This document shows, piece by piece, positions 1-64,000 of a DNA stretch of 64,000 nt. How positions within the stretch are numbered: the stretch's first letter is position 1; each line of letters opens with the position of its first letter. Under the pieces are notes generated by a model. The model did no database searches. It was not told the DNA's origin and saw only the letters and a list, made by a program, of their open reading frames with translations. Origin of the DNA: Eledone cirrhosa (Eukaryota); contig OZ024741.1 in NCBI GenBank assembly GCA_964016885.1, positions 164,052,001-164,116,000 on the forward strand, given 5' to 3'. The position numbers and the translations under genes were made by a program.

Positions 1-54
1 GGAAAATCTCCCAATACATGATGTGTGGTTGATGATCTGATAAATATCTTCTAA

Positions 55-275
55 TTCTTCTTTCTTTTTCTTTTTTCTTCTTCTTTTTCATCTTTTTCGT
101 CGTCTTTTTTCTTTTTCTTTTTCTTTTTCTTTTTCTTTTTCTTTTTCTTTTTCTTTTTCTTTTTCTTTTTCTTTATCAACTTTTTCGCCGTCTTTTTTCT
201 TCTTCTTTTTCATCTTTTTCGTCGTCTTTTTTCTTGTTTTTCTTTTTCTTTTTCTTTATCAACTTCTTCACCGTC

Positions 276-307
<32 letters not shown>

Positions 308-600
308 CTTTTCTTTTCTTTTCTTTTCTTTTCTTTTCTTTTCTTTTCTTTTCTTTTCTTTTCTTTTCTTTTCTTTTCTTTTCTTTTCTTTTCCTTCTCC
401 TACTACTTCTTCCTTCGTCTTCTTTTTCTTTTTTCTTTTTCTTCTTCAACTTCTCTTTCTTTTTCGTTTTTGTTTTCGTTTTCGTTTTCTTTTTCTTTTT
501 CTTTTTCCTTCTTGTTTTTCTTGTTTTTCTTTTTTCTTCTTTTCTTTTTCTTTTTCTTATTCTTCTTTTTCGATTTCTTTTTTCTTTTTCTTTTCCTTCT
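55..600. repeat. Polypyrimidine simple repeat (TTTTC/TTC-type), probably an expanded LINE tail
   Basis: Near-pure T/C tract with (TTTTC)n core abutting the RTE 3' end at ~600; the K/R-rich and F-rich ORFs here are artefacts. Confidence 0.9.
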
Positions 601-805
601 TCTGGGAGGGTCGTGGAGGCTGAGTCTTCTGACATACCTAAAGGTCCTATCAGAGGCAATCGCCTCTAAATGATCCGGATGGATCTCCGAGCGAGACCAA
701 CAGTGGGTATGGATGTTACCCAACCATCTTGCTTGCGGTCTACCCCTGGATATCATGTTGGTTGGATTTGTCTGTAAAATCTGTCCTGTGATTCTTTCCT
801 TATAT
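600..805 (-). mobile_element. RTE-clade LINE 3' end fragment, GAA-tailed family
   Basis: Similar to 3530-3858, 29190-29340 and 52660-52827 (gagggtcgtgg...ggatctcc...ccaaccatcttgc); followed on the minus strand by a purine tail. Confidence 0.65.
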
Positions 806-974
806 GAATAACTTACGTTAAAAATTATGACTGCATACATCAGATGTATTGTAGTGGATTGAAATTGTGACTTGATACATAATATAATTTCTACTCAAAA
901 CTCCAGAAAATATGCAATTATATTTCACTGGATACTAAATCCTCAACTTAAGCTTTTCTCCTGACTATCTAGAG

Positions 975-1292
975 CGGTGGTTCCCAACCTTTTGTGCCCC
1001 ATGCCCCACCTCAACATCCCAAACATGTTTATGCCCCAATTTGATATAAAAACAGCGATAGTCAACTACGAAATGTAAACAAATTGGCGTATGGTTGATG
1101 CCAGATGCACAATAATGTGTGTGGAGGAGGTGAGACAGGAGTTTCCGAAAGTAATTTGTTCCAAAGTTGCCTTGGTGTAGTTGTAAAAGGTAAAACCTGA
1201 AGTTTGTTCTCATTAACATCATTTTCAAATTGCCTCCTTGAATATTCTAATTGCTCCCCAGTGGGGTGTGGGCCCCACGTTGGGAAACACTG
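975..1292. mobile_element. hAT (Charlie-like) MITE
   Basis: TIRs CGGTGGTTCCCAAC / GTTGGGAAACACTG; 8-bp TSD ATCTAGAG (967-974) / ATCTACAG (1293-1300), close to the NTCTAGAN Charlie target. Confidence 0.8.
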
Positions 1293-2489
1293 ATCTACAG
1301 CAAATATCTAGCTAGAACTGAACTCAAGACTACAATCTAGAAAATATTCGTTTATTTTTAATGTTCCTAGCATTTATATCAATAAGGTACAAGCCTGTAC
1401 AACGCATTTCAGTGATATTAACAAGTCTCTAAAACACAAAATACTAATTTTAGGTCCTTGCAACTGTTAATCCAGCATCATAAAGACTAAGTAAATTTTG
1501 GTGAAATATTGATATCTAACTTCAAATAATTTTCTACACATAAAACATGACAAGTCGTTTTAGTGGGAGGGACAACAATTCTTATTTAGAATAAAATTCA
1601 ACTTCTAAAATAAATTTAGGTGTAATCTAAATAAAAATTAATCATATTCAAATGTAACTTGAAATCTAATAGTAAAGAAAATATTAATTTATGACAAACA
1701 TACCTTTATTAGAGGTTTTATCAACCTCTTAATAAGAAAGTATTTCGTACAAGCGGCGATGTATTTGTTTTGCAAGGTTTTTGATATGAAATCGTGTGTT
1801 GAACGGGAGGAAACAGTGATAATCACTGAAGATGTCACAGATAGTTGTGACGAAAGAACTTTGAAAAATTATATTCATATTTTTATCTGTTGGTTAATCA
1901 ATGATAAACGTTGATTGCCAGCTAAATTATTTATAGAAATATTAAAATATACTGAAGCGAAAACCAAACCAAACAGTGAGTGTGTTTTACTGTTTTTAGC
2001 AATATTGGGACATGACCCTTCCCAAATATAAAATTTTGTACAAGATTTTTCTCCTTTACTATTTTTCTATCCTGTACTTTTACTACAAAATATCACCAAG
2101 TATTGAACATTGTCCTTGGTTTTATAGTATTAAGTGAGTTCTGAAATATTTCATTCCCTGTTTGGGACGTCAAGGTCGTACCGAAGAGAAACTTACGAAT
2201 CCAACCCTGCAAAAGAATATAATACTCATCAACATAACAACACAGAGTGACAAATTATACCTACACATGCCACCTAATGGTGCTGTTCTACTCACATTGG
2301 CATCTATAAAAAGATAATTTGGTTTTAAATCACTTTGAAACTCCCCGACCTCTGGCACATATACGTGTTGTATCCTCTCTCTACCTCTTCTACTGTTGCT
2401 ACAATGGTCTCTGCTTAGCAATACTTCTGCGTTCTTGCCATCTCCACTTCAGCACTCCCAACTCACTCGTCTCTCATCCCTCTATCTAG

Positions 2490-2760
2490 TACTAATCAAT
2501 ATGCCCAGTCTATGCTGTCCAGAAAATCGGTCATCAGAAAATAAGGTCCAAATGTGTGGATCCTCAACTTAGAAAGAAAAGCAACGGTATCAATCTCTCC
2601 ACTCTCGGAGTTCCTGTGAATATTATGAGTACTCCGCCTTTCTCCAGACCTTACAAGTAAAAAATAAAAACGTTTACCGTAAGGATGACAGAGCCATTGA
2701 GAATTAAATGTCTTTGCATGGAACATGATGTAGCACAAATAACTCTAAAAACTGACCAGG
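2490..2760 (-). pseudogene. Possible highly decayed LINE APE endonuclease fragment
   Basis: LMTDFLDSIDW resembles the GDFN..IDW motif, with a GGV-like motif upstream in another frame; weak. Confidence 0.25.
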
Positions 2761-3529
2761 TGGTACGCTGGCACCATAATTGGCGTGACTAAGAATTACT
2801 CTCCTGAAGGGTAAGGGAGGTGGAGGCGATGGCAGTGGGAGTTCGACTCTTCCGTGTTCGGACTTGGTGTGCGGCATCAGTTGTCCGTAGGGAGGTAGTG
2901 GTTTGTACTTAGCGAAGGTTTTTAGAACCTTGTGTCTGTAATTGTTAGGCGATAGATAAATAGTTTGTCTCTTTCTATTAGTCTTCGGTCTTCAATAAAC
3001 TATATCTTCCAAATATCGCTTCTCGACCTACAGAATTAAATCTTAACACTGTAAAATTCTGAGATATTCATCAATTTCCACTTAATTGATTCTTTTGACA
3101 TAAATGGGAATGTAAAAGATGGGGCATTCATAACTTTCCAAAAGGCATTAGTAGCATAGGTGAAGTGAAATTATTCTAAATCGAAAACAAAATCTTGGGT
3201 CACAGACTCGGTCAGACTTTTATCTTTATGGTGTACGCAATAAATCTCCAGTCTCCACTTACTTTGACATCCCACTGCTGAACCACTCACTATCTGCATC
3301 TCTATCTCTCTCTCTTTTAATCGATTTGTATTTCTCTTTACTCTTACCCTATCTGTTATCATGGATGTTGAACAGAATATATTGCCCATAACCAGCCCAT
3401 TATTAATAATAATAACGTTTTCTAATTTAGGCATATGGTTACCAATTTGGGGAAGAAGTAAAAGAAAGAAAGTCGATTAATTCGATGACAGTATTCGGAT
3501 GGTGCGTTATTTTAATCTTCTCCTTTTTT

Positions 3530-3858
3530 ACTTTTTCTTCTTCTTCGCCCAATTATACTTGAAGTGGTCGTGGGGGCAGAGTCCTCAAACACTCCCTTCG
3601 GTGATTCCTGTCAGAAGCAATCGTCTCCAATTGATTCGGCTGGATCCCCAAGCGTGACCAGCAAAGCTCATGGATGTTATCTAACCATCTTGCTCGGGGT
3701 CTACCCCTGGATCTCCGCCCGGTTGGTTTTGCTCGTAAAATCTATCCAGTGATTCTTTCCTTAGACATTCTGACCACATGTCCGTAATATCGAAACTGTT
3801 ATCTCTCCATTCGGAGAAGTAGTAGCTCTACCTGGCGTGACTCCCTGATCTCCGATAT
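3530..3858 (-). mobile_element. RTE-clade LINE 3' fragment with (GAA)n tail
   Basis: Homologous to 29190-29445; ttc repeats at ~3535-3545. Confidence 0.7.
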
Positions 3859-3859
3859 G

Positions 3860-4840
3860 AACTCAGAACGTAAAATATCGGAACAAATGCCGCAATGGGT
3901 TTTTCCCGACGCTCTACCAATTCTGTCAATCCTCTACATCAAACACAGTATTAATAATGGTTTATAATTTAGGCACAAGACCAGAAATATTTGAGGAAGG
4001 ATTAAATGGATTAAATCGACACTAGTACATGACTTGTACTTTATTTTATTGGCCCCGGAAGGATAAAAGGTAAAGTTGGCCTCGGCAGTATTTGAATTTA
4101 GACCAGAAAGACCAGAACAAATACTGCATAGCATTTATTCCGAGTTTCTAATGATTCTGAAAAATAAAACACACGATCTGACAATTCTTCATCTGCGTTT
4201 CTAGCTAAAACGTTTATGTGGTAGGATTCGAATTTTCCAACAAAACTAACATGTCACTCCTCTTTTATCTTTATTTCTAAGATAAAAACTGACTAATTCT
4301 GTATCATTAAATTAGTGGTTTACTTTGCCTTTCATCCTTACGAGGTCGATAAAAATAAAGTAGCAGTTATGCACTGGGTAATTGCTGGCCTTGTGCCAAA
4401 AGTAGAAACAATTAGTAAATTAGTGGCTGTGGATTGGCAGTATCGGTAGAGGGTCTGACGCCATGCTTTTCAGCGTAGGGTTATGGCCCTTTACGGCCTG
4501 AGTTCAAATTCCGCCGAGGTTAACTTTGCTTTTCATCCTAACGGGGTCGATAACTAAAGCACCAGTTATGCACTGGGATAATTGCTGGCCTTCTGCAAAA
4601 AGTAGAAACAGTTAAATTAGTGAGGTTAAGGGTGGTAGAATCGTTATAGGGTTGGAGATGTTTTGTGGCATCGAGTTACGGCTCTTTACGCTCCAAGTTC
4701 AAATCTTGCCGAGGTTAGCTTTGTCTGTTATCCTTACGGGAATCGATAAAAGAAATCACCTGTAATGCACTGGGGTCGATTGGATCGACTTTCCCCTTCT
4801 CAAAAACTGTTGACCTTGTGCCTAAATCAGAAACGGCAAT
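3860..4840. mobile_element. Cluster of about five tRNA-derived SINEs with a Meta/Sauria-like central domain
   Basis: Repeated gagttcaaat (B box)...gccgaggttaactttgcctttcatcctt..ggggtcgataaaataaagtaccag; minus-strand copies 3860-3932 and 3965-4160, plus-strand copies 4320-4412, 4428-4612 and 4625-4840. Confidence 0.8.
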
Positions 4841-4899
4841 ATTAGAGAGGTCATTAGGTTGAAGAAGCCTATAAGAATACATGTGTATGTGTGTGTGCA

Positions 4900-5170
4900 A
4901 AAGTGTATGGCGTAGTGGTCAGGGTGTTGGACTCACGATCATAAAGTCGCGAGTTTTATCTTTCAATGGGGTGGCACATTGTATCCTTTAGCAAGACACT
5001 TTATTTCACGTCCCTACAGGTCACTCAGCTAGCAATCATGGGTTGAGCCTGTAGTTCAAGGGACCATCCTTGTTCCACATTATATCATGCAACAACTCCC
5101 TTAGAACTACATTGAGAGTCATGTACTTGTGGAATACTCAGAAACTTACAGGTTAATTCCATTAGCAAGC
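4900..5170 (+). mobile_element. tRNA-derived CORE-like SINE
   Basis: A-box tggcgtagtgg, then tgtatcctttagcaagacactttatttcac resembling the CORE domain; related copies at 13213, 15376 and 35665. Confidence 0.6.
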
Positions 5171-5199
5171 AGTTCTGTAGACAGAATAAGCTGGAGCAC

Positions 5200-5390
5200 T
5201 CATCATCTGAAACGACGGAGATCCAGCAACAACACGGACACATTAGAAAATGAAGACCGAGGATGATATATATTGATCCCCTAAGGACAGACACTGGTCT
5301 CTGGGAGATGCAGGACATAGCGGTGATGATGAAAGACTGAGACCGCTGGAGAGAACTCGTTCATGGATCTCTGGAATTTTACCTGTCGTG
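5200..5390 (+). mobile_element. RTE-clade LINE 3' end fragment (second family)
   Basis: Matches the reverse complement of 37575-37730 (gacagacactggtct...gaccgctggagagaactcgt.catggatctc.ggaattttacc). Confidence 0.7.
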
Positions 5391-6676
5391 TTTTCTATTT
5401 AATTTTGGTTGGAGTTCATTTATGTTTATTGCCTCTGTGATTTGTCTAAACATTGCGTCTTTTCTGTGTGTAGATTCTATTTTTATTTCTATGTTCTCTA
5501 ATTTACCCTTATGTTCTATATTAGCATGTTGGTAGAGTACAGATGATTCTTTACTATCTTGAAGGTCTCGCCAATGTTCATTTATCCGTTCCCCTATACT
5601 ATGAGCTGTCTCACCTATGTACACTATGTTTTTATCTCTACATTGTCCTTCAGTACATCTTATACTATATACTACATTTCTAGTTTTACAGTTAATATGG
5701 GGGCTTAATTTACAGATTATACATTTCTTATCTATACAGGGAGGTCTTTGAAAAGGGTATGTATTGCTAATAAGTGTTTTTATGGAGGTACCTGGTCTTT
5801 CTACTATCTTAATATTGAGTTTATGTTTATCTAGGGCCCTTCTAAATTTGTAAGCTAATTCACCTCTAGGGGTTGTATCGATGAACATTACACTCTGGTA
5901 TTTATTGCTATCATACCATGAGTTTATTCTATAAGCCTTATTCCTAGTTCTTTCTATTCTATTCCAAAATTTGCTCCTATACAAGGGGCAGGTCCCATTT
6001 ATGTCATTATTTACCATTTTTTCCCATTTGGTTCTGGCTCCTCTATACACTCTGATTCTATCTCTCTGATTGTAGCCAGAGAACTGCATACGGTGGATGA
6101 AGTGTTGTATGTGTCTCTCTAGTTCTTCGGGGTTGCACATGCGGGACACGTTTCTCATCACCCGTACCAAATCCGCAATCAGTATGTTGATTTTGGTATG
6201 GTCCGAAACAGCTGAGTTTCGGTGGATCAGATATTTGGAAGTCATGGGTTTGGCATAATGGGAATGGAGTATTTGTTTTTTGTTATTAATGGTATCTAAC
6301 CAGAGCTCTGTGTCTAGTACGGGTAATCGATGGTTGGGGTGTTTGCTTGGGTAGTGTATAGTAACTCTAATACTCTGGTGGATGGAGTTAGCTATTTGCT
6401 GGATGCTTTCCATTGTGTTTTTCTCTTATTCCTGACTGTTCTTTAGTGGGGGTGTTTTAACCACGATGTTTATATCATCAACGTAGCGGGAGTACATAAT
6501 CAGGGTTAAGGGGTCTTCTAATTGTTCTTTAAGTTTAAGTTTAAGTCTACTGTCCCACCATACCATGAATAGGTTAGCTATGTCGCCTGCAATGCTAACA
6601 CCAATGGCTGCTCCCTCCTCTTGGGCATATGTTTTTCCATTAAATTTGAACATATGTTCTTTAAGGGTTAATTTTA
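5390..6676 (-). pseudogene. Penelope-like element family B: RT C-terminal half plus GIY-YIG endonuclease
   Basis: QEEGAAIG and YSRYVDD RT motifs, LPVLD thumb, CIDKKCIIC linker, VVY...YIGET...IGERINEH GIY-YIG; ORFs 6426-6653 and 5379-6413 are in frame across one TAA. Confidence 0.92.
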
Positions 6677-7442
6677 TGTGTTCACTCAGTGGTGTTTTCC
6701 TGTATTCCCGTATTTTAATTTGGGATCAGGGAATACAGGAAAATACCACTGAGTGAACACATTGATACCTGTGCCGCCCAAAATCATCCCAACTTCAGAA
6801 TCTTTCCCCTCTACAAATTTAAAGATAATGCCACCCACATCCAGCGCATCAGCAATGAATCTTACTTTATTAACAAATACGGACCCCGTCTAAACACTTC
6901 TCCCTAAGACGAACCCACAACATACACACGTCAACATACATACCTACATCAGCATACATCTCTATCCACATATAAACACAATGACATACGTAAACACACA
7001 TGTTCTATGGTGCAACACAAATATACACAAATTTGCATACCTTTTGATGTCTATAGATATAAACGTGCCGACACACACACATACATAAACGCACACATGC
7101 ATTGCACACTGATGGGCACATACATATTTGTACACAAGTATTCCAATACGGCAAGGCCTAATGGATTCCCCTTGCAGTACGTACAATCTGGACACTCACA
7201 CACACCTTGGTATTATGCCAATACTATATATCATTTCACACCTTTTATTATTAAGGTTTTTGATGTTCTATTGAGAGAATCGTTTTTACTGAAAATATCG
7301 AATAATGTACACCATTTTACCAGTATCACAAAAATAAATACTGGTCCACCCCCAGCCCCCACCCCCCCACACACACATTCTCTCACACACACACACACAT
7401 ATACACACACACATACACACGCTTACATTAACATACAAAGAG

Positions 7443-7496
<54 letters not shown>

Positions 7497-7603
7497 CTCC
7501 GTATAAGACAAGAGCTGAAAAATATCTTTTAACATGTTAAAATATCCCCCACACACTTACAGACACATTCCTACTGACCATCCCTCTACCACGAATTACT
7601 CTG

Positions 7604-7694
<91 letters not shown>

Positions 7695-8257
7695 CTTGTC
7701 TTAATAGGCATTTGAACTGTCAACAGGCTGCGGTTCGCACACACATCCCTGCTGACCATTATCACAACAACGAACCTCTTTACTACTACTACACACACAC
7801 ACACACACATATTTGTTTTGAAAGACTTATTTTTCAGTGACTTCTCAATCAGCCGACACAAACCTACATTTGGAGCAAAATCAATTTTTAACATTCACAT
7901 GACCTCTACCGACCAATCAAAATTGTTTTGACCACAAGAATTTTTGCAACACGAATTGGCGCGAAACTTATTTTAATACCGCTGGAGCCACTTTTTTCAC
8001 ATAAAAACAGGTAGAATTTCCAAAACTAATCAGATTAGAGCAAACATCACGGACGCTCTATCTCAAAATTATTTTTGAAAAGCATTAGAAATGCGCAACC
8101 AGTAAAATTTAAAACCAAAACTGAATACTAACCAATACTATTACTAATTCTCACTTATTCCTAATTAAACTATTTTTCACTGTGAACAATTTGTCAGCAT
8201 TTTCTTTTCCGTTTACCAATATATCATAACTTGTGTGTTACACCTCTATTCTTTTAA

Positions 8258-8258
<1 letters not shown>
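6677..8258 (+). mobile_element. Penelope-like family A 3' fragment (end of GIY-YIG, long 3' UTR with internal (CA)n, terminal HHR-like motif) with a short 5' inversion
   Basis: Reverse-complement match to 56220-57765; 6677-6726 is inverted relative to 6728-6762; ends in (TA)n. Confidence 0.85.
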
Positions 8259-10945
<2,687 letters not shown>

Positions 10946-10964
10946 TATATATATATATACATAT

Positions 10965-11230
10965 AATGTAGGAGGTGAGTTTTATTGTAGTACAATAAAG
11001 CAATGTAGATATCGGATAAGTAGCACTCTACAATTTGTAGGACTGGAGTATAAATAATATATAAGATCAAAAGATGGTTAAAAGAGTTCCATGTTTTTTA
11101 TTATGTGCGTTTCAAAAACAAATATCATCATGCGATGACATTTGCGTTTTCGTCGGATAAAATAGGGAGACATGATATGAAGGTTAAAAAACACTTGCGA
11201 ATAGTGCAGTTTTAAATCAACATATGAAAA
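10965..11230 (-). mobile_element. Terminus of an HHR-bearing element (same family as 59375-59720) with a degenerate HHR at ~11096-11162
   Basis: High similarity to 59375-59525; core reads CCGACGA...GAAACGCACATA; adjoins (TA)n. Confidence 0.7.
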
Positions 11231-12449
11231 GTAGTTTTAGATTGATGTGTGATATTGGGAAAAAAATTGAGGGGGGGGGGGTGAAAAAGAGGAGGAGATG
11301 GGAGTAAAGAATGGAGGGGGAGGAGTATAATAAGGAAGGATGAGATAGGAGGAGAGATGGGTGATAGAGAGAGAGAGATAGCTTTTATAACTGAGAAAAA
11401 TATATTGTTTTACAGAGAGAGGTTAAAAAACCGTTGGAAGATAATATATAAATTAAAAGAATTTGAAAATTAACGAAGAGAAAAATTTAAGAATAATGTT
11501 AAATTAAGGTTTGTATATTGAAGGGTTAAATAATATGTGCGATGAAAAGAAATTGTTAATATGTATTAAGAATAATATTAAGTTAAGGTTTGAATATTGA
11601 AGGGTTTAATAATATGTGCGATGGAAAGAAATTGTTGATATGTATTATTAAAAAAAATAAAAATAGTAATGTAATTAAGGATATATTGTGAAAAGAAGTA
11701 GAAGAGTGGATGAATTAATATATGTAAATAGTTTGTTTACAAATGAGCGCAGAAAGCAAAGAAGGAGATAGTGTTTAAGGAGAAGACCTTAACATCAAAA
11801 TATGTATGTTTATGAAGTATTTCCTAATGGTAATAATATAATGTAATAAAGGAGATTAGTTAGGGTTTAAGTTTGTTTTTATGTGTTGTGATGTGTAATA
11901 TGTAGAAGTTAGACGAGCATGAAAGGGAGAAAAAAATAATGAATTGGGGATGAATAATCTAACGTCAAAAAAAATGTTTATGTTTGCGAAGGATTTTTCA
12001 AGGTGATACTATAAAGTATTTAAAAGGGTAATAGTAAGTTTTATGGCCAGTGATAGGATGGAAGAAGGAAGAGTGGATATATTGTGGTGAGTAATAATGA
12101 GAATTGAGAAGTATCTAGGAAGAAAAGGTACAGATTAGAGGTTATAAATTAAAGGAAAAAAGGAAGAAAGGGAAGTGATAAATAGGAATGATATAGAATG
12201 AGTAACTAGTATTATATAATGTATAATAAATAACATTGAAATAAGGTAGAAAGATGGGTATATTTTTAAAGAAATATATATATATATATATGTGCCTTTG
12301 AGAAAAAGGATTTTAAATTGGTAAAGTATTAGATTTTAGCTGTATACTTTATGGAATGTTCTGTAGAATTTATGCAAGCAGAGAGAAAACAAGTCAGTGC
12401 GTCTATTTATTATAGAATCTAAATTAGATATAATGGTAAATTTCTCACA

Positions 12450-12845
12450 AGGTTGGAATTAAGGTTAGAACTCAGGTTGGAATTAAGGTTAAAATTAGGG
12501 GTAGAACTAGGGTTAGAAGTAGGTTTTAAAATTAGAAGTGAGTGAGTAAGTGAGTAAGTAAGTCCCGCTGACAACAAATAAATAGTCTATTTTGCCCCCC
12601 CCCCCCCTCCAGAATAAATCTCGTCTCTCTCGTCTTCATTTTTCTTCCACCATCGCCATCCTTACCTGCCTTGGTCGGTCAAAATACAACACCTGCTCAA
12701 AGAATCCAACTTATAGCTTTACGGCCATGAGTCGAACACCCTTAGCGCAAAACTAATTAATTCCAACCCTTAATTCTAACCCTACCCTAATTCTAACCCT
12801 AACACTAATTCTAACCCTAACCCTAATTCCGTCCCTAACCCTAAA
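12450..12845. repeat. Degenerate telomere-like repeats in both orientations (TTAGGG-like 12450-12530, CCCTAA-like 12760-12845)
   Basis: aaccctaattctaaccctaccctaattctaaccctaa etc. Confidence 0.7.
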
Positions 12846-12850
12846 TTACT

Positions 12851-12903
12851 GGACGAATTCGAACAATCGACCTACAGTCTTCTGCTCTACCAACTGAACT
12901 ATC
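12851..12903 (-). pseudogene. tRNA-Tyr-like remnant or SINE head
   Basis: Minus strand GATAGTTCAGTTGGTAGAGCAGAAGACTGTAGGTCGATTGTTCGAATTCGTCC: A box, CTGTAG anticodon-loop-like segment and B box; internally deleted. Confidence 0.55.
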
Positions 12904-12990
12904 TTCTGTCTTGCTGATTACCACCGGATTTAACACATATATAAGTATTATTCATCTATACGTATTATTCGTATATATATATATATATAT

Positions 12991-13054
<64 letters not shown>

Positions 13055-13095
13055 TTATATATATATATATATATATTATTTTATATATATATATC

Positions 13096-13153
<58 letters not shown>

Positions 13154-13260
13154 TAGCTTTGCGGTCAAGGTTTTCGAATCATGGCCGCAAGGCGATAAGT
13201 TGGATTCTTTGAGTAGATGGCGCGTTGTGTCCTTGAGCAAGGCACTTTATTTCAAGGTTA

Positions 13261-13299
<39 letters not shown>

Positions 13300-13394
13300 T
13301 ATATCAGGGGCGAAGGGTCCATGCATTCAACACATGAAGGTCATGCGTTATAGAATCTTGAGTTGATCAATTGCGTTGGTTGAAGCAAGAAGAA

Positions 13395-13650
13395 TTTTGG
13401 CTGCTTACTAAAACGTATAGACACAAAAAATAACACACACACACACATACACACAAACACATACACACAAACGCATCACAGCTTTGGGGCAAGCAGAATT
13501 TGACTGCTTACTAAATCGTAGACACATAAAAAGATAACACACACACACTCCCGAACACACGACAGCTTTGGGCAAACAGAATTTCGACTGCTTACTAAAT
13601 TGTAGACACACAAAATGATAACACACACACACATTAGATAACACTACATG
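13395..13650. repeat. Degenerate ~90-105-bp tandem repeat (about 3 units)
   Basis: ctgcttactaaa..gtagacaca.aaaa.gataacacacac at ~13401, 13505 and 13588. Confidence 0.7.
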
Positions 13651-13663
13651 CGGCTTTGACCGC

Positions 13664-13719
<56 letters not shown>

Positions 13720-13767
13720 TAAGGAAAAACGAAGTACTTTCAGATGTTCAAGTCCTTTAATAATAAT

Positions 13768-13952
13768 TGTTTCTACTTTAGGCACAAGACCAGCAATTAC
13801 CCAGTGCATTACTGGTACTTTATTTTATCGACCCCATAAGGATGAAAGGCAAAGTCAACCTCGGCGGGATTTGAACTCAGATCGTAAAGGGACGTAACTA
13901 TGCTGCAAAGCATGACGTCCGACCCTCTACCGATACTGCCAATCCACCGCCC
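13768..13952 (-). mobile_element. Meta-like SINE with TSD, inserted in the left terminal repeat
   Basis: Full SINE flanked by ttaataataat; the empty site is visible in the right repeat at ~15230-15243. Confidence 0.9.
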
Positions 13953-13963
13953 TTAATAATAAT

Positions 13964-14037
13964 GCTGTGATATATATTTCAATGGCCACAGTGGCCACAC
14001 TGTTCCGTGCGCCAGTGTCGCGACATCGTCAGACAGC
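13964..14037 (-). ncRNA. Type I hammerhead ribozyme
   Basis: Minus strand: GCTGT-CTGACGA-(extended stem II)-GAAA-TATATA-TC-ACAGC; 5-bp stem I, AUC site; the paralog at 15244-15317 has CAAA in place of GAAA. Confidence 0.8.
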
Positions 14038-15782
14038 TTGTTACATAATAAGGTTATGTTTCCGCGGCAATCCAAATTGAATCGACATGGGAACGGACGA
14101 AGTGTGTGCTCTCGGGTTCTTCGTCCGTTCCCTTGCGAGTACCAATTCACCCCCGCCGGTCTGCGAAGGAAGTTGACCATTAGCTATCGCAGAGTTCAAC
14201 GAAATTCGCCTAGGCAATTCCCCCTTCTCAACCAAATAATGACCTATTATATATAGCTTACCTGTAATATATAGCTTACTGCTAGCCACCCTGTCAGTGG
14301 CAGTCAGCCGAAAGCCAGTGGGTGTTGGGAGAGTGTGAGTATCAATAGGTCTCAATACCACCCCACATTAAGCATGCACAGTATAATTTACCATCAACCT
14401 CTAAGAGAAAATATACTTAATTCTAGGTATTATGGTTTCACAGTGGAAATTATGAATGAGAGTTGCAAATTAAAACTAAAAATTAAAAATCGAAAATCAG
14501 AAATCAAAAATTAAAAATTAAAAAAATTTACAAGTGTGAATCTAGATTGAAGTGAGTAAAAATATATGTGCACCTATACTATCTACTACGTAGGGAGATG
14601 TTTAAGTAAGAAGTTTGGAAAGGGGTATTAATGTTACAGATATATTATCTACATATTGAACGATATTACCGTATAGTAGAACGGAGGGTAAATTACAGTA
14701 TGAAAGGTAGTAGTTAGGCGGGTACATAGTTAGAATGTCCATCAGATGGAACAAAACCCAAAAAACACAGATATAAAATACACAAAAAATATCAAATAAA
14801 TACAGGAAATACATACCGTACATATATACAAAATGAGATAGGAGATACATGATTAATATGATTGTCAATTTGTCCATATATAGATTGAATTGAGGGGGCT
14901 TCTGTTCAAATGCAATTTGGTGCAGGAAAATAGGGGTTTATCGTTGTTTTTGTTTCCTAGCATTTATCCTGCCGAAAGTTAGTTTTATGTCCGTCCAGTA
15001 TCAGGGATTTCCATCCCCATGGTAGAGGGAATTTCCGGGTGTAGCAGGTGGTTGGTTCCTCTCTTCTCCACTATATCGGTTACATCATAGAGCGCTCAAC
15101 TAATTGGAGCTAAATTCTTAGGGTAAACATTAATCAATTCAATTCAAGCACTCAACGTACTTATTCCACATAGGAGTGACGGAGTAAATATCGAATAAGG
15201 AAAAGCGAAGTAATTTCAGATGTTCAAGTCCTTTAATAATAATGCTGTGATATATATTTGAATGGCGACAGTCGCCACACTGTTCCGTGCGCCAGTGTCA
15301 CGACATCGTCAGACAGCTTGTTACATAATAAGGTTATGTTTCCGAGGCAATCCAAATTGAATCGACATGGTTTGCGTAGGTGGCGCGTTGTGTCCTTGAG
15401 CAAGGTACTTTATTTCACGTTATATATATATATATATATATATTTCAGGTGTCTATCAGATGGTTGGGGGGTCGGTCATGGTTGATGGATTTAAAGAAAA
15501 GGGAAATTCTTTAAAAGCTAATTCTTTAAAGCTCTACAGACACCTGAAATATAGGCATTGTTAGCTTAAGAGAAACTTAAAAATAAGTAGTGGCACCCCA
15601 ATTTGAACTTGTTTATAGAATTCTTTCTGCCTTTGTCACTCTAAATATAAATTATAGCCTTAAAGAATTAGCTTTTAATGAATTCCCTTTTCTTTCAACC
15701 AATGACCTCCACCCATCCCACTCCCCACCCTCTCCTACCACCTGAAAAGATATAAATACCACAACATTTATTTTGGACAGCC

Positions 15783-15833
15783 AGATTCCTGATGATTTCT
15801 AAAGAATGAAACAGTTCTAGTCCTGTAGAATCT
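15783..15833 (+). ncRNA. Type I hammerhead ribozyme
   Basis: AGATTC-CTGATGA-TTTCTAAAGAAT-GAAA-CAG(ttctagtc)CTG-TA-GAATCT; 6-bp stem I, GUA site; relatives at 21430-21465, 37065-37165 and 59792-59833. Confidence 0.8.
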
Positions 15834-16147
15834 TATCTATATTAAAACTTTTATACTCTGCTATGTATTGAGTATCTTACTTACAGTGGTTACTTCCGAT
15901 TCAACCCGGAATAACGTACCTTTATATATATATATATATTAGGTATAGGATTATCCAAGATGTAGTGATGGTTAATTACTACACTGGATATGATTGACGT
16001 ACGGTGAGAGGTTACTCTACGAGTTATGGAAGAATTGTTGAAGAAACTTATTTCCTGATCCTTCTGTATTCCGGAGTGTATATAAAGAATGAATAATAAC
16101 AGGTAGACATCATAAAAAGGTAATGATGTCTACCTGTTATTATTCAT

Positions 16148-16210
<63 letters not shown>

Positions 16211-16684
16211 ATAGATGTAGTAAAATCAATTAGACCATTACTCACCAAGCTACTCGATACTTGGGGTAGTAGAGTGAGTAATATGAAAAATTCGGGACCC
16301 CGACGGCTGAGCTCCTGCCGTTTCAACAGCCAGATCCGATATAGCTGCTGAAACGATATAGGAGCTCAACCGTGGGGTAGTGAATTTCTCATATATATAT
16401 ATAAATATATAATATATATGAAAAATTTTTCATATATATATATTTTTCATATATATATATATATATAAAACGGTAGATGTCTGTCTGTGTGTGTGTGTAT
16501 GATTGTTATGCATTTCCACATTTCTCTAAGATTTTGATGATTTGATCGCGTAATTATTTTTGCCAAAGCTTTCCTGCTTCTATGAAAAAAAATCGATAAA
16601 ACTAAATACATGCTGTAACCCTCTCTCTTACACGCTTCATTCCTCTCATTACTACCATCAAAAATATATGAAACTACATACATG

Positions 16685-16815
16685 TTGCAACTCTCTTTAA
16701 AAGGTTCATCCTTTCCTCTACTCCACTCTCAATCTCCTCTGCAACTCTCTTTAAAAGATTCATCACTCTCTCTACCCCCCCCCCCTCAATCTCCTCTGCA
16801 ACTCTCTTTAAAAGG
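16685..16815. repeat. ~55-bp tandem repeat (2.5 units)
   Basis: gcaactctctttaaaag.ttcatc...tcaatctcctct repeated. Confidence 0.7.
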
Positions 16816-17124
16816 TTACTGCCTCCGTCTACTACCCTATCACCATTACAATTTAGAACAACGACAAAACTTTTTTTGAAGGAACGTGACACAAACTTTG
16901 AAACCTAAGCAACACAACAACCATAGCTTTACTCTCTTCGTCGCTCTTCCCTCTCTCTCTCTCTACAATAGTTTATTCCCCCTCTCTATAATTTAACTGC
17001 TTTACTTTCTCTGTTGCTCTTCACTCCCTATATGACAACACTGCAGTGGAGCGTTCCGTATTGAGCGTTCCGTATTGACATACGGCTTATCTGGGGCATT
17101 TTCAATCGGCTTATTGCAAATTTT

Positions 17125-18170
17125 TTTTTATCCGTTAGAAGATGTGGTTACAACCTTACCATTGTCGATACGCACAGTGTCATGTCATCAACGCTTATTT
17201 TGAGACGTTTGTTTTCCTGGGTCGTTTGAGGCTGGGTCTGGTATGCATGGTTAGTTTCCTGGGTGTTATTTTGCAGCGCCTGCCCGCCGGGGTGTTAAAA
17301 CTTGTTGATAGAGGATACTGCTTGACTGATAAGATTATATATAGATGCACTGTAACTAGCCACAATAGCGTTAAACATTATATAGGGGCTACCTCCGGCC
17401 CGTTCAAAATTAGGTTTCGAACACATCTCCACTCTTTCACAAATAAGAAATTAAGACACTCCACTTCGCTCGCGGACTACATCACATCATTAAAGGACTT
17501 AAACATCAGCTTCTCCACGCACTAGGATATTGTCAGCAGGGCTGTACCGTACAACTTCAAGAGGAAGTGCGATCTTTGCCTCGTGGAGCTCTACCACATC
17601 ATAACTGCACCCCACGAGCTCATCAACAGCAAAGCTGAAACAGCGATAAGTTATACACATCGTTTTAAAATATCCTTCTTCAGATGGGTTAAGGATGAGG
17701 AGTGAAACCGTGTACCGGTTCTCCCTGCAACAAGTTTTAACACCCCGGCGGGCAGGCGCTGCAAAATAACACCCAGGAAACTAACCATGCATACCAGACC
17801 CAGCCTCAAACGACCCAGGCAAACAAACGTCTCAAAATAAGCGTTGATTACATGACACTGTGCGTATCGACAATGGTAAGGTTGTAACCACATCTTGTAA
17901 CGGATAAAAAAAAATTTGTCCGGGAAAGACTGCCCTAACACCGGCCAGTGTTACCTCCCTTGACCTGCTGCAAAATCAAAACACGCTATTTTTGTGAGCA
18001 ATGAATCTTGACGTGAACATAACCCCAAAAACTCTTTCCGAGCAATGTAAGGAACACTTTTGGTTATTTATGCCCTTGAGAAGCCCAACTGGGCGAAACG
18101 TACGTAGGTGCTGTTTTAAATAAACATGTTTTAACGGTCTATTCTCCGATTTCTTACTTTTCCACGTATA
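17125..18170 (+). pseudogene. PLE of a distinct lineage: GIY-YIG fragment, 3' UTR and HHR, with an inverted UTR copy at the 5' end
   Basis: IIYRCTV...HYIGATSGPFKIRFRTH...STSL...CDLCL at 17308-17680; 17125-17307 is the inverse of 17728-17912; ends at (TA)n. Confidence 0.8.
18072..18111 (+). ncRNA. Type I hammerhead ribozyme, U3-A8 core variant
   Basis: GCCC-TTGAGAA-GCCC(AACT)GGGC-GAAA-CGTACG-TA-GGTGC; palindromic stem III, short stem I. Confidence 0.75.
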
Positions 18171-18814
18171 TATATATATATATATATATGAAAAGTTCAG
18201 TACCCCATGGCTGAGCTCCTGTCGTTTCAACAGCTAGATCGGATCTGGCTGTTAAAACGGTAGGAGCTCAGCCGTCGATCTATATATACAACTGATGACT
18301 GAATTGTATTTTATTGCACAGTCTTAACAATTGTAAGAATTGTTTCTTTGTGTACTCGGAATTTGCCTCTCTTTGAACTTCTACAATTCGCTTATCTAAT
18401 TTTCAAAAACTAAGAGAATAAAGCATTCTCTCAGAAGATTAAACAAACAAATGCAACTAAACTCATTTTGAATATGCCTTAAACCAATAATACGACAAAA
18501 TGTACGTCCTTGAAGTAACAAAGGAGACAATTAAGAGGGGAAAATAAGAAGGAAAGGGGAAGTGGGAGAAGGCATCGTATATTAACAAGTAATTTACAAA
18601 TGCATATGCTGAAAGAAGGAACGAGAAATTCAGCCCAGGTAACAGATTCATTGTGTATTTATTTAACATACAAATTGCATAGAAAATTCCCGACCTGCAG
18701 GGATATATCTACAGGGATTACAAGGAATTACTCGGATCTAATCCATGACTGAGATATGGTCATGGCCTGGGAATGTAAAGGGCTGTTACTCTATACCGCA
18801 TCTTTATGGCTTCT

Positions 18815-20225
18815 GATTTAGGCACAAAGCTAACATTTTGGGAGGTGGGTAACGTCGATTAAATTTACCCCAGTGCATAACTGGAACTTTATTTATCAAC
18901 CCCGTAAGGATGAAAGAAAAAGCGAACGGCGGCGGGATTTCGACTCAGAACGTAAAGTACTGTAAATAAATACTAAATATATATTTTATTTTGTGATCAA
19001 ATGATTTTGATGATACGCCACGCTTTGGTCAAGTAAAAGTGTTAAAAATTAATATTCCCTGGTTGAATCAATTGATTATCTCCACTTCTTCCAAAACTGG
19101 TATATTAGAGGTCAAACGAAATTGGTATTTACTATAAATTCTCTCTATATACTTTTATTTCTTATATTCTTTCTATTAAATGGCGAGAGTTGTGTGAGTG
19201 TCGGTATTTTTTCCGGTGCTCTGCGTTCTAATCCAGCCGAGGTCAACTCTGCTTTCAATCACCCTGGATTGATAAAATAAAGTATCAATAACACACTGGA
19301 GTCGATATATTTGACTTTATCCTCCTCCTTAAATCACTGACGTTGTGTCAAAATAAGAAAACAAAAAACATATTCTTTCCATTCAAAAATGGATTGGTAG
19401 AATTATTAGAGAGCCGGATGAAATACTTTGCAGTATTTGTTCTAGATCTTTCTATTATATCCACGCGAGGTCAACTTTGCATTTCCAGACCTGCAAACTT
19501 CTAAAAACCCAAACGGGGAGCACTATAGAAAAAAGTGTCCCAAAACGGGGAGAAATGAGGCAAAATTGGGAATATTTTACATAATGAAAGCTATACCCAT
19601 TTTCACAAGAGAAGACATCTCTCACCTACCCCACGTCGGACGGGGAAAATTGACAGGTCTGAACTCCTCCAGAACCATTCAGTTCTTAAAGATGTTCCAT
19701 AACTGGAGAAGAAACACTGTCTACCAACAGAAACTGGTCGGACGGGGAGAGTTGACAGGTCTGCATTTCATCCTTATGGAGTCAATAAAATAACGTTCCA
19801 GGCAAGTACTGAGGTTCATTGTTCAAATCCCGCCAAGGTTAACTTTGCCTTTCATCCTTACGGGTCGATAAAATAAAGTACCAGTAATGCACTGGTTAAT
19901 TGCTGGGCTTGTGCCTAACGTAGAAACAATTATTAAGCTTTCTCCTCGCACCAAAATTGGTCACACATTCTGTCACTTGATTCTGTTTGAGAATTATATT
20001 ATGGATACACACGTACACGTATCTGTGGAATACTCAGCCACGTACACGTTGATCGAACAAGTGAAACCGACGCTGGATTCATCATAATTCAATGTATTTT
20101 ATGGAAAGAACATCAAGACACAAGACCAATTTTGGTGCGAGGAGAAAGCTTAATAATTGTTTCTACGTTAGGCACAAGGCCAGCAATACCCAGTGCATTA
20201 CTGGTACTTTATTTTATCGACCCAT
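18815..20225. mobile_element. Several Meta-like SINE copies and fragments
   Basis: gaggtcaactttgc and gataaaataaagtaccag motifs at 18815-19020(-), 19180-19360(+), 19390-19485(+), 19765-19935(+) and 20152-20225(-). Confidence 0.7.
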
Positions 20226-20922
20226 CATAAAAGTTTCCACACAATTTCCATCTACTCGATTTCATTCACAAGGTTTGGATCGACTCAAGGTTATGATAAA
20301 GCCACATTTCCACCATGCCAAGCAGAGGAATCGAACTTGGGGCCTTATGATTGCGAGGAAAACTTCGTAACCACTCAGCTATGTCTGCACGTATACTGTC
20401 ATTTAAATAGTGTATATAGGCGCGAGCAGCCACAAGATTTCGAGTTCAGTTCCACAAGTAGCTTCTATAATAGCCACGGGTTGACTAATGCCTTGGCAGT
20501 GTCATTTAATAGACAGGAACTCTGTGAAAGCCCATCATATATGTGTATGTTTGTGTAACTTATCTGTGTGTAGCTGTTTGGCAAATAGAAATGGATAAAA
20601 TAAGAACCATACATGAAAAAATATCTACTGGGGTCAATATGATCGAGTAATGCCCGTTTAAGGTGTTGCTCCAGCATGGCTGCAGTTTAATGACTGAAGT
20701 TATTGAAAGAATATAAAAAAACAACAAGGAATCCTGTTATTGACACAGCTAGTGGATTGAGATAGGTTTTTCACTTGGTTGGTTAAACTGGGAATAAATG
20801 GTGTTTTTGAAGGCGAACCGTGATTTCATTTTGAAACCCACAGATAAAATATCGTAGCAAGATCTGAGAACAATATAGTTGGAATTAAATTGACACAACC
20901 ATTACCTAAATATGTGTGAGCG

Positions 20923-21080
<158 letters not shown>

Positions 21081-21632
21081 CTGGTGTGAGAGTGTGTGTG
21101 TATGTACACATATATATATTACCGAGAGGTTCCTTAGATGTTTTTGGCGGATGTTTTTGCCGTAATATATTAATAGTATACTGTATTATATTTACACACC
21201 GATACGAACAAACACACATTTACATATAGATACACACATGCACACACACACACACACACACATGTGCCCGCACATGCATATATATAGATATATAAATATA
21301 TATATATAAATATATGTATATATATATATATACAATAATGGTGGGATTTCGATTGGAATAGGGAGGTGACCACAGTTAAAAAGGTACTCAATACTTCAGT
21401 ATAGGCATGTATATTTTATATAGACATAACTTCTAGGGGACTAGAACTCTTTCATTCGGATGAAAGTCCTGTTGAAAGCATTTTTATATATACAAACATA
21501 TATATAGATATAGATGTGTGTGTGTGTGTGTGTGTATACATTATACAGAGGAATATATATATATATATATTTACATTATAGAGAGGAATGTGTATGTATA
21601 TAGATATAGATGTACATATATATATATTTATA

Positions 21633-21663
<31 letters not shown>

Positions 21664-21738
21664 ATATACATACATACATACATACATACATACATACATA
21701 CATACATACATACATACATACATACATACATACATACA

Positions 21739-21771
<33 letters not shown>

Positions 21772-21944
21772 GTATGTATGTATATATATATATACACACA
21801 CGTATGTCAGCCTCTCTCTATATATCACTAACTTTCTCTCTCACTTCCTCCCATTCTATTTCTCTTTTTCTTTACGATGAAACAATTTCAATATGGATCA
21901 GGTATTCATCCATGATATAAGAGACATATTTATATATATATGTG

Positions 21945-22004
<60 letters not shown>

Positions 22005-22435
22005 TAAGCAACAAATACATACTTTCCACATAATTGGAAATGTTTCTTTTGAACTGGTTACAAAAGCAACATTATATCTAAGTGTGTGAGCAGGTTTGAC
22101 GCTGTGTTTGGTTTGGGTATAAATTTGTTACATGGTTGTATCTTATTGATTTACTTACATTTCAGAGGTGAGGAACCGGATGAAAAGCTTGTGTAACATA
22201 ACTACACGGAAGACTACGATCAAATTTTGCTTCTCTCGCCCATGAATAATACTTAATACTATATAATTTTTATCTTCTCTCTTTTGTTATTATTGGTTAT
22301 GTTATATATATACATAAATATATATATATATATACGTACATACATATATGTATACAAACGTACAGTAGTATGTATATACATACATACATAATAAATATAT
22401 ATCAAATATATAAGAACCGTAGAGCAAATACATAC

Positions 22436-22493
<58 letters not shown>

Positions 22494-22595
22494 ATACATA
22501 CTACTGTACGTCTGTATACATATATGTATCTACGTATACATACTTATATTTAAGTATCAGCCGTACTAAGAGTGAGAAATGAAATTTCATTTTTT

Positions 22596-22643
<48 letters not shown>

Positions 22644-22829
22644 ATATGTGTGTGTGTGTGTGAGTGTTTGTGTTGATTACATATCAACGAAGTCTTTAAC
22701 TCATTATTTTTATATATATAATCTCGCCGAGGTTAACTTTGCCTTTCATCCTTCCGGGGCCGATAGAATAAAGTACCAGTAATGCATTGGGTAATTGCTG
22801 GCCTTGTGCCAAAAGTAGAAACAGTTATT

Positions 22830-22868
<39 letters not shown>

Positions 22869-23180
22869 GGGGGGAGTACGCATGTGTGTGTGAGCGACCA
22901 CGTGTGTTTAGAAGACGGTATTTGAAATTTGAATTGAATTAGTAGTTTTCGTCGTGTTTTTACTACAGAAAACAGTATAAGTTCCCATAACATATGAATA
23001 TATGTGTGCGCGCGAACACATACATATGTATGTATGTATGCATGTATATGTGTTTGTCTGTCAGTCTCTGTGTGTGTATGTGTGTTTCAATATTGTGTCA
23101 TAGTTGGTGGACAGGAGATATGAACTGGTTTGTATTTATATAAATAAGGTTTCTACTTATTTGTTCGATAAAGACACATG

Positions 23181-24052
23181 CAGACAAACCGACCACTACA
23201 GACGCAGACAAACCGACCACTACAGAGGCAGACAAACCGACCACTACAGAGGCAGACAAACCGACCACTACAGAGGCAGACACACCGACCACTACAGAGG
23301 CAGACAAACCGACCACTACAGAGGCAGACAAACCGACCACTACAGACGCAGACAAACCGACCACTACAGAGGCAGACAAACCGACCACTACAGAGGCAGA
23401 CAAACCGACCACTACAGAGGCAGACAAACCGACCACTACAGAGGCAGACAAACCGACCACTACAGAGGCAGACAAACCGACCACTACAGAGGCAGACAAA
23501 CCGACCACTACAGACGCAGACAAACCGACCACTACAGAGGCAGACAAACCGACCACTACAGAGGCAGACAAACCGACCACTACAGAGGCAGACAAACCGA
23601 CCACTACAGAGGCAGACAAACCGACCACTACAGAGGCAGACAAACCGACCACTACAGAGGCAGACAAACCGACCACTACAGAGGCAGACAAACCGACCAC
23701 TACAGAGGCAGACAAACCGACCACTACAGAGGCAGACAAACCGACCACTACAGAGGCAGACAAACCGACCACTACAGACGCAGACAAACCGACCACTACA
23801 GAGGCAGACAAACCGACCACTACAGAGGCAGACAAACCGACCACTACAGAGGCAGACAAACCGACCACTACAGAGGCAGACAAACCGACCACTACAGAGG
23901 CAGACAAACCGACCACTACAGAGGCAGACAAACCGACCACTACAGAGGCAGACAAACCGACCACTACAGAGGCAGACAAACCGACCACTACAGAGGCAGA
24001 CAAACCGACCACTACAGACGCAGACAAACCGACCACTACAGAGGCAGACAAA
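23181..24052. repeat. Homogeneous 24-bp minisatellite, about 36 copies
   Basis: Unit CAGACAAACCGACCACTACAGAGG with an occasional GACG variant; no spacers. Confidence 0.97.
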
Positions 24053-24734
24053 CGGACGGAAACAAGAAGAATTACATCTATCTAATATTTTCATATATTT
24101 TCCATTTTCCTGTTATAAGATATGATTACTTTTGTTACTACGCTTTGTTGGTAATACTTTAATTTTGCTGCTGTCTTTTTGTTGGTTTGGTTCAGTGTTA
24201 TCGGGCAGATGCTCGAATATTTATTGTTATTATAAGATGGTGGAAAACAGTGAAATCGTATCATCCGTAACGGCTGAAACGAATGATGCTGAACACTCAC
24301 TTGACCATACATATGTGTCTAAAACAATAATTATTTAGCATCCAAAATGCCCAAACATTATTCTAAATCGTATAACAACATGGTGTATGTTGATGTAGAT
24401 GTTTATTTACGATATAGTCAATCTGATATAAAGCAAAGTTCTTCTTCAATGGATAATAAAGTTTCGTAAAAAATACTTGACAAGTCTTTCGTCTTAGCTG
24501 ATCCACCAAGATCGCACTAAATGATATAAGTGTTTCTACTTTTGGCAAAAGACCAGCAATTATGCCAGTGCATTACTGGTAATTTATTTTATCGACGCAG
24601 TAAGGATGAAAGGTAATCCCGCCGAGGTTAACTTTACCCTTCATCCTTTCTATCTGTGATATTTGAATCTACTATCATTAGCGCTTACTTTATTCATATA
24701 TATATATATGTTTGTGCATGTCAGATTCAAACTT

Positions 24735-26750
24735 ACAATGATTGGCATTATATATATAAACAAATAGTAGAAAGGAAAAAGATTTTTTCAGTAGAAAATG
24801 TTGAAGAGATGTTTTCAGTGAAATATCAAAACATTAATTTATTTACAATACCGGTTTCAACATTATATGCATTGTCAATTGCATATATGCAGAATATTGT
24901 TAAGTTGCATAGTTGCACAAATAGTGATAATAATAATTAAAAGAATAAACAGGGGAAGAAAAGTTAATTTTCACATACATGTTCATTCAACAATGGATTC
25001 CAGCGTGCCCTAAAACTCAACATCCAGGAATTTAGACACCCCCAAACCAAGGAATGAAACTCTACCATACATCTCCACACACAACCCCTCCAGAAATACC
25101 GTTACTAAAAAGAGACTTAAGAATAAATCAAATCCTCCAAACGCACAATATCATAAAGAGCAAAAGACAAGCCAAATCAATAAAAAAACATCCGTACACA
25201 GGCCAAAGTCCAGCCGACCCTCACAATGAATCCTACAGTAAAAAAATGCGGAAGACCCAACTGTGGTATATGTATCAATCTAATAGAGGGATCGGAGTTC
25301 CACTTCAAACAAGGACAACACTTTACAGTTAAATACAAGTTCACATGTGCATCAGAAAATCTAATCTGTGTTGACCTGCTTAGGTTGTCGAGAGCACTAC
25401 ATAGGACAGACCAAAAACAGCCTCACATAACGTATGACCGTCCATAGATCCCAAATAAAAATACGGGAATACAGAAAGATAGCACTGAGTGAACACATCG
25501 CCACCTGCGCATCTAATGAACAACCCAATTTTAGAATGTTTCCCATCTACAAATTTAAAGACAACGCTTCCTACATCCAACGCATTAGCAAGGAATCACA
25601 ATTCATCGCCAAAAACGAACCGCTTTTAAATGCTTCCACTTCGGACTAAACTAAAGCTGGCACACTTTAAAATTAACACCCTAGACAAATTAAACCATTA
25701 GCAATGTATCCTTCTTCAAGATTCCAGCAACCTCTGACAACTATATAATGCAGACCAAGCAACCACATACAAACACCCAAATCAGTTAGTCCTGGAGGAC
25801 TTCCACGAAGATAATCGGATAAATGGAAGCATTCAGGTGTCAAACTAAATGCTTTACATTCCCTTGAATCTGGAAGTTTCTGCTGAAGATAGAATGGGTA
25901 TTCCAGTGGCTCTGAACCCCTTTTTGTGGCAAAATTTTCTCCTTTCCCCTAAATCTGAAATTTCTGCTAGGGATGGAATTAGTATTTCAATAACTCTGAA
26001 TCTTCTTTGTGGCAAAAAAACAAGGTCAATGTTGATTTCTTCTAAGAAAAAATACCAAGATAGATATTTTTAGCAACAATCACCCACCCACCCACCCACC
26101 CTCGTCAACTCTAAGGTCACCCGCCCTTTCAAACCAATCCCTGCTAGACCTTGCATCCACTCTTCAAAGGGTCTCTCACAACAGTCTGCCCCCACAACTA
26201 TCCCTTGCCTCCTCCGCCTCCCCTTCTTCTTCTCCTTTCTCCTCCTTCTTCTACCCTCTCCTCCTCCTTCTCCCCCAACTGCTACCAGTCACAACCAAGT
26301 TATTAGCAGAGAAGGATGGACAGAGAAATGAACTCTCTTCTCTGAATGAACATGTATGTGAAAATTAATTTGTCTTCCCCTATTTACTTTTATTGTGGAT
26401 TGGCAATATCAGTAGAGGGTCGGACGCCATGCTTTAACGCAAAGAGTTACGTCCCTTAACGATCTGAGTTCAAATCAGGCCGAGGTTAACTTTGCCTTTC
26501 ATCCTTACGGGGTCGATAAAATAAAGTATCAGTAATGCACTGAGTAATTGCTGGCCTTGTGCCAAAAGTAGAAACAATTATTATTATTATTATCACTATT
26601 TGTACAAATATGCAACTTAATAATATTCTGCATGTAATGCTGAAACCGGTATTGTAAACAAATTAATGTTTTGATATTTCACTGAAAAAATCTCTTCAAC
26701 ATTTTCTACTGAAAAAATCTTTTCCCTTTCTAGTATTTGTTTTTATATAT
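24735..26750 (+). mobile_element. 5'-truncated PLE (decayed GIY-YIG 24990-25650) with an inverted 3'-end duplication
   Basis: CGRPNCGIC and RMTVHRSQIK motifs with frameshifts; 24735-24989 is the inverse of 26343-26750, and the right arm is interrupted by a SINE at 26394-26580. Confidence 0.85.
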
Positions 26751-26969
26751 ATCAACTCGTGTATTACTTTTCTACATTCGATATATATATATATATATAT
26801 CTTCTTTGTGGCAATCTCACTCTCTAAGTGACATATATACGTACATACATACACACATACAAATATACATTCATACATACATATATACATACATACGTAC
26901 ATACATAGCCCCAATAATAAATACATACATACATACATACATACATACATACATACATACATACATACA

Positions 26970-27042
<73 letters not shown>

Positions 27043-27289
27043 TGTTTGCTAAAATAATCAAATTAAATTAATTCAACAGTTAAACACACATAGGAATAAG
27101 GTTGTTACCAAAGGGCCAGAAGAATAACAAGTCGACCCTAAATATTACTAATAGCTCTAGGAAAGCCATGAATGACACCACATCTTTTTAACTTTGATTT
27201 TGAAAGTAGGTTTATTATTATCAATTTTCATTATACTTTTATAGCTGTTTCGGTGGCCTAGGTGGAGGAATCATAGACGGTGGTGATCC

Positions 27290-27530
27290 TGGTAAGATGA
27301 CCATCTCCAGCTAACCTCGTCTCGGATAAAGCCACGATGTCAAGATAGCAACGACGAAGCTCCTTTGCAACAAGAACGGTCCTTCGTTCAGGACGTTCAG
27401 AGGAATCTCTGTTCAGCAGGGTCCGTACGTTCCAGCAGCCAATATTAAATGCCTTGTTTGGCTCTATTACAGTGGCACGATGACGAGCGGCCCCAGGCTG
27501 TGATACCCTGGGGCCCCTGCCCTTATTGCC
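27290..27530 (-). pseudogene. RTE-clade APE endonuclease N-terminus fragment
   Basis: Minus-strand translation FNIGCWNVRTLLNRDSSERPERRTVLVAKELRRCYLDIVALSETRL (WNVRTL and LSET motifs). Confidence 0.85.
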
Positions 27531-27934
27531 AATTATCTCTTTTGTTCCAGAACCCTTGTTGCCAATTTTATCTTTTTTATATTGCTTTGGAACATCATTG
27601 AATTGGAAAAAAAAGTAATAATAAGAATAACACTATTGATAATTATTAATTAATGCTATCGTGCAATGCCTGTGCCTGAAGATTATTTTTTAAAGTGAGG
27701 AAAGACTGTGCACTGAGCCAATCTCACTCTCTAAGTGACATATATACGTACATACATACACACATACAAATATACATTCATACATACATATATACATACA
27801 TACGTACATACATAGCCCCAATAATAAACACATTAAATACATACATACATACATACATACATACATACATACATACATACATACATACATACATACATAC
27901 ATACATACATACATACATACATACATACATACAT

Positions 27935-28850
27935 TTGAAACGCTTAATATTTTGTTATATGTTTCAGCTGTCACATTGCTATCATGTAACACACATCTAA
28001 AACCACGCAATCAAGATACAAACAGAAAGCCTGAACCAGCGTGTATGCGAAATTTAAAAACCAAAATTTTGTCCCTGAGACGAAGTATCTCACACATCGC
28101 AGTCGTTATGAAATGCAACATAGAGAGAAACTTCACACGACACCAGGAAGACCTAAAGAAATGTTAGAGAGACGATTTGGAGATACAAAATTTAAAACTT
28201 TGAACTCCAAATTACACCAGTTGAAACAACAACTCACAGCTACAACCAGAAAGACTAAAATATAAGTCAACAGCACATAAACGACAAGTGCTAAATAGAT
28301 TGTTTGCCAGAGATCCTAAATCAGTTTATCGCAGCTTAGGTGGCAAAAGCTCAATCCCTGTAAACGACACCCCTTCAAAAGAACAGGTTGAGAGCTACTG
28401 GAGATCTGTATGGGAAACGGATGACGGATTCAACAGAAAACTAATTGGCTAAAAGAACTGGAACAGGACTACTGCCAACATGTCCAGACAAAACAATATG
28501 ACATAGATGGGTCAATACTGGAAACAGCTCTACAGAAAATGTCGAATAGGAAATCGCCAGGCCCAGACCTCATTACAGGATACTGGTTGAAGAATTTCAC
28601 TTTCTATCGACAAGATCTCATACGGCTGTTTACAGAAACCATTAAAGGCACACAAGAACTGCCCAGATGGTTATCAACTGCCACTACTCTCCTCATTCGC
28701 CAAAATAGCCAAACCACCCTTGCTAAAAATTACCGCCCAATAGCCTGCCAAAACATCATGTATAAATAATATACTGGGTGCCTTAACCTGTTCTTACAGG
28801 ACCACTGTGCTACCAACAACATCATAACACCTGAGTAAGCTGGTGGATAG
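27935..28850 (+). pseudogene. R4/Dong-like LINE fragment (region upstream of RT and start of RT)
   Basis: KSPGPDLITGYWLK...TTLLI...KNYRPIACQNIMYK, homologous to 38600-38830. Confidence 0.75.
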
Positions 28851-29091
28851 ATCTAAACCATATGAATGAAATTGGTTAGACAGAAAATGTTTGGAAGCTC
28901 ATCGGATTGACTGTATCTAAATTTCAAAAAGCTTACTTTTACGTAAAGCGTTCACATGTCTGGGGAATGCTGAGTCAATTATATGTGAATTTCAAGAGCA
29001 GTTTGATCCGTTGATCAAATAACTTGAACTCTAATTTTAGGTTAGGTCTGTTATTAATCCAGCTATCAAAGCTTAAAAACAAATCATCATT

Positions 29092-29119
<28 letters not shown>

Positions 29120-29124
<5 letters not shown>

Positions 29125-30060
29125 TTCTTCTTCTTCTTCTTCTTCTTCTTCTTCTTCTTCTTCTTCTTCTTCTCGTTTTTTTTTTCTTCGCCCACTTATT
29201 CCTGTGAGGGTCGTGGGGGTAAAATCCTCAAAGACTCTTTCCAGTGGGTCCTGTCAGAAGCAACCGTCTCCAATTGGTTCGGTTGGATTCCCAAACGAGA
29301 CCAACCGATTAGTTTTTCCCGCGTAATCTGTCTACCGCTTCTTTCCCGAGACATTCTAACCACATGTCCGAAATATCAGAGCTGTGATCTCTCAATTCGA
29401 AGAAGAAGTGGCTCTACCTGGAGAGACTCTCTGATCTCCGAGGTACGCAGGCTACTGTGTAACGTTACTCTAAAAACCCTTCAGAAGAACCTCCATTGGC
29501 GGCCGCTTGTATTCGCAATCGTATTCTCTCGGTCATTATTCAAGTGGATTGGCAGTATCGGTGGAGGGTCGGACGCCATGCTTTGCAGCACACTTACGTC
29601 CCTTTACGGACTGAGTTCAAATCCCGCCGAGGTTAACTTTGCCTTTCATCCTTACGAGGTCGATAAAATAAAGTACCAGTAATACACTGGGATAATTGCT
29701 GGCCTTGTGCCAAAAGTAGAAACAATTATTCAAGATTCATGACTATAGGATAGGGTTGGCACGAATACCGAATTGAAGGTAGTGAGTTTGGTTTTTACAG
29801 CTAAGACCTTTCTTCTGATTACCGAATGCTGAAGCTGGTGTATTACTGCACCATCGCTTGCACTTAATTCAGGCTCCTGCCTGCCCTCACTCGTGAACAC
29901 AGCGCCGATATATTTGAACTTCTCCACCTTCTTCGGTGGAACTCCATTCACATGTAGTGAGCGCAGCGCAGGAGGCTTCCTTGGGGGAAAGCGTATCTCA
30001 TTTTTCGTAGCAAGGATTTTCATTTCTGCCGTGCAGCACTCGGCAACAAAACTATCAAAT
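29120..30060 (-). pseudogene. RTE-clade LINE RT C-terminus and 3' end with (GAA)n tail, interrupted by a SINE
   Basis: VEKFKYIGAVFT...FNSVFVPTLSYSHES, continuing after the SINE as ...EPLLLRIERSQL..FGHVVRM. Confidence 0.85.
29543..29730 (+). mobile_element. Meta-like SINE with TSD attattcaag
   Basis: Full-length copy splitting the RTE reading frame. Confidence 0.9.
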
Positions 30061-30421
30061 GCATAGTATCGTTTATCCTATTAGTTAAATTAACGTTGAT
30101 ATGCATGTATATCTTAATGGCTGTCAACTATTTCCCATACTTATATTGAGACCTCATAAACATTTTTGCAAATGTTGATCGTTTCTTTTGTTACATAGTT
30201 TTCCTTTATGTACTATGAAACTACTCGTCTTTTCGGGGGATAAAATTTCAGCTGCGTTTTTGTTTCGAGCTGTTACGTATATAATTTATTGCAACGTTAA
30301 TCATAACTGATAAAATATATGTATATATTTCAAGGAATTGAATTGCTATTTCATCATTGAAGATTGAGATATAACTTAACATGTAGATTAACTATATTCC
30401 CTTACATTATATAAGAATGCG

Positions 30422-30602
30422 GTGGATTGGCAGTATCGGTAGAGGGTCGGACGCCATGTCTTCTAACATAGTTACGTCCCTTTACAGTCTGAGTTCAAAT
30501 CCCGCCGAGGTTAACTTTGCCTTTCATCCTTACGGGGTCGATAAAATAAAGTACCAGTAATACACTGGGTAATTTGCTGGCCTTGTGCCTAACGTAGAAA
30601 CA
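30422..30602 (+). mobile_element. Meta-like SINE with 16-bp TSD attatataagaatgcg
   Basis: TSD at 30406-30421 and 30603-30618. Confidence 0.9.
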
Positions 30603-31647
30603 ATTATATAAGAATGCGTGCAATCGGTTCAAAAATAGAGGTAATAAATATCAGCATATGCAGCAGTTAAGTAATAAATTCTAATTTAGATACAATGCCA
30701 GTAATTTATATCGAACCTAGTATTTAACTGCTAATGTATTATATCAACCCCGGGAGGAGGAAAGGCAACGTTTTCCTGGATCAGATTTGAATACTGAAGA
30801 TAAAGAGACGTAACTCAATACCGCAAAGCTCTCTCATGCTCTAACGACTCTGCCAATCCGGAACCGGTTAGAATCGAGAGTGAATGATATTGTGAAATTG
30901 GCAGCTCGAGATATTAAGAGTAGAATTCAAAGTTTTAGAAGCAGGCTAGGCTATAGAACGTATATTTGTAGTGAAAACGGGTAACTGGGACAGATTAGAC
31001 AGTAACAATATTACAATTGGCAAGCAGAACGAAAGAGAATGGAATAGAATCGACCTTCGTTGGTTTTAACAATGATTGTACCAGATGTTCGATCAATGAG
31101 ATAACATACTTGTGAGGTTAACGTAAACGTGGCTGGGAATTTCACAGACACGTGAAAGCATAACTCTGAGAGATGCAACGTGACAAAGTGTAGAACCATG
31201 CTAGCTCTTTGAATTACTGATACAGTCCATCCGACGGGCTTCCAAAGAGTTTCCCTCTACTTATACTTACTCTGAAAGCTTGGGTCAGACCGCAGCTATA
31301 AAAGAATGCAAATGACAGAGAGATACCGCAAAATAATACAACTGAGGTTCTAAGAATACTATATGTATATGAGTGTGTGTGAAATATTTCACAATGCACT
31401 TCAAAAAAGTATCCTTAATCGTACTTCAGCCATCAAACCTCGCATTCATCCCTTCACCCCAACCACTACCACTTGACCTTCCTCTTCAGCTTACCTCTTC
31501 AACGATCCATTCTACGAAAATATTTGGTTTGCTCCATTCGGTCTAAACCTGAATACAAATATAGTTAAATATATCTCTAACTTATTAAATAATAGGAATA
31601 AAATTAAATTGTATAATATTATATATATATACATATATATATATATA

Positions 31648-31690
<43 letters not shown>

Positions 31691-31848
31691 ATACTTTGGG
31701 AGGGTCATGTTGCCAATAAGAAACACACGCACCAGTTGCTTTCACTTCAATTTATTATATATTTATAAATTTATAAATTTACAAATCTACAAATCTATAA
31801 ATTTCTGGTTGGTTGGTTGGTTCCACAACCAGATAGTTGTTTATATAT

Positions 31849-31893
31849 AGTCATAGTCCTTTCGTCACACACTCTGTGACCTCTTCAGTGACT
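31849..31893 (-). ncRNA. Minimal type I HHR in PLE family B 3' UTR
   Basis: AGTCA-CTGAAGA-GGTCAC(agagtgt)GTGAC-GAAA-GGAC-TA-TGACT. Confidence 0.8.
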
Positions 31894-32695
31894 GGGGATT
31901 CCTTTCTTTGTTTCTGTGCCTTTCCTTTCTTCTGTCCTACGCCATTTTGTTTCTGTGTGTGTGGTGTGTGCTCAGTTTGCGCATGCGCCACATCCGGGTA
32001 TCTGTGTGTGTTTGTGTTCATTTATCTATTTGTTTATTTATTTACATGTTGTTGGTTGGTTGTTTGTTCTATGTGTGTGTGTGTTTTCATTTTGTCCTTA
32101 ATTGTAAGTTGTGATGTTGCTGTTCCACTCATATTTTCTATTTAATTTTGGTTGTAATTCTTTTATGTTTACTGCCTCTGTAATTTGTCTAAACATTGCA
32201 TCTTTTCTGTGTGTAGATTCTATTTTTATTTCTATGTTCTCTAATTTACCCTTGTGTTCTATCTTAGCATGTTGGTAGAGTACAGATGATTCTTTATTAT
32301 CTTGAAGGTCTCGCCAGTGTTCATTTATCCGTTCCCCTATACTACAAGCTGTCTCACCTATGTACACTATATTTGTGTTTCTACATTGTCCTTCAGTACA
32401 TCTTATGCTATACACTACATTTCTAGTTTTACAGTTAATATGGGGGCTTATTTTACAGGTTATACATTTCTTATCTATACATGAGGGTCTTTGGAACGGG
32501 TATGTCTTGCTAATAAGTGTTTTTACGGAGGTACCTGGTCTTTCTACTATCTTAATATTGAGTTTATGTTTATTTAGGGCCCTTCTAAATTTGTAGGCTA
32601 GTTCGCCTCTAGGGGTGAACTAGCCTACAAATTTAGAAACAAAATGGCGTAGGACAGAAGAAAGGAAAGGCACAGAAACAAAGAAAGGAATCCCC

Positions 32696-32740
32696 AGTCA
32701 CTGAAGAGGTCACAGAGTGTGTGACGAAAGGACTATGACT
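32696..32740 (+). ncRNA. Minimal type I HHR (inverted copy)
   Basis: Identical fold to 31849-31893 on the opposite strand. Confidence 0.8.
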
Positions 32741-33599
32741 ATATATAAACAACTATCTGGTTGTGGAACCAACCAACCAACCAGAAATTTATAGATTTGT
32801 AGATTTGTAAATTTATAAATTTATAAATATATAATAAATTGAATTGAAAGCAACTGGTGCGTGTGTTTCTTATTGGCAACATGACCCTCCCAAAGTATAA
32901 CAATATCGGTTTCAACACACGATTTCAGATAAAGAATCTTGCTAAACAAATTCAGAAACGATATATATATATAAATCAAGTAAAATAACGGGGAGTAAAG
33001 AACTCGCGTAAAATCCTGTCATTTAATGAGCTCAAAGGAAAAAGTTTTCCTGGGCACTTCAAAATACAATATAGAGAGGAAAAACACAGGAGAGTGTGTT
33101 TTCATTTACAGGATTTAAAACCACCAGCATGAAGAGAATATAAGCTAAGGGAGGTATAGGAAATACATTATAATTAAAAGGCTAAATTAAAATTAAAAAC
33201 CAACCTCATAACTAAATCACACATGTACAGACTCACTGGGAGAGTTTCACCATGAAATTAGTGGGTTACAAATTCAGCCTTGTGGATCGTTAGTATGTGC
33301 TAAAGCCGATATTGTCCGCACTACTAAGGAGACCTAAAGTAACTGACCTGTAGTACGTGTGAACAGAAGAAGAATGCGTACGTGAGGCAGTGACTAATCA
33401 AGCCGCTAGAAATGGCAGCCTATAACCATTCAATTTATAGTGCTCAACAGCAGAAAACGCAATCCTGTAAATGATAACACACTCTCCTGTGTTTTTCCTC
33501 TCTCGCTATGGTGAACTAACTGTTGTGTAACCACTTCTCCTAACTCGTCCCATGGACTGAGTGCTCTACCACTACGGATATTACCTTCCAGTGTTCTAC

Positions 33600-33664
<65 letters not shown>

Positions 33665-33669
<5 letters not shown>

Positions 33670-34356
33670 GTTTGGAGTTGAAAGGCCAAGACAATGCAGG
33701 TATGGACATAGAATATAAATGCAAATGCAAAAGATATTGTTGACAATTAGTCTTTTACCTTAAATTTATTTAAATATCCTTAATTTTCGAGATAATATCT
33801 CTTCTTCGGAGGGAAGTAAAGGGGTTAATCCAGTGTTCTAATTAGCGTGCCAAGTCATGCTGACAGGAAATGGTATAGAGATTCCATTCTATCTCTAATG
33901 TCAGAGAGTGAAGGTTAGGTGGATAAAGAGTAGTCTCCCTTTAAAAGGGGTTTTGTACATGTATGTTTAAGTGTGTGGGAGAATACGTGAAGGCGTAAGT
34001 ATGTGTGTGTGAGTGTGAGAAGATATGTCTATACGTAAATGTGAGGGCTAGATGCTCTATCATGTTAAAACTGGTCTTTGTGTGTGTATCTGAATGGAAT
34101 CTCTATACCATTTCCTGTCAGCATGACTTGGCACGCTAATTAGAACACTGGATTAACCGCTTTACTTCCCTCCGAAGAAGAGATATTATCTCGAAAATTA
34201 AGGATATTTAAATAAATTTAAGGTAAAAGACTAATTGTCAGCAATATCTTTTGCATTTGCATTTATATTATATGTCCATACCTGCATTGTCTTGGCCTTA
34301 CAACTCCAAATGTTTATTCCTCATTACACAATGCTTCAAGTGAACTACAACTTCCT

Positions 34357-34360
<4 letters not shown>
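33665..34360. mobile_element. Non-coding fold-back element in (TA)n with two opposed HHR-like motifs (33777-33813 minus, 34168-34204 plus)
   Basis: 33670-33890 is the inverse of 34092-34312; motif CCT-CCGAAGA-AGAGAT(att)ATCTC-GAAA-ATTA-AGG (U4C variant, loopless AATT stem III). Confidence 0.7.
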
Positions 34361-34396
<36 letters not shown>

Positions 34397-34435
34397 TATA
34401 TTAATAAATGTAAACTATAATTATAAAACCATATT

Positions 34436-34501
34436 TATTTTATTATACATATTTCAAGGGCAACCAAGGCAAATTATGGTGCACTTTCATCAGATAAAAT
34501 A
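34436..34501 (-). ncRNA. Type I hammerhead ribozyme
   Basis: TATTTTAT-CTGATGA-AAGTGCACCA..TGGTTGCCCTT-GAAA-TATGTA-TA-ATAAAATA; same family as 62087-62149. Confidence 0.8.
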
Positions 34502-35119
34502 CAGATTTGTTTTATAAATAAATATTGACATACCCGGAAAAAAGACAACCTTAACGGTTGGCGCTTCCTGGATAGTGGAGATAATATTTTATTGAGGGTA
34601 ATACAAAGTTATGAGTGAGTATGCAAATGAGTGTCCGAAGGGTTGAAAAGATAACGATTTATTTAAATTAAACTGTTGGAAGAAGATGATATGTAAGGGA
34701 GAGAGAAAAAAAGAAAAAAAGAAAAAAGAAAGGAGAAAGATAGAAGAGGAAAGAAAGAACGATTATACATATTGATAGTGAAGATAGAGTAAATGAAGAA
34801 ATAAGTTTCAAAGGAGAAATATACACACGTAAGTATATCTAAGTGAAAGAAGAAATAAGATTAACGTGGAAGAAAAATATTTATAATGCAGGGTTCATTA
34901 CGTTTTGATTACAATACTTATAATGATAGGTTGAAAAATTAGATTAAAATTAAAAATTAGAAATCAAAATTAAAGATTAAAATTTGCCTTAATATTAAAG
35001 ATTTAATTTAATAATTTAATATTAATAATTATATTATATTAAGATGTATTAGTAATAATATATTGGTTCAAATGTTTATGTTAAGGATTATAAATTATTT
35101 AAATAAATAAATAGTATTT

Positions 35120-35162
<43 letters not shown>

Positions 35163-35479
35163 ATTTAATGTTTTATTTCTATTTTTCCCGTCCTTTCATG
35201 CTTTTCCTATCAACTCCCATCCTCATTCCCTCTCGGAGTTCCTCCCTAACTTCCTGATGAAGGACTTACTTCCGAGACGGCGTAAACTCCCCCACTCTCG
35301 CCAAGCGTGAAACTAATAACACTATGTACTATTGACTCCTGCGTTTGTCTGTTTATTTGTCCTTTTGAACTATATATATATATATATATAAGTGGGGGGG
35401 GTGTAAAAGGTAAACAGAAATAACAACACAATCGGTACAGTATATGGAAGGTATATATTAGGTTAACGCTGGAAGAGGG

Positions 35480-35515
35480 TCTTAACGTTTCGGACGCTAG
35501 TCCTTCATCAGAAGA
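35480..35515 (-). ncRNA. Minimal type I hammerhead ribozyme
   Basis: TCTT-CTGATGA-AGGAC(tagc)GTCC-GAAA-CG-TT-AAGA; stem III reduced to the palindrome ACGT. Confidence 0.8.
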
Positions 35516-35664
35516 AAGAATCAGAAATAAAATAGATTAAGGGGACGGGCGGGATGAAATTATCGACAGTCGATCGACTTTCGGCAACTCGGACTGAGGA
35601 AACAATGTTTCCGTTGGTCTTTCCAATTACTAATACTATCTATCGGTCGCAACTCCGGGTAGAA

Positions 35665-35779
35665 GGAGCAACATGAAATAAAGTGTCTTGCTCAAGGACA
35701 TAACGTATCGCACGATCCAGGAATCGAACTCACAACCTCACGATTGCGAATCCAATTCTCTTACCATACACCACGCGCC

Positions 35780-35780
<1 letters not shown>
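35665..35780 (-). mobile_element. tRNA-derived CORE-like SINE head
   Basis: Minus strand aggcgcgtggtgtatggt...gagttcgattcc...tgtccttgagcaagacactttatttcatg. Confidence 0.75.
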
Positions 35781-35873
<93 letters not shown>

Positions 35874-35887
35874 TGTATATATATATA

Positions 35888-35952
<65 letters not shown>

Positions 35953-36969
35953 TGGCTGCCAACTCGTTTTCGAGTACGGCCACTACTTTATATCCATGTA
36001 GGAGAACCCCTACCGATGCGCTGAATAAGTGTGACTTTTTAGTCCATCCAGCGACTTGAAAACTCTGGTACAAACACTACACTTGTGACAATTATTGACA
36101 CATAGTGCTGGGCCCATGGTACCATGTGACGACAAGTGCAGAGAGATCTCCAGATATAAAGCAATGCCTGTGCTGTGAAGCTTTTATAGTGAGCAAAGGC
36201 ACTGCACAAAGCCAGTCCCACTCTCTTAACCAAGATGATATTTACCAAAAAGAAGAACAAGTCAACATCATTGGAAACCATCAGGGTTGCAGGTGTTATA
36301 TCAGAGTTTTCCTTCTCCTAGAATTCTGCCTTGACAAAGGCTAAGGGGTCATCTCTCCTGGTGATTTTGGATGGCCATTGACTCTTAAGAGCTCCTTTGC
36401 CCTTTGACAGGTTTTGTTTTTAGTCCTGCAGGATGTCCAAAGTCACCCTCCTCACCGAGAAACCTTGGTGGGGTTGCCAGTTTAGTCGCCAACGACCCGA
36501 CCATGGGACAGGTTGTACTGGGATACATGTTACCAGTAGCACCAACTGGTGTGTGTATATATATATATATACACACACAATATATATACACACTATATAG
36601 AGAAACACACAGATACATGCGGACACATACATACACATGAATATATCCACATATATCCCTGAGTTAGTGGTACCAACATCAACCGATGTTGCTCTATGAA
36701 TAACTGGGACAAAACAATCCGAATGGATTAGACTGATTCAGTATCAGAGCTATATAATACATTATGAAGAGAGAAGAAACATTAGATATAATTAGTAATA
36801 AGATATATCATACCTAAACTGCTTCTATAGTCCCCGACTACGTCGTTTCGTGGCATATTATGCAAAAATACTACATCATAGAGATATAGAGCAGTTTAGG
36901 TATGATATATCTTATTACTAATTATATCTAATGTTTCTCCTCTCTTCATAATGTATTATATATATATCA

Positions 36970-37054
<85 letters not shown>

Positions 37055-37569
37055 GAGAGAGAAATGACTTCTGCAGGACTAGAACTGTTTCACTCGTATG
37101 AAATCATCAGGATAATATGATGATTTTATACGAACGAAACAGTTATAGTCCTGTAGAAGTCATTACTATATGATAAAGTTGCCTATACTCTACGCCTCTG
37201 TGCCATTCTTCTTTGTCTGCGTTGGACCTCAGTCCATATCATTCTCTTCTGTTTTACTATTTCTCGCTCTTCTATATTCTTTCTCCTTTGGCTAAACCCT
37301 CGCACACCGTTCTCTCCCTTGTTTTTCAGTTGCCCCACATAGGATACTTCTCTTCAATATTTGTGTAATTCGCCTAAAAGCAAAACTTGTCTCTACCCGT
37401 TTTGTTTTGGTCCAATGTGCATTAATGTGGAACGGTATCAACATTAATGTAGCGAAACCGTAGTGATTTCCAGAGGTTGACTAAGGAGATCGGACTGCCC
37501 ATCTTTCCGTTGTGTTTTCCATTCTCTTTGTCCTGTATGCTGCCTATTTTGAATATATATATATATATT

Positions 37570-38208
37570 CTAGGGCGGGTAAAATTCCCGAGATCCATGG
37601 ACGAGTTCTCTCCAGCGGTCTCTGTCCCTCATTATCGCTGCCATGTACTGCGTCTCCAACAGACCAGTGTCTGTCTTTAGGGCATCAACATACGTTAACC
37701 TTGGTCTTCCTCTTCCAGTGTGTCCATGTAGGGGCTCTCACAGGAGCACTGAGTGCAATGTCAACTCTGGATGTCGGTGAGCATGTCTAGCTAACCTCAG
37801 TCTCCTCTGTGTCACTTTTGAGCTGACTTTTGGGAGGCTCCCATACAGCTCTGAGTTTTTTATCCTCAGTGTATACTGATTAATGTTCAGAGCCATCCTC
37901 AGCATTCTCGTGTAGCACCCATCCACCATCTAAAACAAAATATCTGGTAGGGAATGTTGAGAAGCCAGAGGGGATCACTAATGTTGGCGGGAAGCCCCTA
38001 GAATTGGTTGAGGACTTCCTGCATTTAGGAGCAAAGATTGGGAATACGGAAGATGATGTCGTTGAGAGGAAGAGCAAAGCCTGGGCGGCGTGCCACAGCT
38101 TGAGATCGGTGTGGAAGTTGGACCTTCGTAAAGACCTGAAAATCCGCCTCTTCATTGCTGTAGTGTTGCTGTACGGGTCTGAGACTTGGACACTGACCAA
38201 GAAACTCA

Positions 38209-38210
<2 letters not shown>
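37570..38210 (-). pseudogene. RTE-clade LINE 3' fragment with a 5' inversion
   Basis: Plus strand 37931-38210 ends LLYGSETWTLTKKL; minus strand from 37929 continues MVDGCYTRMLR...RRLRLARH; (TA)n on both sides. Confidence 0.88.
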
Positions 38211-38295
<85 letters not shown>

Positions 38296-38441
38296 TATTT
38301 TCCGTAGTGTTGTAATATGAATATTACACACAGTAGATGGACAGCTCACGTAGAGTTTGCTCGACGGTTCCAGTTGTAGTTTCAAAAGTAATCCGGAGAA
38401 AATAGAAGGATTTAAATGGATACAGTTCAGTTAAAAGGAAT

Positions 38442-38562
38442 TTATTGACACGTGTTTCAATAACAGTTACATAACCTGAAAACAGCTGCTATCTACAAAG
38501 TATTAGTTATGCAGACATTCAATATTTCAATGTTATTATCAACTGTCATTTCATCAGAATAA
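38442..38562 (-). ncRNA. Type I hammerhead ribozyme with a long stem II insertion
   Basis: TTATT-CTGATGA-AATGACAGTT..(~70 nt)..AACTGTTATT-GAAA-CACGTG-TC-AATAA; GUC site. Confidence 0.82.
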
Positions 38563-38567
38563 TTTTA

Positions 38568-41010
38568 TTGAGAACCTGTTTGGCTCTAAGAAAAACCAGC
38601 AAATGGAAATCCCCAGGAAAAGACAAAATACAAAACTTTTGGATAAATGCCTTCACAGTGTCTCATGAGCTGTTAGCCCAACTTTACAATGAAATAGTTA
38701 AGGAGCCAGAAAAGGTACCATCATGGCTAGTTAACGGCATTACATTCCTGCTTCCGAAGAATGATGAGACAAACAATCCCAAAAATTACAGACCGATAAC
38801 TTGCTTGACCACAATGTATAAAATTTTAACATCAGTCCTAACTGAATACACATATGACCACCTGATAACAAATGACCTATTTCCCATTGAGCAGAAAGGG
38901 TGTAAACGAGGCTCATATGGCTAAAAGGATCAGCTTCTGGTTAACAAACTGATACTGGAAGATTGTCATAATAGACACAAAAATCTATCGATTGCTTGGA
39001 TAGATTATAAAAAAGCATTCGATAGTTTGCCACACAGTTGGATTGAAAAATGTTTAGAGATTTTCAAAATATCCCCCGTTGTCAGGAGGTTTTTGTCATT
39101 CAGTATGAAGACATGGAAAACGACACTCCTTTTGAATAGTGAAACAAAATCACTGGAAGCTGGAGAAGTTAATATTAATTGTGGAATTTTTCAGGGTGAC
39201 TCTTTATCACCGCTTTTATTCTGCATCGCACTTATACCATTAAGTAAAATGCTCAATGAAACAAAACATGGATATAAAGTCTATGACAAAACCATTAATC
39301 ACTTGTTCTACATGGATGACCTGAAACTATTTGCAAAAAATGATGAACAATTGCAAGGGCTATTATCCACTGTGGAGCAGTTCAGTGATGACATTAAAAT
39401 GGAGTTTGGACTAGATAAATGCGCTAAAGCAACGTTCACCAGAGGAAAGCTGCTGAAGAGTTCAGACATTAATCTTGATCAAGAAAAAACTTACAAATAT
39501 CTAGGTGTTTGTGAAGGAGACGGAATCAAGCACTCGACAATGAGGGAAAGGATAAGGAAGGAATGTTACCGCAGAGTAAGAGAAATCTTAAGAACGGAAT
39601 TGAATGCAAGGAATAGGATCGATGCCATAAACACGCTTGCCATACCAGTAGTAACCTACAGTTACAATGTCATCAACTGGTCAAGCACAGAGATCCGTAG
39701 GCTCGATACAAAAATTCGAAAATTCTTAACCATGCACAGAATGCATCACCCTAAGGCAGATATAGATAGAATATATCTCCCTAGGAAAGAAGGAGGACGT
39801 GGGTTAATCCAGTTAGACATTGCGTTGAAAACTGCAACAATTGGATTATCTACATATCTAAGGGAATCACATGATTGGATGATCAAACTCGTTTTGAAAC
39901 ACGAAAGCATCAAAAGATCATATTCCATTACAAAAGATGCACAAAGATACAGTAATGGACTACAAATTTCAGAAGTCCCATTTACTGCTGAAATGGAAAA
40001 CACAGAAAAAGCAAAGCAGGTAAAAGTAACTGCAAAGAAAGAACTGCTACAGAAACTGGCAAAGAAATGGCAAGAAAAGCCTCTGTATGGAAAATACCCA
40101 GAGCGAGCTAACAATCCTGATGTTGACAAAACTTTAACCCATCAGTGGTTGGCATCCTCTGGACTGAAATCGGAGACTGAAGGACTGATTATATCAGCAC
40201 AAGATCAGTGTCTGCCAACAAAAAATTACCAAGCCAACATAATAAAAAATGGATGCAGCCCATTATGCCGTGTATGCAAAAAACAACCAGAGACCATTGA
40301 CCATATAATTTCAATGTGCAGTCCTATAGCTCCAACCGAATACCTAAACAGGCATGACAGAGCTGCACAATACATACATTGGATAATGTGTAAGCATTTT
40401 GACCTGCCCCATCAAAAGAATTGGTGGGAGCATCAACCACCTCCCATACTTGAAAAAGATCACATCTCAATCTTGTGGAACTTTAGCATCCAAACAGACC
40501 GAAAAATAGATGCAAATAGACCTGATATAATATTGAAGGACTTTAAAAAGAGGGTATGCCTGCTAATTGATATGTCTGTTCCAATAGACAAGAATGTATC
40601 TATAAAAACATTTGAAAAATTGAGCAAGTATAAGGACCTGGAGATAGAAATTGGAAAAATGTGGAAATTGAGAACTAAAACAATACCAGTGGTTGTAGGC
40701 GCTCTGGGAATGATACCTAAGGGGTCTAATGATTACTTATCGCAAATCCCAGGAAACCCGCGTATAGGAGAAATACAAAAGATAGTACTAATGGGAACTG
40801 CCCATATACTAAGGAAGATTCTGTCAATATAAGTACATCACAAGTCTAAACACTAAAGATGCATGTGTGAGTATGTATGTTGTGTGAGTATGTATGTTCT
40901 TTCTTGAACATGGCGGACCTTGTTGTCTCTTGAGGTCACTGGTTGTGACTTGGTGATAACTCGTATGACCATAAAGCAAGATAAATGCAACTATAATAAT
41001 AATAATAATA
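38568..41010 (+). mobile_element. R4/Dong-clade non-LTR retrotransposon, 5'-truncated (RT, CCHC finger, restriction-like endonuclease)
   Basis: NYRPITCL, QGDSLSP, YMDD, CRVC..ETIDHIISMC, RHD, RPDI..LID..EKLSKY; one in-frame TAA at 38922-38924 joins ORFs 38568-38924 and 39027-40832; (TAA)n tail at ~40993-41010. Confidence 0.93.
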
Positions 41011-41054
41011 AAATGTGGAGAGGAAGCACACGAGTTAGGATATATATATATATA

Positions 41055-44000
41055 TATATGAAAACAAGGAGAAAGAGACGATTATTAGGAAGAAAAAAAG
41101 TTTTTTTTTCCTTTTTTGTTTCTCTCTCTCTTTTTTCTGGGTTAGAAAATGATTAAAACGAAATGTTTTACTTTGTGTGAAGTGTTACGGTATTAGTTGA
41201 TTTATTTACTATTTAACAATGGCATTTATTTATCTATTTATATATTTAATTATTGTCTATTATCGGTGTCAGCATTTTTATGCATTATCAAATGATAGTG
41301 AAATGTATTAGTGTGGTGGCGCACATGTTAAACAGAAGGTGCAGAAAGAATAATGTTATATACAAACAAGGTTTATGAAGTGAAAAGAAAAAAGAAAAAG
41401 GAAAAAAACGTGCATAATGTAGAGCATAAAATGTCAATGTGGAAGAAAAAATAATGTTATTTACAAGCACAGTCATTGAAGTTAAGCAGATCAAAATGTG
41501 TTAATATCGTAAGAGTGCTTAGTTGATCCATGAATCCATGATGGAGCCAAATGGTGGACTGAGGTTTGATATGATTTCCCGTTTTAGAGAGTTAATATGC
41601 AGGGGGAAGCAATTCTTGCTGGATGATATTTAATTTATTTAAGAAAAAGGATTAGGTAGGGTGTGAGGTAGGTAACTCTTGTAAATGTTTGATTGTTTGT
41701 TGCAGTTTTAGATTGGTCCGATTTTGAGAGCATTAAGTAGGGGTTGGAATTTATTAATGAAATATGTTTCCGTATTGGTACGTTGGATGAAAGTAGCGTT
41801 GTCTATGAATTTGTAAATGGGGGAAATTTTAAAGTTTGGATGTTGGTTGTGAGCACAATTGGCGACATGTTCACTAAATGCAATCTTTCTGTATTCCTGT
41901 ATTTTAATTTGTGATTTATGGACGGTCATACGTTGACGGAGGCTGTTTTTTGTCTGTCCTATGTAGTGCTCTTGACAACCTGAGCAGGTCAAAACATAGA
42001 TAAGGTTTTCAGATGCACATGTAAAGTTGTGTTTAACTGTGAAACGCTGTCCTTGTTTAAAATGAAATGTTGAACCTTCTATTAGATTTATGCATATGCC
42101 ACAGTTGGGCCTTCCGCATTTTGTTACTGTAGGGTTCATTGTGAGGGTTTGTTGGATTTTGGCTTGTGTGAGGATGTTTTTTATGGATTTAGGTTGTCTT
42201 TTGCTCTTTATGATGTTGTGTGTTTGGAGGATTTTGTTCATTCTTGGGTCTCTTTTTAGTAAAGGAATGTTCTGGAGGATGGTGTCAAATGCCTCATTGT
42301 TGAGGGGGTTGTGTGTGGAGATGTATGGTAGAGTTTTTTGTTGCGGTTCATTCCTGGGTTTGGGGTGTCTGAGTTCCTGGATGTCTAGTTTTAGGGCACG
42401 TTGGAATCCATTGGTGATTAGGGATGGTGGGTAGTTTCTGCTGAGAAGTGTTTTTTTAATTCTTTTAGTCGTGTGTAACATGTGTATTTATCTGAAACTA
42501 TTGTGCAGATCCTTCTGGCTAGGTTATAAGGAATTGCCATTTTGGTGTGTCTAGGGTGGCACGAGTTGAATGGAAGGTAGTGTTTGGAGTCTGTGGGTTT
42601 GGAGTATATGTCTGGTTCTATTTTGTTGCTTGTTTTCTTGATGAGGATGTCGAGGAAAGGGAGTTGTTCATGGCTGTAATCCATTGTGAATTGTAAGTTT
42701 GTGTTGAGTCCATTCAGAAGGGTTTTAAACTCAAACAGTCTATCTATACTTTCATGCCAGAGGATGAAGCAGTCGTCCAGATATCTCTTCCAGTTCTTTT
42801 CTATGTGTTGGTAGAAGTGGTTGCCGTATTTGTCTAGAACTTTGCGGTAGAGAGTGGTTTCCAAATATCCCATGACAAGGTTGGCGTATGAGGGGGCCAC
42901 TTTCGTGCCCATGGCAGTCCCAGATTTCTGTCTGTATTATTTGGCATTGAATTCGAAGAAATTGTTTTCCAAGATGAATTTGAGTCCCTCCAACACAAAT
43001 TCTTTAGGGATGCACTGTGGAAGTTCACTAGGGATATTTTCCATCCAGAATTGTATTGCCTCTATACCTAGGTTGTGTGGGATATTGGAATATAGATTGA
43101 TGACATCAAAGGTTACTAGTAGGGTATGTTCATTATTGAGTGTTGTTGGGTTGAGCATGTCAAGGTCGTCCCTTATGAAGCTTTTTATGTGTTTTAGGAA
43201 AGGCAGAATATCTAAGAAGTTGCTTAGGCGGTGGGTTTCACATGTGGTGCCTGCTATTATGGGTCTTAATTTAAGGTCATCAGGAGAGGCTATATTGACG
43301 TAAACGTCTGTGACTTGCTTGCAGGCCCTACCTATTACTTCACGTTTGTAAGTCTTTGGGATACCGTAGAAGAGGCTGGTTCTGCTTTTGAAATTGGTGA
43401 TGTAGTTGTATTCCTTGTCTGTAAGGCGTTCTTTGTAAAGGGTTGTTAGGGATTTTAGGTTTCTCATTATTTTCTGTTGTGTGTAGTGTTGGGCCTTTTC
43501 ATAATATGTTTGGTTTTCTAGAGTTGAGAGTACTAGAGTTGTGTAATAATCTGTCTCCATAAGGACTACTGCACTCCCTTTATCTGCCTCTTTGATTGTC
43601 AGGGTTTTGTCGTTTTTTAGACTGTTAAGACCATTCCATTCTTTTTTGCTTAGGTTTGTTTTTTGTTTATGTCTGTGTAGGTGGTGGTATGGGTAATTAG
43701 TAATGTGTTCGCAGAATTGATCGAGGAATTTATTCTTGCTTTTTGGTGGGGTATAGTTGCTTCTATTTCTGGCTATTGAGTTATCCTCATTGTATTTGTC
43801 GTATAGTTATTCGCTGAGTCTTAGTTTTCTACAGAATTCTGCAATATCTTCCTTCATTTCGGGGTAGTTTGGTTGTTGGGGAGTTGGTGTAAATTTTAGA
43901 CCTTTGGAGAGTATGTTGATTTGGTCTATTGTTAATTCTTTAGAGGTTAAATTGACAATTTTTATTGCATTTTGTGTCTCCTGTGTGTTTTGTGTTATCT

Positions 44001-45509
44001 TGTTATCCTGTGTCTATGTGCTGTGTCTAAAGAATGATTACGGAAGTTGTGATGGCTGTTGAAGTGTGGATGTCTCTTATAGTTGTATTGGCCCCTGCTG
44101 TTGTTGTAAGATGGTGTGCAGCTGTGGTGGTTGTTGAGTTTAGGTTGTATCGTGTGTTGTATTGAGCCCTGCTGATGTTGTTGTAGGGTGTGTAGATTTG
44201 ATGGACGTGGTTATAGGGTGTGAAGTTGTGGTGGTTGTTGAAGTTGGGTTGTATCGTGTGGTTGTGTTGAGCACTGCTGTTGTTGTAGTGTGTGTAGACT
44301 TGGTGGTAGTTGTAGTAGGGTTGTCTTGTGTGGTCATATTGAGTCCTGTTGTTGCTGTTATATGTTGTGTAGCTATGGTGGTTGTAGTGGTTAGGGTGTC
44401 TCGTGTGGTTGTATTGTTCCCTGCTGGTGTTGTTGTAGTAGGATGTGGTTAGTGTGGGGGGGGGTAGATTAGGGTTTCCTTATAGCTGGTGTGTGGTTGT
44501 GAGGCCCTGTGTGACATGTGTCGTAGTTGTGTATTTTGGGTTCTATGTTGGAAGTAATGATGGTTGTGGGTTTGTTGTGTGGGGATGTTAGGGGGGTTGT
44601 AAGTGTGGGGGGTTTTATGGTTTCTCCTGGTAAGAGAGAAGTTGTAGTGTCTATCTTGTAGCTGATGTTTCTCTATTACTATATTTGTTTCTTGGGAGTC
44701 CGTGTGGTAGTTATGTGGTGTAGGAGGTAGGGGAGAGGTGATGCCTTCTTTTGTTGGTATGTGGAGAGGTATTGTTTTTTGTTGTTGTTGGTTGTTGTGT
44801 GTTGTTTGGGTCTTGATTGAGTTTTCTTGTTATTATGGTTTTAATGAAGGGGTTCTTGGGTGTGTGTTCTTTTTGGAAAAGTGTTTCATAGTTAGAGAAC
44901 CAGGTTTCGTTTATTTCCCAGTGTTGAAGGGATTTTAATTCTTCCTTATTACAGTCCTCTAACATAATTTTGAAATATTTTCTAGGGTGGTGTCTTTGGT
45001 TATATTGATAATTGCTAGATTAATCTCATCGTCGATTGATTTGATCCTATCTTCATTTGCTTGGGCTCTCAATTTAAGGAGTTCAATTTCGGTTTTTATG
45101 TTATTAAGTGCCATTCTTTCCCTGATGTGTCTTTGTGTCTCTGGTTCGTTTGGGATGGATTTAATTTGTAGTTTGCAGGGGATGATTAATGGGGATGAGT
45201 CAATCCATTTTTCATAGATCTCCGCTTTGTTATTGTTTTGTATCATCTTCCAAAAGGAGAATTTCCTGTTTTTAAGAGATGTGTACCATTGTGGTATTAA
45301 TTTGAAACCGGTAATAGACAATAATTAAATATATAAATAGATAAATGAATGCCATTGTTAAATAATAAATAAATCAACTAATACCTTAACACTTCACACA
45401 AAGTAAAACATTTCGTTTTAATCATTTTCTAACCCAGAAAAAAGAGAGAGAGAAACAAAAAAGGAAAAAAAAATATTTTTCTTCCTAATAATCGTCTCTT
45501 TCTCCCTGT

Positions 45510-45520
<11 letters not shown>
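41055..45520 (-). mobile_element. Near-full-length Penelope-like element (Neptune-like Cys linker) with inverted terminal duplication
   Basis: VNLTS..LSKGLKFTPTP, KEADKG, LRPII, FDVINLY, GTAMG, RYLDD, CGRPNCGIC, LIY..YIGQT; at least one in-frame TAA (42937) and a frameshift (~42480); 45303-45515 is the inverse of 41058-41270; (TA)n flanks. Confidence 0.93.
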
Positions 45521-45559
<39 letters not shown>

Positions 45560-45564
<5 letters not shown>

Positions 45565-45752
45565 TAAAAGGAAAAGAAAATGCTGACAAATTGTTCCCAG
45601 TGAAAAATAGTTTAATTAGGAATAAGTAAAAATTAGTAATAAGTATTGGTTAGTATTCAGTTTTAGTTTTAAGTTTTTACCGGTTGCGCATTTCTAATGC
45701 TTTTCAAAAATAATTTTGAGATATAGCGCCCGTGATGTTTGCTCTAATCTGT
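45560..45752 (-). mobile_element. Solo 3' terminus of PLE family A in (TA)n
   Basis: Inverse of 8030-8222. Confidence 0.85.
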
Positions 45753-45929
45753 ATATATATATATATATAAATTATATCTAATCTGTAATATATATATATA
45801 TATTATATTCGTTTTTTCCCGTTCTTTGCCAGGGAACATTTCCACGAACCAAAGTATCGTCTTCCTGTCTTCCTCCGGTTGCAACGTTTTTGGAAATATT
45901 CACTTCTGCGTTCACAGATTGACTTTGTT

Positions 45930-45980
45930 AGTTTCAGAAGATCCCGTTAAGGGTGAAAGCACCGATTCTTTGCTTAAACT
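45930..45980 (+). ncRNA. Type I HHR fold with U4A core change
   Basis: AGTTT-CAGAAGA-TCCC(gttaa)GGGT-GAAA-GCA(ccgattctt)TGC-TT-AAACT; all three stems pair; ~25 nt before (TA)n. Confidence 0.65.
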
Positions 45981-46000
45981 TTAATCTGTTATTTTAATAA

Positions 46001-46070
<70 letters not shown>

Positions 46071-46074
<4 letters not shown>

Positions 46075-46164
46075 TCCCAAAAAATGTATACATATTTTGA
46101 TTACCTGTACAGACATTATTTATTAGAATGCTTTTGATGTGTGTACATTCTTGAGGACACCCTG
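46071..46164. mobile_element. Tc1/mariner-type MITE remnant
   Basis: Right end gtgtacattcttgaggacaccctg|TA; degenerate left end gatgtcccaaaaaatgtatac. Confidence 0.55.
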
Positions 46165-46683
46165 TATATATTATATATATATGTATGTGTGTGTGAGTGA
46201 GTGTGTGTGTGTGTGTGGCCTAGCATTATCATCTGATCATGTTGCAATAATTTAGCGATTTCATCAGGTGTTAATTGCAGAATTAGTTCCATATGACGTT
46301 AGTTAAAAGAATCGGGTAAAGAACCATGCAGCTCTCGGATGCCGGAGAGCGCATTAACTATTTTGCTTTTGCGCAGTTTGCAATTTGATTAAAGTTAATT
46401 TTTGCCTGGTGACTTTCTAAGTAAACTTGAACTAACTTGTTTATGTTAAAACGGATTTCATTAATTTCTGCATATTATACCTAAATATATACATTTTTAT
46501 TCCTTTCATTCTATTTTAATTCCCACCATATTCCGTCCTTCTGTATGCTTATAAACCTATCTACCCACTCTCTAGTATACATTCTTTTGAAATACATCTT
46601 AACTTAGAAGCAAAGATAGTTCATCAATGCCTTGTGGATGAAATTTGGTAGATGCAAACTGCAGAAGAGTGTAGCTTGTATAC

Positions 46684-46821
<138 letters not shown>

Positions 46822-47976
46822 TTAAGTTTGTGTCTTTTAGTATTAGTATTCCATAAGCTAACGACTCGGCAAAAAGAGATCAATGAAATATGTACCAGAC
46901 TTGAAAAAATAAACATGATTTATTAAATCAAAGTTGTGCTCCAGTATGGCCACTGTCTAATGACTAATACAAATAAAAGACTAAGAGAACCAAAGAATAA
47001 ATTATTTTACAAATTAATTAAGTTAATTATTCTTGACCAAAATGATTGTAAGAAATATAGTCTGTTAGTTCCATCAAATCAATTTCCTATAGCTAAATGT
47101 ATACCAAAGATAGAGAATTCCAGCGTTCTAGGTGACTGAACAATAGTTGGCCACCCACAGGATTAGCTTCCGCGATTTGGAATGGCTATTTTAAATCGCC
47201 TCCCTCGCTAGAGAAATGCTTTCTCTGTTCTGTCCGATGAGACCATGAGGCAAGCAGCATGAGTTTGGGGTTCTGCACGAGAATGTAGGGCGGGAGACTG
47301 ACCGCCTTTCGTCTACTGGTTCATGTTATTACTGTTGGACGCTAAATATACACATAGGTTTAGTGATAAAACTCATTATAAAATTAAAAAATCTCACTTT
47401 ATATTGATTAATAGTCTACAGAAGTTCCAATATTCTTTCACACAATTCCCACTCAGTATTTGATAATTTAGTAACGACACGTCTTCACCTGCTTGCAGAC
47501 ATTACGAGTCTATAGAATTTGTAAAATCTGGAGAATTCTTACCTATAGATTAGGTTCTTTGTCATTGTGTGATTGTTTGTTTGTTTTGAAGGCAGGAGTT
47601 CATACTGTGAAAATATATTTCTTTTATTTTTATTTTACTATTTCTTTTATTTCCAATAATGTTTTTGGCGATATACACAGTTTTGTCAAACCAATACTTC
47701 TATCTTATTTTTCAATACTATACAACAGAAAATCGGAGCCAATTATCATCACCATCATTTCAATATTTAGTCACTGCTAGTCGCCATTTCAGACACGTAC
47801 ACTGTATGTATGTATGTATGTATGTATGTATGTATGTATGTATGTATGTATGTATGTATGTATGTATGTATGTATGTGTATGTATCTATGTATGTATGTA
47901 TATATGTGGGGGGTGCGTGTAGGCGTAGATATATAACATCTATATTTACAGATATATACACATACGTACGCACGCG

Positions 47977-48011
<35 letters not shown>

Positions 48012-48084
48012 GGGGGGGGGGTGTATATATATAATTTCCAAATATCTTAAAATGGTTGTAGATAAAAGGAAATGTATAGAAATA

Positions 48085-48132
<48 letters not shown>

Positions 48133-49699
48133 CCAAATATCTTGAAATGGATAAAAAGAAATTCAGGTAAATACTTGTGTGTGTGCGTATCAGTATTTTT
48201 TATAAATTTCTTTTATCTATTTCAAGATATTTGAAAATTATCTCAATCCTTAGACTATTTCTCATAAAATAATATTGCTCCCTCCAGGAAAATTCTTTTG
48301 GTGATTTTTGTTTCACATTTAATATAATTTAATAGAATTCTGTCTATTATATTCTAACTCTGTTTCAATATCTCCGAATAAGCACACACGGATCTGTACT
48401 AGAGATTCTATTGACACTGCATGGAGCCAGATTTTGGAATATCTTTCAGTATATTACAGACTCTATATTTTTTAATCTCTGAATATAAGATAAACGCGAT
48501 TACGATATGGTGTGAACTAAGATATGTGGTGAAATATATATACTATAATGTACGACTAATTATTTACAATCTCGTTCAATCGTACCATTACTACAGTCCC
48601 CGGACTAATGTTTTCTACCTCCAAATCATGAGCCACGCCTGATGAAGGAACCCCGTCTCAGGAAGGACCCCGCGAGGTGAAATGTTTGATGTAGAGACGC
48701 CCACTGGTTGTTCTCTGCAGCAATAGTTTCGCCATCTTAACTAAGAGACTCACCTGCGATATGCCATCTACCCAAGGTTGTATATTTTGGCCCCAATAAC
48801 TTTTTTTTATGTTTTTCTTCCGTGTTTTTCGTTTTCTACCAGAAATCAAATCGTATCCAATCATACTAGAAGAAATTCATGTGTCTACCCAGAATTGTTT
48901 CCAATTAAAACGACGTGCCTGGCCATCATAAACTTGAAAATGTGTGTTGTATCTGTGCTTTCATATATACTTTGTAGAAATTCTATGATTGATATTTTCA
49001 TTTTATTTGTTTGTTTGTTGCTGATTTTTCAAAACAGATGTGACTTTGAGAGAATGTTCTGCCCTAAGGATGAAAGGTAATGTTGAACTCCGCGGGATTT
49101 AAACTCAGAGCGCAAAGAACCGGAACCAATACCGCAATGCATTCTTCTCAACGTTTTAAAAACTCTGTCAATCCGCTACCTTCATACTAGTGTACAAATT
49201 CATTTTGTTGATTCTTTCCCCCTGCACTTTATTTGTCTGGGTGGTGGTTGGACGGATTTCTCTTTCATAGAATTGTTATACAAATAAAATATTTATTTTC
49301 CGATATCGATGATTCCAGAGCCCTGGTGGATAATCCCACTTTGCCAGGTTATACGATAATTACCTAAAACTATATTACGAAGTCGGAATCACTCCTCTTA
49401 TCCCTTGACTAAAATAATATGAAGGCGTAAATGTTTTAAATTATATTTAATGCCACGCGGTTGCCTCCTAACGTGAATTTACTAGTCTGGCGGGTTGCAG
49501 GAAATTCAAGTGGTTGTCCAGAATGATATCCAATTAAAAAGATATGTCAAGCCATCAGTTGCTGGAATATCGGTGTCGTACCTGTACTTTCATATCCACT
49601 TTGTTGACATTTTACAATTAATATTTTCATTTTATTTGCTTTTCCAGTGTATACTGAGTGGTATTTTCTTGTGGAATTAACATAATCACTCACAGTGTC

Positions 49700-50200
49700 C
49701 TGGGTGCATATTATCGTAGCACCAACACTACCAGATACAGAGTTTACTGCGTAGATTTTATAGTGGCACTAGTACTACCACCTATAGAGAGCACTTGATG
49801 CATTTTATCATGGCACCAGCACTTGGCATCTACCGACTGTACTGGACACATTTTATCGTGGTATAAGTACTACCACGACTGTACTGGGTACATTTTATCG
49901 TCACCAGTACTACCACCAACCGACTGTATTGGATATATTTTATCGTGCCACCAGTACTATCACCAGCCGACAGCACTGGGTACATTTTATCGTGTCACCA
50001 GTACTACCACCAACCAACCTGTACTGGGTACATATCGTGTCAGCAGTATTACCACCAACCGACTGTACTGGGCACATTTTATCGTGTCACCAGTACTACC
50101 ACTAACCGACTGTATTGGGTACATATCGTGTCACCAATACTACCACCAACCGACTGTACTGTGTACATTTTATCGTGTCACCAGCACTTCCATCTATAGT
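49700..50200. repeat. Degenerate ~40-44-bp minisatellite
   Basis: caccagtactaccaccaaccgactgtactgggtacattttatcgtg units; shorter inverted array at 54450-54655. Confidence 0.85.
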
Positions 50201-51025
50201 ATGTACTGTGTACATTCTATCCTGGTAATAACACTACTACTAGAGAGGTCATTGTGATCATGATATTCTTTTGACATGTCACTCAGTCAGTTTTACTAAG
50301 AAAAGTACATAGTTGATTTCAATTATTCCAGTATATTATTAACCCAACCTTTTGTTCCCAACTGCAAAAAATAAATTTTATCCCGCCAAGATTTGAACTT
50401 AAAGATATATTGAATTAGATATATTAAACAAGCTAATTCGTTATTTTACAGAATGTATTATTTGTTCTTTCCCTCCTTTACTTGATATAACACAAGGTAA
50501 CATCTGTTGCTTCATATGATTTTTGAACTACAATTGCAGTTTCTTTCAGTTCTTGTAATACCAAAATATAATATGAAACGAATTTTTTTCCTCTATGTTT
50601 TTCTTTTTCCTGTCCCGAAGTCCTGCCCTAAAGCAATATTCGCTTTCACTATTGCTCTTCTTTTGTTACCTTGAGATAAAAGTAAACCACTTTACTGATT
50701 CCTACAACTAAGGAATCTTTTGATTATTTCACCAGGCTTCCCCATTCAAGAGTGTTCAATTTTTAAAGACGAAAACAACTCAAGTACGGAGACAAGTATT
50801 TTTCCCATGCCATACTAGTAATGCAAATAACATCTTTTGTCTTGTTCTATGACAGTAGTAAAAATAAATTTACACTAATATTCATTTATAATATTTCAGA
50901 ACGAATTAGTATTAATAAAGATTACTGTAATTTTTTCTACCGCTGTTTACCAACAACTGTTTTAAGAAACAATTCCGGGCTTCTGCAAGATAAAGTATCT
51001 TAATAAAATTTAACAAAACAAATAT

Positions 51026-51206
51026 TTGTTTCTACTTTAGGCACAAGGCCAGCAAATACCCAGTTCATTACTGGTACTTTATTTTATCGACCCCGTAAGG
51101 ATGAAAGGCAAAGTCAACCTCGGCGGGATTTGAACTCAGATCATAAAGGGACGTAACTATGCTGGAAAGCATGGCGTCCGACCCTCTACCGATACTGCCA
51201 ATCCAC
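51026..51206 (-). mobile_element. Meta-like SINE
   Basis: Near-identical to 13768-13952. Confidence 0.9.
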
Positions 51207-52199
51207 ATTTTTATATGAATAAATTCTTTTTAATAAAACAGTTTTAGTTTCATTGAATACTTTATTAAAATAAGTTTTGGTAGATTCTTTGCAAAACACA
51301 GTTATGGCTTTCACGGTTTCACGGAAAATTGAATGCTGTGAAATCACTGAAATTATTACTTATTCTTTAATAAATGGAACAACTCAGTACTGCTTCGTTT
51401 CATTTACTTTTATTTTATTCTTTTACTGCCTTCTGTGATTAGACAGCGGCCATGCTGGGGCACTGCCTTTATTTAGTTGATCATATCGATCTCAGTACTT
51501 ATGTTTTGAAGTCTACTTTTATTGACACCGACGTCAGAGGGTAGACACATATACATTATACTAATTTTTTAAAAAAATTATTTTTAATTCCCTGGCGTTT
51601 AGCTTAATAAAAATATAGATGGGAGAACAATAGTCTGACCCAGTTCTAGAATAAAGAGCTTAAAGGAATGACTGGGTGGTGGGGGTATATCTAGAGGCCT
51701 TCTGTATAACATACATTTTATTGTACCCATGTCAACATGCTTAAGGATACCGTCATGCAATCCAGGAAAAAGAAATCACCACCGAGGACCTACCGTACAA
51801 AAAAGAAAAAAAAGGAAAATCATGAACTGACCATAAATATAAGCGCTGCAAAGCAAACACCGAATATGTTAACAACATTGTTGCCAACCACATTCACATA
51901 AGACATGAAGTCGTAGCCAAAGCTATCTAGAGTGTATTACGGAAAGCAAAACTAAAAACAAATAGGGATGATTATATTCAGACTAATATCTCAAAGAATT
52001 ATTGGTGGAACCTAAAAATAAAACCCACGAGTGATGCAATAACTGAAGTCATGCCCTTTAAAGTTTAAAGTTATTCAATTAAAATTCCAGTTGAGGAAAG
52101 CAAGGGACACAATCCTGGAATTTACTCAGAATGGCTGTCAGAATGGGTTATGGACTGGATTCCATTAGGAGGGATGATTTTCCTCATACAGCTTTGACT

Positions 52200-52827
52200 G
52201 AAAGATCGGACTCTGGTGGTTTTGCAAGTTTATGCACTAAACAAAAAGTCCGAATGCAGGTCCTTCCTTGATGAAGTCACTGCAGCATTAGTTAAGACTG
52301 AGTCATATATCCTAATGGGAGACTTCAATGTAGATGTTAGCACTGACCACCTAACATGGAAAGGAATGATTGGAAGGAATGGCGACCCCGATCTAAATAC
52401 GAATGGACTCTCTATTATGAACACCTTCCAGCACAGAGACATCCATAAATATACATGGTCTAAGGGGAATCAGGGATAGAGATCAATAATTAATTTTGTT
52501 ATTGTCTCTGATCTCTTTCTGTCTGTGCTGGATGTTCATGTTAAGAGAGAGGCTGATATCTGTAACTTGAGACTAACTAAAGTCAAGGAAGCTCACAAAA
52601 CTGTCTCTGATCTCCTTGATTTTGTGCTGAGCTATCAACTGATCAAAATAATCGCTTGACAGATTTTACGGGCAAACCCAACCGACAGGAGAACCAGGAG
52701 TAGACCCAAGCAATATGGTTGGGTAACATCCATGAGCTTGGCTGGTCTCGTTTGAGGTCTCTGCTCCCACGACCCTCTCAGGAATAAGTGGGCCAAGAAG
52801 AAGAAGAAGAAGAAGAAGAAGAAGAAG
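52200..52827 (+). pseudogene. Internally deleted RTE-clade LINE (APE fragment plus 3' end with (GAA)n tail)
   Basis: LQVYA, ILMGDFN, IMNTFQHRDIHKYTW; 3' end matches the 3530 and 29190 copies. Confidence 0.8.
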
Positions 52828-55484
52828 ATTTTTTAAAAGCAATGATAGCTGAATTTATAGCAGACCTAATTTGGAATGAGTGTTCTGACGATGAGAGTTC
52901 CAGTTATTTGATCAACGGATCAAGCTGCCCTTGAAATGTATGTACAAATGGCTCAGCATTCCCCAGACACGTGAACGCTTAACGTAAAAGGTGTGCTTTT
53001 TGAATTTTAGATACGGTCTAACCAATTTCATTCATATGGTTTAAATCTATCCTAGGTTATGGCAAATGATATTTATCAAGGATGCCACGTAGTGGGCTCG
53101 AACCTGGGACTTAATAATTGTAAAGCGTACATCTTAGATAATCGGTGTTACTCCGTCCAAAGACCTAAACTATCGTCTCAATATTTTTAGTTTTATTGAA
53201 CTAAAGACATATATTTCAAGCTCGTGTTAGATAAGTAGATTTCAAGCTAGTGTTAGATAAGTAGATTTGTCGATTTTCTGGCTTCTGTATGTAATTAAGT
53301 AACTCAAGAAAAGTTGAACAAATAATATATATTATATTGAAGTAGATACATGTTTAAAACACTGTGTCAACTGAGTTGTTTCTTTCATTAAAGCAGATTG
53401 GCTATAGGATTTGTAAATTACACAGTACTCACTTTTTCCCTAAAATAGTGGTTCCCAAACCTATTTTCTCGGAGAATACGATTTCCCCAAATCTATGAAA
53501 GCCATAGTCGTTAGAGACACTATCTCCACATTTATTTTATTATATCATTCAATGAAACGATAAATGTTTTATAGAGAGAATTTATTCATATAAAAATGAA
53601 ATAATTTCTGTTCTCAAATTTTATTAAAATGTTCCCGAACTTACTAAAGCCCAATTTTTTTCTTAGAATACGTGTCAGGAAAAACTGCCAGGAAAAATTA
53701 CTGTAATTTTCATTCAAGTAAAATACTCATACCAATTCCTTCTGAAAAATTATAAATCAATATTACTGTAAGTTTATTTTTACTACTGTCATAGAACAAG
53801 ACAAAAGATGTTATTTGCATTACTAGTATGGCATGGGGAAAATACTTGTCTCTGTACTTGAGTTGTTTTCGTCTTTAAAAATTGAACACTCTTGAATGGG
53901 GAAGCCTGGTGAAATAATCAAAAGATTCCTTAGTTGTAGGAATCAGTAAAGTGGTTTACTTTTATCTCAAGGTAACAAAAGAAGAGCAATAGTGAAAGCG
54001 AATATTGCTTTAGGGCAGGACTTCGGGACAGGAAAAAGAAAAACATAGAGGAAAAAAATTCGTTTCATATTATATTTTGGTATTACAAGAACTGAAAGAA
54101 ACTGCAATTGTAGTTCAAAAATCATATGAAGCAACAGATGTTACCTTGTGTTACATCAAGTAAAGGAGGGAAAGAACAAATAATACATTCTGTAAAATAA
54201 CGAATTAGCTTGTTTAATATATCTAATTCAATATATCTTTAAGTTCAAATCTTGGCGGGATAAAATTTATCTTTTGCAGTTGGGAACAAAAGGTTGGGTT
54301 AATAATATACTGAAATAATTAAAATCAACTATGTACTTTTCTTAGTAAAACTGACTGAGTGACATGTCAAAAGAATATCATGTTCACAATGACCTCTCTA
54401 GTAGTAGTGTTATTACCAGGATAGAATATCCACAATACATACTATAGATGGAAGTGCTGGTGACACGATAAAATGTACACAGTACAGTCGGTTGGTGGTA
54501 GTATTGGTGACACGATATGTACCCAATACAGTCGGTTAGTGGTAGTACTGGTGACACGATAAAATGTGCCCAGTACAGTCGGTTGGTGCCATAATAAAAT
54601 CAACGCAGTACACTTTGTAGGTGGTAGTGTTGGTGCCACGATAATATGCACCCAAGGAATTCTATACATAATAGTGTTGATGCCACAAGAAAATATCACT
54701 CAGTACACATTGTAAAGTTTTTTGCGTTAATAAGGTCATTCCGTTGTTGAAATCATGCCAAGAGCGTAGCCACATTGGCAGGGAAGGGAGCAACATTTTT
54801 TTTTATTTGCTGCACTGGAAAATAGCACCTATACACAGGGCTGGTGCCAGACTATCTGGCACCCTAGGCAAGGTTAGATTCTGGTGCCCCCACTGCCCCC
54901 AGGAAAATATCAATTTCAAAATTTATAAACAATAGATTTTTGAAAGCATTTTTCAACATTTATTTGTCCCTGCATGAAATAAACCAAGATAAAAAACGAC
55001 CTTCAATAAAACTAAAATTTATTTATTTATTCATTTTTCAAAATTGTTGTTGATTTGGTGAAATGCGCCACCTAAACAACATAAGTACCCAATGTTGTCT
55101 ACGAATTTAAACGAGGGATTGAGAAAGGCTGGAATTCCTATGAACAAAGACTATACCAGATAAAAATGACTGAATTTGTGTTTATAAATTCAGACAATTT
55201 CGCTATCAAATAAAATAACCAACTGCAAACGCCGCATCTTACTTTATGATTGTCTACGATGCGTGCTTCACGCCATTCATATAACCACTCTTCAAATGAC
55301 CAGTGTATTACCACTGTACACTTAAGTTTATTTGTAATACGAAATGAAAATATGAATAAAATCCATGTGGCCCTAATTTCACGCTGGCGACTGGTTGCTA
55401 GAGGAGATAGTGTAACTGAACTCGGCACAAGATCGGCCTAAATCAAACAAATATAAATTTAGGGTTTCCTATATGTGAAATTAC

Positions 55485-55650
55485 GCGGCGATTTGGCAGA
55501 ATCGTTAAGACGTCGGATAGAATGCTTTGCGGTATTCGTCCCACCTCATTGCGCGCTCTGAGTTCAAATCCCGCCGTGGTCAACTTTGCCTTTCATCCTT
55601 TCGAGGTCGATCAAAAAACGTACCAGCCCAGTATTGAGGTCGATTCTTCC
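55485..55650 (+). mobile_element. Meta-like SINE
   Basis: ggcagaatcgtta...ctgagttcaaatcccgcc..ggtcaactttgcctttcatcctttcgaggtcgat. Confidence 0.8.
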
Positions 55651-56136
55651 ACCATTCGGCTGTGTTCAGACCTGGGGAGGGTTGGGTTCCGGCAGGTTTA
55701 AATGTGCTCTAGACACGCCGTATGACAGTGCCTCTACGACTCCACAAGGACTTATGGCATCTTTATCCTTTATTCTTTAACTTTTATATGTGAAATAAGT
55801 GAATAGCTACACTCTAAACGTTTGAAAAAAGATATGACCTAGCTGGTGGGATGGTTAATTTACGATGAGACAGGTATAAGAAAACTATATGAGTTTTCGA
55901 ACAATTACACAGTAAACATTCTACACTAAATATAGATTTACGTGAGTATACGCGTTTGCATGTCTGTGTTAATACAGGGAGAGAAAGAGAGGGAGAGGGA
56001 GAGAGAATAAAACATATACATACATGCATACATACATACAAAGATAGATACAAACATACATATGTGTGTGTGCGTGTGTGTATTTATATTCAAAACACAC
56101 ATATATATATATACGTGTGTGTGTTTTGTGTATATA

Positions 56137-58383
<2,247 letters not shown>

Positions 58384-58464
58384 CATATATATATATATAC
58401 AGAAATTACTATTACTACATACATACATACATACATATATATATATATAAATATATATATAATA

Positions 58465-59018
58465 CGTACATATATATATGTGTGCATGTATGTATGTATA
58501 TACATACTACTGTACGTCTGTATAAATATATGTATGTACGTATACATACTTATATTTAAGTATCAGCCGTACTAAGAGTGAGAAATGAAATTTCATTTTT
58601 TCCCTTTATCGTTTTCGATACGCCCAGCCGACTAACTCACTCGATATGCAAATTAGGCTGCTCAGCATAAGGAAAGTATATACTTTCAAACGTTCAATCG
58701 ACTGACAGAAAGGTATACGGTGCTGATGACAGCTATTAAGCTAGAAACTAGTTCATCGTTCCTTTGTCAGTGTTGAACAAAATGGCAACGATGGTTGCCG
58801 AACACTGTACGGCTAATAATTCGGGCTGTTTGTTTACAAACACACCGAGCATTATAATACATGTTCGGTAAACCTATCCGTACATATATATATATGTGCA
58901 TGTATGTATGTATATACATACTACTGTACGTCTGTATACATATATGTATGTACGTATACATACTTATATTTAAGTATCAGCCGTACTAAGAGTGAGAAAT
59001 GAAATTTCATTTTTTCCA
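58465..59018 (+). mobile_element. Non-coding HHR element with 414-nt tandem period
   Basis: 58465-58603 repeated at 58879-59018; HHR between them; the same tail occurs at ~22480-22598. Confidence 0.7.
58717..58759 (+). ncRNA. Type I hammerhead ribozyme
   Basis: ACGGTG-CTGATGA-CAGCT(atta)AGCTA-GAAA-CTAG-TT-CATCGT; palindromic ACTAGT stem III. Confidence 0.8.
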
Positions 59019-59254
59019 TATATATATACACACACATATATATATATATTAGAAAGTGAGGGTTTTTTTACAAAATGAAAAATAACCGAGGTGTCCTACA
59101 CGAGTGAAAGTATAAAGAAAAAAAGATTAAATCGAAAATGCAACTGGAGTCTTATTTTTAAAAAAATATATATATTTATTTGGTTCCTTTACCGGTTTTG
59201 CAGTTCTTCTGCTTTTCAAAAGTAGAGTTGAGATGGAGGGTCTGTGGTTTTTCT

Positions 59255-59365
<111 letters not shown>

Positions 59366-59402
59366 ATATATAATATCAAAAGATGGTTAAAAGAGTTCCA
59401 TG

Positions 59403-59473
59403 TATTTTATTATGCGCATTTCAAAAACAAATATCACGATGCAATAATATTTGTGTTTTCATCAGATAAAATA
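59403..59473 (-). ncRNA. Type I hammerhead ribozyme
   Basis: Inverted copy of 59552-59621. Confidence 0.82.
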
Positions 59474-59551
59474 GGAAGACATGATATGAAGGTTAAAAAC
59501 ACTTGTGAATAGTTCAGTTTTGAATCATGTCAGTTTTGAATCATGTCTTCC

Positions 59552-59621
59552 TATTTTATCTGATGAAAACACAAATATTATTGCATGATGATATTTGTTT
59601 TTGAAATGCGCATAATAAAAT
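59552..59621 (+). ncRNA. Type I hammerhead ribozyme
   Basis: TATTTTAT-CTGATGA-AAACACAAATATTA..TGATATTTGTTTTT-GAAA-TGCGCA-TA-ATAAAATA; 8-bp stem I. Confidence 0.85.
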
Positions 59622-59833
59622 ACATGGAACTCTTTTAACCATCTTTTGATCTTATATATTATGTATACTCCAGTCCTACAAACTGTAGAGTGCTTCTTAT
59701 CCGATATCTGCATTGCTTTCAATCGAGGGTAACCACAGTAAGTAGGGTACTCAATAAATAGCAGATAATAAATATTTAATATAGAAATGGTTTTTACAGG
59801 ACTAGAACTGTTTCATTCGGGAGAAATCATCAA

Positions 59834-59989
<156 letters not shown>

Positions 59990-60100
59990 GTCCGTATGGC
60001 TAAAATACGAAATAAATAGAAAGTATATGGATACTGCCAATCCACCGCCATTCATGTGTATAATACATATATATATATATATATATACATATATATATAC

Positions 60101-60138
<38 letters not shown>

Positions 60139-60151
60139 GTGTATATATATA

Positions 60152-60201
<50 letters not shown>

Positions 60202-60212
60202 TATATATATAT

Positions 60213-60267
<55 letters not shown>

Positions 60268-60274
60268 TATATAT

Positions 60275-61402
<1,128 letters not shown>

Positions 61403-61894
61403 GTGGCAAATAAATAGAAATATATATCGCACTATATACCTCACTCTATCTCACAATTCCTCCTCTCTCACCAGGCCACCACATTCTATCCCCCTCTTTA
61501 TATCCCTCTACATACCTCACTCTCTCACAATTTCCCCACTCTCACTAAACCAACAAACTCTCTCCCCCTCACTCTATACCACTATATACCTCACTCTCTT
61601 TCACTCTCTTAATTCTCCCTCTCTCACTTGAGCAACAAATTCTCTCCCCCTCGCTATATTCCCCTACATACCTCTTTCTCTCTCACTTTCACAATACCGT
61701 CTTTCTCACTAAACCAACAAATTATCTCCCCTGCGAGACAAACCAGAACAGAAACACAAACCCTCCATCTCAATTTTACTTTTGAAAAGTATAAAAACTG
61801 TGAAACCGGCCGGTAAACTTAATAAATAAGTATTCTTAAAAGACTCTAGTTGCATTTTCGAATTCATTTCCTATATATATATATATATATATAT

Positions 61895-61962
<68 letters not shown>

Positions 61963-62039
61963 GTTATATTTAATTTGTTGGGATACAAGCAAAATGTTTA
62001 TAACTGATATAAAGCACTCAACAAATTATTGGAGTAAAT

Positions 62040-62372
62040 ATACAATATATTAACAAATGGAAACTATATTTATAAAACCATATTAATTTCATTATACATA
62101 TTTCAAGGGCCACCAGAGCAAACTAGGGTGCGTTTTCATCAGATAAAATGTAATATAGGTTAGTTTTATAAATAAATATTGACTATCCAGGAGATTCCAA
62201 CCAGAATGGTTGCATTTTTTAAGGATATGTCAATATTTATTTATAAAACTAACCTATATTATATTTTATATGATGAAAGCGCACCATAGTTTGCTCTGGT
62301 GGCCCTTGGAATATGTATAATGAAATAAATATGGTTTTTATAAATATAGTTTCCATTTGTTAATATATTGTA
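62040..62372. mobile_element. Fold-back HHR element: canonical core 62087-62149 (minus), mutated copy 62263-62326 (plus)
   Basis: 62039-62186 is the inverse of 62226-62373; same family as 34395-34560. Confidence 0.8.
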
Positions 62373-62450
62373 TATATATATATATATATATGGCGGTGGC
62401 CTAGCATAGCCTCAGCCGGATGACTGGAATAGGTAAAAGGGTAAAAGAGT

Positions 62451-62481
<31 letters not shown>

Positions 62482-64000
62482 TTAAGGATACTATTTATGG
62501 TTATGTATATACTAAAACCTTTTATAGTTATATATATTTTAAACCCTAAACAGTGAAAGACAGTAATTTATTACTACCTTATTACCAGTAAGATAAATAG
62601 TTCAATGTAATAACATCACTTGTTCTACAGAGCAGTTATATAGAAATTGCATGAATCAAAGTTCTGTTCAAATCATTTATTCGCTTACAATTGTTTCTTC
62701 CAAACCGAGGTTTGAAGTCTTCGGAGCAATTTTTCAATGATTGTTTACATACATGACCTCCTTTCCAACACAAAAGACATACAGAAACATATGTATATAT
62801 TGATGCACAGTGGGTTGACATCCATCATAATATTTTAGCATGGCAATTTACATTCAAAGATTAAAGTCATATTAAAAGAAAACAAGATTAAAGTTAAAAT
62901 ACAACATTGGCAGTTTACGAAGATGATGCAAGAGGATAGTTAGAGTATGCAATAGTTACACGTGGGGCATGCACGTGTATCTTATTTATATAAGGTTATA
63001 GTGCGGCAGGGTGTTATATGTAATACAAGTATTTTAAGCGGGCAATCAAGAGTATTATGGGGGTTGTATTGGTAAAGTATCTTTTTATATGTATGATATA
63101 GAAGCTTGTGTGCAGAGAAATATTAACAATATTAAAAATGATAAGCAAAACACTGTTATCGTTTTCGTATACCCCACCATTTTCACAATCCAGGAAACGT
63201 AATATATGGATTATATGTCCTTCACATAATCTACGATGATTCAATATTGGATGCTTGATGAATTATGTTAGAATATTACAGCTTGTTGTTCTTCAATCCA
63301 ATTTTATAGAGCAGGTTGTTTTTGTTGCGAGAATCAACATCGTATTATTTTCCGGAAGTATGTGTGTGATTAAGGGGAGTTAATGCGTGAGCGGAGGTAA
63401 CTAGCTGATTTCTATAACTAAATTTATTATCCTAATGTACATTAAATGGTGTCTCAAATGAGTCCCTATCATATAAGGTTATAAACAGTTTCTAAATTTA
63501 AGTATAAATTACAGTGTAGTCTATCAAGAAGTACCAAAGGTGTTCATATTAGGATGATTACCTTCTATCATATAGTGCCACAACTGAATATTCCACATGA
63601 AGAGTCAGATCCCCAAATCAATTATCTTTGTAAGTGTAGTCTACCCGCAGAACCTGGCAGGGTTTTATTAGAATCACTTCTATATATAACTCCTGGTAAG
63701 CTCTGGGTCAGTGCATGTCTGATTGCATGGCAAAGTTAAATATCACTAGGGTAGACCAGAGATCAATTCTCACTTACAATGTCACTAATCTGACCATCAA
63801 GTCATACATGTATGTATAACTCATATATCATTAGTACATAATTCATTGCACTCAGCATATAGGTTACATAGCGCTTATATGTTAATAAATTAATTAATCT
63901 CCCATTTATCCAATGATGGCACTCCATACACAGAACAACATTAGCACAACCAATTCAGTGTTTACAGTTTGCATTAATTATATAGTGGTGTAATGTAAGT

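What the first reader, a model, noticed from the sequence alone, without database searches (positions are those of the whole stretch)
58465..59018. 414-nt monomer with a hammerhead: candidate non-LTR retrozyme
Seen: a 1.3-mer tandem (58465-58603 = 58879-59018) containing one well-formed HHR (58717-58759) and no coding capacity. The tail alone, with a partial inverted copy, is at 22330-22598. Known: animal non-LTR retrozymes are tandem monomers of a few hundred nt with type I HHRs that yield circular RNAs. Inference: a new family of this kind.
Basis: partly seen in the sequence, partly recalled or inferred. Interest (0 to 1): 0.74.

Follow-up and report, generated by a model that had tools for sequence, protein, structure and literature searches.

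The report
Hammerhead retrozyme with Penelope insertion footprint
This is one copy of a small non-coding repeat that carries a hammerhead (predicted self-cutting RNA) motif and sits, with tens of thousands of relatives, in TA microsatellites as tandem or back-to-back arms ending at two fixed points, a footprint shared with this genome's Penelope-like retrotransposons, whose enzymes likely copy it from a circular or multimeric RNA.

Summary
Confirmed. 58465-59023 is a 1.35-mer of a non-coding ~425-bp unit (414 bp in this copy) with one canonical type I hammerhead. The genome holds 1,479 exact matches to its core, 45 tandem pairs and arrays of up to ~4 units. Related hammerheads (21,972 matches) lie in sister families 60-83% identical, with arrays of up to 31 hammerheads and compensatory stem changes. 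Insertions end at two fixed sites 51 nt apart, mostly in (TA)n. Back-to-back insertions have the tail on exactly one arm (32 of 35; sisters 24 of 24), as does a coding PLE family here (7 of 7). Both arms share template variants. Best reading: a non-LTR retrozyme likely mobilised in trans by a TA-targeting PLE protein. This copy has one ribozyme, so it is probably a dead end. RNA, cleavage, circularity and the helper are unshown, and long arrays are mosaics, not one circle rolled repeatedly. The class is known. The scan noted the same footprint before on other DNA, in this and other genomes.

The parts
58465..58878 (+). One full unit (414 bp; family ~425 bp, 11 nt deleted at about 58666), 5' end joined to (TA)n inside the unit's own TA-rich hairpin
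   Evidence: 93% identity to the best other copies
58879..59023 (+). Partial second unit running to the fixed 'tail' terminus (unit position 145), followed by (TA)n
58717..58759 (+). Type I hammerhead: helix I 6 bp, helix II 4 bp with C.A at the base and a 6-nt loop (this copy UAUUAA, family UAAUAA), palindromic CUAG helix III, predicted cleavage after GUU at 58753
58692..58778 (+). Predicted long stem that extends helix I beyond an internal loop; covaries across sister families
   Evidence: z -2.99; helices 1-2
58973..59023 (+). 51-nt tail between the two fixed termini (short end TTTA|AG at 58972, tail end at 59023); holds a 16-bp palindrome at 58997-59012. Internal copy at 58559-58609
58640..58675 (+). 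Predicted hairpin with ATGCAAAT (58646-58653), conserved in all families examined; damaged in this copy by the 11-nt deletion
58347..58464 (.). (TA)n-rich target microsatellite, left flank
59024..59048 (.). (TA)n-rich target microsatellite, right flank
22330..22390 (-). Second insertion of the family: short inverted arm ending about 10 nt before the short terminus, in (TA)n
22480..22603 (+). Second insertion: direct arm ending at the tail terminus, in (TA)n; no hammerhead
59049..59259 (-). Neighbour, not part of the element: 3' end (tail terminus, damaged hammerhead) of a coding PLE family in the same TA tract; a candidate helper family
   Evidence: 92% identity to the pLTR of L238, whose 938-aa ORF has RT and GIY-YIG domains

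Best explanation
This is a 5'-truncated, single-ribozyme copy of a non-coding, hammerhead-bearing repeat family (a non-LTR retrozyme) that is likely pasted into (TA)n microsatellites in trans by the reverse transcriptase-endonuclease of a Penelope-like element. Shown: the unit, the clan, the tandem arrays, two fixed 3' termini 51 nt apart, back-to-back arms with the tail on one arm only, shared template variants within an insertion, and the same footprint in a coding PLE family of this genome. Inferred cycle: (1) a source locus with two or more hammerheads is transcribed; (2) the hammerheads, whose 2-bp palindromic helix III is too weak alone, cleave as dimers and release ~425-nt monomers or short multimers, which would be ligated to circles; (3) a PLE protein dimer binds the tail hairpin and nicks both strands of a (TA)n target; (4) one DNA end starts reverse transcription at the tail end and the other 51 nt upstream, both on the same template, perhaps helped by pairing of ..TA-3' with the UUUA at each start; (5) synthesis runs past the unit boundary, giving more-than-unit arms; (6) joining of the two cDNA ends gives a head-to-head insertion, or a direct one if one arm is lost. 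The window copy is a direct, tail-ended product with one ribozyme and two lesions, so it is probably a dead end.
For: Copy number: 766 exact matches to the 33-nt HHR pattern and 1,479 to the 17-nt core, 0 for the reversed controls. 45 direct HHR pairs at 407-437 bp spacing, including runs of 3 and 4; arrays of 1,486-1,673 bp. Termini: 127 of 154 3' ends fall at unit position 84-99 or 132-146; 86 of those 127 are followed by TA-rich sequence, against 4 of 27 other ends and 10 of 46 5' flanks. Of 103 insertions 54 are head-to-head; of the 35 with both ends classifiable, 32 pair a short end with a tail end (expected 50%, p=2e-7). Sister families: 24 of 24 classifiable, of 30 inverted, plus the 31-HHR array. 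Coding PLE family L238 (938-aa RT + GIY-YIG ORF between two 99% identical pLTRs): two termini 63 nt apart, 29 of 34 in TA, 7 of 7 complete inverted pairs mixed (read by eye). One template per insertion: the 2-nt indel marker agrees in 56 of 61 tandem pairs and 49 of 54 opposite-arm pairs, against 0.51 expected. Rare non-CpG substitutions are shared 0.35 per 100 nt between opposite arms and 0.23 between tandem neighbours, against 0.038 between loci; the two marker subfamilies are of similar age, 2.6% and 2.9%. Ribozyme fold: 92.9% of cells paired, 9 of 22 pairs with changes on both sides, 0 of 500 shuffles reach the covariation score, slid controls 32-49% paired. Cleavage triplets seen are GUU, GUA and GUC. 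Circular folds have z -6.2 (window unit) to -12.7, GC 35-37%. PMC11167929 shows in vitro that a PLE protein nicks and extends both strands of AT-rich DNA from two internal RNA start sites that delimit the tail.
Against: No expression, cleavage or circularity data were obtained. No helper was identified by sequence: neither blastn nor an HMM of five units (best hits only in the TA-rich part) links the unit to any of 7 PLE terminal regions. Long sister arrays carry recurring shared variants without significant periodicity (30 units, permutation p 0.34; 14 units, p 0.34), so they were not made by rolling one monomer circle. Marker-discordant neighbours exist (5 of 61 tandem, 5 of 54 opposite-arm). 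The alignment has 7 related sequences from about three lineages, so the double-sided changes are few independent events, and the count of pairs with such changes was not above shuffles (148 of 500). Loci were picked by best hit or motif, not at random, and 19 of 54 inverted insertions had an unclassifiable end. The C.A mismatch and the GUU triplet may make this family a slow cleaver (recall). PMC11167929 found HHR cleavage unnecessary for PLE insertion in vitro and no start-site difference between strands, and 10.64898/2026.07.22.740005 saw cleavage in only 1 of 9 dimers tested.
Confidence: 0.82

Rival explanations
1. The unit is the pLTR (3' end) of a coding PLE not yet seen, and the copies are ordinary 5'-truncated PLE insertions.
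For: The insertion architecture is identical to PLEs (PMC8557442). Most PLE copies are short 3' fragments. The tblastn queries were only six PLE fragments from the window, so a distant PLE could be missed. In L147 a GIY-YIG fragment abuts a sister unit on the opposite strand, unresolved.
Against: Copies longer than one unit continue into the next unit in circular order, up to 3.9 units here and 31 HHRs in a sister family. In 99 loci the nearest same-strand upstream PLE coding hit is 1,085 bp or more away. Of 50 GIY-YIG loci none carried this HHR type in a pLTR; in L249 a family copy follows an unrelated pLTR across a TA tract.
Confidence: 0.07
2. It is a PLE-mobilised non-autonomous element copied from linear read-through multimeric RNA. 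The hammerhead is slow or dispensable and no circular RNA takes part; long arrays are inherited from, or expanded at, parent arrays.
For: Mosaic recurring variants in long arrays. Weak-looking catalytic features in this family. HHR mutants did not affect PLE insertion in vitro (PMC11167929). Marker concordance also fits two units of one linear multimer or two RNAs from one locus.
Against: The ribozyme fold is kept by double-sided changes across families ~60% identical, and the whole monomer folds as a stable closed structure in all five units tested plus the window unit. Animal retrozymes tested in coral, mussel and axolotl gave circles (PMC7229834).
Confidence: 0.3
3. It is a satellite or minisatellite spread by DNA-level recombination, with a chance hammerhead-like motif.
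For: The unit has a TA-rich segment, and long arrays show local amplification patterns.
Against: Dispersed copies on both strands of many chromosomes, fixed 3' and variable 5' ends, the one-sided tail rule, and covariation.
Confidence: 0.02

Closest known systems
Metazoan non-LTR retrozymes (Cervera and de la Pena 2020, PMC7229834; Li, Clavereau and Pollet 2026, 10.64898/2026.07.22.740005)
   Same: Non-coding monomer of a few hundred bp, GC under 45%, canonical type I HHR with weak palindromic helix III, monomers to long tandem arrays, strongly self-paired predicted circle; a mismatch at the base of helix II as in axolotl HHR_Amex2; PLEs proposed as helpers.
   Different: New sequence clan with no Rfam hit. 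Most copies of this family are dispersed 1-2-mers. In the passages read, those papers do not describe fixed dual termini, a one-sided tail, head-to-head arms or (TA)n targeting. No pLTR homologue was found here, whereas Li et al. found PLE homology for about 24 of 57 Xenopus families. RNA not shown here.
Endonuclease-bearing Penelope-like elements (Penelope/Poseidon, Neptune, Nematis, Naiad; PMC8557442, PMC4209133, PMC11167929)
   Same: 5' truncation, partial tandems, inverted 5' copy, tail at one end, AT-rich or (TA)n targets, type I HHR near the end.
   Different: No ORF. The repeating unit is ~0.43 kb rather than 3-5 kb. The tail is 51-69 nt rather than 30-40. The HHR is canonical (6-bp helix I, 4-bp helix II), not the minimal PLE type.
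Non-autonomous Chlamys PLEs such as MRC1 (PMC8557442, passage)
   Same: Non-coding, head-to-tail multicopy insertions made by a PLE helper.
   Different: Those resemble their autonomous partners at the 3' end and belong to a clade described as lacking canonical HHRs; here the HHR is present and no partner homology was found.

Membership tests
Metazoan non-LTR retrozyme | Type I hammerhead in the repeat unit | tested here: met
Metazoan non-LTR retrozyme | [quoted passage not shown] | tested here: met
   45 direct HHR pairs, runs of 3 and 4; sister arrays up to 31 HHRs
Metazoan non-LTR retrozyme | 'Active' locus criterion of Li et al. 2026 (two HHR units) for the window copy itself | tested here: not met
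   one HHR only; it counts as a monomer derivative of the family
Metazoan non-LTR retrozyme | No coding capacity and no LTR-flanked internal region | tested here: met
   no ORF of 120 aa or more; units follow each other directly; PBS/PPT motifs were not searched
Metazoan non-LTR retrozyme | Low GC and strongly self-paired predicted circular RNA | tested here: met
   GC 0.35-0.37, circular MFE z -6.2 to -12.7 against 30 shuffles each; prediction only
Metazoan non-LTR retrozyme | Expressed as unit-length linear and circular RNA | not testable with these tools
   no RNA run was available to lay
Metazoan non-LTR retrozyme | Self-cleavage in vitro (monomer or dimer) | not testable with these tools
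   needs bench work
Metazoan non-LTR retrozyme | Target-site duplications longer than 4 bp when present | tested here: inconclusive
   flanks are (TA)n, where a duplication cannot be read
Autonomous PLE (or its pLTR fragment) | RT + GIY-YIG ORF between or upstream of the terminal repeats | tested here: not met
   0 of 99 loci; queries limited to six window PLE fragments
Autonomous PLE (or its pLTR fragment) | Partial tandem and inverted 5'-truncated structure | tested here: met
   54 of 103 insertions head-to-head
Autonomous PLE (or its pLTR fragment) | Tail between two RT start sites, present at one end | tested here: met
   32 of 35, 24 of 24
Autonomous PLE (or its pLTR fragment) | Sequence homology to a pLTR of a coding family | tested here: inconclusive
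   none among 7 PLE terminal regions, 30 RT loci and 50 GIY-YIG loci; the genome's PLE families were not sampled exhaustively

The most novel reading that the evidence does not exclude
One small hammerhead-processed RNA circle (or closed short multimer) is copied from both nicked DNA ends at once by the two active sites of a PLE protein dimer, one starting on each side of a conserved tail hairpin and each able to run past unit length. The retrozyme would recruit the enzyme by structural mimicry of the tail, without pLTR homology. This would explain in one step the tandem arms, the inversion, the one-sided tail and the shared variants, and it makes a ~430-nt RNA a minimal substrate for solving the PLE integration mechanism.
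Probability: 0.35. Interest if true: 0.72.

Novelty: new member of a known kind. Interest (0 to 1): 0.52.

Why it matters
That animal retrozymes are moved by Penelope-like elements has rested on co-occurrence and pLTR similarity. Here the integration footprint itself (two fixed starts, tail on one arm, (TA)n target) is the same in a non-coding ribozyme clan of more than 20,000 hammerheads and in an apparently intact coding PLE of the same genome. That supplies a candidate enzyme and a short template for an in vitro test. The strict pairing of one short end with one tail end, and the sharing of rare variants between arms, constrain how PLE insertions are made, which is still an open question. 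The class itself is known and the window copy is probably inactive.

Tried and rejected
Rfam scan of the window: 0 hits. RNA evidence: no RNA holder listed; the three runs laid are contigs of one sample of unrecorded type and say nothing on expression. Helper search: tblastn of locus flanks with six window PLE fragments, an RT search of the genome (30 loci read), a GIY-YIG search (30 loci plus 20 of the longest-ORF hits read), blastn and nhmmer of units against PLE terminal regions: no homologous pLTR. The idea that 5' flanks of non-inverted copies hide arms copied from the helper's RNA was tested on 46 copies and not supported; only separate neighbouring insertions and a few missed short arms were seen. 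One search (conserved hairpin motif, 6,339 matches) listed only sister-family places and did not reveal a helper. 'One monomer circle rolled many times' was rejected for long arrays. An unconstrained two-molecule fold of the HHR did not give the catalytic dimer; MFE folding does not model the core, so this was not counted. The low mismatch rate in the HHR core was not used, because loci were chosen by that motif. Repeated 5' ends at unit position ~201 in early tables were an artefact of the window copy's deletion. The supplement of PMC7229834 could not be read and may list related mollusc repeats or target sites.

Full report
Observation. The window lies at G000:C2:164,052,001-164,116,000 of a 3.0-Gb, 1,796-contig animal genome. 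That it is an octopod is my guess from its size and repeats; it was not tested. The hammerhead at 58717-58759 has a 6-bp helix I, CUGAUGA, a helix II with a C.A base and a 6-nt loop, GAAA, a palindromic A-CUAG-U helix III and a GUU triplet. My descriptor found 2 motifs in the window and none in 50 shuffles. Rfam gave no hit. No ORF of 120 aa or more overlaps it. The piece at 22330-22603 is a second, hammerhead-less insertion with a short inverted arm and a tail-ended direct arm.

Family. A DNA search gave 60 matches from 40 scored candidates of 4,740, the best other copies at 92-93% identity. Exact patterns gave 766 (33 nt) and 1,479 (17 nt) matches, with 0 for the reversed controls. The family unit is ~425 bp; the window copy lacks 11 nt and has a changed loop 2. 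45 pairs of same-strand hammerheads lie 407-437 bp apart, including one run of four and two of three. The longest arrays read are 1,486-1,673 bp. Most copies are therefore dispersed 1-2-mers.

Clan. A looser pattern that excludes this family found 21,972 matches, control 0; only the first 100 places were listed. They belong to sister families of 466-538 bp: one 83% identical to this unit, others about 60%, aligned over the whole monomer. One array holds 31 hammerheads, its units differing by 0.5% on average. On a 7-sequence alignment my hammerhead-plus-extension structure is 92.9% paired, with 9 of 22 pairs changed on both sides. No shuffle of 500 reached the covariation score, and slid controls fell to 32-49%. 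These sequences represent about three lineages, and the number of pairs with double changes was not above shuffles (148 of 500). All five representative units and the window unit fold as circles far below shuffles (z -6.2 to -12.7); this is prediction only.

Insertion anatomy. I dropped 11 of 110 loci as the same genomic place and classified 103 insertions in the remaining 99: 54 head-to-head, 46 direct, 3 other. 127 of 154 3' ends fall at one of two sites 51 nt apart (unit positions ~94 and ~145), while 5' ends scatter. 86 of those 127 are followed by TA-rich sequence. Of 54 inverted insertions, 35 had both ends classifiable: 32 short+tail, 2 short+short, 1 tail+tail (p=2e-7); 19 had an eroded or interrupted end. 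In 47 sister-family loci, 30 insertions were inverted, 24 classifiable, all short+tail; the 31-HHR array follows the same rule. Both termini sit at conserved T-rich motifs ending in A or AT, around a predicted hairpin. Loci were chosen by score or motif, so the proportions are not genome-wide estimates.

One template per insertion. Three subfamily markers agree within insertions far above chance: the indel in 56 of 61 tandem and 49 of 54 opposite-arm pairs, expected 0.51; the two substitutions in 42 of 47 and 31 of 35, and in 54 of 67 and 43 of 51. Rare non-CpG substitutions are shared about nine times more often between opposite arms than between loci, and the subfamilies are of similar age (pairs are not fully independent, and gene conversion between arms is not excluded). 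This fits one RNA primed twice, or two RNAs from one source. Against the simplest rolling-circle picture, long sister arrays are mosaics of recurring variants with no significant period. Multimeric templates, template jumps or later local expansion must therefore contribute.

Not a pLTR fragment. The genome is rich in coding PLEs (150 scored hits each). L238 is an apparently intact one: a 938-aa ORF with RT and GIY-YIG domains between two 99% identical pLTRs with a U3-A8 hammerhead. Its family shows the same footprint: two termini 63 nt apart, 29 of 34 in TA, and 7 of 7 complete inverted pairs mixed (pairs read by eye; two pairs cut by locus ends and one duplicate left out). One of its 3' ends sits 25 bp from our element, at 59049-59259. 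A second, Neptune-like family in the window also has a short end and an optional tail; the clade label rests on the linker CxxC motif described in PMC8557442 and was not tested by a tree. None of these shares sequence with the unit, so the helper is inferred from architecture, not homology.

Literature. PMC7229834 (passages; parts 2 and 4 of 6; supplement unreadable) defines non-LTR retrozymes, shows circles in coral, mussel and axolotl, and proposes PLE helpers. 10.64898/2026.07.22.740005 (parts 1-3 of 5) supports a PLE origin by co-occurrence and pLTR similarity, and found cleavage in 1 of 9 dimers. PMC4209133 (parts 1-2 of 4) gives the canonical and minimal HHR definitions and proposes circular templates. 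PMC8557442 (passages) describes inverted copies, a tail often at one end, and (TA)n bias. PMC11167929 (parts 1-2 of 4) shows two RT start sites delimiting the tail, both strands nicked and extended, a predicted dimer, and HHR cleavage dispensable in vitro. PMC5680766 (passages) names no mollusc. Six searches returned no paper on this family or on the one-sided-tail footprint in retrozymes; subscription papers and Repbase were not searchable. The scan's own notes, seen after these analyses, report the same footprint for other units in this genome and in other genomes; they are unchecked and not independent support.

Verdict. A new family, within a large clan, of a known class. It works like a PLE-mobilised non-autonomous element. 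It meets every DNA-level criterion of a non-LTR retrozyme that could be read at family level (target-site duplications cannot be read in (TA)n); the RNA-level criteria are untested. The window copy is a probable dead end. The value lies in the footprint linking retrozymes to PLE enzymes and in a ready in vitro test.

Noticed in passing
window:59049-59259 (-); L238:1279-6778 (G000:C1:145,869,500-145,877,500): 3' end of a young coding PLE family; L238 looks intact (938-aa RT + GIY-YIG ORF, two 99% identical pLTRs, U3-A8 hammerhead variant, 63-nt tail).
   Followed up: partly
window:41060-45540: Decayed near full-length Neptune-like PLE on the minus strand with an inverted arm at about 45310-45530, both ends in (TA)n; the family has at least 150 RT copies at 81-100% amino-acid identity and a U3-A8 hammerhead.
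   Followed up: partly
window:57460-58347: Another PLE insertion directly left of the finding: GIY-YIG fragment on the minus strand (57608-58150) with an opposite arm carrying a U3-A8 hammerhead at about 58200. Three PLE-type insertions share this TA tract.
   Followed up: partly
window:35511 (-), 31850 (-), 60640 (-), 18070 (+), approximate: Further hammerhead-like motifs, three of them in the 3' regions of PLE fragments of other families.
   Followed up: no
G000:C1:5,738,325-5,752,445 (L171, L172): Very young 31-hammerhead array (units 99.5% identical) with a short inverted arm; its variants recur in an irregular mosaic.
   Followed up: partly
window:58646-58653: ATGCAAAT inside a hairpin conserved in all families examined, about 30 nt before a TATA-like stretch. 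It equals the octamer promoter element (recall), so it could be an internal promoter as well as an RNA hairpin.
   Followed up: no
L147:1012-1215: A GIY-YIG C-terminal fragment abuts the 5' end of a sister-family unit on the opposite strand with no TA between; either an old target or a chimeric insertion.
   Followed up: partly
L004:1233, L019:3158, L023:262, L082:2331; L053:1906, L092:120, L093:1258; L009:2894, L108:1103: At least three more recurrent hammerhead families with long helix II in locus flanks.
   Followed up: no
window:38475-40832 (+): LINE-type reverse transcriptase fragment with a 635-aa open frame (RTE-like by recall, not tested).
   Followed up: no
window:23180-24057: 24-bp minisatellite, 36.6 copies, 98% matches, open in several frames.
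   Followed up: no
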